This document shows positions 1 through 64,000 of a DNA stretch of 64,000 bases, piece after piece; position 1 is the stretch's first letter, and every line of letters starts with the position of its first letter. The notes below the pieces were generated by a model. It ran no database searches. It had not been told where the DNA came from and saw only the letters and a program-made list of their open reading frames with translations. The position numbers and the translations under genes were made by a program. Source of the stretch: an uncultured Candidatus Rokubacteria bacterium (lineage in GTDB: Bacteria; Methylomirabilota; Methylomirabilia; Rokubacteriales; DASRDR01); NCBI GenBank assembly GCA_963826115.1, contig CAWGVS010000005.1:1824001-1888000 (forward strand). Direction: 5' to 3'.

Positions 1-219
1 CTCTCGGGCGCGCACATGACGCTCCTGCCGCGGATCCTCGACCTGCTCCGCCGGAGCGACGCGAGCGACGTCCTCCTGGTCGCGGGCGGCGTCATCCCCG
101 ACGAGGACGTGCCCGCCCTCCGGGACGCCGGCGTCGCCGAGCTTTTCCTCCAGGAGACCCCGCCGGCGGCCCTGGTCGCCCGGGTCCGCGAGCTGGTGGA
201 GGCCGCGCGCGCCGGCTGA
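1..219 (+). CDS. hcmB: Cobalamin-binding small subunit of an acyl-CoA mutase, probably HcmB (5'-truncated by window edge)
   Basis: Frame open from base 1: LSGAHMTLLPRI...VAGGVIPDED...LFLQETPP, the C-terminal half of a B12-binding domain. LQ(E/D)TPP resembles HcmB rather than the FGPGT of typical MCM small subunits. Lies next to hcl and hcmA. Confidence 0.8.
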   Translation, partial: LSGAHMTLLPRILDLLRRSDASDVLLVAGGVIPDEDVPALRDAGVAELFLQETPPAALVARVRELVEAARAG

Positions 220-240
220 GCGCCGCCGCGCCGAGTCCCC

Positions 241-1716
241 GTGTCGCCGATGGACGAGCTCGACCTCGACCGGATCCGCCGGACCCGTGGCGTGGACCTC
301 ACGGCCTGGCCGCCCCGCTACGATCCGGCGTACCGCCCCCCGCCCGGCGCCGAGTCCTGGCTGCCCGAGGTCGAGTGCGCGCCGCCGGGGGCGCGGGACC
401 GGCTCGTCCTCTGGAAGCTTCGGGAACAGGTGCGCCACGCCTGGGAGCAGAGCCCCTTCTATCGCCGGAAGTGGGAGGCCGCCGGCGTGTCCCCGGCGAC
501 GCTCCGGCATCTGGAGGACCTCCAGCGCTTCCCGGTCGTGACGAAGGAGGAGCTCCGCGCCGCCCAGGCGGCCCACCCACCCTTCGGGGACTACCTCTGC
601 GTCGCGCCGGAGGCGGTCGCCCGCATCCACGGCACCAGCGGCACGACGGGCCGGCCCACCGTGTTCGGCATCGGCGCCGACGACTGGCAGCGGATCGGCG
701 AGGCGCACGCGCGGATCCTGTGGGCGATCGGCATCCGGCCCGGGGACCGCGTCCTCATCTGCTCGTTCTTCAGCCTCTACATGGGCTCCTGGGGCGTCCT
801 CGCCGGCGGCGAGCGACTCGGCGCGACGATCTTCCCCTTCGGCGCCGGGGTCCAGGGTCAGACGCTGGCCGCCGTCCAGTGGGCGCGCGAGGTCCGTCCC
901 GCCGCCTTCTACGGAACGCCGTCCTACGCGCTCCACTTCGCCGAGACGGCGCGGCGCGAGGGCGTCGACCCGCGGGGCCTCGGCTTCCGGATTCTCTTCT
1001 TCTCGGGCGAGCCCGGGGCCGGCATCCCGTCGACCCGGCGGCTCATCGAGGACGCCTTCGGCGGGATCTGCGTCGACACGGGCAGCATGGCGGAGATGAC
1101 GCCCTGGATGACGAACGCCGAGTGCCCCCATCGTACGGGAATGCACCTCTGGCAGGACCTGGTGTACACGGAGGTCTGCGACCCCGGGACCTACCGGCGG
1201 GTGCCGTACGGGAGCGAGGGCACGCCGATCTACACGCACCTCGAGCGCACGTCGCAGCCGATGATCCGCCTGGTCTCCGGAGACCGGACGCGCTGGACGG
1301 ACGAGCCCTGCCCCTGCGGCCGGACCTACCCGCGCCTCCCCGCCGGGATCTACGGCCGCTTCGACGACATGCTCGTCGTGCGCGGCGAGAACGTCTACCC
1401 GAGCGGCATCGAGGACGCGCTCCGCGCGGTGCCGGGCTTCGGCGGCGAGTTCCGCGTGATCGTGTCCCGGCGCGAGGCGATGGACGAGCTCCTGGTGCGC
1501 GCCGAGTACACCCCGGAGCACGAGCCCCCCGATCGCCGCGACGCGCTCCAGCGGGCGATGCGGGACCGGCTGCGCGCGCGGATCGGGATCCACCCGGTGG
1601 TGGAGCTGGTCCCGCAGGGAACGCTCCCGCGCTCGGAGTTCAAGGCCCGGCGCGTCGTGGACGATCGGGACCTGTACCGGCAGACGCTGGCGGAGGAGCG
1701 GAGCCGCCCCCGATGA
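241..1716 (+). CDS. hcl: 2-hydroxyisobutyrate-CoA ligase (PaaK-like ANL adenylate-forming enzyme)
   Basis: HGTSGTTGRP P-loop, YGTPSY, FSGEPG, GRFDDML..RGENVYP. Segments QAAHPPFGDY, FSLYMGSWG and YTHLERTSQPMIRL match Aquincola HCL as I recall it. Start is 241 (GTG) or 250 (ATG). Confidence 0.8.
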   Translation: MSPMDELDLDRIRRTRGVDLTAWPPRYDPAYRPPPGAESWLPEVECAPPGARDRLVLWKLREQVRHAWEQSPFYRRKWEAAGVSPATLRHLEDLQRFPVVTKEELRAAQAAHPPFGDYLCVAPEAVARIHGTSGTTGRPTVFGIGADDWQRIGEAHARILWAIGIRPGDRVLICSFFSLYMGSWGVLAGGERLGATIFPFGAGVQGQTLAAVQWAREVRPAAFYGTPSYALHFAETARREGVDPRGLGFRILFFSGEPGAGIPSTRRLIEDAFGGICVDTGSMAEMTPWMTNAECPHRTGMHLWQDLVYTEVCDPGTYRRVPYGSEGTPIYTHLERTSQPMIRLVSGDRTRWTDEPCPCGRTYPRLPAGIYGRFDDMLVVRGENVYPSGIEDALRAVPGFGGEFRVIVSRREAMDELLVRAEYTPEHEPPDRRDALQRAMRDRLRARIGIHPVVELVPQGTLPRSEFKARRVVDDRDLYRQTLAEERSRPR

Positions 1717-1843
1717 GGCGAGGTCGACCGGGCACGAGCGCGCCCTCGCGTTTCACGCCGGCCGGGTTGCGGGGTCATGCTCTACGAGCCCGCGCGCGAT
1801 CCGACGGTGGCGTGCGGCTGAGACCTTCGCAGGAGGAACATCC

Positions 1844-2377
1844 ATGAGCCCGGCCACCTACTACACGCGAGTCCCGAGCCCCCTCGGACCCTTGCTCCTG
1901 GTCGGCACGACCGACGCGCTCACCGGGATCTGGCTGCCATCCGGCCGGGACCGGATCGACCCCGAGCCCGACTGGATCGAGTCCGCGAAGCCGTTCGCCG
2001 AGGCTGCCCGCCAGTTCGCGGCGTACTTCGCCGGCGCGCTCCGGCGCTTCGACCTCTCCCTCGCGCCCGAGGGCACCCCGTTCCAGCGGCGCGTGTGGCG
2101 GGCGCTCGTGGACATCCCCTACGGCGAGACGATCTCGTACGCCGAGCTCGCCCGCTGGATCGAGCGGCCGTCGGCGGTGCGCGCGGTCGGCGCGGCGAAC
2201 GGACAGAACCCCCTGTCGATCGTGATCCCCTGTCACCGCGTCATCGGGAGCGACGGCCGCCTGGTGGGCTACGGGGGCGGCCTCCCCGCCAAGTCCACGC
2301 TCCTCGCGCTCGAGCGGGGCGGGATCGGCGCGCCGGCCCGGCCGGCCCGCCCCCGGCAGGAAGCGCTCTTCGGCTGA
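1844..2377 (+). CDS. ogt: Methylated-DNA--protein-cysteine methyltransferase
   Basis: GTPFQRRVW, IPYGETISY, RAVGAANGQNP, active-site IPCHRVI; AGGAGG RBS upstream. Confidence 0.95.
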   Translation: MSPATYYTRVPSPLGPLLLVGTTDALTGIWLPSGRDRIDPEPDWIESAKPFAEAARQFAAYFAGALRRFDLSLAPEGTPFQRRVWRALVDIPYGETISYAELARWIERPSAVRAVGAANGQNPLSIVIPCHRVIGSDGRLVGYGGGLPAKSTLLALERGGIGAPARPARPRQEALFG

Positions 2378-2467
2378 CCGCAGGGAGCCCGCGAGCCGAT
2401 GCCCGCGCGCCGGTCGGAGCGAGGCGTCCTCCGTCCGTTCATCCACCACGTGCAGCGGGAGGCCTCC

Positions 2468-2869
2468 ATGCATCCGATCGAGATGAAACAGGTCAAGGAG
2501 ATCATCCTCGTGAGCGACGACGTGCAGGCGAGCCGTCGCCTCTACCGCGAGACTCTGGGACTGTCCATGCCGGCGGCGCCCGACCGCCTCAACCTCGCGC
2601 GCGTCGGCTCGTAGTATCTGGGCGTGTCGCAGGCCGGAACGATGGCGCACCCGGGATTCGCGGGGCGGGTGCATCTGGGCTTGGAGATCGCGCCCGGCGA
2701 CTTCGAGCGCGCGGTGGACCATCTGCGCCGCCAAGGCATCCACGTGACCGTTCGCGCCCGGCAGCCGGGATACATGGGCACGCCCCAGGGCGTCGGCGCG
2801 TACTTCCTCGATCCCGACGCGAACCTGATCGAGCTCTGGGCGCCGAGACCCGCTCCCGCCTCCAGCTGA
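2468..2869 (+). pseudogene. VOC/glyoxalase-family gene interrupted by an in-frame TAG at 2612-2614
   Basis: GGGAGG RBS, then MHPIEMKQVKEIILVSDDVQASRRLYRETLGL...RVGS*YLGVSQ...HLGLEI...YFLDPDANLIELW. Both halves are in one frame and together form a VOC domain of about 133 aa. Confidence 0.75.
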
Positions 2870-2948
2870 GACGAGGCGAACGGGCTCGGCCCGGGCATCC
2901 CGCGGCCGCCAGCGGAAGATCGGCAAAGTCGCGTAGACTGAGGCCGAA

Positions 2949-4610
2949 ATGACCGGTCAACGCGAGGATATCCGCACGATTGCCCGACAGGTTGTCGAGG
3001 CGATCCGGCTGGCGGGCATCGACACCCTGTTCTGTCTCCCCGGGGTGCAGAACGACGATTTCTTCGACGCCCTGGTCGACGCCAGGGACATCCGTTCCAT
3101 CGTCACCCGCCACGAGCAGGGCGCCGCCTACATGGCGAACGGCGCGGCGCTGGTCGCCGGCAAGCCGGCGGCGTTCTCCGTCGTGCCGGGCCCGGGTCTC
3201 CTGAACGCCGGGGCCGCTCTCACCAGCGGCTACTGGTCCAACGCGCGCGTGCTCGCGATTGTCGGCGAGATCGCCACGGCGGCCCGGGGCCGCGGTTTCG
3301 GCGTGCTGCACGAGCTCCCCGACCAGCATGCCCTCCTCGGCCAGCTCACCAAGCACGCCGAGCTGCTCGACGACAGCGAGTCCGCGACCAAGCGGATCCA
3401 GGCGGCGCTCGACTCGCTCGTCTCGGGCCGCCCGCGACCCGTCAGTCTCGAGATCCCCGTCGACCGGTGGCGCGTGCCGGCGCCCGGCGCGCTGCACCCG
3501 CCGGTCCCGGAGAAGCCGGCGGTCGACCCGCGGGCGATCGAGCGCGCCGCCGACGCGCTGCGCCGGGCCGAGCGGCCCATGATCGTCGTCGGCGGGGGCG
3601 CGCAGGACGCGGGCGAGGCGATCGGCCAACTCGCCGACCGGCTCCAGGCCCCCGTCACCGCCCGGCGCGCGGGGCACGGCGTGATCCCCACGACGCATCC
3701 GATGTTCGCTCATCTCGCCGTCGGCCACGCGCTGTGGAAGACCGCGGACGTGGTCGTCGGCATCGGGACGCGTCTCGAGTGGCCGATCCTCCACTGGGGC
3801 ACCGACCCGTCGATGACCATCGTGAAGATCGACATCGACGTCGAGGAGCTCGACCGTCACGGGCTCGGCGCAATCGGTGTCTGGGGCGACGCCGACGATG
3901 CCGTGCGGGCGCTCTTGGCGGCGCTGGAGGGGATGCCCACCCGGCCGGACCGGTCGGAGGAGCTCGCCCAGCGACGCGCCCGCTATTTCGCCGACATCGA
4001 CCACCTCCGGCCGCAGCTCGACTTCCTGGCCGCGATCCGCGACGTGCTCCCCGACGACGGGATCTTCGTCGAGGACGTCACCCAGATCGGGTTCGCCGCT
4101 CACCTCGCGTTCGAGTTCCGCCGGCCCCGGACGTTTCAGTGCACGGGTCCCGCCGGCACGCTCGGCGCCGGCTACGCGCAGGGAGTCGGGGCGCAGGTCG
4201 CCCTCGACCGGGAAGGCCGCGGCCGGCGGGCGCTGGTGGTCGCGGGCGACGGTGGGTTCCTGTTCACGGGGAACGAGCTCGCGACGGCGGTTCAGCACGG
4301 GATCCCGCTCGTCTGCTGCGTGTTCGACGACGGAGCCTACGGCAACGTCAAGCGGATCCAGGAGCAGCGCTTCGGCGAGGACCGCACGATCGCGTCGACG
4401 CTGCGCAGCCCCGACTTCGTCGCCTACGCCCGCGCGTTCGGCGCGCTGGGCCTCCACGCGACCGGCCCCGCCGAGCTCCGCGCCCGGCTCGACGCGGCGT
4501 TCAACGCCAGCGCTCCGGCGGTGGTCCACGTCTCCACCGGCCCCATGCCCGACCCGTGGCCGTGGTTCCTGCTGGGGCGCGCGCGCGGAGAGCGACCCCG
4601 GCGTTCTTGA
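2949..4610 (+). CDS. Thiamine diphosphate-dependent enzyme (acetolactate synthase-like superfamily), substrate unknown
   Basis: TRHEQGAAYMA, VVPGPGLLN, ThDP motif GDGGFLF...VFDDGAYGNV. Confidence 0.9.
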   Translation: MTGQREDIRTIARQVVEAIRLAGIDTLFCLPGVQNDDFFDALVDARDIRSIVTRHEQGAAYMANGAALVAGKPAAFSVVPGPGLLNAGAALTSGYWSNARVLAIVGEIATAARGRGFGVLHELPDQHALLGQLTKHAELLDDSESATKRIQAALDSLVSGRPRPVSLEIPVDRWRVPAPGALHPPVPEKPAVDPRAIERAADALRRAERPMIVVGGGAQDAGEAIGQLADRLQAPVTARRAGHGVIPTTHPMFAHLAVGHALWKTADVVVGIGTRLEWPILHWGTDPSMTIVKIDIDVEELDRHGLGAIGVWGDADDAVRALLAALEGMPTRPDRSEELAQRRARYFADIDHLRPQLDFLAAIRDVLPDDGIFVEDVTQIGFAAHLAFEFRRPRTFQCTGPAGTLGAGYAQGVGAQVALDREGRGRRALVVAGDGGFLFTGNELATAVQHGIPLVCCVFDDGAYGNVKRIQEQRFGEDRTIASTLRSPDFVAYARAFGALGLHATGPAELRARLDAAFNASAPAVVHVSTGPMPDPWPWFLLGRARGERPRRS

Positions 4611-4636
4611 CACATCCGGCGCCCGCCGCGCACGAT
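4607..4636 (+). promoter_or_regulatory. Putative sigma70 promoter for hcmA
   Basis: TTGACA at 4607-4612 (overlapping the upstream stop), 18-nt spacer, CACGAT at 4631-4636. Confidence 0.4.
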
Positions 4637-4686
4637 CAAGATCCGGCGGGGCGCGCGACCGGGACGGCTGACGCGAGGGGGCTTCC

Positions 4687-6369
4687 ATGTACGACCGCGA
4701 GGCGATCGAGCGGATCCGGCGGCTACGGGAGGCCTGGGAGGCCGGCCCCCTGCGCGAGTTCGTCGAGCGTCAGCCCGAGTCACGGCCGGAGTACCGGACG
4801 GCGTCGGGCCTGCCGCGGCAGCGCGTCTACACGCCGGAGGATGTCGCCGGCCTCGAGCCCGAGGATCTCGGGCTGCCCGGACAGTACCCGTTCACGCGCG
4901 GCCCCTACCCCACGATGTACCGGGGCCGGCTCTGGACGATGCGGCAGATCGCCGGCTACGGGACCGGCGCGGACACGAACGCCCGCTTCCGCTACCTGAT
5001 CGCCCAGGGGCAGACCGGGCTGTCCGTCGACTTCGACATGCCGACGCTCATGGGCTACGACTCCGACGACCCGCGTTCGCTCGGGGAGGTCGGACGCGAA
5101 GGGGTCGCCATCGACACGCTGGACGACGTCGCCCAGCTCTTCGAGGGCATCGACCTCGAGCGAATCTCGGTGTCCATGACGATCAACCCGACGGCGTGGA
5201 TCCTCCTCGCCATGTACGTGGCCCTCGCCGAGTCCCGCGGCCTCGATCTCAACCGGCTGTCGGGGACGGTCCAAGCGGACATCCTCAAGGAGTACGTGGC
5301 GCAGAAGGAGTGGATCTTCCCGATCCGGCCGTCCATGCGGCTCATGCGCGACATGATCGTGTTCGCGGCCGAGCGGATGGCCCGCTACAACCCCATCAAC
5401 ATCAGCGGCTACCACATCTCCGAGGCCGGCGCGAACGCCGTCCAGGAGGTGGCCTTCACGATCGCGAACGGGATCGCCTACGTGGAGGAGGTCACGCGCG
5501 CCGGCGTTCCGGTCGACGCGTTCGCGCCCCGCCTGGCCTTCTACTTCATCGCCCAGGCGGACTTCTTCGAGGAGGCCGCGAAGTTCCGGGCCGCCCGCCG
5601 GATCTGGGCGCGCGTCATGCGCGACCGCTTCGGGGCCCAGCGGCCCGAGTCGATGCGCCTCCGCTTCCACTGCCAGACGGCGGCGGCGACCCTCACCAAG
5701 GCGCAGCCGATGGTCAACGTCGTGCGGACCGCCTTCCAGGCCCTGTCCGCGGTGCTCGGCGGCGCCCAGTCCCTCCACACCAACGGGCTCGACGAGGCGT
5801 ACGCGATTCCCTCCGAGGAGGCGATGAAGCTCGCGCTCCGGACCCAGCAGGTCATCGCCGAGGAGACCGGCGTGCCCGAGGTCATCGACCCGCTCGGGGG
5901 CTCCTTCTACGTGGAGGCCCTGACCGCCCGGATCGAGGCCGAGGTCCTCCGCATCCTCCAGAAGGTCGACGCGATGGGCGGCGCGATCCGCGCGATCGAG
6001 GAGGGGTACTTCCAGCGCGAGATCGCCGACAACGCCTACGAGATCGCGCGTCGCAAGGCCTCCGGCGAGCAGCCCGTCATCGGCGTCAACACGCACGTGG
6101 AGGCGTCCGAGCCGCCGCCGACCCCGATCCACCGGGTGGATCCGGCGGTCGAGGCGCGCCAGGTCGCCGCGGTCCAGGCCGTCCGCGCGCGCCGGGACGG
6201 CGGGAGGGTCGCGACCCTGCTGGACCGCCTTGCGGCCGAGGCCCAGGACCCCGGCGTCAACCTCATGCCCACCACGATCGAGCTGGTGAAGGCGCGGGCC
6301 ACGCTGGGCGAGATCGTCGCGCGACTCCGGGACGTCTTCGGTCGCTACGTCGAGCGACCGGTCTTCTGA
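4687..6369 (+). CDS. hcmA: 2-hydroxyisobutyryl-CoA mutase large subunit (B12-dependent acyl-CoA mutase)
   Basis: MCM-family barrel: PFTRGPYPTMY, WTMRQIAG, QSLHTN. Ile88 (RQIAG) and Asp115 (SVDFDMP) have the spacing of HcmA Ile90/Asp117, where MCM has Tyr and ICM has Phe. Confidence 0.88.
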   Translation: MYDREAIERIRRLREAWEAGPLREFVERQPESRPEYRTASGLPRQRVYTPEDVAGLEPEDLGLPGQYPFTRGPYPTMYRGRLWTMRQIAGYGTGADTNARFRYLIAQGQTGLSVDFDMPTLMGYDSDDPRSLGEVGREGVAIDTLDDVAQLFEGIDLERISVSMTINPTAWILLAMYVALAESRGLDLNRLSGTVQADILKEYVAQKEWIFPIRPSMRLMRDMIVFAAERMARYNPINISGYHISEAGANAVQEVAFTIANGIAYVEEVTRAGVPVDAFAPRLAFYFIAQADFFEEAAKFRAARRIWARVMRDRFGAQRPESMRLRFHCQTAAATLTKAQPMVNVVRTAFQALSAVLGGAQSLHTNGLDEAYAIPSEEAMKLALRTQQVIAEETGVPEVIDPLGGSFYVEALTARIEAEVLRILQKVDAMGGAIRAIEEGYFQREIADNAYEIARRKASGEQPVIGVNTHVEASEPPPTPIHRVDPAVEARQVAAVQAVRARRDGGRVATLLDRLAAEAQDPGVNLMPTTIELVKARATLGEIVARLRDVFGRYVERPVF

Positions 6370-6381
6370 CGGGAGGGTTCG

Positions 6382-6741
6382 ATGAAGCTCCTCATCAAGA
6401 GCGCGTGGGGGTCCGACGATCCGACGAAGGCGGCCTTCCCGTTCCTGCACGCCAACGCGTTCGTCGAGGCCGGCCACGAGGTCCAGATCTTCCTGCTCGG
6501 CGAGGCGGTCTCTCTGCTGCGGACCCCGGTGGCGAACGCGGTGGTCCCGGTCGGCTGGCCGCCGCTCGCCGAGATCCTCGCCAAGACGCGCGCCCACAAG
6601 ATCCCGCTTCACGTCTGAACGGCGTGCTCCCGGGCCCGTGGGGTCCTGGACGCGGATCTGGACGGCAAGAACGCGACGTTCGCCGTGCCCCCGACGCTCG
6701 TCGCCCTCACCGTGTGGGCGGACAAGATCCTGAGCGAGTGA
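6382..6741 (+). CDS. DsrE/DsrF-like protein, probable selenoprotein (Sec79 in U-T-A-C), 119 aa
   Basis: DsrE N-terminus (GSDDPTKAAFPF...VQIFLLGEAV). TGA at 6616-6618, and the frame continues TACSRARGV...LVALTVWADKILSE to a stop at 6739-6741, completing the fold. SECIS-like hairpin at 6628-6650. Confidence 0.85.
6628..6650 (+). promoter_or_regulatory. Bacterial SECIS-like stem-loop
   Basis: TCCCGGGCCC-GTG-GGGTCCTGGA starts 9 nt after the in-frame TGA: 10-position stem with one mismatch and one G-U pair, and a G-led apical loop. Confidence 0.7.
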
Positions 6742-6763
6742 GCCTCGCGGTCCGCGCGCGGAT

Positions 6764-7231
6764 CTATCGCTCCGTGTCGTGCACCGCCGGGCTCGTCAGG
6801 ATGAGGTGAGTCGCACGGGTCAGCCGATCGATGACCTCGACGCTGACGAGCGCGCCCGCCGCGCACCCCGGGAATAGGTTCGGGTCGCCGATCGTCACCT
6901 GCGCGCGCACCTCGACGCGGTCGAGGCGGCGCTGATTCGGATCCCCGATGAAGTCGGCGTGCACGGCCACCCCAGGCCGGAGCTCGAAGGTGTTGGGATC
7001 TCCGATCGCGACCCCCTGCTCGTCGAAGAACGTCAGGGTCGCCGGACACGCCTTGTCCGGGTCGGGGGGATTCTGCAGGACCGCGTTGATGCGCGCGGTC
7101 TGGGCGGCGTTCACCACGCCGAAGATCGGAAAGTCGTAGACGATGATGGCCTGGGCGGGGCTCGCGCAGGCAAGCGCGGCGAGTGTCAGGCCGAGAACGA
7201 CCAGAGACGGGGAGCGCCGATGATGGCTCAT
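6764..7231 (-). CDS. Secreted hypothetical protein with three IGDPN motifs and a probable disulfide
   Basis: GAGGAGG RBS; signal peptide ending SPAQA; beta-rich mature part with two Cys. Confidence 0.75.
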   Translation of the reverse strand: MSHHRRSPSLVVLGLTLAALACASPAQAIIVYDFPIFGVVNAAQTARINAVLQNPPDPDKACPATLTFFDEQGVAIGDPNTFELRPGVAVHADFIGDPNQRRLDRVEVRAQVTIGDPNLFPGCAAGALVSVEVIDRLTRATHLILTSPAVHDTER

Positions 7232-7435
7232 GGGGACCTCCTCGATCGGGCGATCACGAGGATGTTGCGGAGTTACGGTCCCCGCTCCGTCTGACCGGTT
7301 CGCGAACCTCGACCGCGCGGCACGGGAACCAAGACCAGGCTACGTCAGCCCGTCCACGCCGACAACCCGCCCGGGGGCGCGAAGATTACGCGCGAGTGAT
7401 GCCCGGTGCCCTCGACCCTGCCGAGAGCGGCACGA

Positions 7436-8785
7436 CTAGGGACTCGGCCGGGACCCTGCTCCGACGAGAGCCTTCACGGCCATGAGCGCGTCGCGGTAGG
7501 CGGCCGCATCGGAACCGAAGGTCCCGCCCAGGATGATGCACGGGTCGGCGAGGCTGAACGGCTGCCCGCTGTCCCGGCCCACGAGCTGACCCTCCGGACG
7601 CTCCTCCCAGAAGCAGTGGCTGGCATTCTGCTCGCGCGGGTTGTGGCGCGCCGGCCCGCCGCCCGGCCGGTCGAACTGGTGGTAGGCGCCCGCGTATTCG
7701 GTGATCTCCGCGTCGGCGCCCGCCTTGCGGAGCCGCTCCACGTAGGCCCGGCAGAGCGCCACGGGGGCGAGGTCGTCGGCCGCCCCGTGGAAGAGACGGA
7801 TCGGCCGGTCGCTCACCGCCTCGTCGCCCGCGAAGGCGTAGTAGCACGGAGCGTAGAAGGGGATGTGCAGCGCGAACCTGGCGCCGACCGGGCCGTGCAG
7901 GCGCTGGAATCGCGTGATCGCCGAGTAGAGCGCCACGGCGCCGCCCTTCGAGAATCCCATCACGGCGATCCGCGCCGGATCGATCCGGGGGTGCGTCGCC
8001 AGAAGCTCGAGCGCCCGGTAGGCGTCGCCGACCATCGCAAGGCTGCTGAGCTGCGACTGATCCTCGGCGGTCATGGCGATGCTCCGGCCCGTGAAGCTGT
8101 CGAGGACAAACGTCGCGGCGCCGGCCCGAAGGAGCTCCTCGGCCCAGCGGTCTTCGCGAGGGGTTACCCCGCCCGAGCCGTGAACGAGCACGACGGCCGG
8201 GCTCCGCCCGACCTGGCCCGACGGAAGCTCGAGGTCTCCCCAGATCACGCTGGCGGAGGCGGGCCTGATCCCCTGGAGGAACTCGGGGATCGTCGGCGTG
8301 GTGGTCCGGAATCCGATGCGGCCGGTCGGCCCGGCCATCAGTGTCGTGTGGGGCACAGGCGGCGAACAGGCGTCGACGTAGCGCAGGGACGTCGTGCTCG
8401 TGACGGCCTGTCCGTCAGCGAGCACGACTCGCAGCGTGTACCGAAACTCGGTCTGGCCCGGCGACGGCTTCCTCGGCCAGTGGAGGCGCGGACTCTCGAA
8501 TCGGCCCTGGTCGGTGGTGTGACGCTGAAGGTCGTCCCTCGACGGGGTCAAGGGCGAGCGAATCGGTCGCCCCTCGAAGAGCCCCGACAGCTCGATGTCA
8601 TTCACGGCCGCCAGACCCCCGGGAAGCCCCCGGTACGAGAACCCCCACTGGAAGATGTCCCGCAGGCACACCTGCGGCGGATCGAACCGGAACTGCTCGA
8701 GCGCCGGCTGCGCCTCGCCAAGGATCGGAGCGGCCAGGAGGGCGATACCCAGGATGCCCGTGAGAATGAGCCGCGGAGCTCTCAT
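7436..8785 (-). CDS. Secreted dienelactone hydrolase-family alpha/beta hydrolase with an extra N-terminal domain
   Basis: Signal peptide; HGSGG oxyanion segment, GFSKGG nucleophile elbow, HGAADD and AYHQFD triad motifs. Confidence 0.85.
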   Translation of the reverse strand: MRAPRLILTGILGIALLAAPILGEAQPALEQFRFDPPQVCLRDIFQWGFSYRGLPGGLAAVNDIELSGLFEGRPIRSPLTPSRDDLQRHTTDQGRFESPRLHWPRKPSPGQTEFRYTLRVVLADGQAVTSTTSLRYVDACSPPVPHTTLMAGPTGRIGFRTTTPTIPEFLQGIRPASASVIWGDLELPSGQVGRSPAVVLVHGSGGVTPREDRWAEELLRAGAATFVLDSFTGRSIAMTAEDQSQLSSLAMVGDAYRALELLATHPRIDPARIAVMGFSKGGAVALYSAITRFQRLHGPVGARFALHIPFYAPCYYAFAGDEAVSDRPIRLFHGAADDLAPVALCRAYVERLRKAGADAEITEYAGAYHQFDRPGGGPARHNPREQNASHCFWEERPEGQLVGRDSGQPFSLADPCIILGGTFGSDAAAYRDALMAVKALVGAGSRPSP

Positions 8786-8807
8786 GTGAGCCTCCTCGAG
8801 CCGATGC

Positions 8808-9611
8808 TCAGCGCGCGAACGTCGCGTGGACCTCCCCGAGACCGTCGATCGCCACCGTGACCTCGTCGCCGGCCGAGACCCAGCGCGTCTCCACCACGCT
8901 TCCCAGCAGCACGAACTCGCCGGCGTGGAGCCCGAGGCCGAGGCCTGCCCGGAGGTTCGCGAGCCAGGCCAGGGCCTCGAGGGGGTGGCCCATGACCGCC
9001 CGGCCCTCTCCCCGCCCCGCTTCCCGGCCGTTCAGCCGCGTGACGCCGGTCAGCGCCCCGAGGTCGAGATCGCGCCACCGTCCGGTCGCCGGCCCGAGAA
9101 CGCAGCCCGCGCTGAAGAAGTCGTCGGCGATCAGCGTGGGGACGTCGAGCGTGCGGTAGTCGCGGTACCGGTCGTCGACGATCTCCATCGCGGGGAGGAC
9201 GGCCGCCACCGCGCCCGAGACCCGCGCGCGGTCGAACGGCGCGCCCGCCGGGCCGAGGTCCGACCCGAGGCTCACGGCGATCTCGCACTCGACCCCGACC
9301 CGGACGTAGTCGCCGTGGCGGACGTCGGCCCGCCCCTCGTGGACCGTCCGGGTGGGCACCCCGCCGGCGCACGGGTTCCCGATGCCGAGGAAGGCCTGCA
9401 TCACCGGGGTGGTGCAGCCGATCTTGTGACCGGCGATCGGGCCCAGGCCCGCGCTCGCCAGGAGCTCGTGCAGCACCGCCTGCACGCGGTACCCGTCGGT
9501 CTCGTCCCGCGGACGGCAGTCCGCCGGCAGGGGCTCGATCGGTGTCCGCGCGAGGCGTCCGTCGCGGAGGAGCATGGCGGCGCGGCGATGGCGGTCGCTC
9601 GAAGTCTCCAT
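8808..9611 (-). CDS. 2-keto-4-pentenoate hydratase / fumarylacetoacetate hydrolase-family protein
   Basis: GHKIGCT, VECEIA, AMEIVDDR, IADDF, GHPLEALAWLAN, GEFVLLGS. Confidence 0.9.
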   Translation of the reverse strand: METSSDRHRRAAMLLRDGRLARTPIEPLPADCRPRDETDGYRVQAVLHELLASAGLGPIAGHKIGCTTPVMQAFLGIGNPCAGGVPTRTVHEGRADVRHGDYVRVGVECEIAVSLGSDLGPAGAPFDRARVSGAVAAVLPAMEIVDDRYRDYRTLDVPTLIADDFFSAGCVLGPATGRWRDLDLGALTGVTRLNGREAGRGEGRAVMGHPLEALAWLANLRAGLGLGLHAGEFVLLGSVVETRWVSAGDEVTVAIDGLGEVHATFAR

Positions 9612-9615
9612 GGCA

Positions 9616-10725
9616 TCAGCCGCGAGCCGGCGGGTCCGCCGGGATCAATCGCTCGAGCCGCGCGCGCAGCCGGCCGAGCTCCGTCGGGTCGTCGGCCCTC
9701 AAGGTGACGTGTCCCAGCTTCCGCCCGGCGCGCGGGGCCTTCCCATAGTCGTGGAGGTGCGCCCCGGGAACCGCGAGGACGGCCGGCCCGTCCGGCATCA
9801 CGCCGATGAGGTTCAGCATGAGGCTCGCGCCCGTCGCGGCCGTCGAGCCGAGCGGGAGTCCGGCGACGGCCCGCATGTGGTTCTCGAACTGGCTCGTCTC
9901 CGCGCCCTCGATCGTCCAGTGGCCCGAGTTGTGAACGCGCGGCGCCATCTCGTTGGCGAGGAGCGCCTCGCCGACCTGGAAGAGCTCGATCGCGAGCACG
10001 CCGACGTACTCGAGGGCGTCCAGCACGCGTCGGGCGTGCCCCTCAGCCCGCGCCTGAAGGCCCGGCGAGACGTGGGGCGCGGGGGCGAGGCTCCGCCGCA
10101 GAATGCCGCCCGCGTGCAGGTTCTCCACGAGCGGGTAGCAGGCGGTTGCGCCATCCCGGCCCCGCGCCGCGAGGATCGAGAGCTCCCGGTCGAAACGGAC
10201 GAAGCCCTCGAGAATCAGGGGCGCGCTCCCGAGCTTCGCCCAGGCCTCTTCGACGTCGCCCGGCATCCTCAGGACCTGCTGGCCCTTGCCGTCGTAGCCG
10301 AGGCGTCGCGTCTTGAGCACGGCCGGGCACCCGAGCTCCGCGACGGCGCGGGCCAGGTCATCGCGGCTCGCCACTCCCCGCCACGGCGCCACGGGAATCC
10401 CCACCGCCTCGAGGAACCGCTTCTCGTCCACGCGGTCCTGCGAGACCTCCAGCGCTCCGGGCGGCGGAAGGATCCGCGCGCGCGCCGCCAGGCGCCGGGT
10501 CGAGGCCGCGGGCACGTTCTCGAACTCGTAGGTGACGAGCGCGAGACCGTCGGCGAAGAGGTCGAGCGCCACCGGATCGTCGTACGCGCCCACGACGAGC
10601 TCGCCCGCGCGGCCAGCCGGCGCCTCGGGCGACGGATCCAGGAACCGGCAGCGGATGCCGATCGGGTCGGCCGCGCGCGCCAGCATCCAGCCGAGCTGGC
10701 CGCCGCCCAGGACGCCGACCCTCAC
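9616..10725 (-). CDS. purK: N5-carboxyaminoimidazole ribonucleotide synthase
   Basis: [43 protein letters not shown]; GTG start overlaps the purE stop. Confidence 0.96.
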
Positions 10726-11264
10726 GGGCGCGGCGGGGCGGCCGGAGGCGCCGGGGCGATCCGCGGATCCGGAGAGTCGAGTACCGCGCGCGTCTGCCGG
10801 GCCCGGAAGCGCTCGACCGCCTCGCGGAACCGCGCGTGCTTCGTGCCCAGGATGGACGCGGCGAGAAGCGCGGCGTTGATCGCGCCCGCCCGCCCGATGG
10901 CGAGCGTGCCGACCGGGACGCCCGCGGGCATCTGGACGATGGACAGGAGCGAGTCGAGACCGTTCAGCACGCGTGACTCGACGGGCACGCCCAGGACCGG
11001 CAGCGGCGTCTTCGCGGCGGTCATGCCGGGGAGGTGCGCCGCACCACCCGCGGCCGCGATGATCACGCCGAGGCCGCGGCCCGCCGCCGACTGGGCATAC
11101 TCGAACAGGAGGTCGGGCGTCCGGTGCGCCGAGACGATGCGGACCTCGTACGGCACGCCCAGCACCTCGAGCGTGGCAACGGCATGGGCCATGGTCTCCC
11201 AGTCCGACCGGGAGCCCATGATCACGCCTACCAGAGGCCGCGCGTCGTTCCGCTTCTTCGCCAC
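10722..11264 (-). CDS. purE: N5-carboxyaminoimidazole ribonucleotide mutase
   Basis: [38 protein letters not shown]. Confidence 0.97.
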
Positions 11265-11281
11265 CGGGCAGCTCCGCGCCG

Positions 11282-11288
11282 TAGTATA
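11282..11288. promoter_or_regulatory. Overlapping divergent -10 elements for eamA (+) and purE (-)
   Basis: The only AT island in a 31-nt intergenic gap: TAGTAT (+, 11282-11287) 8 nt before the ATG, and TATACT (-, 11283-11288). Confidence 0.5.
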
Positions 11289-11295
11289 TCGCGGG

Positions 11296-12159
11296 ATGGG
11301 AGCCCTCCTGATCGTCGCCGCCGCCGTCACCTGGGCCACGACGGGCGCGACGATGAAGCTCGTCGCCGCCACCGGATCGCCGATCTCGCCGCTCCTCGTG
11401 GGCTTCCTCCGGGTCGCCATCGCGGCCCCGTGCCTGTGCCTGGCCGCGCGCTGGCTCGGCGGCCCCATCCAACTGCCGTCCGGCGGCGATCGCCGGCGCT
11501 TCCTCGTGGCCGGGCTGGCGATGGGTCTCTTCCAGCCGTTCTACTTCTGGGGCGTCGCGAAAACGTCGGTCGCGATCGGGTCCCTCATCGCCATCTGCAG
11601 CGCCCCGCTCCTGATCACCGTGCTGGCGGCGCTGTTCCTCGACGAGCGCATCGACCGCCGCACGTGGACGGCCCTCCTCGTAGGCATCGCGGGCACCGCG
11701 CTCCTCACGGTCGGGCCCCACGGCCTCTCGGGGCTCCCCCCGGGATTCCTGGCCGGCGTGGCGCTCGAGCTGGTCGCGGGCCTCTGCTACGCGATCTACG
11801 CCGTGACCGTGAAGAGCCTCGTCCACCGGGCGCCGCCGCTCACGATCGCGGCGGGCACCTTCTCGGTCGCCGCGCTCACGCTCCTGCCCGTGCTCCTGGT
11901 GGAGTGGCCGGTGGCCGACCTGCGGGGGTGGACGCTCCTCGTCTACCTCGGCGTGGTGCCAACCGCGGTCGCGTACGTCCTCTACGCGATCGGCCTGCGC
12001 ACGACGCCGGTGACGGTGTCGGGGGTGCTGACCCTCCTGGAGCCCCTCACGGCCACGCTCCTCGGGGTCCTGTTCTTCGGCGACCGCCTGGGCCCGGTCG
12101 GCGGCGTCGGCGCCGCGCTCCTCGTCTCCGCTGTGCTCGGGCTCACGATCCGGCGGTGA
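11296..12159 (+). CDS. EamA/DMT-family transporter
   Basis: About 10 hydrophobic segments in two repeats; [40 protein letters not shown]. Confidence 0.92.
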
Positions 12160-13357
12160 CGGGCGCACCGGTGTCCACCGGGGGGAACCGGAACGTCTCG
12201 GAAACCGCGCCGGCCGTGCCGGTCTCGACCAGGCGGGCCACGTCCAGCCGACGCTCCGCGTCCAGGACCGCCTCCGCGGTGGCGCGCGTCTCGGGATGCT
12301 TCGGCACGAAGAGCGTGCAGCAGTCCTGGTCGGGCTCGATGGAGGTCTCGTACGTCCCGATCGCCCGCGCCTCGCGGATGATCTCCTCCTTGTCGGTCCC
12401 GATGAGCGGCCGGAACACCGGCATGCTCACGACCTCCGTCGTCCGGGCTAGGTTCTCGAGCGTCTGCGACGCCACCTGGCCGAGGCTCTCCCCGGTCACG
12501 AGGGCGAGCGCGCCGGTCTTGCGGGCGATCGCCTCGGCGATCCGCGTCATGAGGCGTCGGTAGACGACGACGCGCAGCGGCCCGGGCACGCCGAGCACGA
12601 TCTCGCGCTGGATCTCCCCGAACGGCACCAGCCACAGGCGCGCCTGGAACTGGTGGCGCGCCAGGCGCTCGACCAGGGCGCGCGCCTTCCGTTGCGATGT
12701 GTCGGCGAGATACGGGACCGAGTGGAAGTGCACGAACTCGACCTCGCAGCCTCGCTTCTGGAGCCGGCACGCCGCCACCGGGGAGTCGATTCCGCCCGAG
12801 AGGAGCGCGACCACGCGACCGGACACGCCGACCGGCAGGCCGCCGGGCCCCCCGACGCGGTCGACGAAGACGAACGCCTCGCGCGGCAGGAGGTCCACGC
12901 GAACGGTGAGCGCGGGCTCGCTGAGGTTCACGCGGGTTGCGAAGTGACGGAGCACCAGGGCGCCGAGCTCCCGGTTGATCTCGTCCGACGGCATCGGGAA
13001 GACCTTGAAGGTCCGGCGCGCGGTCACCCGGAACGACTCGAAGGTCCGCCCCTCGAGGAGCTGGAGCACGGCGGCCTGGACCGCTCCCCACTCGGGCGGG
13101 AGCGACAGCGCGGGCGCGAAGTAGGCGATCCCGAACACGGTGGCGACGCGCTCGCGGAGCCGCGCGAGGTCGGCGTCCGGCGCGAGGTCGAGCACCAGCC
13201 GGCCGGGCAGACGGCGAAGGCCCGCGACGCCGCATCCCGCCGTGGCCGCGAGGAGGTTCCTTCCCAGCCGCCGGAGGAAGAGCGGGCGGTTGCCACCCTT
13301 CAGGCTGATCTCGTGGTAGTGGACGACCACGCACGGAGACGGCGCGCGCCCGCTCAA
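12143..13357 (-). CDS. thiI: tRNA 4-thiouridine synthase (THUMP + PP-loop, no rhodanese domain)
   Basis: EISLKGGNR, LLSGGIDSPVA, TGESLGQVASQT, RPLIG, DCC. Confidence 0.95.
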   Translation of the reverse strand: MSGRAPSPCVVVHYHEISLKGGNRPLFLRRLGRNLLAATAGCGVAGLRRLPGRLVLDLAPDADLARLRERVATVFGIAYFAPALSLPPEWGAVQAAVLQLLEGRTFESFRVTARRTFKVFPMPSDEINRELGALVLRHFATRVNLSEPALTVRVDLLPREAFVFVDRVGGPGGLPVGVSGRVVALLSGGIDSPVAACRLQKRGCEVEFVHFHSVPYLADTSQRKARALVERLARHQFQARLWLVPFGEIQREIVLGVPGPLRVVVYRRLMTRIAEAIARKTGALALVTGESLGQVASQTLENLARTTEVVSMPVFRPLIGTDKEEIIREARAIGTYETSIEPDQDCCTLFVPKHPETRATAEAVLDAERRLDVARLVETGTAGAVSETFRFPPVDTGAPVTAGS

Positions 13358-13361
13358 CGGA

Positions 13362-13496
13362 TCAGCTCTCCCGGTCGGGTCGGCCGCGGTGCTTCGAGCG
13401 GCGGCGGTAGACCGTGGGCGGGATCTCGACCTTGGGCGGCTTCCGCGGCATGGGCTTCCGGGGCTGCGCCGGCCGCGAGACGCGCTTCTTCGCCAC
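13362..13496 (-). CDS. Small basic protein (44 aa), possibly ArfA-like
   Basis: MAKKRVSRPAQPRKPMPRKPPKVEIPPTVYRRRSKHRGRPDRES. 43 of 44 codons end in G/C; its stop lies 4 nt before the thiI start. Not in the ORF track. Confidence 0.7.
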   Translation of the reverse strand: MAKKRVSRPAQPRKPMPRKPPKVEIPPTVYRRRSKHRGRPDRES

Positions 13497-13554
13497 GCTC
13501 AGCCGCGACCGAGAGAGACGGGGCGGCGCGCGCGCCGTCTCACCGTCGTCTCGT

Positions 13555-14379
13555 TCAGTACGCGCCGGCGGGGAACGTCGACACGCTCGCCGGGTGCCCC
13601 GCGCGCCGATACATCTTCACCCCGCCCCAGGACATGCCGTCGACCGCGCCGAGGACCCCGTCGTGGATCGCCCAGCTCCGTCCCCGGATGGTCCCGTCGA
13701 ACCCCCGGCGCCGGAACTCCGTCGAGTCGTCGAGCGCCCGGTGGAGCCGCCCCCCGCGCTGGAACTCCGACTGGATCGTCTCCATCGTCTCCCGCCCCAG
13801 CAGGTAGTCGCAGCCGTGCCGCTCGTAGAGGAGGGCGGAGTGGTAGAAGAGCGGCTCCACGAGGAACAGCTCCTTCCCGAACAGCCGGCAGAAGTCGTCC
13901 ATGGCGTCCAGCACGCGGCCGAGCATCCGGAGCCCGGGACGCACCTGCCCCGGCGCGAGCCCCGCGGCGGCGGCCCGCCGCTCCTCCGGGAGGTTGCGCG
14001 TCACCGTGCCGAAGAGCGTCTCCTGGCCGTCCTCGTCCCGGTCGATGGCGAACCGCGGCGAGCGAGGGTCCGTGATCTGCACGAACGAAAGTTCGGGCAC
14101 CCCGAAGGGGCCGACCTCGACGTCGACCAGCACGATGGGATCGCGGTCGTCCCGCGACGCGCGGAGCTCGACGCGCGCCCAGCTCTGCTCGGGCGGCGCG
14201 AAGATGCGCAGGAGTCGGTGTCCCGCCACGTTCAGCCCCGTCGCCCGGTCGACGCCGACGCGCGCGCACACCTCGAGCGGGATCAGGCGCCCGTACAGGC
14301 CCTCGCGCAGCGGCGCCGGCAGCCCGTTCAGCTCCTGGAGGGAGCCGAGCTCGGGGGCGGCGACGCGCGCGTCCCTCAA
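13555..14379 (-). CDS. Conserved hypothetical protein, possibly remote GNAT-like fold
   Basis: TTG start overlaps the mobA stop; globular sequence with PRFAIDRD, GLAPGQVRPGLR, EPLFYHSALLYERHG, GRSWAIHDG. Confidence 0.75.
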   Translation of the reverse strand: MRDARVAAPELGSLQELNGLPAPLREGLYGRLIPLEVCARVGVDRATGLNVAGHRLLRIFAPPEQSWARVELRASRDDRDPIVLVDVEVGPFGVPELSFVQITDPRSPRFAIDRDEDGQETLFGTVTRNLPEERRAAAAGLAPGQVRPGLRMLGRVLDAMDDFCRLFGKELFLVEPLFYHSALLYERHGCDYLLGRETMETIQSEFQRGGRLHRALDDSTEFRRRGFDGTIRGRSWAIHDGVLGAVDGMSWGGVKMYRRAGHPASVSTFPAGAY

Positions 14380-15035
14380 CAACCCGCCCCGGTCCCGTCC
14401 GGCACGCCGGTCGAGGGGCCGCGAGCTGCGCCGCCCGCCCGCCGGTCCCAAAGGGCGCGGGCATGTGCCAGGTCCTCCGGGGTATTGAGGTTCAGGAACA
14501 CGAGCTCCGGGTCGGCGAAGTGCGCCACGGCGGCCGCGGGGACGCGAACGACACGGACGTCGTCGAAGACACCCGCGACCGCGAGCTGACCAGCCCGGAG
14601 CCGCCGCTCCATCGCCGGGAGGCACGCCTTCCCGTACACCGCGTGGAGCGTCTGGAGCCGACCGCCGCCCTCCGGCACGATCACGTCCGCGTCGGCCGCG
14701 CGCCCGGCGAGGTGCGCCACCAGCGGGCCCGAAATGAAGGGCATGTCAGAGGCCACGCAGAGGGCGGCGTCCCCCGGAACGGCCCGGAGACCCGAGTAGA
14801 TCCCGCCCAGCGGGCCACCCTCCGGGGAGACGTCGCCCACCATCGGGAGGCCGAGAGAGGTGTACAGCTCGGGGCTGTTCGTGACAACCAGGCAGTCCGG
14901 CAAGACCGATTGCAACGTCTCCGCTATGTGCTCGATCAGTGGACGACCGCCGAACGGAAGGAGCGCCTTCGGGGACCCACCCATCCGCCGGTTCTTACCG
15001 CCGGCCAAGATCACACCGCTCACGCGGGATATCAC
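14376..15035 (-). CDS. mobA: Molybdenum cofactor guanylyltransferase
   Basis: ILAGGKNRRMG, KALL, GPLGGI, ASDMPF, FLNLNTPED; extended -10 TGCTATCAT at 15051-15059. Confidence 0.92.
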   Translation of the reverse strand: MISRVSGVILAGGKNRRMGGSPKALLPFGGRPLIEHIAETLQSVLPDCLVVTNSPELYTSLGLPMVGDVSPEGGPLGGIYSGLRAVPGDAALCVASDMPFISGPLVAHLAGRAADADVIVPEGGGRLQTLHAVYGKACLPAMERRLRAGQLAVAGVFDDVRVVRVPAAAVAHFADPELVFLNLNTPEDLAHARALWDRRAGGAARGPSTGVPDGTGAGC

Positions 15036-15128
15036 ACCGAAACCGCCCGCATGATAGCACCCGCCCCCGCCACGACACACGTTTTGACGGGACCGGACCG
15101 CGAACGGATTCGGGGCGTCCGGAGGGCT

Positions 15129-16501
15129 CTAGGCGGCCGCCTGGATCTCCCGGAGCGACCGGTCGTAGCCCCGCACGATCCCGTCGATCTCCGCGTCCCC
15201 GTGCGCGTTCGACAGGAAGCTGTGCCGCGGGTGGATCAGGACCCCCTCGGTCAGGAGGAACAGGAACAGGGCCTGGAGCAGGTCCGGATCCTCGACCGCC
15301 GCGTCGCGGACGCTCATCACCGGGCCGTCGACGAACCGGAACGCGAACAAGGAGCCGAGCCCGCACGCCCGGAGCGGGATGCCCAGGGACGCCGCCAGGG
15401 ACGGCACCTCCCGTCGGATGCGGTCGCCCCGGACGTTCATCGCGCCGTAGAGGTCCCGGTGCTCCCTCAGGAAGTCGAGCGTCGCGTTGGCGGCGGCCAC
15501 GGACGTCGGGTTCCCGTTGAACGTGCCTCCGTAGGCGACCGGCGTGCGTCCCGCCTTCTTGGCGTCGGGCACCGACATGAGCCGGAGGAGCTCCCGCGAG
15601 CCCGCGACCGCGCCGAACGGGAAGCCGCCCCCCAGGATCTTGCCGAACGTCGCGAGGTCGGCCCGGATGCCGTAGTGCTCCTGGGCGCCGCCGAGGGCAA
15701 TCCGGAAGCCGGTGATGACCTCGTCGAAGATGAGGACGACACCGTGCCGGGCGGTGACCGCGCGCAGACCGGCGAGAAACTCCGGTGTCCCCGCGATCGA
15801 CCCCGCCGACCCCTGCACCGGCTCGACGATCACCGCCGCCAGCTCATGAGCGTGAGCCGCGATGCGGTCGAGCGCCGCCGGATGATTGAAGGGTAGGACC
15901 ATCGTGTTCGCCACGGTCTCCTCGGGGATCCCCGGCGACTCGACGGTCGCCACCGGCGCCTCCACCGGACCCGCTTCTCCCGGCTTGTACTGGACGCTCA
16001 TCATCACGGTGTCGTGGATGCCGTGGTACCCGCCCTCGAACTGGCGATCTTCTTCCGGCCCGTGTAGGCGCGCGCGAGCCGGAGAGCGTGGAGCGTCGCC
16101 TCGGAGCCCGAGCTGCAGAAGGTCGTCATCTCCGCCCCGGGCACGGCGGCGATCACCTTCTCCGCCAGTTCCGTCTCCCCGGCGTGCGGCAGGGCGTACA
16201 CCGTGCCGTTCATCAGCGCACGCATCACCGAGGCGGTGATCGCCTCCGGCGAGTGGCCGAGGATGACCGGGCCGAACCCGAGACGACAGTCCACATACTC
16301 CCGGCCGTCGACGTCCCAGATCCGGGCGCCGCGCGCGTCCCGGACATACAGGGGGTGCGGGTCCGCGTAGCGGATGCTGCTGGTCACGCCCCCCGGCATG
16401 AGGTGTCGCGAGCGCTCGTACAGCTCTGCCGAGCCCTTCGACTGTCGCGCGAGCTTCTCCTGCGCGATCCGCAGAGCCGCCTTTCCATTCAAGGTCTTCA
16501 T
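15129..16501 (-). CDS. Class-III PLP aminotransferase (GSA-aminomutase-like), frameshifted near 16042
   Basis: MPGGVTS, DVDGREYVD, SGSEAT, then in another frame FEGGYHG, IFDEVITGFR, TFGKILGGG, GTFNGNP. One missing A in GCC A(A)G TTC restores a 457-aa protein. Confidence 0.85.
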
Positions 16502-16532
16502 CGGTCCTCCCGCTGGTTGTGTCGCGGTGACT

Positions 16533-16573
16533 CGGGTCCCGCGGGCGAGGCCAACCCCCGCCCGCGTGACCCG
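16533..16573 (-). other. Long intercistronic stem-loop after the substrate-binding protein gene
   Basis: CGGGTC-A-CGCGGGCG...CGCCCGCG-G-GACCCG inverted repeat with no U-tract; likely an mRNA stability element. Confidence 0.6.
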
Positions 16574-16579
16574 GGGGTC

Positions 16580-17683
16580 CTAGCCGGCCTTGTACTCGTT
16601 CCAGACCTGCGTCCACTTCTCGATGTTTGTGGGCGCGTCCAGCATGGTCATCTTGCCGATCGCGTCCCAGTTCTTCATGCCGACCGCGTTCACGAGCGCG
16701 CCCTGCCCCTTCTGCTCGAGCAGCTTGATCGCGAGCTCGCTGTTGACCGGGTACTTCGACTTCATGGCCAGCGCGGCCTGGCTCTCGGCCGAGCCGAACG
16801 AGTTGATCCACTGAATGGCCGCGTCGCGGTGCGCCGCGCCTTTCACCAGCATGTTCCCGTCGACCCAGCCGGTCGTGCCCTCCTTCGGGAACACGAAGCC
16901 GAAGTCGGCGCCGCCGGCGTCCTTGATCCGGTAGCACACGCCCGGGGACGGGCAGAAGCCCAGGTCGCCCTCACCGGAGGCCATGGCCTTCACGAAGTCC
17001 GACGACGAGGCAGTGAAGGTCTTGATGAGCGGGCGCTGCTCCATGAGCTTCTTCTTCACCTGCTGGAGCTGGTCGTCCGTCAGGTTGAACGGCTCCTTGA
17101 ACCCGAGGTAGATCGCGACGGCGGCGATGTACTCGGAGGGCCGGTCCATCTGGATGATGCGGCCCTTCCACTTCTTGTCCCACAGGACGTCCCACGTGTT
17201 GAACTCGGGCACCGTGCCCTTTCGGTAGACGATGGGCTCCGCCGACCACTGGTTGGGGAACTGCATCATCTTGCCGTCGGCCATCTTCCAGATCTTGAGG
17301 TTCTTGAGCGACGGCGCTAAGCTCTTCCCGCTCGACATCTTGTCGAAGTCGAGCCCCTCGATCAGCCCGGCCTTGTTGTACTGGACCGGCCAGAAGCCGT
17401 CCGACATGCTGATGTCGAACTGCTTGCCCCCGCCCTGCTTGACTTTGAGATAGCCCTCCGAATCGTCCTCGAAGTTGATCGGGTTGATCTGGATCTTGGT
17501 CTTACCCGTGAAGTCCTTCATGAGCTCGGGCAGCTGGTACACCGACCAGCTGAGCCAGTTCACGGGACCGCCCTGGGCGGCCGCGGGACGCACCCCGGCC
17601 GCCGCCATGACGCCTCCGGCGACCGCCGCCGTGCCCCGCAGGAAGTCGCGCCGCGAGACCTCTCTGTCCGACCGCTCGCTCAT
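16580..17683 (-). CDS. ABC transporter substrate-binding protein (PotD/PotF-like), Tat-exported
   Basis: Twin-arginine signal SRRDFL...AAA; FTGKTKIQIN, WDVLWDKKWKGRI, PKEGTTGWVD. Confidence 0.9.
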   Translation of the reverse strand: MSERSDREVSRRDFLRGTAAVAGGVMAAAGVRPAAAQGGPVNWLSWSVYQLPELMKDFTGKTKIQINPINFEDDSEGYLKVKQGGGKQFDISMSDGFWPVQYNKAGLIEGLDFDKMSSGKSLAPSLKNLKIWKMADGKMMQFPNQWSAEPIVYRKGTVPEFNTWDVLWDKKWKGRIIQMDRPSEYIAAVAIYLGFKEPFNLTDDQLQQVKKKLMEQRPLIKTFTASSSDFVKAMASGEGDLGFCPSPGVCYRIKDAGGADFGFVFPKEGTTGWVDGNMLVKGAAHRDAAIQWINSFGSAESQAALAMKSKYPVNSELAIKLLEQKGQGALVNAVGMKNWDAIGKMTMLDAPTNIEKWTQVWNEYKAG

Positions 17684-17765
17684 CTGAGCCTCCTTGTGCT
17701 GAGGGTGACTTCCGGATGCCCGCCACCACCGGCCCCGCGGGCCGGAGTGCCGCTGCCCGTCCCGC

Positions 17766-19499
17766 TCACACCCGGGCGGAACCGGCCGCGCGGCGCCTGA
17801 CCACCGTCTGGACCAGGAACATCCCGCCGAGCAGCACGAACGACGCCGCGACGATGAGCGTCGCCACGGCATTCACCGTCGGCGACACGATCGTGCGCAG
17901 CATGCCCCACACGTAGAGGGGCAGCGTCTGCGTCGTGCTGGTCAGCAGGAAGGTGATGATGAACTCGTCCAGCGACAGCGTGAACGCGAAGATGCCCGCC
18001 GCGGCCAGGCCCGGGACCATGAGGGGCAGCGTCACCGACCGGAAGGTCCGCAGCCGGTCGGCCCCCAGGTCCATGGCCGCCTCCTCGAGCGTGCGGTCGA
18101 ACCCGTACTGCTGCGCGGCGATCACGAAGAAGGCGTAGGGCAGCACGTACGTCGCGTGCCCGATCAGGATCGTCGCGAACGAGAGGTCCACGTCCAGCGC
18201 TTTGAACAGCAGCATGAGCCCGAAGCCCAGCATGATCGTCGGCACGATGAGCGGCACGATCAGGGCCTGGCGGATCAGGGCCCGGCCAGGGAACCGGTAG
18301 CGCACGATGGCGTACGCGCCCGGCGCCGCGATGAGGATCGCGAGCAGCGCCGACAGCACCGCGATCATGAAGCTGTTCCACACCGAGGTCATCAGCCACG
18401 GGTCGTCCAGCGCTTCCCGGTACCACTGGAGCGTGTAGCCGGGCGGCGGGAACACTCCGCCCGCGGCCGAGCTGAACGAGAAGAGCACGAGGAAGGCCAC
18501 CGGCAGAAAGAGGAACGCGTAGCTCAGGACGGCGTAACCACCCAGGAGGCCGGCCCGCCGGTGGGCCGGCCCACCGCGGCGGCTGGTCAGCTGGCCGACT
18601 CCGCCCGCGTACACACGCTCCAGGTCGACCGACCGCCCGAACAGTCCCACCGCCACCAGCGCCACCGCCAGCACGACGAACGACACGGCCGAGCCCAGCG
18701 CGAAGTCGAGGGAGGTCTTGAAGATCGTCACCTGCAGGTTACCGATCATCGTGGCGTTCGCCCCGCCGAGCAGCGCCGGGGTGACGAACAGGCCGAGCGC
18801 GGGCACGAACACGAAGATCACGGCGGCCTGGACACCCGCCAGGCTCAGGGGAAGCGTGACACGCCGGAAGGTCGTCCACGGCCCCGCCCCCAGGTCCATC
18901 GACGCCTCCTCGAGCGACGCGCCGAGCTTCTCGAGCGAGGTGTAGATGGCGAGGACGGCGAACGGGAGGTAGAGGTAGATCCCGGCAACCACCACGGCGG
19001 TCACCGTGTACAGGAGCTGGATCGGCTGGTCCAGCACCCCGGCGCCCCGGAGCACGGAGTTGATCACGCCGTTGCTGGCCAGGATGCTCATCCACGCGTA
19101 GGTCCGGACCAGGAAGCTCGTCCAGAACGGCACCATGACGAGCACGATCAGGAGCCCCTGCCACCGCTGCGTCCGGCGAGCCAGGAAGTACGCGAACGGG
19201 TAGGCCAGCGCGATGCAGCCGACCGTCACCAGGGCGGCGATCTCGAGGGTGCGCCCCATGACGCGCGCGTACACGGACTGAGTCAGCACCGCCCGGTAGT
19301 TGCCGAGGTTCCATACCGGCTCGAGGTCGAAGTCGTGGTAACGCCAGAAACTGAACACGGCCATCGTGCCCATCGGCACCAGGATGAACAGGATCACCCA
19401 TGCCATCAGCGGCAGGGCGGGCAGGACCGCGATCATCGGATGAGGGCCGGTTCGCCAGGTCACCCTCGCCCCGTCCCGACCGCCACGCGCGCCGCCCAT
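17766..19499 (-). CDS. ABC transporter permease, fused PotB-like and PotC-like halves
   Basis: Two EAA loops (LEEASMDLGAG, LEEAAMDLGAD); PFWTSFLVRTYAW; FTLSLDEF. Start uncertain (19436-19499). Confidence 0.9.
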   Translation of the reverse strand: MGGARGGRDGARVTWRTGPHPMIAVLPALPLMAWVILFILVPMGTMAVFSFWRYHDFDLEPVWNLGNYRAVLTQSVYARVMGRTLEIAALVTVGCIALAYPFAYFLARRTQRWQGLLIVLVMVPFWTSFLVRTYAWMSILASNGVINSVLRGAGVLDQPIQLLYTVTAVVVAGIYLYLPFAVLAIYTSLEKLGASLEEASMDLGAGPWTTFRRVTLPLSLAGVQAAVIFVFVPALGLFVTPALLGGANATMIGNLQVTIFKTSLDFALGSAVSFVVLAVALVAVGLFGRSVDLERVYAGGVGQLTSRRGGPAHRRAGLLGGYAVLSYAFLFLPVAFLVLFSFSSAAGGVFPPPGYTLQWYREALDDPWLMTSVWNSFMIAVLSALLAILIAAPGAYAIVRYRFPGRALIRQALIVPLIVPTIMLGFGLMLLFKALDVDLSFATILIGHATYVLPYAFFVIAAQQYGFDRTLEEAAMDLGADRLRTFRSVTLPLMVPGLAAAGIFAFTLSLDEFIITFLLTSTTQTLPLYVWGMLRTIVSPTVNAVATLIVAASFVLLGGMFLVQTVVRRRAAGSARV

Positions 19500-19506
19500 G
19501 CGTCCC

Positions 19507-20643
19507 CTACTCCACCCGCTCGCCGCGGGCCGCGTCGAAGACCAGGCAGTCCGCCTCGTCCCACTCCACGCCGATGGGCCGGCCGATGTGTCCCGCTCCG
19601 TTCCCGAGCTGGGCCGTCGGATCCTCGACCTGCAGCAGCCGGTCCGCGCCGAGCCGGACGACGAGGGTCGCCCGGCTGCCCAGGTAGACGACGTCCTCGA
19701 GTTGCCCCGCGAGCCCCCGTCCCGGCGGCGCTACGCGCACCTTCTCGGGCCGCACCGCCACCCATACCCGCTCGCCGTCCGGCAGCGGCCGCCCCAGCGT
19801 CTTGCCGAATCGCCAGCCTCCCTCGAGCTCGATGGTCACTGTCCGGGCCGCCGACTCGCGGATCTCGCCGGCCAGGAGGTTGCTGACGCCGACGAAGTTG
19901 GCGACGAACGTCGTCCTCGGCCGCTCGTAGACCTCGCGCGGAGAGGCGAGCTGCACGATGCGCCCCGAGTCCATGACCGCGATGAGGTCCGACATCGTGA
20001 GCGCTTCTTCCTGATCGTGCGTCACGTAGATGAACGTGATGCCGACCTCCCGGTGAACTCGCTTCAACTCGAGCTGCATCTCCTTCCGGAGCTTCAGGTC
20101 GAGAGCCCCGAGCGGCTCGTCCAGGAGCAGGATCGCCGGCTGGTTGACGAGGGCGCGCGCGAGCGCCACGCGCTGCTGCTGGCCGCCCGACAGCTCGTGG
20201 GGCCGGCGGCGGTCCAGGCCGCCGAGCCGCACCTGCTCGAGCGCCTGGCCGACGGTGCGCCGGACCTCGGCGGTCGGCAGCGCCTTCACGCGCAGGCCGA
20301 AGGCAACGTTCTCGAAGACGGATAGGTGCGGGAAGAGCGCGTAGTTCTGGAAGACGGTGTTGACGTTCCGGCGGTACGGGGGAACGCCATCGACCCGCTC
20401 GCCCCTGATCGACACGGACCCGGCGGTCTGGGCCTCGAAGCCGGCGACGATCCGGAGGGTCGTAGTTTTCCCGCATCCACTCGGACCGAGGAGCGTGACA
20501 AACTGCCCGCGCTCGATATCGAGGGACACGGCGTCGAGCGCGACGACTTCCCCGAACCGCTTGGTGACCTCGAGCAACCGGAGGTCTGGAAGGTCCCCCG
20601 CGCCGGAGGTTCCCGTGGTCTTCGAGTTCTCAGGTCGCGCCAA
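19507..20643 (-). CDS. ABC transporter ATP-binding protein (PotA-like)
   Basis: GPSGCGKTT, VFQNYALFPH, LSGGQQQRVALARA, LLDEP, YVTHDQEEA; C-terminal TOBE-like region. Confidence 0.95.
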   Translation of the reverse strand: MARPENSKTTGTSGAGDLPDLRLLEVTKRFGEVVALDAVSLDIERGQFVTLLGPSGCGKTTTLRIVAGFEAQTAGSVSIRGERVDGVPPYRRNVNTVFQNYALFPHLSVFENVAFGLRVKALPTAEVRRTVGQALEQVRLGGLDRRRPHELSGGQQQRVALARALVNQPAILLLDEPLGALDLKLRKEMQLELKRVHREVGITFIYVTHDQEEALTMSDLIAVMDSGRIVQLASPREVYERPRTTFVANFVGVSNLLAGEIRESAARTVTIELEGGWRFGKTLGRPLPDGERVWVAVRPEKVRVAPPGRGLAGQLEDVVYLGSRATLVVRLGADRLLQVEDPTAQLGNGAGHIGRPIGVEWDEADCLVFDAARGERVE

Positions 20644-20702
20644 AGACTCCGTCGCGGCGGGACACCCGTGGGGACTCCTCGATGGGCTCCGGCCGCATGG
20701 CG

Positions 20703-20731
20703 ACTATACCGCCCCGCGAGAGGGGCAACAA
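20703..20731 (-). promoter_or_regulatory. Putative sigma70 promoter for the ABC operon
   Basis: TTGTTG (20726-20731), 17-nt spacer, TATAGT (20703-20708). Confidence 0.5.
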
Positions 20732-20735
20732 GGCG

Positions 20736-21371
20736 TCAGCCCTCGAGCTCGTCCGGCGCGAGGACCACGGCGCCCGGCCGAAGGACGGCCGGTGGCGTCC
20801 GCGTCATGTCGAGGAGCGTCGAGGCCGGCCCGCCCGGCGTCGGACCCCCGTCCAGGACGAGGTCGACGCGGCTCCCCAGACCGGCGACCACCTCGTCCGC
20901 CGTGCGCGGGCTCGGGCCGCCGTGGGGATTCGCGCTCGGCGCCGTCACCGGCTCGCCGAGGCCGGCTACCAGGGCGCGGGCCACCGGGTGGCCGGACAGG
21001 CGGACGCCGATCGTCCCCGTCCCTGCCGTGAGCGCCTCCGGCAGGTCAGGGTGCGCCCGCAGGACGAGGGTGAGCGCGCCGGGCCAATGGCGCGCCATGA
21101 GGCCGCGGGCGCGGGCGGGCACCTCCCGTGCCACGCGATCCACCATCGCGACGGAGTCGACCAGGACGAGGAGCGGCTTGTCGGCAGGCCGGCCCTTCGC
21201 CCCGAAGACCCGCGCGACCGCGGCGGGATCCAGCGCGCGCGCCCCGAGCCCGTAGAACGTCTCGGTCGGGAAGGCGACGAGCGCGCCGGCACGGAGGACG
21301 CGGACCGCAGCCTCGAGCACTGCCGGGGCCGGTCGGCTCGTGTCGACGACGAGCCGCGCCGGCGCGCTCAC
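20736..21371 (-). CDS. tsaC: L-threonylcarbamoyladenylate synthase (TsaC/YrdC)
   Basis: VAFPTETFYGL, KGRPADKPL, WPGALTLV, TAPSANP, STLLD. Confidence 0.95.
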   Translation of the reverse strand: MSAPARLVVDTSRPAPAVLEAAVRVLRAGALVAFPTETFYGLGARALDPAAVARVFGAKGRPADKPLLVLVDSVAMVDRVAREVPARARGLMARHWPGALTLVLRAHPDLPEALTAGTGTIGVRLSGHPVARALVAGLGEPVTAPSANPHGGPSPRTADEVVAGLGSRVDLVLDGGPTPGGPASTLLDMTRTPPAVLRPGAVVLAPDELEG

Positions 21372-22696
21372 GAGGATCCGCCGGCCCGTCCCGACCGCCG
21401 ACCGGGCGGCTCGGCCAGGCGCCGGAGCGCGCGGTGGCCGATGTCGCGCCGGTAGTGCATGCCCTCGAACGTGATGTCGGCCGCCGCGGCGTAGGCCGCG
21501 TCCACCGCGGCCCGGATGTCACGACCGAGGGCCGTCACGCCGAGGACGCGGCCACCGGCGGTCGTCAGGGGGCCGTCGCGCCGCGCGGTGCCCGCGTGGA
21601 AGACGGTGACGCCCGGCCGGGCCTCCGCGCGCTCGATCCCCTCGATGGGGATTCCCGTCCGGTACTCGCCCGGATACCCACCGGAGGCGAGCACGACGCA
21701 CACGGCGGCGTCGGGACGCCACGCCACCGTCGACGGCAGCCCGCGCCCCGCTGCGACCGCCTCGCATAGCGGCAGGAGGTCCGCGTCGAGGCGAGGCATC
21801 AGGACCTGGCACTCCGGGTCGCCGAATCGCACGTTGTACTCGAGGAGCCGGGGGCCGTCCTCGGTCAGCATGAGGCCCGCGTAGAGCACGCCACGATACG
21901 GACGACCCTCCGCCGCCATGGCGCGGATCGTCGGCTCGAGCACGGTCCGCGTGACCTCGCTCGCCAGGTCGGCGTCGAGCACCGGCGCCGGCGAGTACGC
22001 GCCCATGCCGCCCGTGTTCGGTCCACGATCGCCGTCGAAGACGGTCTTGTGGTCCTGAGCCGACGCGAGCGGGCACACCACGTGCCCGTCGGTCAGCGCG
22101 AAGACCGAGACCTCCTCGCCCTCGAGGAACTCCTCGACCACCACGCGCGCGCCGGCGTCCCCGAAGACGCGGCGCTCGAGCATGTCGTGAATGGCCCGCG
22201 CGGCCTCCGCGGGATCGCGGCAGACGACGGCGCCCTTGCCGGCGGCCAGCCCGTCGGTCTTGACCACGGCCCGACCTCCGAGCTCCCCGACGAAGGCGCG
22301 GGCGGCGGCCGGGTCGTCGAAGGTCCCGAAGCGCGCGGTCGGAATCCCGTGACGGGCGAAAAGCCCCTTGGCGAAGGCCTTGGAAGCTTCGAGCGCGGCC
22401 GCGGCTCGCGACGGGCCGAACACCGCGTGCCCGCGCGCGTCGAGCGCGTCGGCGAGCCCGAGGGCCAGCGGACCCTCGGGGCCGACGACCGTCAGGTCGA
22501 TGCGCTCCCGGGTCGCGAGCTCGACGATCGCCCCCACGTCGTCCGCCCGCGCGGGCACGCACTCGGCCACCCGTGCGATGCCGGGATTGCCGGGCGCCGC
22601 GTAGAGCGCGCCGAGCCGCGGGCTCCGCGCGAGCTTCCAGGCGAGCGCGTGCTCGCGGCCCCCGCCCCCGACCAGGAGGACGCGGAGGCCGCTCAC
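21368..22696 (-). CDS. purD: Phosphoribosylamine--glycine ligase
   Basis: GGGGREHAL, LEASKAFAK, GLAAGKG, GPNTGGMGAY, EYNVRFGDPE. Confidence 0.97.
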   Translation of the reverse strand: MSGLRVLLVGGGGREHALAWKLARSPRLGALYAAPGNPGIARVAECVPARADDVGAIVELATRERIDLTVVGPEGPLALGLADALDARGHAVFGPSRAAAALEASKAFAKGLFARHGIPTARFGTFDDPAAARAFVGELGGRAVVKTDGLAAGKGAVVCRDPAEAARAIHDMLERRVFGDAGARVVVEEFLEGEEVSVFALTDGHVVCPLASAQDHKTVFDGDRGPNTGGMGAYSPAPVLDADLASEVTRTVLEPTIRAMAAEGRPYRGVLYAGLMLTEDGPRLLEYNVRFGDPECQVLMPRLDADLLPLCEAVAAGRGLPSTVAWRPDAAVCVVLASGGYPGEYRTGIPIEGIERAEARPGVTVFHAGTARRDGPLTTAGGRVLGVTALGRDIRAAVDAAYAAAADITFEGMHYRRDIGHRALRRLAEPPGRRSGRAGGSS

Positions 22697-23580
22697 GAGC
22701 CCTCGCCGTTGACCCACGCGCGGGCGATCTCGGCCCAGCGGCTGTCGGGGTCGAGCTCGAGGTACCGCGCCCAGTGTCGCCGCGCCGCCGCGCTGTCCCC
22801 CGCCCGCTCGAGCGCGGAGGCGAGGTTGAAGTGGGCGTCAGCGTAATCGGGGCGGATCTCCAGCGCGCGCCGATACCAGCGGGTCGCCTGCGGCGCGTCG
22901 CCAAGGTCGTCGTGCAGCGACCCGAGATTGTACGCGGCCTCCGCGAGCGTCGGATCCGCGACGAGCGCGACCTCGTAGTGCCGACGCGCGTCCTCGAAGC
23001 GTCCCATGCGGTGCTGGAGGAGCCCCAGGTTGTTCCAGGCGGCGCCGTGGTCGGGGGCCAGCGTGGTCACGCGCTGGTACGCGTCCACTGCCTGGGTCCA
23101 CTGGGCCGGATCCCCGTCGAGCTCCGAGGCGAGCTCGAACCAGCGATCGGCCTCGCCGCCCCCCGGGGGCAGGAGGGGCCGAACGAGGCCGCGCAGCGCG
23201 GAGGCTCGCGCGTCCTCGGCCAGCCCCTCCTCGGAGAACTCCATGACGATCTGGCCGGACGGCTCGACAAGCCGCGCGTCGCGCTCGATGAAGATCTCGC
23301 CGTCGCGGACCGTGACCCGCAGCTCGGCGAGCGGGGCCTCCGACGCCGTCCCCAGGCGCCGGAGCGAGTCGAGGGCTCGGCGGATCTGCCGGACGGTGAT
23401 GCCCTGGTCGAGAAGCGTGCGGGCCACCCGCAGCGCGACGAGATCCCGGAAGGCGTACTGGTCGGAGCGGCCGGCGGGATGGAGGAGACCGAGCCGCCGG
23501 AGCTGCTCGGTGCGGCGTGGGTTCAGGGCCAGGAGCCGGACCACGTCCCGCTCCGTGACGACCCAGCCGGGGGCGGTCAA
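22693..23580 (-). CDS. MerR-type HTH plus tetratricopeptide-repeat protein
   Basis: N-terminal YAFRDLVALRVARTLLDQGITVRQI (MerR-like); TPR motifs AWNNLG, AAYNLG, AHFNLA; overlaps purH and purD by 4 nt each. Confidence 0.85.
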   Translation of the reverse strand: MTAPGWVVTERDVVRLLALNPRRTEQLRRLGLLHPAGRSDQYAFRDLVALRVARTLLDQGITVRQIRRALDSLRRLGTASEAPLAELRVTVRDGEIFIERDARLVEPSGQIVMEFSEEGLAEDARASALRGLVRPLLPPGGGEADRWFELASELDGDPAQWTQAVDAYQRVTTLAPDHGAAWNNLGLLQHRMGRFEDARRHYEVALVADPTLAEAAYNLGSLHDDLGDAPQATRWYRRALEIRPDYADAHFNLASALERAGDSAAARRHWARYLELDPDSRWAEIARAWVNGEGS

Positions 23581-25172
23581 TGCTTGAAGTGCCGGATCCC
23601 GGTGGTGACCATGGCCATGCCGTGCTCGTTGGCCGCCGCCACGATCTCCTCGTCCCGGATCGAGCCCCCCGGATGGATGGCGGCGGTGGCGCCCGCCTCC
23701 GCAACGACGTCGAGCCCGTCCCGGAAGGGAAAGAACGCATCCGAGGCGGCCGCCGAGCCGGCCAGCTTGTGGCCATGCTCGCGCGCCCGCATCACGGCGA
23801 GCCGCGCCGAGTCGACCCGGCTCATCTGCCCCGCGCCGACCCCGAGCACCTGCTCCTCCGAGCTCAGCACGATCGCGTTGGACTTCACGTGCTTGGCCAC
23901 CCGCCAGGCGAACCGAAGCGCGCGCCATTCGGCCGGCGTCGGCTGGCGACGGCTCACGACGTGCACCGCGACCGGGTCGAGGCCGACCACGTCCGCCTCC
24001 TGGACCAGGAGCCCGCCGGGCACGCTGCGGAGCTCGAGCGGCGGGGCACCGCTCGGGGGTCGGCCCACGGATACCTCGAGCACCCGAAGCTTCTTCTTGG
24101 TGCGGCGGAGCTCCTCCAGCGCCGCCGGCTCGAAGGCCGGCGCGAAGAGGATCTCGAGCAGGATGCCGGCCAGGGCGTCCACGAGCGCCCGGTCCACGGG
24201 GCGGTTGACCCCCACGATGCCACCGTAGATCGAGACGGGGTCCGAAGCCTTCGCCCGCTTGAACGCCACGCCAATGTCGGCCCCCACCGCCGCGCCGCAC
24301 GGGTTCGTGTGCTTCACGACGACCGCGGCGGGCTCGGCGAACTCGACGAGAAGGCCGAGAGCCCCGGCGAGGTCGAGGAGATTGTTGTAGGAGAGCTCGG
24401 GCCCGTGGAGCTGGCGCAGCGCGCCGAGACCGCCGGCCCCGAGCGCCGGACCCAGCGGTCGGTAGAAGGCGGCACGCTGGTGTGGGTTCTCGCCATAGCG
24501 GAGGGAGGCGACCCGCTCGGCGTCCAGGTGCATCACCGGCGGGAATCGGAGCGCATCGGGGGCGGCCGCGCTCGCGGTGGGCGCGGGCGTCCGGAGCCAC
24601 GCGGCGATGGCGGCGTCGTACTGCGCCGTCCGGCGAAACGCCTCGAGCGCCAGGCGCCGCCGCGTCTCCGGCGAGACGGCCCCGCCGGACCGGCGGAGCT
24701 CCTCCAGCACCGGAGCGTACTGGGCCGGGTCGACCAGCACCACCACGCCGGCGTGATTCTTCGCGGCGGCGCGGATCATCGCGGGGCCGCCGACGTCGAT
24801 CTGCTCGAGCGCCTCCTCGAAGCCGATGCCGGCCTTCGCGACGGTCGCCTCGAACGGATAGAGGTTCACGGCCACCAGGTCGATCGCGCCGATCCCGTGA
24901 CGCTCGAGCGCCTCCCGGTGGGCCGGCGCGTCACGCCGCGCGAGGATCCCGCCATGGATCGCCGGGTGGAGCGTCTTGACCCGCCCGTCCAGCATCTCCG
25001 GGAACCCCGTCACCTCGCCGACCTCACGGACGGTCAGCCCCGCCGCGCGGAGCGCGCTGGCCGTGCCCCCGGTCGAAACGAGCTCGACGCCGAGCTCGGC
25101 CAGCCCACGGGCGAGCTCGGCCAGCCCGCTCTTGTCGGAGACGGAGAGGAGCGCCCGGCGGACCTCGGTCAT
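23577..25172 (-). CDS. purH: Bifunctional AICAR transformylase/IMP cyclohydrolase
   Basis: RALLSVSDK, GRVKTLHP, LRYGENPHQ, KHTNPCG, ASDAFFPF, TGIRHFKH. Confidence 0.98.
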   Translation of the reverse strand: MTEVRRALLSVSDKSGLAELARGLAELGVELVSTGGTASALRAAGLTVREVGEVTGFPEMLDGRVKTLHPAIHGGILARRDAPAHREALERHGIGAIDLVAVNLYPFEATVAKAGIGFEEALEQIDVGGPAMIRAAAKNHAGVVVLVDPAQYAPVLEELRRSGGAVSPETRRRLALEAFRRTAQYDAAIAAWLRTPAPTASAAAPDALRFPPVMHLDAERVASLRYGENPHQRAAFYRPLGPALGAGGLGALRQLHGPELSYNNLLDLAGALGLLVEFAEPAAVVVKHTNPCGAAVGADIGVAFKRAKASDPVSIYGGIVGVNRPVDRALVDALAGILLEILFAPAFEPAALEELRRTKKKLRVLEVSVGRPPSGAPPLELRSVPGGLLVQEADVVGLDPVAVHVVSRRQPTPAEWRALRFAWRVAKHVKSNAIVLSSEEQVLGVGAGQMSRVDSARLAVMRAREHGHKLAGSAAASDAFFPFRDGLDVVAEAGATAAIHPGGSIRDEEIVAAANEHGMAMVTTGIRHFKH

Positions 25173-25197
25173 CGCACGGCCTCGAGCTCCCGGCCGA

Positions 25198-25821
25198 TCA
25201 CGGGTGGGCTCGGATCGATACCCGGCGGCCGGCGATCTCGAGCCGGCCTTCCGTGTAGAGACGGATCGCTTCCGGATAAAGCCGGTGCTCCTCGTCGAGG
25301 ATGCGGGCCGAGAGCGTCGCCTCCGTGTCGTCGTCCAGCACCGGAACCGTCCCCTGGAGGACGATCGGACCCGTGTCCACGCCCTCGTCGACGAAATGGA
25401 CGGTCGCGCCCGCCAGCCTGACGCCGTGCTCGAGCGCCTGGCGCTGGGCGTGGAGGCCGGGAAACGCGGGAAGGAGAGCCGGATGGACGTTCAGGATGCG
25501 ATGCCGGTACCGCCGGACGAGCCCGCTCGAGAGCACGCGCATGTAACCCGCGAGACAGACCAGCTCGACTCCGTGGTCGTCCAGGACCCGCGCGACGGCG
25601 TCGTCGAAGGCTCCGCGGTCCGGGTACGCGTGGGGATCGAGATGGACGGCCCGCACCCCCGCCCGGCGCGCGCGCTCGAGCGCCGGCGCGTCCTTCCGGT
25701 CGCTCACGACGACCGCCACGCGCGCGGAACACCGCCCGGCATCGATCGCGTCGAGGATGGCCTGAAGATTCGACCCACGCCCCGAAGCAAGCACGCCGAG
25801 GACGAGGGGCACCGGTCGCAT
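25198..25821 (-). CDS. purN: Phosphoribosylglycinamide formyltransferase
   Basis: SGRGSNLQA, LAGYMR, NVHPALLP, GATVHFVDEGVDTGP. Confidence 0.97.
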   Translation of the reverse strand: MRPVPLVLGVLASGRGSNLQAILDAIDAGRCSARVAVVVSDRKDAPALERARRAGVRAVHLDPHAYPDRGAFDDAVARVLDDHGVELVCLAGYMRVLSSGLVRRYRHRILNVHPALLPAFPGLHAQRQALEHGVRLAGATVHFVDEGVDTGPIVLQGTVPVLDDDTEATLSARILDEEHRLYPEAIRLYTEGRLEIAGRRVSIRAHP

Positions 25822-26000
25822 CGGGGGTCATTCTACCGCCGATTGGGAGTATTCTTGGGGCCGCCCTGGGGTGCCCGTCCGGCAAGACCGACGCCGAGCC
25901 CCGGCGGCCGATGCTGTGCCTCGTGGCCCGGAGAAGCGGCGGACCCGTTGAGGATCGCGATGCCACGCCAGACCCTGCGCCACGCCGGTCCGCCCGACCC

Positions 26001-29000
26001 ATGAAGGCCCCGACAGACCGCAAACCGCTCCCGTCCCGGTATCTCGTCGTTCTCGTCGTCCTGGTTGGCGGCGTGGCGCTGGCATCGGGTCTCGTCGACC
26101 TCTACTTCATGTCCGAGGGGGGAGACGCGCCGGCGGCGTTCGTCCGATACGCCGTCATGGCCGTGGTGGGCCTCGGCCTCTCGATCGCGGCCGCCCGCCT
26201 GCTCCTTCGGCAAGCGGCCGACCCGGAGGCCCACGCCGTCCTCGTGCGGCAAACGGAGGCGCAGGGCCGCCAGCTCGCTGCCGCCCGGGCGAGCCTGGCC
26301 GAGTCCCTGGAGCAGCAGACCGCGACCGGCGAGGTCCTGCGGGTCATCTCGAGCTCGCCGACGGACGTCCAGCCGGTGTTCGACACGATCGCGCGGAGCG
26401 GGGCGCGGCTCTGCCAGGGCGAGCTCGGCTTCGTGTTCCAGTTCGACAACGCCATGCTCCACTTCGTGGCCCACAGCGGGCTCACCCCCGCGGGCGTCGA
26501 GGCCCTCCGCGGCGCCTGGCCGATGGCGCCGAGCCGGGGGAGCGCCGCGGGGCGGGCGATCCTCGACCGCCGGGTGGCGCACATCCCGGACGTCCAGGCC
26601 GATCCGGAGTACGTCCTGGCCGGCGTGGCCGAGGTCGCGACGTTTCGCGGCACGGTCGGGGTCCCCATGCTCCGCGATGGCGCGCCGATCGGCGCGATCA
26701 CCGTCTCGCGGTCCCAGGCCGGCCCGTTCTCCGACCGGCAGATCGAGCTCCTCAGGACGTTCGCCGACCAGGCCGTCATCGCCGTCGAGAACGCTCGCCT
26801 CTTCACCGAGGTCCAGGCCCGGAACCGGGACCTGACGGAGGCCCTCGAGCGTCAGACGGCCACGAGCGAGGTGCTCAAGGTCATCAGCCGGTCCGCGTTC
26901 GACCTGCAGCCGGTGCTCGAGGTCCTGGCCGAGAACGCCACACGGCTCTGCGCCGCGGAGTGGTGTCTCGTCTACCGGTTCGACGGCGAAGCGCTGCGGG
27001 TCGTGGCTCACCATGGCGCGCCTCCCGAGCTGATCGCGTCCTTCTCGGTCGGTGGACAGGGGGCCACGCTGTACCCCGGCGCCGGGTCCGTCACGGGCCG
27101 CGCCGCGATGAGCCGTCAGACCGTGCACGTCCCCGACGTCCTGGCGGATCCGCTCTACGAGACCGCCGATGCGCAGCGGCACGGGGGATTCCGGGCGGCG
27201 CTCGGCGTGCCCATGCTCCGCAACGGCAACGTCGTCGGGGTCTTCTTCCTGTCGCGAAACCAGCCTCGGCCCTTCACCGCGGATCAGATCGAGCTGGTGT
27301 CGACCTTCGCCGACCAGGCCGTCATCGCGATCGAGAACGTCCGCCTCTTCACGGAGCTCGAGGCCCGGAACCAGGACCTCACCGAGACCCTCGAGCAACA
27401 GACGGCGACGGCCGAGATCCTCCGCGTCATCAGCAGCTCGCCCACCGACGTCCAGCCGGTGTTCGACTCGATCGCCGAGAGCGCGGTGAGGCTGTGCGAG
27501 GCGGAGGTGGCCACGGTCACGCGCTACGACGGCGAGCTGCTGCACGTCGGCGCCATCTACGGCTCGAGCGCCGAGGGAGTCGAGGCGCTCCGGAGAACGT
27601 TCCCCATGCGCCCGAGCGGCGCGGGAGGGGCGGCGCGCGCCGTTCGCGACCGCGCGCTCGTCCACATCCCCGACGTCCTGACGGATCCCGAGTACCGGAT
27701 CCAGACGGCCGCTCTCACGGCCGGCTTCCGCGGGCTGGTCGGTGTCCCGATGCTCCGGGAAGGCGCCGCCATCGGAGCCATCACGCTCGGCCGGGCGAAG
27801 GCCGGCGGGTTCAGCGACACGCAGATCCAGCTGCTTCGCACGTTCGCCGACCAGGCGGTCATCGCCGTCGAGAACGTCCGCCTCTTCCAGGAGCTCGAGA
27901 CCCGAAACCGTGACCTCAGCGAGGCGCTCGAGCAGCAGACGGCCACCGCGGAGATCCTCCAGGCGATCTCCGGCTCGCCGACGGACATCCAGCCGGTGCT
28001 GGACACCGTGGTCCGCGCGGCGGCCCGCTTCTGCGGGGCGTCCGACGTGGTGATCCTGCGGCTCGACGGGACGACACTTCGCGGGGCGGCCGGCGTCGGG
28101 CGGCTCCACGACGTGGTCGTCGGCCAGATCGGAAGCCTGGCGAGGCTCGAGATTCCGGTCGCGCGCGGGTCGGTGGCGGGCCGCGCGGCCGTGGACCGGC
28201 GGACGATACACGTCGCCGACCTCGCCGCCGAGAGCGACGACGAGTACCCCGAGGGCCGCGCGATGCAGCGGAGCTTCGGACATCACACGATGACGGCGAC
28301 TCCCCTCCTGCGCGAGGGGGTGCCCATCGGAGTGATCGCCCTCTTCCGGATGGCCGTGGAGCCCTTCTCGGACCGGCAGCTCGCGCTGCTGCGCCTCTTC
28401 GCCGACCAGGCGGTCATCGCCATCGAGAACGTCCGTCTGTTCACGGAGCTCGAGACCAAGAACCGGGACCTCACCGAGACCCTCGAGCAGCAGACCGCCA
28501 CCAGCGAGGTCCTGAAGGTCATCAGCCGATCCACCTTCGACCTTCAACCCGTGTTGGAGGCGCTCATCGAGAGCGCCACGCGGCTCTGCGGCGCCACCCG
28601 GGGCCACATCTTCCGGTTCGACGGCGAGTTCCTGCGCTTCGCGGCCGCCTACGGGGCCTGGCCTGGCTTCACCGAGTACCTGGAGCGGAACCCGATCCGA
28701 CCCGGGCCCGGATCCGTCGCCGGCCTCGCCGGCTCCGAACGTCGGGTCGTCCACGTCAGCGATGTGCTGAAGGAGCCCGAGTACCAGCACGGAGGGCTGA
28801 TCCGAGCCCAGGACTTCCGGGCGGTCCTGGCGGTGCCGATCCTGCGCGAAGGGGCCCTCCGCGGCGTCATCGTCATCCTAAAGTCCAAGGCCGAGCCGTT
28901 CTCGGACCGGCAGATCGAGCTGGTCACGACGTTCGCCGACCAGGCCGTCATCGCCATCGAAAACGTCCGTCTCTTCCAGGAGCTCGAGGCGCGGAACCAA

Positions 29001-32000
29001 GACCTCACCGCGACCCTCGAGCAGCAGACCGCCACCAGCGAGGTCCTGCGGGTCATTTCCGGCTCGCCGACCGACGTCCAGCCGGTCTTCGACACCATCG
29101 CGCGGAGCGCGGCGCAGCTCTGCGGGGCGGAGTTCGCCTGGGTCTTCCGCGTCGACGGAACAATGCTCGCCTTCGTCGCGCACCACGGACTCTCGCCCGC
29201 CGCGCTCGCCGAGGTCCGGCGAGTCTCCCCCATGCCCCTGGGACGGGGAAGCGCCGCCGCGCGATCGGTTCTGAGCCGGGCCGTCCAACACATTCCGGAC
29301 GTCCAGGTCGAACCCGACTACGAGCTCGGCCCGACGGCGAACGTGATGACCTTCCGCAGCATCGTCGCCGTGCCGATGCTGCGGGACGGCCTCCCGCTCG
29401 GGTCGATCGTCGTGGCGCGGGCCGCCGCCGGGGCGTTCCACGATCGCCAGATCGACCTGCTCAAGACGTTCGCCGATCAGGGCGTCATCGCCGTCGAGAA
29501 CGTCCGCCTCTTCACGGAGCTGGAGGCGCGCAACAAGGATCTCACCGCGACCCTCGAGCAGCAGACCGCCACCGGCGAGATCCTGCGGGTCATCTCGAGC
29601 TCCCCCACCGACGTCCAGCCGGTCTTCGACACCATCGCCGTGCGGGCGATGCACCTCTGCGCCGCGAGCGTCGGCTCGGTCCTGACGTTCGACGGCGAGC
29701 TCGTCCACATCGCCGCGCTCGCGAACGTGAATCCCGAGGGAGCCGCCGCGCTGCGGAGCGCGTTCCCGATGCGACCGAGCCTCCGGAGCGGGAGCGCCCG
29801 CGCGGTCCTGACGGGGGCTCCCGTGCACATCCCCGACAACCGCGCCGAGACGGGATACGAGATCGCGTTCCAGGCGGGCGCCGGCGGCTTCCGGAGCGTC
29901 CTCTCCTTGCCGATGCTGCGCGACGGAAAGGCCATCGGCTGCGTGACGGTGGGGCGTCCCGCGCCGGGGCAGTTCACGGATCGGCAGATCGCGCTCCTCA
30001 AGACATTCGCCGATCAAGCGGTGATCGCCATCGAGAACGTCCGCCTCTTCAGGGAGCTGGAGGCGCGCAACACGGAGTTGACCGGGACCCTCGCGCGGCA
30101 GACCGCCACCGGCGAGGTCCTCCGTGCCATCAGCCGCGCCCAGACCGATGCCCAGCCGGTGTTCGACATCATCGCGGCGAGCGCGCTCCGGCTGTGTCAC
30201 GGCGGTCACAGCGGCGTCTGGCTTTACGACGGCGACCTGATCCATCTGGCCGCGCTCGAGAACGTCCGCCCGGAAGGCGCCAAGGCGATCCGCGGCGACT
30301 TCCCGCGACGCGCCGACGAGCGCAGCATCACGGGCCGGGCGATCATCACCCGCAGCGTCGTCCAGGTACACGACGTGCTCGAGGATCCCGCGTACGCGCT
30401 CAAGGACCAATCCAGGACCGTCGGATACCGGAGCTTTCTGTCGACTCCCATGCTCAAGGCCGGCAAACCGATCGGGGCGATTGGCGTCGGACGACCCGAG
30501 CCCGGGCCGTTTCCGGATAGCCAGGTCGAACTCCTCAAGACCTTCGCTGACCAGGCCGTCATCGCCATCGAGAACGTCCGCCTCTTCAAGGAACTGGAGA
30601 CACGCAACCGCGACCTCACCGAGACGCTGGAGCAACAGACCGCCACCGGCGAGGTCCTGAAGGTCATCAGCCGCTCGACGTTCGATCTCCAGCCGGTCCT
30701 GGAGACGCTGATCGAGTACACGGCGCGGCTCGGGAGCGCGGACGGCGGCGCGGTCTACCGGTTCGACGGGCAGCTTCAGCGGCTGGCGGCCGGCTACAAC
30801 CTCGCGCCCGACCTCCGGGAGTACGTGGAGCAGCACCCCCTGGTTCCGGGAGGAGGAACGGCCGTCGGGCGAGCCATGCTCGAGGGCCGGACCGTCCACA
30901 TCCACGACGTGCTGGCCGACCCCGGCTACACATACCCGGCCAAGAGCCTCGGCGGCTACCGGACGATCCTGGGCGTCCCCATGCTCCGGGAAGGCGTGCC
31001 GATCGGGGTCCTGTCGGTCTGGCGGACCCGGGTCGAGCCGTTCACCGACCGGCAGATAGAGCTGGTCACGACCTTCGCGGACCAGGGCGCCATCGCCATC
31101 GAGAACGTGCGTCTGTTCCAGGCGCTCGAGGTCCGCAACCGCGACCTGACCGAGAGCCTGGAGCAGCAGACGGCGACCGGCGAGGTCCTCCGGGTGATCT
31201 CCGCCTCGCCGACCGACGTCCAGCCGGTGTTCGACGCCATCGCCCGGAACGCCGCGCGGCTCTGCGAGGCGCAGTTCTGCTTCGTCTACCGGTTCGACGG
31301 CGACCTCCTGCACTTCGTCGCCCACCATGGAGTCACGGAAGAGGGGGCGGAGACGGTCCGACGGGCGTTCCCCGCGCCGCCCAGTCGCGGCAGCGCGGCG
31401 GCCCGCGCGGTCCTGGACCGCGCGATCACGCAGATCCCGGACGTCCAGGCGGACCCGAGCTTCGCCCTCAGCGCCACCGCGACGCTCGCCGGTTACCGAA
31501 GCGCGGTCGGCGTCCCGATGCTCCGCGACGGCCTCCCCATCGGGTCCATCGCCGTCGCGCGCTCTCAGGTCGGGCTCCTCCCCGAGCGGCAGGTCGACCT
31601 GCTGAGGACCTTCGCCGACCAGGCCGTCATCGCCATCGAGAACGTCCGACTGTTCCAGGAGCTCGAGACGCGGACGCAGGAGCTGACACGCTCGGTGGGC
31701 GAGCTGCGGGCGCTGGGCGAGGTCAGCCAGGCCGTCAGCTCGACGCTCGACCTCGACACCGTGCTGGCGACGATCGTCAGCGCGCGCCGTCGAGCTCTCC
31801 GGCAGCCACAGCGGGATCATCTACGAGTTCGACGAGCCCTCGCAGACCTTCAGCGCGCGGGCCAGTCACAACCTCACGCCCGAGCACCTAGCGGTCCTCC
31901 GGGCCTCGCCGATTCATCTCGGGGAGGGCGCGATGGGACGGGCCGGGGCCCTTCGCGAGCCCGTCGAGGTGTCGGATATCCAGGACGAGCACCAGACGGT

Positions 32001-34591
32001 CGCACCCCAGGTCCGCGCGCTGCATCGCCCAGCAAGGAGTGCGCGCGCTCCTCGCCGTGCCGCTCGTGCGGGAGGACAAGCTGCTCGGCGGCCTCGTGGT
32101 GCTGCGACGCGAGCAGGGCCAGTTCTCCGTCGGGGTCGTCGCGACGCTCCAGACGTTCGCCGCCCAGTCGGTGTTGGCCATCAACAACGCCGGGCTCTTC
32201 CGTGAGATTCAGCGTCAGAAGCAGTATTCGGACGCGCTCGTGCAGACGAGCCCCGTGGCGATCGTGACGATGGACCTCGGCGGAAAAGTCACGGGCTGGA
32301 ACCCGGGGGCGGAGCGGCTCTTCCAGTACCCGCAGGAGGAGGCGCTCGGTCGCACGATGGAGCAGCTGGTGGCGACCCCGGAGGTCCGCGACGAGGTCCG
32401 CGCCAACATCCGCCAGACGCTCGGGGGCGAGTGGATCCGGGCGATCGGGCGCCGCGCTCGCAAGGACGGCACGCGCGTCGACGTCGAGATCTCGTCGATG
32501 CCCGTGGTCGTCGAGGGCGCCCAGGTTGGCATGATCGCGATCTACCACGACATCACCGAGCTCCTCCGGGCGCGGCGCGAGGCCGAGGCTGCCAACGAGG
32601 CCAAGGGCGCGTTCCTGGCCACCATGAGCCACGAGATCCGGACGCCGCTCAACGCGGTGATCGGAATGAGCGGGCTGCTCCTCAACACTCCCCTCGCCGA
32701 CGAGCAGCGGGAGTACGCGGAGATCGTCCGCCAGAGCGGCGACGCGCTCCTCACCGTCATCAACGACATCCTCGACTTCTCGAAGATCGAGGCCGGGCGG
32801 CTCGAGCTCGAGTCTCAGCCCTTCGACCTCCGCGAGTGCGTCGAGGGGGCGCTCGACCTCGTGGCCACCCGAGCGGCCGAGAAGGGCCTGGACCTCGCGT
32901 ACCTGGTCGGCGACGGCACCCCGGCCGCCATCGTGGGCGACGTGACGCGTCTCCGTCAGGTGCTCCTGAACCTCCTCTCGAACGCGGTCAAGTTCACCGA
33001 GCGGGGCGAGGTCGTGCTCTCGGTGAGCGCGCAGCGCCTGGACGGCCCCGAGGGGCTCCACGAGCTGACCTTCGCCGTCCGCGACACCGGCATCGGGATC
33101 CCGGCCGACCGGCTCGGCCGGCTCTTCCAGTCGTTCAGCCAGGTCGACGCGTCGACCACGCGGCGCTACGGAGGGACGGGCCTCGGGCTGGCGATCAGCC
33201 AGCGCCTGGCCGAGCTGATGGGCGGCCGGATCGGCGTCACGAGCGAGGTCGGACTGGGGAGCGAGTTCCGCTTCTCCATCCGGGCGGCGGCCGCCGCCGA
33301 GGTGCCGCTCCCGAGCCGGCGCGACCTGAGCGGCGTGCAGCCCTCCCTCCGCGGAAAGCGGGTCCTCGTGGTCGACGACAACGCGACCAACCGTCGCATC
33401 GTCACCACGCACCTCGGTAACTGGGGACTGCCGGCGCGCGCCACCGAGTCGCCGCGAGAGGCGCTCGCGTGGATCCGCGCCGGCGAGCCCTTCGACGTCG
33501 CGATCCTGGACATGCACATGCCGGAGATGGACGGGGCGACCCTGGCCCACGCCATCCGGCAGGAGCCGGCGGGCGCGGCTCTCCCGCTGATCCTCTTCAC
33601 GTCGCTGGGGCGCCGCGAGGCGCTCGCCGAGAGCGAGGCCTTCGCCGCGTATCTCCACAAGCCGATCAAGCCCTCGCAGCTCTTCGACGCGCTGGTCTCG
33701 GTACTGGCCGACCAGCCGGTCCACGTGCCCGAGCGGGGCGTGGGGCGAAGCGAGCTCGACCCGGAGATGGCCGGCCGGCATCCGCTGCGGATCCTCCTGG
33801 CCGAGGACAACGTGGTGAACCAGAAGGTGGCGCTGCGTCTCCTGGGCCAGCTCGGTTACCGGGCGGACCTGGCGGCGAACGGGCTCGAGGCCATCGACGC
33901 CGTCGGCCGCCAGACCTACGACGTGGTCCTCATGGACGTGCAGATGCCGGAGCTGGACGGGTTCGAGGCGTCACGTGAGATCAATCGGCGCTGGCCGGGC
34001 GAGCGGCGCCCGCGGATCGTCGCCATGACGGCCAACGCGATGCAGGGCGACCGCGAGCTGTGCATGGCGGCCGGGATGGACGACTACGTCGCGAAGCCGA
34101 TCCGGGTGGATGAGCTCGTCGCCGCCCTCGCGCGCGTGCCCCGCCGCGCGGACCCGGCGGTGCGCCCAGCACCCGCTCCGATGCGGGCCGGGGACGGATG
34201 GCAGGAGGCCGCCGCGCCGCGGGCGGCGGACACTGCTCCAGCCGGCGAGATCGACCGCGCGACGTTCGATCGCCTCATCGCGTCGATGGGCGGCCCCTTC
34301 GTCACCGAGCTGGTCGACACGTTCGTGGAGGATGCCCGGGACCTCGTCGCCGGGCTCAGGCGGGCCCTGGCCGGATCCGACGTCGACACCTTCCGGCGTG
34401 CGGCGCACTCGCTCAAGTCGACCGCGGAGACGGTCGGCGCGACCCGGCTGTCCGCGCTGGCGCGGGAGCTGGAGGCGCAGGCCCGCGGGGGAAGCCTGGA
34501 CAAGATCGGCGACCGGCTCGACCGGCTGGCCGACGAGTACGAGCGCGCGGCGCGCGCGCTGGGGGAGCTCCGACGTGACCTCATCCGGTAA
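26001..34591 (+). CDS. Giant hybrid sensor histidine kinase: 2 TM, 11 GAF, PAS, HisKA, HATPase, 2 REC, Hpt (two apparent +1 frameshifts)
   Basis: 11 units ending in the FADQ/FAAQ...(E/N)N.RLF-type linker; MSHEIRTP; [10 protein letters not shown]; GGTGLGL; two REC domains; AAHSLKS. Removing one base at about 31779 and one at about 32023 joins the ORFs into about 2860 aa. Confidence 0.9.
26290..32200 (+). repeat. Tandem array of about 540-bp GAF modules with conserved linker DNA
   Basis: Near-identical ttcgccgaccaggccgtcatcgccatcgagaacgtccgcctcttc...gagcagcagaccgccacc segments recur about every 540 bp. Confidence 0.9.
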
Positions 34592-35630
34592 CGCGCAGCC
34601 CGGCACCCTTCTCGTCGTCGACGACAACCGCGTGAACCGCCTGCTCCTCGGGCGCGCCCTCGAGCAGCTCGGGCACACCGTGCGCTTCGCCGAGAACGGC
34701 CAGGAGGCCCTGGAGGCGCTCCGCCAGCGCCGGGTCGACCTGATCCTCCTCGACATCGAGATGCCGGAGATGGACGGCTACCAGGCGCTCGCCGCCCTCG
34801 GAGCCGATCCGCACCTCCGGGACATCCCGGTCGTCATGATGTCCTCCGTCGAGGAGGTGGACAGCGTCGCCCGGTGCATCGAGATGGGCGCCGAAGACTA
34901 CCTCTTCAAGCCCGTCAATCCGGTGCTGCTGCGGGCACGGGTCGGCGCCAGCCTGGAGAAGAAACGGCTCCTGGACCGCCAGCGCGAGATGTTCCGGAAG
35001 TTCGCGACCGCGGAGGTTGCCGAGGAGCTCCTGACGAGCGGGCTCGCCCTCGGCGGCAAGCAGGTCGACGCGACCGTGATGTTCTCCGACATCCGCGGGT
35101 TCACGAGCCTCACCGAGTCCCTGTCGCCGGTCGACACGATCGAGCTCCTGAACAGCTACTACACCCTGATGTTCGACGCGATCGGAGGCCAGGGCGGGAT
35201 CGTCAACCAGATGCTCGGCGACGGCCTCATGGCGATCTTCGGAGCGCCCCTCCCGCATGCCGACCACCGAGCGCGCGCGGTACGCGCCGCGCTCGAGATG
35301 CTCGAGCTGATCGCCGGATTCAGCGGGGACCAGGTTGCCCGTGGTGGCCCGGAGGTCCGCATCGGAATCGGCATCGCCTCGGGACCGGTGGTCGCCGGCT
35401 TCACCGGCACCGAGCGCCGGGTGACCTACACCTGCGTGGGCGAGACGGTGAACCTCGCGGCGCATCTCGAAGCCCACACGAAGGTCGTCGGCCGACCCAT
35501 CCTCATCGACGAGCACACGCGCCAGGGCCTGGGCGAGGGCGTCCGCGTGGAGTCCCACGGCATGGCCCAGCTGAAGACCCGGAGCCGTGCCGTCGCGGTC
35601 TACTCGGTGGCCCCGGGCCAGCGGCTCTGA
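34575..35630 (+). CDS. Response regulator receiver plus class III nucleotide cyclase domain
   Basis: VVDDN...LLDIEMP...LFKP; FSDIRGFT, LGDGLMAIFGAP, IGIGIASG, GETVNLAAHLE; overlaps the kinase 3' end. Confidence 0.92.
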   Translation: MTSSGNAQPGTLLVVDDNRVNRLLLGRALEQLGHTVRFAENGQEALEALRQRRVDLILLDIEMPEMDGYQALAALGADPHLRDIPVVMMSSVEEVDSVARCIEMGAEDYLFKPVNPVLLRARVGASLEKKRLLDRQREMFRKFATAEVAEELLTSGLALGGKQVDATVMFSDIRGFTSLTESLSPVDTIELLNSYYTLMFDAIGGQGGIVNQMLGDGLMAIFGAPLPHADHRARAVRAALEMLELIAGFSGDQVARGGPEVRIGIGIASGPVVAGFTGTERRVTYTCVGETVNLAAHLEAHTKVVGRPILIDEHTRQGLGEGVRVESHGMAQLKTRSRAVAVYSVAPGQRL

Positions 35631-35654
35631 CGTCGGAGCCGGACGGCTCGACCG

Positions 35655-36722
35655 TCAGCGGTACTCGACACCCCGGGCGCCCCGGCGGATCTCCCCGATC
35701 CGGAAGGACGGTGTTCGCGCGTTCCATAGACGCGACACCACGCCCGCGACCTCGCGCTCTGGCACGACGAGGACGAAGCCGATCCCCATGTTGAAGACGC
35801 GGAACATCTCGGCCTCGTCGATCCGACCCCGGTCCTGCAGCCACCGGAAGACCTCGGACACGGGCCAGGTGCCGCGCTGGATCACGGCCCGGCAGCCCGG
35901 CGGCAGGACGCGCGGCAGGTTCCCCGTGAGCCCCCCGCCCGTGATGTGGGCCATCGCCCGCACCGTCGCGCCCCCCCGCAGGAGGCTCAAGATCGGCTGG
36001 ACGTAGATGCGCGTCGGCCGGAGGAGCTCGCGACCCACCGTGCGGTTCAACCCGGGGATGCGGTCGCCGACCCGGAGGCGCAGACGGTCGAACACGACCT
36101 TCCGGGCGAGGCTGTACCCGTTCGAGTGGAGTCCGGTCGAGAGGAGTCCGATCACCGCGTCCCCGGGACGGACGCCGCGGCCGTCGACGAGCCGCCTCCG
36201 CTCCACGACGCCCAAAGCGAACCCCGCCAGGTCGTACTCGCCAGTCGCGTAGAAATCGGGCAGCTCCGCGATCTCCCCGCCGATGAGGGCGCACCCCGCC
36301 TCGCGGCAGCCGGCGGCGATCCCGCGCACCACCGTCTCGACGGTCCGGGGCACGACCCGGTTGACCCCGATGTAGTCGAGGAAGACCAGCGGCTCGGCGC
36401 CGTGGACGAGGAGGTCGTTGACGCCCATGGCGACCAGGTCGATCCCGATGGTGTCGTGGCGGCCGGCCAGGAAGGCGACCCGGAGCTTCGAACCGACGCC
36501 GTCCGTCGAGGCCAGGAGCACGGGGTCCTTGTAGCGCCGGGGGACGCGGAAGAACCCCGCGAAACCGCCGATGTCGCCGAGGACCTCGGGGCGGTACGTC
36601 GCGCGCGCCCACGGGGCGAGGCGCCGCACGGCATCCTCGCCGGCGGAGATGTCGACGCCGGCGGCGCGGTAGGTCAGGCGGGCCCGCGCGGGCCGCCGGA
36701 CGGCAGGGCGGGCGCGCTTCAC
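35655..36722 (-). CDS. purM: Phosphoribosylformylglycinamidine cyclo-ligase
   Basis: [43 protein letters not shown]. Confidence 0.97.
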
Positions 36723-38137
36723 TCGACGTCGAAGAGAGCGAGCTGCGCGGTGTCCTCCATCGGGAACCCGACCTCGTAGGCGCCGCTGAAGCACGCGTGG
36801 CAGAACCGGCCGCCGTCGCCGCCGACAGCCTTCAGCATGCCGTCGAGCGACAGGTAGCCCAGCGAGTCGGCGCCGATGTAGCGGCGGATCTCCTCGACCC
36901 GGTGGCTGGAGCCGATCAGCTCCTTGCGCGTCGGCGTGTCGATGCCGTAGTAGCAGGGCCACTGGATCGGCGGCGACGAGATGCGCAAGTGCACCTCTCG
37001 GGCGCCGACCGACCGGATCATCTTCACGATCTTCCGGCTGGTCGTCCCGCGCACGATCGAGTCGTCGACGACCACGATGCGCCGCCCCTCGATCGTCTCC
37101 CGCATCGGGTTGAGCTTCACCCGGACCCCGAAGTGGCGGATGCCGTCCTTCGGCTCGATGAACGTGCGCCCGACGTAGTGGTTGCGGATCAGCCCCATCT
37201 CGAACGGGATGCCCGACCGCTCCGAGTATCCGAGGGCGGCCCCGACGCCCGAATCGGGCACGGGGATGACGATGTCCGCCTCCACCGGGTGCTCCTCGGC
37301 CAGCCGGCCGCCGAGCGCCTTGCGCGTCTGGTACACGTTCTGTCCCCAGAGCGTCGTGTCCGGGCGGGCGAAGTAGATGTACTCGAAGACGCACTGGAGC
37401 TGCTTCTTCGCGGGGAACGGCTTGATCGACCGGAGGCCGTTCTGGTCGATGAGGACGATCTCCCCGGGCTCCACGTCGCGCACGAACTCGGCCTCGAGCA
37501 GGTCGAGAGCGCAGGTCTCCGACGCAAGGAGCCACGTCTTGCCGAGCCGCCCGATCACCAGCGGGCGGAAGCCGTGGGGGTCCCGGACCCCGACGAGCGT
37601 GTCCGGCGTCAGCATGACGAGCGAGTAGGCGCCGCTCACCTGGGCCAGGGCCGTGCTGAGCGTCCGCTCGAGGCTCTGCCGGTCCGCGCGCGCGATGAGG
37701 TGGAGCATCACCTCCGAGTCCGACGTGGACTGGAAGATGGCCCCCAGCGACTCCAGCTCCTTCCGGAGCGCCTCGGCGTTGACCAGGTTGCCGTTGTGCC
37801 CGAGGGCGATCGAGCCCCGGGAGAACGTCGCGCTGATCGGCTGGGCGTTCCGGAGCGTCGAGGAGCCCGCCGTCGAGTAGCGGACGTGGCCGATGGCGGA
37901 CTGGCCCGGGAGCCGCCGGAGCCGCTCGGGGGAGAACACGTCGGCGACCCAGCCCATGGCCTTCTCGACGTGCAGCGTGCGGCCGTCGGTCGCCGCGATC
38001 CCGGCGGACTCCTGGCCGCGGTGCTGGAGCGCGTAGAGCCCCAGATAGGCGAGGTTGGCGGCCTCCGGATGGTCGAAGACGCCGAAGAGCCCGCACTCGT
38101 CGTGGAGCTTGTCGTCGTCGAGCCAGACGGTCGTCAT
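36719..38137 (-). CDS. purF: Amidophosphoribosyltransferase
   Basis: Propeptide then [31 protein letters not shown], Fe-S cysteines CHAC. Confidence 0.98.
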
Positions 38138-40410
38138 GCGGCTCCCTCCGCCTCTCGCGCCGACAGAGCTTCGATCGGCTGCTCGAGCGCCCGCGCCAGC
38201 CCGTTCTCGAAGGCGTCGGCCAGCGCCTCCGTGGGCTGCGACACGCGCACGGCGCTCCCGACTCGCACCTCGAGCCGGTTCCCACCGACCTCGCCGAGTA
38301 CGTGAACCGGCACGTCCCACTCTCGCACGATCTGCGTCAGCCGCGCGAGGTCCTCGCGCGCCGCCGTGATCAGGATGCGGGACGGCGCCTCGCCGAAGAG
38401 GACCTCGTCCACCCGGCCCCCGTCGGGGAGGCGGATGGCGGCGCCCAGCCTTCGCGGGCCCGTGACGCAGCCCTCCGCGAGCGCCACGGCCAGGCCGCCC
38501 TCGGCGGCATCGTGGGCGGACCGGACGCAGCCGGCCTCGATGGCCGCCAGACACGCGGCCTGCACGGCCCGCTCCCGGTCGAGGTCGAGCGGAGCGGGCT
38601 CGCCGGCCAGCCGGCCATGCATGGTGTGGAGGTACTCGCTACCGCCGAGTCGTCCTCCGGGCTCGCCCAGGAGGAGCACGACGTCCCCCTCCTCCTTGAA
38701 CCACTGCGTGGTCCGCCGCTCGGCGTCCTGGAGGAGCCCGACCACCCCGACGACCGGCGTCGGGAGGATCGCCCGCCCCAGCGTCTCGTTGTAGAAGGAG
38801 ACGTTGCCGCCGGTGACCGGGATCCCGAGCGCCTCACAGGCGCGCGCGATGCCGTCCACGGCCTCCGAGAACTGCCACATGATCTCGGGACGCTCGGGCG
38901 ACGCGAAGTTCAGGCAGTTCGTCACCGCGAGCGGGCGCCCGCCGGCGCACACGACGTTGCGCGCCGCCTCGGCCACCGCCATCGCGCCGCCGAGGAAGGG
39001 GTCCAGCTGCCCGTAGCGGCCGTTGCCGTCGGTGGCCACCGCCACCGCCCGGCGGGTCCCCTTGATCCGGAGGACCGCGGCGTCGGAGCCCGGAAGGACG
39101 AGCGTGTTGATTCCCACCTGATGGTCGTACTGCCGCCAGATGCTGCGCTTGGACGCGATCGTCGGCGCCGCGAGGAGCCGGAGCAGCACCGCTCCCGGAT
39201 CGGCCGGCTCCGAGATCTCGCGGAGGTCGAGGGCCCGGTCCCGGTCGAGCCAGTCGGGCCGCGCCAGCGGACGCTCGTAGACCGGGGCCTCGTCGGTCAG
39301 CGCCCGGACCGGGACCTCGGCCACGATCTCCCCGCGCATCCGCGCCCGGAGGAGGCCGTCGGCCGTCACCCGCCCGATCGACACCGCGTCCAGCTCCCAC
39401 TTCTCGAAGATCCGCTGGACCTCGACCTCGCGCCCCCGCTCGACGACGAGGAGCATCCGCTCCTGGGACTCCGACAGGAGGATCTCGTAGGGGGTCATCC
39501 CAGGCTCGCGCTGCGGCACGCGGTCGAGGTCGACGTCGGCCCCCGTCCCCGCGCGCGCGGGCATCTCGGAGAGCGAGCACGCCAGCCCGGCCGCGCCCAT
39601 GTCCTGGATGCCCACCACCGCGCCCGTCCGGAACGCCTCGAGGCACGCCTCGAGAAGAAGCTTCTCCGTGAACGGGTCGCCGACCTGGACGGTCGGCCGC
39701 CGCTCGGCCGAGGTCTCGTCGAAGGCCTCCGACGCCATGGTCGCGCCGTGGATGCCGTCACGACCGGTCTTGGCTCCGACGTACACGAACGTGTTTCCCA
39801 CGCCATCGGCCCGGGCGCGGAAGATGCGGTCCACCGGCACCAGGCCCATGCACAGGACGTTGACCAGGGGGTTCCGCGCGTACTCCGACGCGAACGCCAC
39901 CTCGCCCCCGACCGTCGGGCACCCGAAGCAGTTGCCGTAGTGAGAGATGCCGGCGACCACGCCTCCCAGCAGGAAGCGAGTGCCCGGCTCGTCGACGGGC
40001 CCGAAGCGGAGCGAGTCGAGCAGCGCGATCGGGCGGGCGCCCATCGTGAAGATGTCCCGCAGGATCCCGCCCACGCCCGTGGCGGCGCCCTGGAACGGCT
40101 CGATGAACGACGGGTGGTTGTGGCTCTCGATCTTGAAGGCGAGGGCGATACCGTCCCCGACGTCGACGATCCCGGCGTTCTCGCCGGGTCCCTGGAGCAC
40201 GTGAGGGCCCTTCGTGGGCAGGCGTCGAAGGTGGACGCGGGACGACTTGTACGAGCAGTGCTCGGACCAGAGGGCGGAGAACAGCCCCAGCTCCGGATAG
40301 GTGGGGTCCCGGCCGATCAGCCGGACGACCCGGTCGTACTCCTCACGCGTGAGCCCGTGGGACGCCGCCAGGTCCGGGGTGACCTTCGGCTCGGACCCGT
40401 TCACGGGCAC
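38134..40410 (-). CDS. purL: FGAM synthase subunit PurL
   Basis: [41 protein letters not shown]. Confidence 0.98.
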
Positions 40411-40428
40411 CCGCGCCCCTCCCCCGTC

Positions 40429-41142
40429 CTAACGGCCGAGGACGGATCCGTTCTCGACGAGGCTTCCCAGCAGCGAGTGGAACAGGAGCAGGCCGTCGGT
40501 GCTGCCGATCGTCGTCTCGGCCGCCCGCTCGGGGTGCGGCATGAGCCCGACGACCGTGCCCTCCTCGTTGCAGACGCCCGCGACGTTCCAGACGGAACCG
40601 TTCGGATTCGCGCCGGCGGTGATCTCGCCGGACTCCGTCGCGTACCGGAAGACGATCTGGTCGCGCTCCCGGAGCTGACGGAGGAGCGCCGGCTCGACGT
40701 GGTAGCGCCCCTCGCCGTGGGCGATCGGCATCTTCAGGACCTGGCCCCGGCGGAGCCCCCGGGTGAACGGGCTCTCGGTCTGCTCGACGGCGACGTGGGT
40801 CCACTGGCACCGGAACTGGAGGCACTCGTTCCGCAGGAGCGTCCCGGGGAGGAGGCCCGCCTCGCAGAGAATCTGGAAGCCGTTACAGCTCCCGAGAACC
40901 ATCCCGCCCCGGGCCACGAAGCTCGGCAGGGCCTCGACGATCGGGGATCGGCCCGCCACGGCGCCCGCTCGCAGGTAGTCGCCGTAGGAGAAGCCCCCAG
41001 GAAGGATCAGGCAATCGAAGCGGTCGACATCGGTGTCCCGGTGCCACACGTACTCGACAGGTTGGTGGAGCACCTGGGAGATGACGTGGTGGAAATCCAT
41101 GTCACTCCACGTGCCCGGGAAGATCACGACGCCGAATCGCAT
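40429..41142 (-). CDS. purQ: FGAM synthase glutaminase subunit PurQ
   Basis: PGGFSYGDYLR, GSCNGFQIL, IAHGEG, NPNGS, GLMPHPER. Confidence 0.97.
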   Translation of the reverse strand: MRFGVVIFPGTWSDMDFHHVISQVLHQPVEYVWHRDTDVDRFDCLILPGGFSYGDYLRAGAVAGRSPIVEALPSFVARGGMVLGSCNGFQILCEAGLLPGTLLRNECLQFRCQWTHVAVEQTESPFTRGLRRGQVLKMPIAHGEGRYHVEPALLRQLRERDQIVFRYATESGEITAGANPNGSVWNVAGVCNEEGTVVGLMPHPERAAETTIGSTDGLLLFHSLLGSLVENGSVLGR

Positions 41143-41198
41143 GAAGCCTCCTCTTCCGATGGGGTCGCGGTTACACCTCCTGCGATCCGCCCGAACGA

Positions 41199-41227
41199 AT
41201 AGTACTACGCGCCCCGGAGCCGCACAA
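41199..41227 (-). promoter_or_regulatory. Putative internal promoter between purS and purQ
   Basis: TTGTGC (41222-41227), 17-nt spacer, TACTAT (41199-41204). Confidence 0.5.
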
Positions 41228-41238
41228 GACGACCGCCG

Positions 41239-41505
41239 TCAACCGGCGCGCCGACCGTCTTCGCCCTCCACGACCTCGCACGTGTAGTCCTCGACCACGG
41301 GATTGGCGAGGAGCTTCCGGCACATCTCGTCGAGGCGCTGGCGCGCCCGGCCCGCGTCGACCTCGTCGAGCGTGAGGTCGATCAGCTTGCCCACCCGCAT
41401 GTCGCGCACCTCCGGGAAGCCGAGACCCTCGAGCGCCCGCCGGATGGTGGTGCCCTGCGGGTCCAGGATCCCCGGGCGAAGCCGGACCACGATCCGCGCT
41501 TTCAT
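41239..41505 (-). CDS. purS: FGAM synthase subunit PurS
   Basis: MKARIVVRLRPGILDPQG...MCRKLLANPVVEDY. Confidence 0.96.
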   Translation of the reverse strand: MKARIVVRLRPGILDPQGTTIRRALEGLGFPEVRDMRVGKLIDLTLDEVDAGRARQRLDEMCRKLLANPVVEDYTCEVVEGEDGRRAG

Positions 41506-42818
41506 CTCTCCTCCGATTCGTGAGGGACGAGCCCGACGCGCCGGAACACGGCGTCGACGTGGCGCAAGTACCAGCCGGGATCGAAGCACGCCTTGAGGGC
41601 CTCCGGCGCGAGATGCCGGCCGACCTCGGGGTCGGCCTCGAGGCACTCCAGGAAGGACCGGCGCTCCTCCCAGGCGCGCATCGCGTTCCGCTGCACCACT
41701 TGATAGGCGGCCTGGCGCGCCAGGCCGGCCTCGGCGAGAGCCAGGAGCACGCGCTGGGAATACACGAGGCCGTATGAGCGGTCGAGATTCTCGCGCATGC
41801 GCTCGGGGTAGACCCGCAGGCCGTCGAGGATCCGGGCGGCCTGCGCGAGGAGGTAGTCGAGCAGCGTCGTCGCGTCGGGGAGCACGATGCGCTCCACGGA
41901 TGAGTGGCTGATGTCTCGCTCGTGCCAGAGGGCGATGTCCTCGAGCGCAGCCCCCGCGTGGCTGCGCAGCACGCGGGCGAGGCCCGCGATCTGTTCGCAC
42001 CGCCACGGGTTCCGCTTGTGGGGCATCGCGGAGGAGCCCTTCTGCCCCTCGGCGAAGGGCTCCTCGGCCTCCAGAATCTCCGTCCGCTGGAGGCTCCGGA
42101 TCTCGGTGGCGATGCGCTCGAGGCCGCCGCCCACGATCGCGCAAACGGACACGAGCTCGGCGTGCCGGTCGCGCTGGACGACCTGGGTCGACACCGGCTC
42201 CGGCTCGAGTCCCAGCGCCTCGCAGACCTCCTGCTCGACCTCGGGCGGCACGTGCGCGAAGGTGCCCACCGCCCCGGAGATCTTGCCCACGCGAACGGCC
42301 TCGCGGGCCCGGACCAGCCGCTCGCGGTTGCGCCCGGCCTCCTCGTACCAACCCGCCGCCTTGAGACCGAAGGTCGTCGGCTCGGCGTGGACCCCGTGGG
42401 TGCGTCCGACGGTCAGCGTGTCCCGGTGGCGCAGGGCGAGCCGGCGGAGGCTCTCGCGCAGGCGGTCCACGCCGGCAATCAGCCGGTCCGTGGCCTCGAC
42501 GAGCGCCATCGCCAGGGCGGTGTCCACGACGTCGGACGAGGTCAAGCCCACGTGGACGAACCGCGAGTCCGTGCCGATCGAGCCCTCGAGGTCGGTGAGG
42601 AACGCGATGACGTCGTGGTGGACACGGTCCTCGATCTCGGCGATGCGCCGGGCGTCGACCTGGGCCCGCGCGCGGATCCGCGCCAGCGCGTCGGCGGGGA
42701 CGACTCCCCGGCGCGCCCACGCATCGCACACCGCCAGCTCGACCTGGAGCCAGCGCGTGAACCGCGCGTCGTCGCCCCAGAGGGCGGCCATCTCGGGGCG
42801 CGTGTAGCGCGAGATCAC
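41502..42818 (-). CDS. purB: Adenylosuccinate lyase
   Basis: MISRYTRPEM, HDVIAF, GRTHGVHAEP, GSSAMPHKRNP. Confidence 0.98.
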   Translation of the reverse strand: MISRYTRPEMAALWGDDARFTRWLQVELAVCDAWARRGVVPADALARIRARAQVDARRIAEIEDRVHHDVIAFLTDLEGSIGTDSRFVHVGLTSSDVVDTALAMALVEATDRLIAGVDRLRESLRRLALRHRDTLTVGRTHGVHAEPTTFGLKAAGWYEEAGRNRERLVRAREAVRVGKISGAVGTFAHVPPEVEQEVCEALGLEPEPVSTQVVQRDRHAELVSVCAIVGGGLERIATEIRSLQRTEILEAEEPFAEGQKGSSAMPHKRNPWRCEQIAGLARVLRSHAGAALEDIALWHERDISHSSVERIVLPDATTLLDYLLAQAARILDGLRVYPERMRENLDRSYGLVYSQRVLLALAEAGLARQAAYQVVQRNAMRAWEERRSFLECLEADPEVGRHLAPEALKACFDPGWYLRHVDAVFRRVGLVPHESEER

Positions 42819-42830
42819 CGGTCCGTCCTC

Positions 42831-44114
42831 CTAGATCCGGATTGCTTCGGGGATCCGGACGTCGGGACCCTTGGGACCGAGCGCGACCAGCGACAGAGGA
42901 CCGGAGAGCAGGCGCTCCCCGAGGGCCCGGACCTCTCCCGGCGTCACCCGCTCGATGTCGGCGAGGATCTCGTCGAACGTGAACGACCGATGGAAGTAGA
43001 GCTCCTGCTTGGCGATCCGCGTCATCCGGCTGCCCGTCGACTCGAGGGACAGCATGAGGCTGCCCTTCAGGTGATCCTTCGCCCGCCGGAGCTCGTCATC
43101 CGTGATCCCGTGGGCCCGCAGCGAGCGGAACTCCTGCAGCGTCAGCTCAACCACGCGCCGGAAGTGGGCCGGCTCGGTGCCGGCGTACACGTAGAAGAGC
43201 CCGCCGTCGCGGAACGCGACGTTGCCCGAGTGGATCGAGTAGACGAGACCCTCGCGCTCCCGCACCACCTGGAACAGGCGCGACGACATGCTCCCGCCGA
43301 AGACGGTGTTCAGGAGGTGGAGGGCGTACCGCTCGGGGGAATCGTGCTCGAGGCCCTGCCCTCCCAGGATGAAGTGCACCTGCTCGAGCGGGCGCTCGAC
43401 GAGGTCCAGGCTGGTCGTCAGCGCCGGGCGATCACTCGTCCGCGGCGCGGTGGGCTGCTGGAAGTCGAGGAACCGGCTCCCGAGGAGGTCCACCAGCTGC
43501 TCGTGACGGACGTGGCCCGCTGCGGCGATGGTGATCCGCTCCGGGCAGTACTCCGTCCGGAAGTAGCGCAGCACCGTGTCGCGATCGAGCCCCTGCACCA
43601 CCTTCCGGTCGCCGAGGATGGGGCGGCCCAGCGGATGGTGGGGCCACACCCGCTCGGCGAACAGATCGTGGATGATGTCGTCCGGCGTGTCGTCCACCAT
43701 GCCGAACTCCTGGAGGACGACCGTCTTCTCGCGCTCGATGTCCCCGGCGTCGAACCGCGGCCGAAGGAGGACGTCGGCCAGGAGGTCAGCGGCGAGCGGA
43801 AGGTGCTCGTCGAGCACCGTCACGTAGAAGCAGGTGTGCTCCTTCGAGGTGAAGGCGTCCATCTGCCCGCCGACCGAGTCCACCGCGCGAGCGATGTCCT
43901 CGGCCGAGCGGGTCTCGGTGCCCTTGAAGACGAGATGCTCGATGAAGTGCGAGATCCCGATCCGGTCGCCGGGCTCGTGCCGGCTCCCGGTGTCCACCCA
44001 GACCCCGACGGCCACGGAGCGGACGTGGGGAATCCACTCCGTGACCAGCCGGATCCCGTTGGGGAGGGTCGTTCGCCGGTACTCGCCCCCCACACTCGCC
44101 GGGGGGTCGCTCAC
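42831..44114 (-). CDS. M16-family zinc peptidase
   Basis: HFIEH (HxxEH) motif, AFTSKEHTCFY, SSRLFQVVRE; conserved position after pnp. Confidence 0.93.
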   Translation of the reverse strand: MSDPPASVGGEYRRTTLPNGIRLVTEWIPHVRSVAVGVWVDTGSRHEPGDRIGISHFIEHLVFKGTETRSAEDIARAVDSVGGQMDAFTSKEHTCFYVTVLDEHLPLAADLLADVLLRPRFDAGDIEREKTVVLQEFGMVDDTPDDIIHDLFAERVWPHHPLGRPILGDRKVVQGLDRDTVLRYFRTEYCPERITIAAAGHVRHEQLVDLLGSRFLDFQQPTAPRTSDRPALTTSLDLVERPLEQVHFILGGQGLEHDSPERYALHLLNTVFGGSMSSRLFQVVREREGLVYSIHSGNVAFRDGGLFYVYAGTEPAHFRRVVELTLQEFRSLRAHGITDDELRRAKDHLKGSLMLSLESTGSRMTRIAKQELYFHRSFTFDEILADIERVTPGEVRALGERLLSGPLSLVALGPKGPDVRIPEAIRI

Positions 44115-44138
44115 GCAGGCCCCGAGAAGCGGCGCCGG

Positions 44139-46382
44139 TCAGTCGCGGTACCGCTGCCCACCGCGCCCCCGGTCGCCCCCCCGCTCCCGGTCTCCGCCCC
44201 GGTCTCCGCCCCGGTCCCCGCGGCCTCCCCCGACGGCCTCCGGCGCGTTGGCGTCGGGCTGGCCGGTGAGCTGCTCGGCGCCCAGCGAGGCGGCCTCGGG
44301 GTCCTTCACCGCCGCACGGCGCGACAGCCGGATCTTCCCGGACGGGTCCACCTCGATGACCTTCACGAGGACCATGTCGCCCTCGCGCAAGACGTCCTCG
44401 ACGCGGCGCGTCCGCTCCTCGGCGATCTGGGAGATGTGGAGCAGGCCCTCGGTGCCGGGCATGATCTCCACGAACGCCCCGAAGTCGACCACCTTCTTCA
44501 CCTTGCCGAGGTGCACGCGGCCGACCTCGGCCTCCTTGCAGATTCCCTGGATGATGTCCATGGCCTGCTGCACCATGCGCGCGTCGGCGCCGAACAGGGT
44601 GACCTTGCCGTCGTCCTCGATGTCGACCTTGACGCCGGTCTGGTCCTGGATCCCCCGGACCACCTTGCCGCCCGGGCCGATGACCTCGCGGATCTTCTCG
44701 GGTCTGATCCGGATCGTCACGAAGCGCGGCGCGTGCGGCGGCAGCTCGGGCCGCGGCTCCGCGATCGCCTCGCGCATGCGCGACAGGACGAACAGCCGCG
44801 CCTCGCGCGCCTGGCGCAGGGCCGTGGCCATGATCTCCCGCGACACGCCGGCGATCTTGATGTCCATCTGGAGCCCGGTGATGCCGTCGGCGGTGCCGGC
44901 GACCTTGAAGTCCATGTCACCGTAGTGGTCCTCGGTGCCCATGATGTCGGTCAGGATCGCGTAGCGGTCGCCCTCCTTGATGAGCCCCATGGCGATGCCC
45001 GCCACCGGCGCCTTGATCGGCACCCCGGCGTCCATCAGGGCCAGCGAGGCCCCGCACACCGTGGCCATCGAGGACGAGCCATTCGACTCGAGGATGTCCG
45101 ACACGATCCGGAGCGTGTACGGGAAGCTCTCCCGCGGCGGCAGGACCGGCAGCACCGACCGCTCCGCGAGCGCCCCGTGGCCGATCTCGCGACGGCCCGG
45201 GCTCCCGAAGCGGCGGATCTCGCCGACGCTGAACGACGGGAAGTTGTAGTGGAGCATGAAGGGCTTGGTCGACTCGCCCTCCAGCGTCTCGACCCGCTGC
45301 TCGTCCTGCTTGGTCCCGAGCGTCGCGGCGACGAGCGCCTGCGTCTCCCCGCGCGTGAACAGCGCGGAGCCGTGCGTGCGGGGGAGGAACGACACCTCGG
45401 CGCTGATCGCCCGGGTGTCGGTGGACCGGCGCCCGTCGACGCGCACGCCGTCCTCCAGGACCATCCGGCGCACTTCCTGCTTCTCGATCTTGTCGAGGTA
45501 CTCCCGGACCTTGGCCTTCCGCGCCCCCTCGGGGTCGACGGTCGCCAGGACTTCCTGGGCCAGCTTGGTGAGGGCCTGGGCGCGCTGCGCCTTCTCCGGG
45601 ATGCGGACGACGTCACGCACCCGGCCGTGGGTCGCCTCGCGAACCTGGGCCTCGAAAGCCGGATCCTGGTGCGCGGCGGCGTCGAACTCCCACCGCGCCT
45701 TGCCCGCCATCTGGGCCAGCGCCTTCTGGACACGGACGAGCCCGCGGCACTCCTCATGGGCGAGCGCGATGGCTTCGACCATGGTGTCCTCGGACGCCTC
45801 GCGGGCGCCCGCCTCCACCATCATGACCGAGTCCTCGGTCGCCGCCACGACGAGGTCGAGCGTGCTCCGCTCGAGATCCTCGAAGGACGGATTGACGACC
45901 AGGCGTCCGTCGATCTGCCCGATGCGGACGGCACCGAACGGCCCCAGGAACGGCAGGCCGGCCACGCACACGGCCGCCGAGGCGCCGTTCATCGCGAGGA
46001 TCCCCGGATCGTTCTCCTGGTCCGCCGAGATGGCCAGCACGATGAGCTGGATCTCGTTCTTGAAACCCTTGGGGAAGAGCGGCCGGAGCGGGCGGTCGAT
46101 CAGCCGGGAGGTGAGGATCTCCTTCTCGGCCGGACGCCCCTCGCGCTTGAAGAAGCCGCCGGGAATTCGGCCGCCGGCGTAGGCCCGCTCGCGGTAGTCG
46201 ACGCTCAGGGGGAAGAAGTCCTGCCCTTCGGTCGCGGACCGCGCGGCCACGACGGTCGCGAGGATCACGGTGTCGCCGTAGCGGACCAGGACCGAGCCGT
46301 CGGCCTGCTTCGCCACGCGGCCGGTCTCGAAGGTGAGCTTCCGACCGCCGATTTCAACCTGGGTGGAATGAGCCGATGCCAT
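44139..46382 (-). CDS. pnp: Polyribonucleotide nucleotidyltransferase
   Basis: FFPLSVDY, RREIGHG, SNGSSSMA, GDMDFKVAG, KH and S1 domains; GGDR-repeat tail. Confidence 0.98.
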   Translation of the reverse strand: MASAHSTQVEIGGRKLTFETGRVAKQADGSVLVRYGDTVILATVVAARSATEGQDFFPLSVDYRERAYAGGRIPGGFFKREGRPAEKEILTSRLIDRPLRPLFPKGFKNEIQLIVLAISADQENDPGILAMNGASAAVCVAGLPFLGPFGAVRIGQIDGRLVVNPSFEDLERSTLDLVVAATEDSVMMVEAGAREASEDTMVEAIALAHEECRGLVRVQKALAQMAGKARWEFDAAAHQDPAFEAQVREATHGRVRDVVRIPEKAQRAQALTKLAQEVLATVDPEGARKAKVREYLDKIEKQEVRRMVLEDGVRVDGRRSTDTRAISAEVSFLPRTHGSALFTRGETQALVAATLGTKQDEQRVETLEGESTKPFMLHYNFPSFSVGEIRRFGSPGRREIGHGALAERSVLPVLPPRESFPYTLRIVSDILESNGSSSMATVCGASLALMDAGVPIKAPVAGIAMGLIKEGDRYAILTDIMGTEDHYGDMDFKVAGTADGITGLQMDIKIAGVSREIMATALRQAREARLFVLSRMREAIAEPRPELPPHAPRFVTIRIRPEKIREVIGPGGKVVRGIQDQTGVKVDIEDDGKVTLFGADARMVQQAMDIIQGICKEAEVGRVHLGKVKKVVDFGAFVEIMPGTEGLLHISQIAEERTRRVEDVLREGDMVLVKVIEVDPSGKIRLSRRAAVKDPEAASLGAEQLTGQPDANAPEAVGGGRGDRGGDRGGDRERGGDRGRGGQRYRD

Positions 46383-46447
46383 GTCGCTGCCTTTCTCTCG
46401 TGCCGGACACGGCAGGCCACACGGACGGACCCACCCCACCGGCCACT

Positions 46448-46474
46448 GCCCGGAAGGTCACGTTCCTCCCGGGC
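46448..46474 (-). promoter_or_regulatory. rpsO-pnp intercistronic hairpin
   Basis: GCCCGGGAGG-AACGTGA-CCTTCCGGGC, a 10-bp stem on the minus strand. Confidence 0.5.
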
Positions 46475-46504
46475 CCTGCGAGACTACCCCGGCGTTGCCG
46501 GGAC

Positions 46505-46774
46505 CTACCGCCGAAGCCCGAGCTTCTCGAGGATCTGGCGATAGCGCTCGATGTCTGTGCGCTTGAGGTATTCGAGGAGTCCGCGGCGCTGGCCGATCAG
46601 GCGCAGCAACCCGCGGCGGGAGTGGTGGTCCTTGACGTGGGACTTGAAGTGCTCGGTCAGGCCGTTGATCCGCTCCGTGAGGAGCGCGATCTGCACCTCG
46701 GGGGAGCCGGTGTCGCCTTCTTTACGCCGGTAGCCCTCGATGAGCGCTTTCTTCCGGTCGGCAGGCACGGTCAT
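46505..46774 (-). CDS. rpsO: 30S ribosomal protein S15
   Basis: [22 protein letters not shown]. Confidence 0.98.
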
Positions 46775-46900
46775 TCCTGAGGTCCTCCTCCAGGGGGCCC
46801 TGCCCCCCAATCGCCGCCCCTGGTGCAGGCCGTGTACTGCACCCTTGGGACGGTTCCCCACACGTTAAGGCACTCCGTTTCAACGCAGCGCATCATACCA
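46775..46900 (-). promoter_or_regulatory. rpsO promoter and structured 5' leader
   Basis: Extended -10 TGGTATGAT (46892-46900); hairpins GGTGCAG/CTGCACC (46822-46843) and CCAGGGG/CCCCTGG (46790-46823) next to the RBS. Confidence 0.55.
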
Positions 46901-46931
46901 CGCAGGATTGAGACGGGCAACCGGCGCGCCC

Positions 46932-47861
46932 TCAGGGCGAGGCGCCGAGGAGACGCCGGGCGGTGCGCACGTCGGCGGCGATCTGGCTCCGCAGGGCGTC
47001 GAGCGACTCGAACCGCCGCTCGGGACGGATGCGGTCGAGGAACCCGAGCGTGAGGCGCCGGCCGTAGAGGTCCGGAGCCACGTCGAGAAGGTGCGCCTCC
47101 ACGAGGCGCGTCGCGCCGTCCACCGTCGGCCGGACCCCGATGTTGACGACCGCCGGCGCCGATTCCCCGTCCCACGCCGCTCGCGCGGTGTAGACACCGT
47201 CCGCCGGCAGGAGGCCCGGCGGCCCCGCGAGATTCGCCGTGGGAAAGCCGAGCACGCGGCCGCGCGCCGCGCCGTGGGCCACCAGGCCGGTCACCGTGTG
47301 CGGGCGGCCGAGAAGGCTGGCCGCGCGACGGACGTCCCCGTCCCGCAGGGCCTCGCGAATCGACGTCGACGAGACGGCGACGCCGTCGACGCGAAGCGGC
47401 GGCACGACGTGCACGAGCACGCCGGCGGGCTCGGAGAGGCGCCGGAGGAGCTCCGGGGTGCCTCGCGCCGCGCGGCCGAACGCGTGGTTGAACCCGACGA
47501 CGATCTCCCGAGCCCGGAGGAGCCCGAGCAGGACGTCCCGCACGTAGACCTCGGCCTCGACCCGCGAGAACTCCACCGTGAACGGGATCACGAGGCACAC
47601 CTCAGGGCCTAGCCCCGCGATGCGCTCGAGACGCTCGTCGAGGGGCAAGAGCTCGGGCGGGGCCTCGGCTGGCCGGAGGACCGCGAGGGGGTTTGGGTCG
47701 AACGTCACCGCGACCGGGCGAACGCCGAGCGCATGCGCCCGGTCGACCGCGGTCCGGATCACCGCCTGGTGGCCCAGGTGGATGCCGTCGAACGTGCCCT
47801 GGGCGACCGCGCTGGGCGGCCCGTCAGGACGATACTGGTCGAGGCCGCGAACGATCTGCAT
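46932..47861 (-). CDS. ribF: Bifunctional riboflavin kinase/FAD synthetase
   Basis: GTFDGIHLGH, VSSTSIR, GFPTAN, NIGVRPT, VEAHLLD. Confidence 0.97.
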   Translation of the reverse strand: MQIVRGLDQYRPDGPPSAVAQGTFDGIHLGHQAVIRTAVDRAHALGVRPVAVTFDPNPLAVLRPAEAPPELLPLDERLERIAGLGPEVCLVIPFTVEFSRVEAEVYVRDVLLGLLRAREIVVGFNHAFGRAARGTPELLRRLSEPAGVLVHVVPPLRVDGVAVSSTSIREALRDGDVRRAASLLGRPHTVTGLVAHGAARGRVLGFPTANLAGPPGLLPADGVYTARAAWDGESAPAVVNIGVRPTVDGATRLVEAHLLDVAPDLYGRRLTLGFLDRIRPERRFESLDALRSQIAADVRTARRLLGASP

Positions 47862-48810
47862 GGAGGAGGCGGAGCGGGCGGAGCCCCTCGGGCGCGAGCT
47901 CGCCGATCCCGAGGAAATCTTCGTCGGCGTACACGCGACACGGGACCGGTGCCGGCGGCGGGTGAACGCCCGAGAGCGCGGACACGGGCAGGAGCTGGCC
48001 GTGGGCGAGGCGCCGAGCCATGTCGGGTGACACGGTGACGGCGGCGAGGTGCATGACGGCGCGGTCGGCCGGCAGGACGGCGGTCGCCAGCCGCGGGGCG
48101 TCTCCCGCCTGGATCACGGCCCACGGCACGGCGTCCTCGAGCCGGAGGCTCCCGATGCGCGTGCGGACCAGGGCCTCGACGTGAGCCCCGCAGCCCAGCA
48201 CCTCGCCGACGTCCGCCGCGAGGCTCCGCACGTACGTCCCCGATCCGCACCGGACGCGCACGTCCAGGCGGGGCGGCGCGCACTCGATCAGGTCGAAGGC
48301 ATCGACGCGCACGCGCCGCGGAGCCCGCTCCACCTCGATCCCGGCTCGCGCCAGCTCGTGGAGGCGACGTCCGCCCGCGTGGAGCGCCGAGTACATGGGC
48401 GGCACCTGCTCGATCTCGCCGACGAACCGCGCGAGCACCGCGCGCACGTCGTCGGCCGTCAGGGGCGGGACGGGCCGCTCCGCCGTGACAGCGCCGGTGG
48501 CGTCGAGGGTGTCCGTCGTCACGCCGAGCCGAATGGCGGCGCGGTACTCCTTGTCCTGGCCCTGGAGGTGCGCGGTGAGCTTGGTCGCCTCGCCCAGGAG
48601 GATCGGCAGGAGCCCGGTTGCCATGGGATCGAGCGTGCCTCCATGGCCGACCTTCGGGATGCGGAGGACACGCCGGAGGTGCGCGACCACCTGGAACGAC
48701 GTGACACCCGGGCCCTTGTCGGCCAAGAGGAGGCCATCCCGCGCCGCAGGCGCTCGCACGGTCTCGCCGCCTGTCCCACGGGGGTTACTCGGACGGTCCG
48801 GGTCCGACAC
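47824..48810 (-). CDS. truB: tRNA pseudouridine(55) synthase
   Basis: KVGHGGTLDPMATG, QVPPMYSA, GTYVRSL. Confidence 0.97.
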   Translation of the reverse strand: MSDPDRPSNPRGTGGETVRAPAARDGLLLADKGPGVTSFQVVAHLRRVLRIPKVGHGGTLDPMATGLLPILLGEATKLTAHLQGQDKEYRAAIRLGVTTDTLDATGAVTAERPVPPLTADDVRAVLARFVGEIEQVPPMYSALHAGGRRLHELARAGIEVERAPRRVRVDAFDLIECAPPRLDVRVRCGSGTYVRSLAADVGEVLGCGAHVEALVRTRIGSLRLEDAVPWAVIQAGDAPRLATAVLPADRAVMHLAAVTVSPDMARRLAHGQLLPVSALSGVHPPPAPVPCRVYADEDFLGIGELAPEGLRPLRLLHADRSRPRPVSS

Positions 48811-48846
48811 CGCTCGGCCTGTCGGCGGAACCGTGGGGGCCCGGGC

Positions 48847-49812
48847 TCACCGGGGAGCCGCGAGCGCCTCCCGGATCGCGCCCAGCACCGCCGCCTTGGC
48901 GTCTGACAGGCTCCCGGGCCGGATCAGCCCGGCCGCATTCGGGTGGCCGCCGCCGCCCAGGCGGGCGGCGATCCGGGCGACGTCCACCTCGCCCTTGGCG
49001 CGGAGGCTCACCTTCACGCGGTCCGGCAGCTCGCGGAAGAGCACGGCGACCTTGGCGGTCCGCACGGAGCGCGGGTAGTTGACGAACTCTTCCGCCTCGG
49101 GCAGGTCCGGCGAGCTCGCCATGGCTCGGTCGATGACCAGCCAGGCGAGCGATCCGTCCGGATCGGTCTCGATCCCCTGGAGGATTCGGCCCAGCATGCG
49201 GAGACCGCCCGGCTCGCGCGTCTCGTAGACCGTGGTCGCCACGTGGGCCGGATCGACGCCGGTCTCCACGAGCCGCGCGGCGACGCGGAGGGTCTTGGGT
49301 GTCGTGTTGGAGTAGCGGAAGGAGCCCGTGTCCGTGACGATCGCCGTGTAGAGGTTCACCGCCACGTCTGTCGTCAGCGGCAGCCCGGCCGCCTCGATCA
49401 GGTCGAAGACCATCTCGCCGGTGGCGGCCGCCCGCGTGTCCACCCAGTTCACGTCGCCGTAGCGCCGGTTGTCGCCGTGATGGTCCACGTTGAGCACGCG
49501 CGTCCCCGGGCCCCGCGCGCCTTCGAGGAGCCCGCCGAGCCGCGCGGGGTCCGGGCAGTCCAGCGCGACGACCAGGTCGAAGGCGTTCTGGCCGGCCTTC
49601 CACTGCTGGACGTCCGCCGCGCCCGGCAGGAAGTGGAACGGGTCCGGCACCGCGTGCGCGCAGGCGAAGGTGACCTCCCGGCCGGCGCCGCGGAGCGCGA
49701 GGCCGAGCCCCAGCTGCGACCCGAGCACGTCCCCGTCGGGATACACGTGGGCGAACAGGAGCACGCGGCGGCCCTGCTCGACGGCGTCCAGCACCTCGCG
49801 GGGGACGCTCAC
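48847..49812 (-). CDS. nrnA: DHH/DHHA1 nanoRNase / pAp phosphatase
   Basis: HVYPDGD, NVDHH, TDTGSF, GGGHPNAAG. Confidence 0.93.
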   Translation of the reverse strand: MSVPREVLDAVEQGRRVLLFAHVYPDGDVLGSQLGLGLALRGAGREVTFACAHAVPDPFHFLPGAADVQQWKAGQNAFDLVVALDCPDPARLGGLLEGARGPGTRVLNVDHHGDNRRYGDVNWVDTRAAATGEMVFDLIEAAGLPLTTDVAVNLYTAIVTDTGSFRYSNTTPKTLRVAARLVETGVDPAHVATTVYETREPGGLRMLGRILQGIETDPDGSLAWLVIDRAMASSPDLPEAEEFVNYPRSVRTAKVAVLFRELPDRVKVSLRAKGEVDVARIAARLGGGGHPNAAGLIRPGSLSDAKAAVLGAIREALAAPR

Positions 49813-50183
49813 GACGGCGGCTCCGGGTCGGGCTCGCCCGCCGGCCGCTCCTCGGTCTTGAGCTCCTCCAGCACGGTCTGGATGTGGGCCGCGTGGGCCA
49901 TCGACCGGTCCGGGTGGAAGGTGAAGTGCGGGACGGTCCGCATGCGGAGCCGCGGGACGAGCCAGTTCCGGATGAACCCCCGCGCGCTCTCGAGCGCCTG
50001 GAGCGAGGCCTGCAACTGGGCTTCGGACCCGAGCACGCTCACGTAGACCTTCGCCGAGCGGAGATCCTTCGTCACGTCCACCTCGGTCACGGTCACGAAG
50101 CCGAGCCGCGGATCCTTCAACTCGCGCTGGATGAGGAGCGAGATCTCCTCCCGGATCAGCTGGTTGACGCGCTGAAGCCTCAT
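49809..50183 (-). CDS. rbfA: Ribosome-binding factor A
   Basis: KDPRLGFVTVTEV, DLRSAKVYVS. Confidence 0.97.
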   Translation of the reverse strand: MRLQRVNQLIREEISLLIQRELKDPRLGFVTVTEVDVTKDLRSAKVYVSVLGSEAQLQASLQALESARGFIRNWLVPRLRMRTVPHFTFHPDRSMAHAAHIQTVLEELKTEERPAGEPDPEPPS

Positions 50184-50187
50184 GGGA

Positions 50188-50472
50188 TCACAGCAGCTCG
50201 ACGCGGACGTCGATGACCTCGCCGTCGGAGAGGGACTCGATGAAGTTGACGGCCTTCGACACGACCTCGTTCGCCAGCCGCGCGTCGTTCGCCACGCACG
50301 CGACCGCGAGCGTCGCGCGCTGCCAGAGGTCGCCGTGGTCGACCTCGGCGATCGACACGTTGAAGCGCTGCTTGACCCGCTCCTTCATGCCGCGGAGGAT
50401 GTGGCGCTTGCCCTTGAGCGAGTCGGCCTCGCCGAGGTGGAGCTCCACCAGACCGAGCGCGACCTGGACCAT
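50188..50472 (-). CDS. DUF503 (YlxP-like) protein
   Basis: SLKGKR, FNVSIAEV, DLWQRA; position between infB and rbfA. Confidence 0.92.
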   Translation of the reverse strand: MVQVALGLVELHLGEADSLKGKRHILRGMKERVKQRFNVSIAEVDHGDLWQRATLAVACVANDARLANEVVSKAVNFIESLSDGEVIDVRVELL

Positions 50473-50495
50473 CGGCGTCTACCCGACGTCTCCGG

Positions 50496-53129
50496 CTAGA
50501 GCGTCCGCGCGACTTCCTCCGTCGTGAAGAGCTCGAGCACGTCGCCCACCTGGACGTCGAGGCTGCCGACGCCGATGCCGCACTCCTGGCCCTGGATGAC
50601 CTCGCGGGCGTCGTCCTTGAAGCGCTTCAGCGAGGTGATCTGCCCCTCGCCCATGGCGCGACCGTTCCGCACGGCCCGGACCTTCGCGTTCCGGGTCACC
50701 TTGCCCTCGGACAGGAAGCAACCGGCGATCGTGCCCACGTCCTTGATCGGGAAGAGCATCCGGACCTGGGCCTTGCCCAGCGGGATCTCGCGGATGATCG
50801 GCGGGAGCATCCCGCCGAGCGCCGCCTTCACGTCGTTGATCGCCTCGTAGATGACGTTGTAGGTCTTGATGTCCACGCGCTCGATCTGCGCCTGCTGCAG
50901 CATCTTCGGCTCGGCCTTCACGTTGAAGCCGATCACGATGGCGTTGGACGCCGAGGCCAGCATGACGTCGGTCTCGGTGATGGTCCCGACCGCGCCGTGG
51001 ATGATCCGCACCTTGACCTCGTCGGTCGACAGCCGCTCGAGCGCGTCCTGCAGCGCCTCGACCGAGCCGTCCACATCGCCCTTCAGGATGACCCGAAGCT
51101 CCTTGACCTCTCCCGCCTCGATCTGCTTGTGGAGATCGGCCAGGGTGACCCGCGCGTTCACCGTGACCTTCTTCTCCTGCTGCTGGCGCCGGAACGCCAT
51201 CTGGCGGGCCTTCCGCTCCTCGTCCACCGACCGCAGGACGTCCCCGGCCGAGGGCACGCCCGACAGCCCGAGCATCTCCACGGGGTCGACCGGGCCCGCG
51301 GTCTTCACCCGCTGCCGCCGGTCGTTGAACATGGCGCGGACCTTCCCGTACTGCTGTCCGACCACCACGATGTCGCCCTCGTGGAGGGTGCCCTGCTGGA
51401 TGAGGACGGTGGCCACCGGGCCTCGGCCGCGGTCGAGCTTCGCCTCGACCACGACCCCGCGCGCGGCGCGGTTCGGATTGGCCTTCAGCTCCATCACCTC
51501 GGCCTGGAGGGCCGTCATCTCGAGGAGCTGCTCGACGCCCGTGCCCTTCTTGGCGGACGTGTTCACGAAGATCGTCTGGCCGCCCCAATCCTCGGGCACG
51601 AGCCCGTGGTTGACGAGCTCCTGCTTCACGCGGTCGGGGTTGGCGTCAGCCTTGTCCACCTTGTTGACGGCCACGATGATGGGCACGCTCGCGGCCTTGG
51701 CATGATTGATCGCCTCCACCGTCTGGGGCATCACGCCGTCGTCCGCCGCCACCACGAGGATGACGATGTCGGTGGCCTGGGCACCCCGGGCTCGCATGGC
51801 CGTGAAGGCCTCGTGACCCGGCGTGTCAAGGAAGGTGACCTTGCCGTGGCTCGTCTCGACCTGGTACGCCCCGATGTGCTGCGTGATCCCGCCAAACTCC
51901 TGCTCGGTGACGCGGGTCTTCCGGATCATGTCCAGCAGCGAGGTCTTCCCGTGGTCGACGTGTCCCATGACCGTGACGACGGGGGACCGCGGCAGGAGCT
52001 GAGCCGGATCGCTCACCTCGTCGACGAGGTCCCGCTCCTCGGCGGAGCGCATGTCCGCCTCGAAGCCGAACTTGACGGCGACCGCCTTCACCTTGTCGGC
52101 GTCGAGGGGCTGGTTGATGGTCGCCATCACGCCCATGCCGACCAGCTCCCGGATGACCTCGCCGATCTTCCGGCCCATACGCTCCGCCAGCTCGGACACC
52201 GTGACGGACTCAGGCAGCCGGAGCACCTCGCGAGGTCCGGCCTCGGCCGCGGCGGCCGCGACCGCCGCGGCGGCGGGCTTCTCCGCCTCCACCGCAGCCG
52301 GCGCCGCCGTCTCGACGGAGGCGGCGGGCGCCACCACGCGCTCGGGCTCGGCCGCGGCCGGCTCCTCGCGGCGTGGCTTCATCGGCACGACCTTGCCGTC
52401 GGCCGCCGGTCTGGTGGCCGGCTCGGCGACCTTCTGCGGCGCTGGCTCCGCGTGCTCGCCGGGCCTCGGGGTCTCGGGCGGAGCGGTCTCTCGGGCGGCC
52501 GCGGCCACCACGGGCTCCTTGGGTCGGACCGGGGCCGGCGGCGCGGCCGCGGCGGGCCGGACCGCGGGCGGCTTCGCGGGCGCAGGCTTCTCGCTCGGCA
52601 CAAGCCGGACCGGCGGCGCCGTGGGAGCCTGGCCCGGGGTCGCACTGACCGGGGCGGCCGGCGCCGCAGCCGCAACCTCCCCGGGCAGAATGATCTTCTC
52701 GACCTTGGGCGGGGCGGGCACGGACGGCGTCGCAAGCGGCGCCTTCGTCTTCGCGACTGCCGGGACGGGCGCGCCCTTCGCCCCCGCCTTCCCCTTGGTC
52801 GGCCCCTTCCCCTTCACGGTGGTCGCGCTCGCCGCCTCGGCAGCCTTCCTCGCGCGCGTCCGCGCGGCCTTGACGGCGGCGGCCTTGGCCGCCTCGATCT
52901 TGGCGCGCTGGTTGGCGACGCGCTCGGACTCGAGCCGCTCCGTCTCCTTCCGGGAATACTCGGCCGCCCGGTCGCCCAGCGACTCCCGGAGCGTCGGGAG
53001 CACGGAGTCCTCGATGGCGCTCGCCGAGCTCTGCTCCTTGTAGCCCATGCCGTGGAGCTGGTCGATGATCAGCTTCGGCGCAACGCCGAGTTCCTTGGCC
53101 AGCTCGTGGACCCGGGTCTTCCCGGCCAT
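50496..53129 (-). CDS. infB: Translation initiation factor IF-2
   Basis: [38 protein letters not shown]; Ala/Pro-rich N-terminal linker. Confidence 0.98.
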
Positions 53130-53130
53130 A

Positions 53131-53433
53131 TCAGCTACCCCTTTCGACCATCTCAGGAGCCCCCTGCCCCTGGCTCAGGAGCCCGCGCAGCGCCGCGACG
53201 ACATCGGGCGTCGCCACCGCCGGGGCTCGGAATGCCTGGGGCCAGCGGCCCCGACGCACGCACTCGGACAGACACGATTCTTGCCGGCACAGGTAGGCGC
53301 CGCGTCCCCGCCCTCGCCGCCCTGGGTCCGGCTGGACCCGCCCGTCCGGCGTCCGGACCACCCGGAGGAGCTCCGCTTGCGGACGGGCCCGCCGGCAGCC
53401 GAGACAGGTCCGGACCGGCGACCCTGCCGTCAT
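53131..53433 (-). CDS. ylxR: YlxR/DUF448 RNA-binding protein
   Basis: PVRTCLGC, GRGAYLC...C; position between nusA and infB. Confidence 0.9.
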   Translation of the reverse strand: MTAGSPVRTCLGCRRARPQAELLRVVRTPDGRVQPDPGRRGRGRGAYLCRQESCLSECVRRGRWPQAFRAPAVATPDVVAALRGLLSQGQGAPEMVERGS

Positions 53434-54773
53434 CGGACCCCTTCCTCGGCCTGCCCGGGCTCGGCGGTGACCGCCTCGACGGCCGGCGGCTCCACGATCT
53501 CCTCCGCCGCCCGCGCGGCCAGCCACGCCTCGGCGCCAGCGAGAACCCCCTCGGCCCTCGGCGCCTCGGCGCCCAGCACCTCGCGCAGGCGCTCGAGCCC
53601 GGCCGACCGGATCCGCGCCGGCGAGTGAAGCCCGTGCTCCTGGAGGCGAGCCCCCAGCTCCGCACCGATCTCGGCGATGTCGGCGAAGGCCGCGAGGCCG
53701 GTGGTTCGCTCCTCCTCGTGACGACGACGCTCCTCCGCCAGCTCGGACTCGCTCTTGACGTCCACGCGGAGCCCCGTCAGCTTCGCCGCGAGCCGCGCAT
53801 TCTGCCCCTTCTTCCCGATGGCTAGCGAGAGCTGGCTGTCCGGGACGACGACCTGGGCGGTGCGCTCCTCGCCCTCCCCCGCGATCGTGACCGAGCTGAC
53901 CTTGGCCGGTGACAGGGCGCGCGCGACGAGCGTGGCCGGGTCATCCGACCACTCGATGATGTCGATCTTCTCCCCGCGCAGCTCCTTCACGATGACCTGG
54001 ATCCGCGTCCCGCGGAGGCCGACGCACGCGCCGATGGGATCGATGTCCCGCTTGGTGGACGCCACCGCGAGCTTGGCGCGCTCGCCTGGCTCCCGCGCGG
54101 CGCCGCGCACCTGGACGATGCCCTCGGCAATTTCCGGGATCTCCGTCTCGAAGAGGCGGACGAGGAAGCCCGGATGCGCCCGGGACAGCACCACCTGCGG
54201 GCCCTTGGGCGTGTTGCGGACTTCCATGATGTACGCCCGCACGCGGTCCCCGGCCATGTAGCGCTCACCGGGAATCTGCTCCCGCTCGGGCAGCACGGCC
54301 TCGGTCCGGCCCATGTCGAGGATCACCGTGCGCTTCTCGATGCGGTGCACGAGCGCCCGCACGAGCGTCCCCTCGCGGTCCTTGTACTCCGAGAAGATGC
54401 CCTGGCGCTCGGCCTCGCGGACGCGCTGCAGGATCACCTGCTTGGCGGTCTGGGCGGCGATCCGGCCGAGCTCCTTCATCTCGAGGTCGACCTCGATCAG
54501 GTCCTCGAGCTGGGCGCCGGGCTTGAGCCGGCGCGCCTCGTCGAGGCTCATCTCGAGCTTCGGGTCGGTCACCCGCTCGACCACCCGCTTCTCGGCGAAG
54601 ACCCGGATCGCCCCGGTCTCGCGATCGAGCGTGAGCCGGGTGTTGTCGCCCACGCCCATCGTCCGTTTCGACGCGGACAGGAGCGCGGACTCCAGCGCCT
54701 CGAAGAGGACCTCGGTCGCGATCCCCTTCTCGCGCCCCACCTGCTCGATCGCCAGCTTGAGCTCGCGGTTCAT
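53430..54773 (-). CDS. nusA: Transcription termination/antitermination factor NusA
   Basis: GRIAAQTAKQ, REPGERAK, GACVG, LSLAIGKKGQNARLA. Confidence 0.98.
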   Translation of the reverse strand: MNRELKLAIEQVGREKGIATEVLFEALESALLSASKRTMGVGDNTRLTLDRETGAIRVFAEKRVVERVTDPKLEMSLDEARRLKPGAQLEDLIEVDLEMKELGRIAAQTAKQVILQRVREAERQGIFSEYKDREGTLVRALVHRIEKRTVILDMGRTEAVLPEREQIPGERYMAGDRVRAYIMEVRNTPKGPQVVLSRAHPGFLVRLFETEIPEIAEGIVQVRGAAREPGERAKLAVASTKRDIDPIGACVGLRGTRIQVIVKELRGEKIDIIEWSDDPATLVARALSPAKVSSVTIAGEGEERTAQVVVPDSQLSLAIGKKGQNARLAAKLTGLRVDVKSESELAEERRRHEEERTTGLAAFADIAEIGAELGARLQEHGLHSPARIRSAGLERLREVLGAEAPRAEGVLAGAEAWLAARAAEEIVEPPAVEAVTAEPGQAEEGVR

Positions 54774-55276
54774 CCCGCTCTCCCGGAAGCGCCCGGAGCC
54801 TCGGCCGGCTCCACCTCGAGGCGCACCTTGGCCACGGAGCTCCGCGCGACGCGCTGGGAGCCGGCGGGGGTGGCGAGGGTCAGCGCCTCGCGGTCCACGT
54901 GGGCGAGCCGCCCCGAGAGCTCCCGGCGCCCGTCCACAGGGTCGCGCGTCCAGACCCGGACCAGCCGCCCCGTCCCCCACTGGAGCTCGCGGTCCTTGCG
55001 GAGCTCGCGGTCGAGGCCCGGCGACGAGACCTCCAGGTCGTAGCTCGTCCGGACGAGGTTCGAGACGTCGATCAGGTCCCCGACCTCGTGCGACAGCTCC
55101 TGGCATTCGCCGACCGTGACGCCACCCGGCTTGTCCACGTAGACCCGCACCGCCGCCCGCCGGCCGTTGCTCCGGACATCGAGGTCCACGAGGGTCAGGC
55201 CGCGGGCCTGGACAGCCGGGAGCACGACGGTCTCCACCGCCGCCTCCAGCCCTGCCAGGTCGGTGCCTACCGTCAC
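54770..55276 (-). CDS. rimP: Ribosome maturation factor RimP
   Basis: VYVDKPGGVT...C, YDLEVSSPGLDR; GGAGGAGG RBS before GTG 55276. Confidence 0.95.
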   Translation of the reverse strand: MTVGTDLAGLEAAVETVVLPAVQARGLTLVDLDVRSNGRRAAVRVYVDKPGGVTVGECQELSHEVGDLIDVSNLVRTSYDLEVSSPGLDRELRKDRELQWGTGRLVRVWTRDPVDGRRELSGRLAHVDREALTLATPAGSQRVARSSVAKVRLEVEPAEAPGASGRAG

Positions 55277-55310
55277 GTCCCCTCCTCCGCTTCCCATCGG
55301 TGTCCATGAA

Positions 55311-55354
55311 CAAAAAAGTGGGCCGCGCCCACTTTTTGTCAGCCGCTTAGTATA
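55311..55354 (-). terminator. rimP leader terminator/attenuator hairpin with upstream -10
   Basis: AAAAAGTGGGC-GCG-GCCCACTTTTTT between TATACT (55349-55354) and rimP; matches the widespread GTGGG...CCCAC rimP-nusA leader hairpin. Confidence 0.8.
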
Positions 55355-55398
55355 CCCCGAGATGCGGAGTCGAGGAACCCCTCGGGGTCTTCGAGAGC

Positions 55399-57102
55399 CT
55401 AGAGGTCGGCGGTCAGGCTCCGCTCGAGGTCCCGGACGGCGGCCACCACCCCGTCCGGCGAGACCGCGACGTCCTGTCGATCCCGCCGGGTCCGTACCTC
55501 GACCTTCCCTTCCTTGCCGAGGAGCGCGCCGACGGTCACGCGGACCGGGAGGCCGAGGAGGTCGGCGTCCTTGAACTTCACCCCGGGCCGCTCTTCGCGG
55601 TCGTCCAGGATCGCATCGAGCCCGGCCGCGCCGAGATCGCGGTAGATCCGCTCCGCCATCTCCCGGACCGGCTGCTGCTTGGGGTTCACGGGGAGCACGT
55701 GCACGCGGGCGGGCGCGATGGACCAGGGCCACACGATGCCGTCCGCGTCGTGACGCTGCTCGATGGCCGAAGCGACGATCCGCGCGGGACCGATGCCGTA
55801 ACATCCCATGACGATCGGATGCGCCTGTCCCTGCTCGTCAAGGTACGTCGCGCCGAGCTTGGCCGAGTACCGGGTCCCAAGCTTGAAGATGTTCCCGACC
55901 TCGATGACTTGCTCCACGACGAGCGGCGCGCCGCAGGACGGGCAGCCGTCCCCCGCCTGCGCGAGGTGAAGGTCGGCGTGGCGGGCGGCGAAGTCCCGAC
56001 CCGGCCGGACGCCGCGGTAGTGCACGCCCTCACGGTTGGCGCCAGCGACGTACGCCCCCTCGCCCAGCACCTCGTCCGCCACGATCGGCACGGACGCGTT
56101 CACGGGGCCCACCGAGCCGACCGGCGCGCCGAGGGCGTCCCGCACCTCGTCGGGGTGGGCGGAACGCACCTCACCCCCTAGGAGCCGCGCGAGCTTCTTC
56201 TCGTGGAGCTGCTGGTCACCACGGACCAGCGCCAGCACCGGTCCGGTCGGCCCTTGGTAGAGGAGGCTCTTGATCGTGTGGGCCGGTGGCACCCCCAGGA
56301 GCTGGCAGATCTCGGTGATCGTGCGCACCCCCGGCGTGGAGACCTCGTCACGGGGCCCGGCGGGAAACGCCGGTGCCGCCGGGGGCCGGGACCGCGCGAG
56401 CTCGACGTTCGCCGCGTAGCCGCACGCCGGGCACCGTGCGATCTCGTCCTCGCCCGCCCGGCTCGGCGCCATGAACTCGTGGGCGCCCGCCCCACCCATC
56501 ATCCCGACGTCGGACTCCACGACGTGGAAGGCGAGCCCGGACCGCTTGAAGATCCGGTTGTAGGCTTCCTTCTGCCGCTCGTACGCGACGTCCAGGCCGG
56601 CGTCGTCGGCGTCCAGCGTGTAGGCGTCCTTCATCCAGAATTCGCGCGTCCGGAGGACCCCGGAGCGCGGCCGCGCCTCGTCCCGCTCCTTGATCTGGAT
56701 CTGGTACCAGACCTGGGGAAGCTCCCGGTACGAGCGGATCTCCTTGGCGGCGAGCCAGGCCACGACTTCCTCGTGCGTCATCCCGAGGCACATGTCGCGG
56801 CCGTGGCGGTCCTTGAGCCGGAACATCTCGTCCTTGATGTCGTACCAGCGGCCCGACTGCTGCCAGAGCTCCGCGGGTTGGAGCACCGGCATCGTGATCT
56901 CCTGGCCGCCGATTCCGTTCATCTCCTCGCGGATGATGGCGTTCACCTTGTCGATCGCCCGCTGGCCGAGGGGCAGGTACACGTACACCCCCGCGGTGAG
57001 CTGCCGCACCAGGCCGGCGCGGACCATCAGCCGGTGGCTCTGCGCCTCGGCGTCCGCGGGGTCCTCGCGGAGGGTCGGGATGAACGACGTGGTCCAGCGC
57101 AT
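55399..57102 (-). CDS. proS: Proline--tRNA ligase (bacterial type with editing insertion)
   Basis: SHRLMVRAG, THEE, RDEARPR, REFWMKDAY, GNIFKLG, MGCYGIG. Confidence 0.98.
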   Translation of the reverse strand: MRWTTSFIPTLREDPADAEAQSHRLMVRAGLVRQLTAGVYVYLPLGQRAIDKVNAIIREEMNGIGGQEITMPVLQPAELWQQSGRWYDIKDEMFRLKDRHGRDMCLGMTHEEVVAWLAAKEIRSYRELPQVWYQIQIKERDEARPRSGVLRTREFWMKDAYTLDADDAGLDVAYERQKEAYNRIFKRSGLAFHVVESDVGMMGGAGAHEFMAPSRAGEDEIARCPACGYAANVELARSRPPAAPAFPAGPRDEVSTPGVRTITEICQLLGVPPAHTIKSLLYQGPTGPVLALVRGDQQLHEKKLARLLGGEVRSAHPDEVRDALGAPVGSVGPVNASVPIVADEVLGEGAYVAGANREGVHYRGVRPGRDFAARHADLHLAQAGDGCPSCGAPLVVEQVIEVGNIFKLGTRYSAKLGATYLDEQGQAHPIVMGCYGIGPARIVASAIEQRHDADGIVWPWSIAPARVHVLPVNPKQQPVREMAERIYRDLGAAGLDAILDDREERPGVKFKDADLLGLPVRVTVGALLGKEGKVEVRTRRDRQDVAVSPDGVVAAVRDLERSLTADL

Positions 57103-57151
57103 GGCCTAGCTCCCTCGGATCAGGGCGCGGCGGAGCGGACCGCCGTGGGGG

Positions 57152-57487
57152 TCAGTGCGACGCCTTGGAGACGACGTTCGGGCCCGGCTTGCCCGGGCGG
57201 TAGAGCAGCCGCTCGACGGGCTTGCCGTCGATCAGGTGAGACTGGACGATCTCGGCCACGTCCTCCGCGCGGGCGACGGAGTACCAGACGTTCTCGGGGT
57301 ACACCACGATCATCGGCCCGTTCCCGCACTGGGAAAAGCAGCCGGACTTGTTGATCCGGATCTCCTGGTGGAGGCCCGCCCTCGCGATCTCGGCGCGCAT
57401 CGCCTTGACGTAGCCTTCGGTGTCGCCCTGGGTCGGGCACGTGCCGCCCGTGGTGCAGACGAAGACGTGCCGCTCGTACTGGCCCAT
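57152..57487 (-). CDS. Thioredoxin-like [2Fe-2S] ferredoxin
   Basis: HVFVC...C...SGCFSQCGNGP, VYPENVWY, HLIDGKPV. Confidence 0.92.
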   Translation of the reverse strand: MGQYERHVFVCTTGGTCPTQGDTEGYVKAMRAEIARAGLHQEIRINKSGCFSQCGNGPMIVVYPENVWYSVARAEDVAEIVQSHLIDGKPVERLLYRPGKPGPNVVSKASH

Positions 57488-57490
57488 CGT

Positions 57491-58972
57491 CTAGCGGAAC
57501 AGCTTCCCGACCGGGGGCAGGAGTCGGGTGAGGTCGTTGAACAGCGCGAACACCATCAGGAGCAGGAGCAGCGCGAGCCCGATCTGCTGGGCGATCTCCC
57601 GTTTCCGGAGCGATAGGGGCCGGCCCAGCACCGCCTCGATGGCGAAGAAGAGGAGGTGCCCGCCGTCCAGCATCGGGACCGGCAGGAGGTTCAGGATCGC
57701 CAGGTTCACGCTGATCAGCGCCACGAAGAACGCGTACGAGACCAGTCCCTGCTGCGCCTGCTGACCCGCCACCATGGTGATCTGGAGCGGGCCCCCGATG
57801 TTGGAGGCCGGGATGGTCCCGGTGGCGAGCTTCCAGATGGACACCGCGGTGATCGCGGTGACGTCCCAGGTCCGCGCCACGCCGCGGGCGACCGCCGTCA
57901 CGGGATCCGACCGCTTGAAGGACTGCGACGTCGCCGTGGCGATGCCGATGCGCCCGACCTTCGTCTCGTTGCCGAGCGCGTCGCGCTCGACCTCCACCTT
58001 CGGAGTGACGGAGATGTCCATCTGCGACCCGCCACGCTCGACCCGGAGCGTGAGGGTTTCCTCGGCCCGCGCCGAGATCGTCTCCGCCAGCTCGTCCCAC
58101 GTCTCGACCGGCTGTCCGTTGAGCGCCACGATCCGGTCGCGGGGCTGCAGCCCCGCCTCGGCCGCCGGCATGCCCGGACGTACCTCGCCCACGACCGGCG
58201 GCAGGTACGGGCGCGCCCCGATGCTCCACGCCTCCGCCGGCTCGTTGAACGGGGTCCGCACCGGCACCTTGCGCGGGGTCACGGTGACGTTCTGCCGCGC
58301 GCCGTCCCGCACGATGGTGAGGGCGAGGGGCTGACCGTTGGCGCGGATCACCGCTTCCTCGATCTCGCCCCAGTGCTCGATCGGCTTCCCGTCGATGGAT
58401 ACCACCTGGTCGCGAGGGCGGAGCCCGGCCTGCGCGGCGGAGGAATCGGCGGTCACCCGCCCGATCGTCGGCTCGAGGACCGGCACGCCGACGGCGGCGA
58501 ACACGACGGAGAAGATCGCGGCCGCGAGAACGAAGTTCATGCCGGGCCCGGCGAACACGATCAGCGCGCGGGCCCAGAGCGGCTTCGTCGAGAACGACTT
58601 GGCCGGATCCGTCGGCGGCGTTTCGGTCGCCGGGTGGATGGCATCCTCCCCGTGCGCCTCCTCACCCATCATCTTCACGTAGCCGCCGAGGGGCACGATC
58701 GAGACGCAGTACTCCGTCTCGCCGCGGCGGAACCAGAAGATGCGGGGCCCGAAGCCGAGGGAGAACCGCTCGACCCCGACGCCCATCGCCTTGGCCACCA
58801 GGAAATGCCCGAGCTCGTGGATGAAGATGAGGGCGCCCAGGGCAACCACCGCGCTCACGACGTAGTCGAACGCCCCGCCCAAGAGCATGCTGCCGAACGA
58901 GCCGTCGGCGAGGAGAACCCCGCCGGTCGCCCCCGTCAGGGCCCGCGTCCAGCGTCTCACCGGCGCCCCCAT
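57491..58972 (-). CDS. rseP: RIP metalloprotease RseP (2 PDZ domains)
   Basis: HELGH, PLGGYVKM, AGPGMN, NLLPVPMLDGG; start may lie further downstream (e.g. 58889). Confidence 0.95.
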   Translation of the reverse strand: MGAPVRRWTRALTGATGGVLLADGSFGSMLLGGAFDYVVSAVVALGALIFIHELGHFLVAKAMGVGVERFSLGFGPRIFWFRRGETEYCVSIVPLGGYVKMMGEEAHGEDAIHPATETPPTDPAKSFSTKPLWARALIVFAGPGMNFVLAAAIFSVVFAAVGVPVLEPTIGRVTADSSAAQAGLRPRDQVVSIDGKPIEHWGEIEEAVIRANGQPLALTIVRDGARQNVTVTPRKVPVRTPFNEPAEAWSIGARPYLPPVVGEVRPGMPAAEAGLQPRDRIVALNGQPVETWDELAETISARAEETLTLRVERGGSQMDISVTPKVEVERDALGNETKVGRIGIATATSQSFKRSDPVTAVARGVARTWDVTAITAVSIWKLATGTIPASNIGGPLQITMVAGQQAQQGLVSYAFFVALISVNLAILNLLPVPMLDGGHLLFFAIEAVLGRPLSLRKREIAQQIGLALLLLLMVFALFNDLTRLLPPVGKLFR

Positions 58973-60150
58973 CAGCGGCGCGCCGCCCCGGCCGGGACCG
59001 CGCCGAGCGCGGCCTCGGTGGAGCGCCGCACCACGCCGTCGAGCGCGAGGCAGGCGTCGAGGTCGTCCGCGGCCGCGCCGGCATGGACGTCGAGCGCCTC
59101 CCCGATCAGACGCGGCACGTCCATGAAGCCGCACCGTCCCGCGAGGAACGCGGCGACCGCGACCTCGTTCGCCGCGTTCAGGACCAGCGGGGCCGCGCCG
59201 CCCGCACGCCCCGCCTGGCGGGCCAGCGCGAGGCACGGGAACGCCGTCTCGTCGGGCGCCTCGAACGTCAGGGTGGCGCGCTCGATCAGGTCCAGCGCGG
59301 GCGCGGGGCACGGGAGGCGATCGGGGTACGTGAGCGCATACAGGATCGGGATCCCCATGTCCGGCATGCCGAGCTGGGCGAGGACGGAGCGGTCGACGAA
59401 CTCCACCATCGAGTGGACGATCGACTGAGGGTGCACGACCACGTCGATCCGCTCGAACGAGACTCCGAAGAGCCAGTGGGCCTCCAGGACCTCGAGGCCC
59501 TTGTTCATGAGCGTCGCGGAGTCGATCGTGATCTTCGCGCCCATGCGCCACGTCGGGTGCCGGAGGGCCTGCTCGACCGTCACCCGCTCCAGGTCCGCGC
59601 GCGACCAGCCGCGGAACGGGCCGCCCGACGCGGTCAGCACGAGCCGCCGGACCTCGCGCGGCGCTGCCCCCGCGAGGCACTGGAACAGCGCGCTGTGCTC
59701 CGAGTCCACCGGGAGCACGCGCACGCCGTGCTCGCGCGCCGCGCGGGTCATCAGCGCGCCGGCCATCACGAGCGTCTCCTTGTTGGCGAGCGCGATCGTC
59801 CGGCCCGCGCGGATCGCGGCGAGCGTGGGCACGAGGCCCGCGGCGCCGACGAGCGCCGAGACGACGACGTCCGCCGGGACGTCGGACGCGACCGCCGCCA
59901 GGCCCTCGAGCCCGCTCAGGAGCTCGGGCCGGGGCGCGGGAAGCTCCCGTGCCAGGCGATCCACGGCCGCGCGGTCGAGCAGGGCGACCGCGGTCGGGTG
60001 ATACGCCTTGATCTGCTCCGCCACCAGCCCGACGTCAGAGCCGCGGGCGGCCAGCCCGCCGACGCGGAACTGGTCCGGGAACGCCGCGATCAGGTCGAGG
60101 GTGCGGCGGCCGATCGATCCGGTCGCCCCGAGCACCGTGACGGTCTTCAC
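58972..60150 (-). CDS. dxr: 1-deoxy-D-xylulose-5-phosphate reductoisomerase
   Basis: LGATGSIG, LANKE, PVDSEH, TASGGPF, DSATLMNKGLE. Confidence 0.98.
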   Translation of the reverse strand: MKTVTVLGATGSIGRRTLDLIAAFPDQFRVGGLAARGSDVGLVAEQIKAYHPTAVALLDRAAVDRLARELPAPRPELLSGLEGLAAVASDVPADVVVSALVGAAGLVPTLAAIRAGRTIALANKETLVMAGALMTRAAREHGVRVLPVDSEHSALFQCLAGAAPREVRRLVLTASGGPFRGWSRADLERVTVEQALRHPTWRMGAKITIDSATLMNKGLEVLEAHWLFGVSFERIDVVVHPQSIVHSMVEFVDRSVLAQLGMPDMGIPILYALTYPDRLPCPAPALDLIERATLTFEAPDETAFPCLALARQAGRAGGAAPLVLNAANEVAVAAFLAGRCGFMDVPRLIGEALDVHAGAAADDLDACLALDGVVRRSTEAALGAVPAGAARR

Positions 60151-60166
60151 GTGGGTAGTTGCGTCC

Positions 60167-60964
60167 TCAGCGTGGTCCGGTGAAGTAGAGCCAATAATAC
60201 AGGGCCGGGACGTTGAAGAGCAAGGAGTCGAGCCGGTCCAGGAGCCCGCCGTGGCCCGGAATCAGTCGCCCGGCGTCCTTGGCGCCCGCGCTCCGCTTCA
60301 GGAACGACTCGCTCAGGTCGCCGACCTGACCCACGACGCCCAGGAGGAGGCCGACGCCCACGGCCTCGGGAAGCGAGAGCCGGACGAGCGGCGCGCCGAC
60401 CACCGCCACCACGGCCGACACGACCACCTGCGCCGCGCCACCCTCGACGGTTTTGCCGGGCGACACCCGCGGCGCCAGCGGACGGCGGCCGAAACGGCGG
60501 CCCACGAAGTACGCGGCCGTTTCCCCGCACCACGTGATCCCGGCCACGAACAGGGTCAGCATCGCGCCGTCCGGCAGCGCGCGAAGCCAGATGGCGTGGC
60601 CGAGCAGCCAGGCGCAGTAGCAGACCCCGAGGAGCGTCAGCGTGAGCCCGGTCCACGCGCGCTCGGGCCCGACGTCGCGCCGGAGCCCGAGGGCAACGAC
60701 GACCACGACGGCCAGGGAGAGCGCGAGCGGGAGCAGTACCGGCCGGTTCGCGCCGAAGGCCAGCACGACCAGCGCGCCGAGGATCAGCCCGACGCCCGAG
60801 TCCGCCTCGACGCCGGCCGCCTGGAACATCCGGTACAGCTCGAGCTGCGCGCCCACGGCGAGCAGGAGCACGACGCCGGTGAAGAGCCAGGCCGGTCCCC
60901 AGAAGACGAGGGCGATGACGGCCGGGATGCCGACGAGGGCGCTCAGGAGCCGTTGCGCGAGCAC
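60167..60964 (-). CDS. cdsA: Phosphatidate cytidylyltransferase
   Basis: SPGKTVEG, GDLSESFLKR, KD...IPGHGGLLDRLDS. Confidence 0.96.
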   Translation of the reverse strand: MLAQRLLSALVGIPAVIALVFWGPAWLFTGVVLLLAVGAQLELYRMFQAAGVEADSGVGLILGALVVLAFGANRPVLLPLALSLAVVVVVALGLRRDVGPERAWTGLTLTLLGVCYCAWLLGHAIWLRALPDGAMLTLFVAGITWCGETAAYFVGRRFGRRPLAPRVSPGKTVEGGAAQVVVSAVVAVVGAPLVRLSLPEAVGVGLLLGVVGQVGDLSESFLKRSAGAKDAGRLIPGHGGLLDRLDSLLFNVPALYYWLYFTGPR

Positions 60965-60994
60965 GGGCTCCGCGGCTCGGCGGCCGACGGCCGC

Positions 60995-61771
60995 CTACAG
61001 GCCCCCGAACCGACGAGAGCGGCGCTGGTACTCGGCGACCGCGCCGTAGAGGTCCCGGGGGGCGAAGTCGGGCCAGAAGACCGGCAGGACGAGGATCTCC
61101 GTGTACGCCACCTGCCACAGCAGGAAATTGGAGAGTCGATACTCGCCGCTGGTCCGGATCAGGAGGTCGGGATCGGGCACACCCGCGGTGTCGAGCGCCC
61201 CGGCGAGGCTCGCCTCGTCGATCGCCTCCGGGGCAAGCGTCCCCTGCGCCACCCGGTCCGCCAGGGTCCGGACCGCGCGCATCAGCTCCCGGCGGCCGCC
61301 GTAGTTGAGCGCCATCAGGAGCGTGAGGCCCGTGTTGGCCTCGGTCGCGCGGACGGCGCGCTCGACGCTCCGGCGAACGCCCGGGTCGAGGGTGGCAAGC
61401 TCCCCCAGCGTGCGGAGCCGGACGTTGTTGTCGAGCAGGCCCGGCAGCTCGGCGTCCACCGAGCTCTCGAGCAGCCGCATGAGGAAGCTCACCTCGGCCG
61501 CGGGCCGGGTCCAGTTCTCGGAGGAGAATGCGTACAGGGTCAGGTACTCGATGCCAAGGCGACCCGCGGCGCGCACCGTGTCGCGGGCGGCCCGGACGCC
61601 CTCCCGGTGACCGGCGACGCGAGGCAGGCCCCGCTGCCCGGCCCACCGCCCGTTGCCGTCCATGATCACTGCGACGTGCCGCGGCAGCGGCTGTCGCCGG
61701 ACCGCCTCCAAGAGGGCGGCCTCGTCGGCGACCACCGCGCCGGCGGCCGGACCGGGCGAGTCGGCCGTCAA
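60995..61771 (-). CDS. uppS: Undecaprenyl diphosphate synthase
   Basis: HVAVIMDGNGRW, YAFSSENW, NYGGR, IRTSGEYRLSNFLLWQ. Confidence 0.97.
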   Translation of the reverse strand: MTADSPGPAAGAVVADEAALLEAVRRQPLPRHVAVIMDGNGRWAGQRGLPRVAGHREGVRAARDTVRAAGRLGIEYLTLYAFSSENWTRPAAEVSFLMRLLESSVDAELPGLLDNNVRLRTLGELATLDPGVRRSVERAVRATEANTGLTLLMALNYGGRRELMRAVRTLADRVAQGTLAPEAIDEASLAGALDTAGVPDPDLLIRTSGEYRLSNFLLWQVAYTEILVLPVFWPDFAPRDLYGAVAEYQRRSRRFGGL

Positions 61772-62331
61772 AACTCCAGGATCTCCTGCTCCTTCTTCTT
61801 CAGGAGCTCGTCGACCTTCTGCGTACACCGGTCGGTGAGCTTCTGGAGCTCCGTCTCGCTCCGCCGCTCGTCGTCCTCCGCGATCTTCTTGTCCTTGAGG
61901 AGAGCCTTGATCTTCTCCTTCGCTTCGCGGCGCACGTTGCGGATCGCCACGCGGGAGTCCTCGGCCATCTTCCCGACCGACTTCGCCAGCTGCTTCCGCC
62001 GCTCCTCGTTCAGCGATGGGATCGTCAGGCGGATCGCCTTACCGTCGTTCGCTGGCGTGAGCCCGAGGTCGGACTTCTGGATGGCCTGCTCGATCTTCTT
62101 CATCGCGCTCTGGTCCCAGGGCTGGATCATCAGCGTCCGAGCGTCGGGCACCGAGATGCTGGCCACCTGGTTGAGCGGGGTCATGGTGTCGTAGTAATCG
62201 ACCCGGACGTGCTCCAGCAGCGCGGCGTTGGCCCGGCCGGTCCGCACCCCGGCGAACTCGCGGCCGAGCGCATCGAGGGCTCCCTGCATCCGGGTCTCGG
62301 CATCCTTCTGGACCGCTTGCGCCGTGTTCAT
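61768..62331 (-). CDS. frr: Ribosome recycling factor
   Basis: RTGRAN, DLGLTPANDG, EERRKQL, RNVRR. Confidence 0.98.
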   Translation of the reverse strand: MNTAQAVQKDAETRMQGALDALGREFAGVRTGRANAALLEHVRVDYYDTMTPLNQVASISVPDARTLMIQPWDQSAMKKIEQAIQKSDLGLTPANDGKAIRLTIPSLNEERRKQLAKSVGKMAEDSRVAIRNVRREAKEKIKALLKDKKIAEDDERRSETELQKLTDRCTQKVDELLKKKEQEILEF

Positions 62332-62335
62332 CGCT

Positions 62336-63671
<1,336 letters not shown>

Positions 63672-63799
63672 GGTCCTCCGACTCCTTCTGTAACCCGTCC
63701 GAATGATCTGGCGGACGCCCGGTCCGGGTCGCTGACCCCGTTGCCGGCCGCCCGGCAAGTCCGGCGGCGTTCCCGCCGGACGGTCCGCCGCGACGCCTC

Positions 63800-64000
63800 T
63801 CAGACGCCGGTGGGCTGCTGCGCCTCGACGGCCTCCGCCTCTTCCGCGGCCGGCTCGTCCGCGTCGGCAACCGGCGCCTCGGCGTCCGCGCTGACCTTGG
63901 CAGACACCCCGCGTCCCTCGATGACCGCGTCGGCGATCCGCGACGTGATCAGCCGGATGGCCCGGATCGCGTCGTCGTTGCCGGGGATCGGATGGTCGAT
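63800..64000 (-). CDS. rpsB: 30S ribosomal protein S2, 3' end (truncated by window edge)
   Basis: [18 protein letters not shown] then an acidic tail; stop at 63800-63802; precedes tsf. Confidence 0.95.

Follow-up and report, generated by a model that had tools for sequence, protein, structure and literature searches.

The question raised by this locus is whether the TGA at positions 6616–6618 of the window (the whole 64,000-nt stretch of DNA analysed here) ends a short gene or encodes selenocysteine (Sec) within a longer one. An ORF of 78 codons starts at ATG 6382 and ends with this TGA (6382–6618), and the same frame runs on for 40 further codons (6619–6738) up to a second TGA at 6739–6741. 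Translated with TGA as U, the read-through peptide has the form V-U-T-A-C-S-R-A-R-G ... W-A-D-K-I-L-S-E. A hairpin starts 9 nt past the first TGA. The ORF, its continuation and the hairpin were found exactly where the earlier note, made from the letters of the sequence, had placed them. The reading that we favor, with high confidence, is that 6382–6741 (+ strand) is one gene encoding a 119-residue cytoplasmic DsrE-fold protein in which UGA 6616–6618 specifies Sec79; actual insertion of Sec at this codon is what we infer from the combined evidence. The features referred to below are:

6371–6377, + strand: Shine-Dalgarno-like GGGAGGG, seen in the sequence 4 nt 5′ of the ATG
6382–6741, + strand: predicted DsrE-like selenoprotein coding sequence, 119 codons including Sec79, then the true stop
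6616–6618, + strand: UGA codon, putative Sec79, residue 1 of UxxC; conserved TGA column, aligned with TusD Cys78
6625–6627, + strand: TGC codon, Cys82, residue 2 of UxxC; invariant column, in helix 80–86 of the model
6628–6650, + strand: SECIS-like hairpin, up to 10 pairs with one C·U mismatch here, apical loop GUG
6739–6741, + strand: true stop TGA, at which orthologues stop with TGA or TAG

The GGGAGGG segment, a putative ribosome-binding site, adjoins the stop codon (6367–6369) of an upstream methylmalonyl-CoA mutase-like gene. A scan of 6250–7000 for promoters and terminators found none. The genome contains only one gene of this type (P0001-like).

The open frame and the hairpin, taken on their own, do not exceed chance. 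In this window, with its G+C content of 71.8%, 357 stop-to-stop frames of 60 codons or more end in TGA, and 186 of them stay open for 40 codons more. Such frames are one reason to take the TGA for a real stop, the product for a 78-residue fragment and the 40 codons that follow for the untranslated remnant of a decaying gene. Gene callers, too, read the TGA as a stop: a cluster with 88 members in the protein collection contains exactly this 78-residue product, and the 15 members listed are 78–79 residues long. Standard callers thus do cut the gene short, as had been suspected. What takes the observation beyond chance is, first, that the G+C content at codon position 3 keeps its coding signature past the TGA and, second, the comparative evidence. 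The third-position G+C content is 0.96 on the 5′ side of the TGA and 0.95 on the 3′ side. Differences among the post-TGA codons fall 44/49/125 at codon positions 1/2/3, and dN/dS is 0.025–0.73 in 11 of 12 pairs (the remaining pair, at 0.93, has only 7 differences). By these substitution patterns, the codons downstream of the TGA are under purifying selection. The TGA is itself retained at column 79 in all of the 27 loci spanning it, drawn from 27 genomes that belong to the same order, at 37–95% identity, and in 52 of the 80 best public loci, over many phyla (the two sets of TGA loci overlap in part). Neither TAA nor TAG ever occupies the column in the relatives' loci or in the 80 best public loci. 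The 3′ stop of the orthologues, by comparison, is TAG in several loci (L037, L038, L040 and others) and TGA elsewhere. The family match and the structural model described next require both halves of the protein, and we regard a real stop at 6616–6618 as exceedingly improbable.

Assignment of the read-through protein to the DsrE family, proposed in the earlier note, is borne out by a match to Pfam DsrE (PF02635; E 3.7e-11, 43.6 bits against a cut-off of 22.7) that covers residues 13–117 and so crosses the TGA. The AlphaFold2 model has a mean pLDDT of 98.0 over all 119 residues. In this model a strand (76–79) is followed by a helix (80–86), with Sec79 at the helix N-terminus and Cys82 one turn on. 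The Cys82 column is invariant in two alignments (A2, 26 sequences; A3, 14 sequences), and Cys82 is likely to be the resolving cysteine. Judged by the model, two helices and two strands of the DsrE fold would be missing from a product of 78 residues. Foldseek matches the model best to YchN (1jx7), DsrE (2hy5_A), 3pnx, TusD (2d1p_A) and 3mc3. In a PDB profile search the Sec79 column aligns with a cysteine of TusD 2d1p_A; by count in the alignment, residue 90 of that chain is native residue 78 after a 12-residue tag. Cys78 of DsrE/TusD is described as the active site of the superfamily, where it carries a persulfide (PMC3397948). NCBIfam holds no dedicated model that would rescue the truncated protein.

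If the UGA encodes Sec, homologues should be found with cysteine in its place. The 80 best public loci divide into 52 with TGA, 25 with TGC and 3 with TGT at column 79, and two remote relatives (L054 and L055) also have TGC, which confirms the expectation of a cysteine opposite the TGA (28 of the 80 loci plus the two remote relatives). Among full-length database homologues (alignment A3), C stands at column 79 in 10 of 13. Exchange of the position with Cys codons only, as seen in the homologues, is as expected for Sec. The motif is U-x-x-C in 26 of the 27 relatives' loci and U-G-G-U in the other, and many orthologues have UGAC. We also note three near full-length database proteins (P0002–P0004), compared as protein sequences, that have W, L or R at column 79; this counts against the Sec reading.

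The recurrence of the TGA in the 27 genomes of the order and the 52 public loci also argues that it is no sequencing error, a point that had been left to be settled, and it is present in an identical contig from a public run as well. That DNA contig (X1 record 7) spans the TGA and may come from the source sample. Two divergent DNA contigs (X2) and a contig from an RNA library that may contain DNA (X16 record 15, 6582–6732) also span the TGA, with no change at 6616–6618 among the differences listed, although 15 differences are not displayed. Coverage by such contigs weakly supports a genuine TGA.

The most specific evidence concerns the hairpin. Two 10-nt arms flank the GUG, and the loop starts 19 nt past the UGA. 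The bacterial SECIS has been defined as a stem–loop directly 3′ of the UGA with a small apical loop that contains G (PMC1088965), and the hairpin at 6628–6650, with its GUG loop, is of this kind. Single-sequence folding did no better than shuffles (−20.9 kcal/mol for the hairpin region against a shuffle mean of −20.2; z −0.25; 71/200 shuffles as good) and was dropped in favor of covariation. Across 63 Sec forms the paired fraction of cells is 86.3%, and both sides have changed in 60 cells; pair 21–27, for instance, is CG in 49 sequences and UA in 13. The covariation score of the Sec forms is 0.253, against 0.114 when shuffled (0/500 shuffles as high). In 28 Cys forms, whose encoded peptide is nearly identical, only 50.4% of cells are paired, which is no better than shuffles (124/500 as high). 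The difference persists when the encoded peptide is held constant: among loci with the identical peptide CSRARGV, the mean number of pairs, out of 10, is 8.97 in 31 Sec forms and 5.27 in 15 Cys forms. Codon usage in the Sec forms is restricted (Ala GCC/GCU, Arg CGU/CGG, Gly GGG/GGA; 25/12 each), whereas it is diverse in the Cys forms. Across the 63 sequences, G occupies loop columns 23 and 25 with few exceptions or none. Judged from these alignments, the hairpin is conserved by compensatory change beyond the demands of the encoded peptide, and in the Sec forms only, so that the placement of a SECIS just 3′ of the UGA in the earlier note stands. An Rfam scan of 6300–6900 at E ≤ 10 gave no SECIS family, only seven weak matches of no relevance. 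The bacterial SECIS models in Rfam are specific to particular lineages.

The machinery for Sec insertion, for which a search had been proposed, is complete in this genome: selA (576 bits), selB (348 bits), selD (393 bits) and the tRNA-Sec gene selC (76.9 bits, anticodon TCA) all exceed their curated cut-offs. The selC gene adjoins selA and selB. The selD gene itself has an in-frame TGA, within a GAGU motif, and its own hairpin has a GGA loop, with the same spacing from the UGA as in the DsrE-like gene. This completeness, and the shared small G-containing loop and spacing, argue against read-through of the UGA by a near-cognate tRNA (Trp, Cys or Arg) or by context suppression, with the hairpin as a mere stimulator. 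Such read-through would accommodate the W, L or R of P0002–P0004, and also the four TGA-form relatives out of 27 (G025, G032, G042 and G055) that have no selA match at E ≤ 1e-30; those four genomes, however, are fragmented metagenome bins (92–99% complete, in 170–580 contigs). Also against such read-through are the interchange of the position only with Cys codons in homologues, as expected for Sec, and its coincidence with the catalytic Cys of the superfamily (PMC3397948). Read-through without Sec is, in our judgment, very unlikely.

The Sec reading of 6616–6618 thus draws on the conserved TGA, coding constraint on both sides of it, the Sec/Cys pair, covariation seen in Sec forms only and a genome that has the Sec machinery. 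In the decoding scheme that we envisage, the hairpin at 6628–6650 would act as a bacterial SECIS and bring SelB and its Sec-tRNA(Sec) to a ribosome that has reached this codon; translation would then stop at the next UGA (6739–6741), which has no such element.

The family to which this gene would belong is not a new one. A 'DsrE-like protein' selenoprotein family with a UxxC motif was listed in 2005 (PMC1088965), and the tables of that paper bear out the earlier note in its statement that metagenomes had already yielded DsrE-like selenoproteins. One member, from Desulfovibrio vulgaris, is given in PMC1794560 (2006), and the family also appears in PMC1976440 (2007) and in a review (PMC9312934, 2022). 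A further review, PMC13188914 (2026), offers WP_014524487.1 as an example and states that such families 'remain largely uncharacterized'. With these listed proteins the present one has in common PF02635, a UxxC motif with one Sec, Cys homologues and a small G-loop stem–loop 3′ of the UGA, a likeness at the level of motif and Pfam family. They differ in origin: the published members are from Deltaproteobacteria and marine samples, the present one from a soil genome near Methylomirabilota/Rokubacteria bins. Related forms with two Sec (UGGU) were found here, whereas the tables of the reviews give none for the DsrE-like family.

Among proteins that use cysteine, DsrE of DsrEFH (Allochromatium vinosum, 2hy5) and TusD of TusBCD (Escherichia coli, 2d1p) are sulfur-relay subunits of the same fold (Foldseek probability 1.00, TM 0.75). 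They differ in having Cys, with no second Cys at the UxxC spacing in the aligned TusD segment, and in having DsrF/H or TusB/C partners. No DsrF/DsrH or TusC/TusB gene adjoins the locus here, where the mutase lies upstream and the ORF downstream matches no family. The protein also scores far below the cut-offs of the TusD equivalog models (TIGR03012, 22.5 bits against 89.25; NF001237, 22.1 bits against 92). The best structural match is E. coli YchN (1jx7; E 3.7e-07), a DsrE-family protein with C-x-x-C ... R-G at the same columns, although it is only about 20% identical and has Cys for Sec. Closer are the Cys orthologues ('DsrE family protein' or 'predicted peroxiredoxin') of Verrucomicrobiota, Bacteroidota and some Pseudomonadota, which are 61–69% identical across the whole domain and have the same motif with C for U but no conserved hairpin.

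Two further ORFs near the gene, both on the − strand, were set aside. The antisense ORF at 6609–7049 was rejected as a real gene: other loci match only its residues about 85–146, the part antisense to the 3′ end of the DsrE-like gene. The ORF at 6764–7231 has no Pfam family and no match in the flanks of relatives.

Genomic context varies among the loci. The methylmalonyl-CoA mutase neighbor is kept in only seven (L026–L032), all of the window's genus. The flanks of 10 others contain unrelated genes: MFS transporters, cytochrome c, methyltransferases, an ABC ATPase, a 2-hydroxyacid dehydrogenase, a 1-Cys peroxiredoxin and a metallo-beta-lactamase–rhodanese fusion, among others. No conserved neighbor that could serve as a clue to pathway was found among the flanks examined. 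Metallo-beta-lactamase–rhodanese fusions are typical of persulfide metabolism.

The function suggested by these comparisons is sulfane-sulfur or thiol redox chemistry. A tentative mechanism, to which we give somewhat less than an even chance, is that Sec79 would attack a substrate with sulfane sulfur or a disulfide, for example a persulfide or polysulfide. The Se–S adduct would be resolved by Cys82 into a selenenylsulfide within the molecule, and the protein would be recycled by a thiol reductant of the cell. The protein could instead be a thiol (selenol) peroxidase or a general thiol–disulfide oxidoreductase, with no part in sulfur transfer or sulfane-sulfur chemistry. UxxC is a classic redox motif, and the DsrE-like protein is placed by its motif among the 'known redox proteins' in PMC1088965. 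Relatives are named 'predicted peroxiredoxin' by JGI, and one locus (L036) adjoins the 1-Cys peroxiredoxin gene. Another (L034), on the other hand, adjoins the metallo-beta-lactamase–rhodanese fusion, all fold matches are of the DsrE type and the Sec column is that of the persulfide-carrying Cys of DsrE/TusD. The only domain found in the read-through protein is PF02635, with no AhpC/TSA, Redoxin or peroxiredoxin domain. A peroxidase or general oxidoreductase of this kind is rather unlikely, if still a plausible reading of the motif.

A role in handling selenium or a soft metal, as carrier or detoxifier, is suggested by a further relative. YedF joins a SirA-like domain to a C-terminal DsrE-like domain (TIGR03527) with a CGxC motif. 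Comparative genomics has tied this DsrE-like domain to selenium use, and selenium-related redox roles have been proposed for it (PMC5322559). The UGAC of many orthologues is reminiscent of that motif. The protein here, however, stands alone: it has no SirA-like domain and no match to the YedF model in an NCBIfam scan (E ≤ 0.01). The gene also lies away from selD, selA and selB, on other contigs or at distant positions, in contexts that vary. We consider such a role rather improbable, and return to the sulfane-sulfur or thiol redox chemistry favored above.

The Sec and Cys forms may also differ in where they act. A twin-arginine-like N-terminal signal was counted by regular expression in 24 of 30 Cys rows and in 1 of 65 Sec rows, and the Cys orthologues are therefore probably exported. 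One can speculate, although we think it doubtful, that the clade is a widespread soil selenoenzyme acting on sulfane sulfur (persulfide or polysulfide) whose use of selenium tracks the compartment: Sec with a SECIS in the cytoplasm, Cys in exported proteins and, in addition, the UGGU forms. On this proposal, one nested clade would have gained a twin-arginine export signal, swapped Sec for Cys and lost the hairpin, and the sister UGGU forms would carry two Sec decoded with a single downstream hairpin. If true, the switch from Sec to Cys would be a natural one, clean in its phylogeny and linked to export, and the UGGU forms, with two UGAs 9 nt apart, would allow a test of whether a single SECIS can serve both.

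The gene is a new, unannotated member of a selenoprotein family listed since 2005; it opens no new category, and the standard lists of prokaryotic selenoproteins already include both the family and the UxxC motif. A search of the literature on Rokubacteria and selenocysteine, by title and abstract, returned nothing on this gene, though members may be listed in the supplementary tables of surveys. The deposited product is a 78-residue stub, and its exact presence in a cluster of truncated proteins implies that public databases mis-call these soil selenoproteins across an entire clade. The contrast between Sec and Cys orthologues offers a clean natural control for the SECIS, since the same peptide is encoded with the hairpin only where there is a UGA. 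For the organisms concerned, the finding adds one selenoprotein to Methylomirabilota-like soil bacteria, and for the family it means that DsrE-like selenoproteins reach far past the Deltaproteobacteria and marine samples of their first listing.

The gene at 6382–6741 carries an in-frame TGA at column 79 (Sec79 if decoded as selenocysteine), and its parts and neighbours lie as follows.

Features of the DsrE-like gene and its surroundings
Upstream of the mutase gene: thiamine-pyrophosphate enzyme gene
4687–6369, + strand: methylmalonyl-CoA mutase large-subunit-like gene (PF01642, E 1.4e-210), ending 12 nt before the DsrE-like gene
4 nt ahead of the ATG, straight after the upstream gene's stop, + strand: GGGAGGG, read from the sequence
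ATG 6382 to TGA 6616–6618, + strand: short ORF of 78 codons, read from the sequence
From there to TGA 6739–6741, + strand: same-frame extension of 40 codons, translated V-U-T-A-C-S-R-A-R-G ... W-A-D-K-I-L-S-E
6628–6650, + strand: hairpin, arms of 10 nt each and loop GUG, starting 9 nt past the TGA
Downstream, opposite strand: dienelactone-hydrolase-like gene

The closed ORF, the frame that runs on beyond it and the hairpin are all present as the earlier note had claimed. The open extension alone is unremarkable in this window (G+C 71.8%): of the 357 stop-to-stop frames that are 60 codons or longer and end in TGA, 186 stay open for 40 codons further. The 50 nt after the TGA fold at −20.9 kcal/mol against a shuffle mean of −20.2 (z −0.25), with 71 of 200 shuffles as good or better. 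G+C at the three codon positions runs 0.69/0.42/0.96 upstream of the TGA and 0.68/0.53/0.95 downstream; both resemble the mutase gene (0.70/0.46/0.96), which points to translation. An alternative genetic code was rejected, because TGA is an ordinary stop elsewhere in the genome: the upstream mutase gene, the thiamine-pyrophosphate enzyme gene and the DsrE-like gene itself all end in it.

A sequencing error can also be set aside, in keeping with the earlier reading: TGA 6616–6618 is seen again in independent assemblies, and none of the differences listed for public-run contigs over 6300–6800 falls on it, a further 15 differences lying outside that list. These contigs comprise one of DNA identical to the window over 6476–6631, whose run may be the window's own source, two divergent ones of DNA from another study that cover the TGA, and one spanning 6582–6732 from a metatranscriptome library, which may contain DNA. 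The protein collection contains the exact 78-residue product within an 88-member cluster, of which 40 members were covered and the 15 listed are all 78–79 residues long; gene callers therefore truncate the gene, as had been predicted. Where the cluster has any name, it is 'predicted peroxiredoxin', an identity that we rejected for this protein.

The 119-residue read-through protein, searched with C substituted for U, matches the Pfam DsrE/DsrF-like family PF02635 (E 3.7e-11, 43.6 bits, cut-off 22.7) over residues 13–117; the match therefore crosses the TGA and bears out the DsrE-family assignment. All NCBIfam matches are sub-threshold, the TusD equivalogs scoring 22.5 and 22.1 bits under cut-offs of 89.25 and 92. 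No curated NCBIfam model would name the protein, and a DsrE/TusD equivalog identity was rejected. In an AlphaFold2 model built from a 26-sequence alignment (mean pLDDT 98.0, pTM 0.91), strand 76–79 leads directly to helix 80–86, which would therefore place Sec79 at the helix N-terminus and Cys82 within the first turn. Top Foldseek matches in the PDB are all of DsrE type: YchN 1jx7 (E 3.7e-07), DsrE 2hy5_A, 3pnx, TusD 2d1p_A and 3mc3. In a profile search of PDB sequences, column 79 aligns with a Cys of 3mc3, with the first Cys of C-x-x-C ... R-G in YchN and with Cys at chain residue 90 of TusD, by our count native Cys78 after a 12-residue tag. DsrE-Cys78 is described as binding sulfur in PMC3397948. 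Ending at residue 78, the chain would be missing the active-site residue together with the two helices and two strands that complete the fold.

Sixty-one genomes from this order, the window's own included, were searched in six frames; 38 gave matches, from which 30 loci were extracted. All 27 loci that span column 79, from 27 different genomes and 37–95% identical to the window's protein, have TGA there. Two remote homologues (26–27% identical) have TGC, and in the remaining locus, L053, the match is limited to the last 36 residues. The frame upstream of that part of L053 (G036:C4, ~259.9 kb) is unrelated and arginine-rich, and this copy of the gene may have decayed or suffered a frameshift. 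In a scan of a public collection with one genome per species, the best 80 loci kept (61–94% identity) have TGA in 52, TGC in 25 and TGT in 3; several of these coincide with same-order loci, which makes the two sets non-independent. Cysteine had been expected opposite the TGA, and these 28 public loci and the two remote homologues supply it. Neither TAA nor TAG occurs at column 79 among the loci compared, while the true 3′ stop is TGA or TAG depending on the orthologue. In the relatives' alignment the invariant residues are C79/U79, C82 and R86. Over codons 80–119, dN/dS against the window's gene is 0.025–0.73 in 11 of 12 pairs and 0.93 in one with just 7 differences. By codon position, the differences add up to 44/49/125 downstream of the TGA and 98/74/283 upstream.

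Loci with TGA (Sec forms) fall into three groups: orthologues of the window's gene with H-V-U-[T/G]-A-C-S-R-A-R-G, a group ~45–50% identical with Y-V-U-G-R-C-S-V-A-R-G, and a third with U-G-G-U. The third is represented by L136 and by L051, the latter from G055, a genome flagged unpublished. Both read V-Y-V-U-G-G-U and have a pair of in-frame TGAs spaced by 9 nt (in L136, on the − strand of G033:C12, the first is at 890–892 in + coordinates and the second 9 nt downstream in the gene), followed by a single strong hairpin with 9-nt arms and a GGG loop. Three near full-length database relatives (P0002, P0003 and P0004, 69–73% identical) have W, L and R at column 79, P0004 with a signal-like leader too. 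They may be genuine substitutions, or the genes may have been called with a different code; the W, we guess, could come from a call reading TGA as Trp. Most of the closest full-length database proteins have Cys at column 79 (Cys forms; TGC or TGT in the loci above); they are 149 residues long and carry a twin-arginine-like leader.

Whether the hairpin is a selenocysteine insertion element (SECIS) or a by-product of the peptide was judged from ten pairs, columns 13–22 with 26–35 after the TGA.

Covariation of the hairpin (cells paired; pairs changed on both sides; score vs shuffled; shuffles as high)
27 relatives' loci: 87.6%; 4; 0.191 vs 0.077; 0/500
63 distinct Sec forms: 86.3%; 5 (60 cells); 0.253 vs 0.114; 0/500
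28 Cys forms: 50.4%; 3; 0.072 vs 0.056; 78/500

Slid controls score at most 0.111 for the relatives' loci and 0.124 for the 63 Sec forms. In the latter, pair 21–27 is CG in 49, UA in 13 and unpaired in 1, and pair 17–31 is GC in 43, UA in 6, AU in 4, GU in 3, UG in 2 and other in 5. Kinship alone can let sequences beat shuffles without structure. The decisive control is therefore the Cys forms, whose peptide differs little: 124 of 500 shuffles match their paired percentage. Where the encoded peptide is exactly C-S-R-A-R-G-V, the 31 Sec forms average 8.97 of 10 pairs (range 6–10) and the 15 Cys forms 5.27 (4–8).

Codons used in Sec and Cys forms
Ala: Sec forms GCC 25, GCU 12; Cys forms GCG, GCA, GCU, GCC
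Arg: Sec forms CGU 25, CGG 12; Cys forms AGG, AGA, CGC, CGG
Gly: Sec forms GGG 25, GGA 12; Cys forms GGA, GGG, GGC

The apical loop, G-K-G, begins 19 nt past the UGA; its first and third positions are G in all or nearly all of the 63 sequences. An Rfam search around the hairpin matched no family; the genome's own selD has, equally far from its in-frame TGA, a hairpin of 8 perfect pairs closed by a GGA loop. With covariation in the Sec forms and pairing near shuffle level in the Cys forms, the hairpin is, on comparative grounds, a SECIS-like element, as the earlier note had proposed, and not a mere consequence of the encoded peptide.

All four Sec genes looked for are found in the window's genome (6.24 Mb, 12 contigs, 99% complete): selA (576.5 bits, cut-off 267.9), adjoining selB (347.8, cut-off 242.25) and tRNA-Sec (76.9, cut-off 47; tRNA-SeC with anticodon TCA by ARAGORN), and selD (393, cut-off 125) with one in-frame TGA. 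The selD product is itself a selenoprotein, its TGA at L001 1531–1533 (G000:C5, ~561.7 kb) lying in G-A-G-U-A-C-K. Across the order, selA is found in 52 of 61 genomes, including 23 of the 27 with the TGA form. The four without a selA match (G025, G032, G042 and G055) are many-contig bins (170–580 contigs, 92–99% complete), and their lack is therefore a mild point against Sec decoding but no refutation.

TGA forms occur in bins labelled Methylomirabilota/Rokubacteria (the closest to the window), Alphaproteobacteria and Stellaceae, Chloroflexota, Binatia, Acidobacteriota, Actinomycetota, Eremiobacteraceae and some Beta- and Gammaproteobacteria; Cys forms occur in Verrucomicrobiota, Bacteroidota and three Pseudomonadota bins. 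The mixture of phyla within small clades points to horizontal transfer. L063 has the TGA and is 82% identical to the window's protein, in a bin that bears the name of an archaeon, Nitrosotalea; the tree places it with the Rokubacteria sequences, and it is probably a mis-binned bacterial contig. On this quick maximum-likelihood tree (95 rows, 119 columns, many forks unresolved; omitting L046, L053 and L027–L040, most of which coincide with named loci), two Sec/Cys label changes suffice against a shuffled mean of 25.9 (0/500 as low). The long branch leading to the remote Cys outgroup accounts for one; the other marks a cluster, nested among Sec forms, that comprises all 28 Cys orthologues (SH-aLRT 83, not starred). 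A simple pattern finds a twin-arginine-like leader in 24 of the 30 Cys rows and in 1 of the 65 rows with Sec. Its type in the Cys orthologues is M-I-R-R-S-F-L (Cys forms L101–L135, Sec forms L056–L100); the sole Sec row with a leader, L095 from an Acidobacteriota bin, carries TGA as well. This distribution suggests a single replacement coupled to export, which would run from Sec to Cys if the long-branch root, on which we infer the direction, is correct.

The flanks compared hold no conserved partner gene. Only 7 loci, all from the window's genus, retain the mutase neighbour; in 10 others the flanks differ, with MFS transporters, cytochrome c and methyltransferases (two loci each), a metallo-beta-lactamase-rhodanese fusion, a 1-Cys peroxiredoxin, an ABC ATPase and others. 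The fusion (L034 4–1497, −) and the peroxiredoxin (L036 1958–3355, −) are the sole sulfur- or redox-flavoured contexts found. The window's mutase-like gene encodes the N-terminal substrate-binding part alone (560 residues; TIGR00641 688 bits, under the full-length equivalog cut-off) and is probably a split mutase with its B12-binding subunit elsewhere. Two long minus-strand ORFs are probably shadow ORFs due to the high genomic G+C: 6764–7231, downstream, which matches no Pfam family and lacks a counterpart in the flanks of relatives, and 6609–7049, overlapping, whose conservation is confined to the stretch antisense to the 3′ end of the DsrE-like gene.

With no conserved partner and a single copy in the window's genome, function must therefore be read from anatomy: a DsrE fold with Sec at the persulfide-carrying position, at a helix N-terminus, and a conserved Cys three residues on. 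Our tentative reading is that the Sec79 selenol would react with sulfane sulfur or disulfides, with a Se79–S82 selenenylsulfide as the resolved state. A role as a peroxidase or general oxidoreductase seems unlikely, and one in selenium or metal handling, as proposed for YedF in PMC5322559, distinctly more so.

The 'DsrE-like protein' (PF02635, UxxC) is a listed prokaryotic selenoprotein family. Metagenomic members, mentioned in the earlier note, are indeed on record: PMC1088965 (2005) gives two Sargasso Sea sequences with a predicted SECIS. PMC1794560 (2006) gives one member, from Desulfovibrio vulgaris, and PMC1976440 (2007) three; the family also appears in the reviews PMC9312934 (2022) and PMC13188914 (2026), the latter describing the functions of such families as largely uncharacterized. 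The reviews' tables enter it as UxxC with one Sec only, whereas the UGGU forms found here have two in-frame TGAs. The DsrE-like selenoprotein reading is real and was correctly interpreted: by the features tested, with membership assigned through family and motif, the window's gene is an unannotated new member of the DsrE-like UxxC selenoprotein family. Most worth a short follow-up are the Sec-specific hairpin control, the compartment-linked split between Sec and Cys forms and the UGGU relatives.
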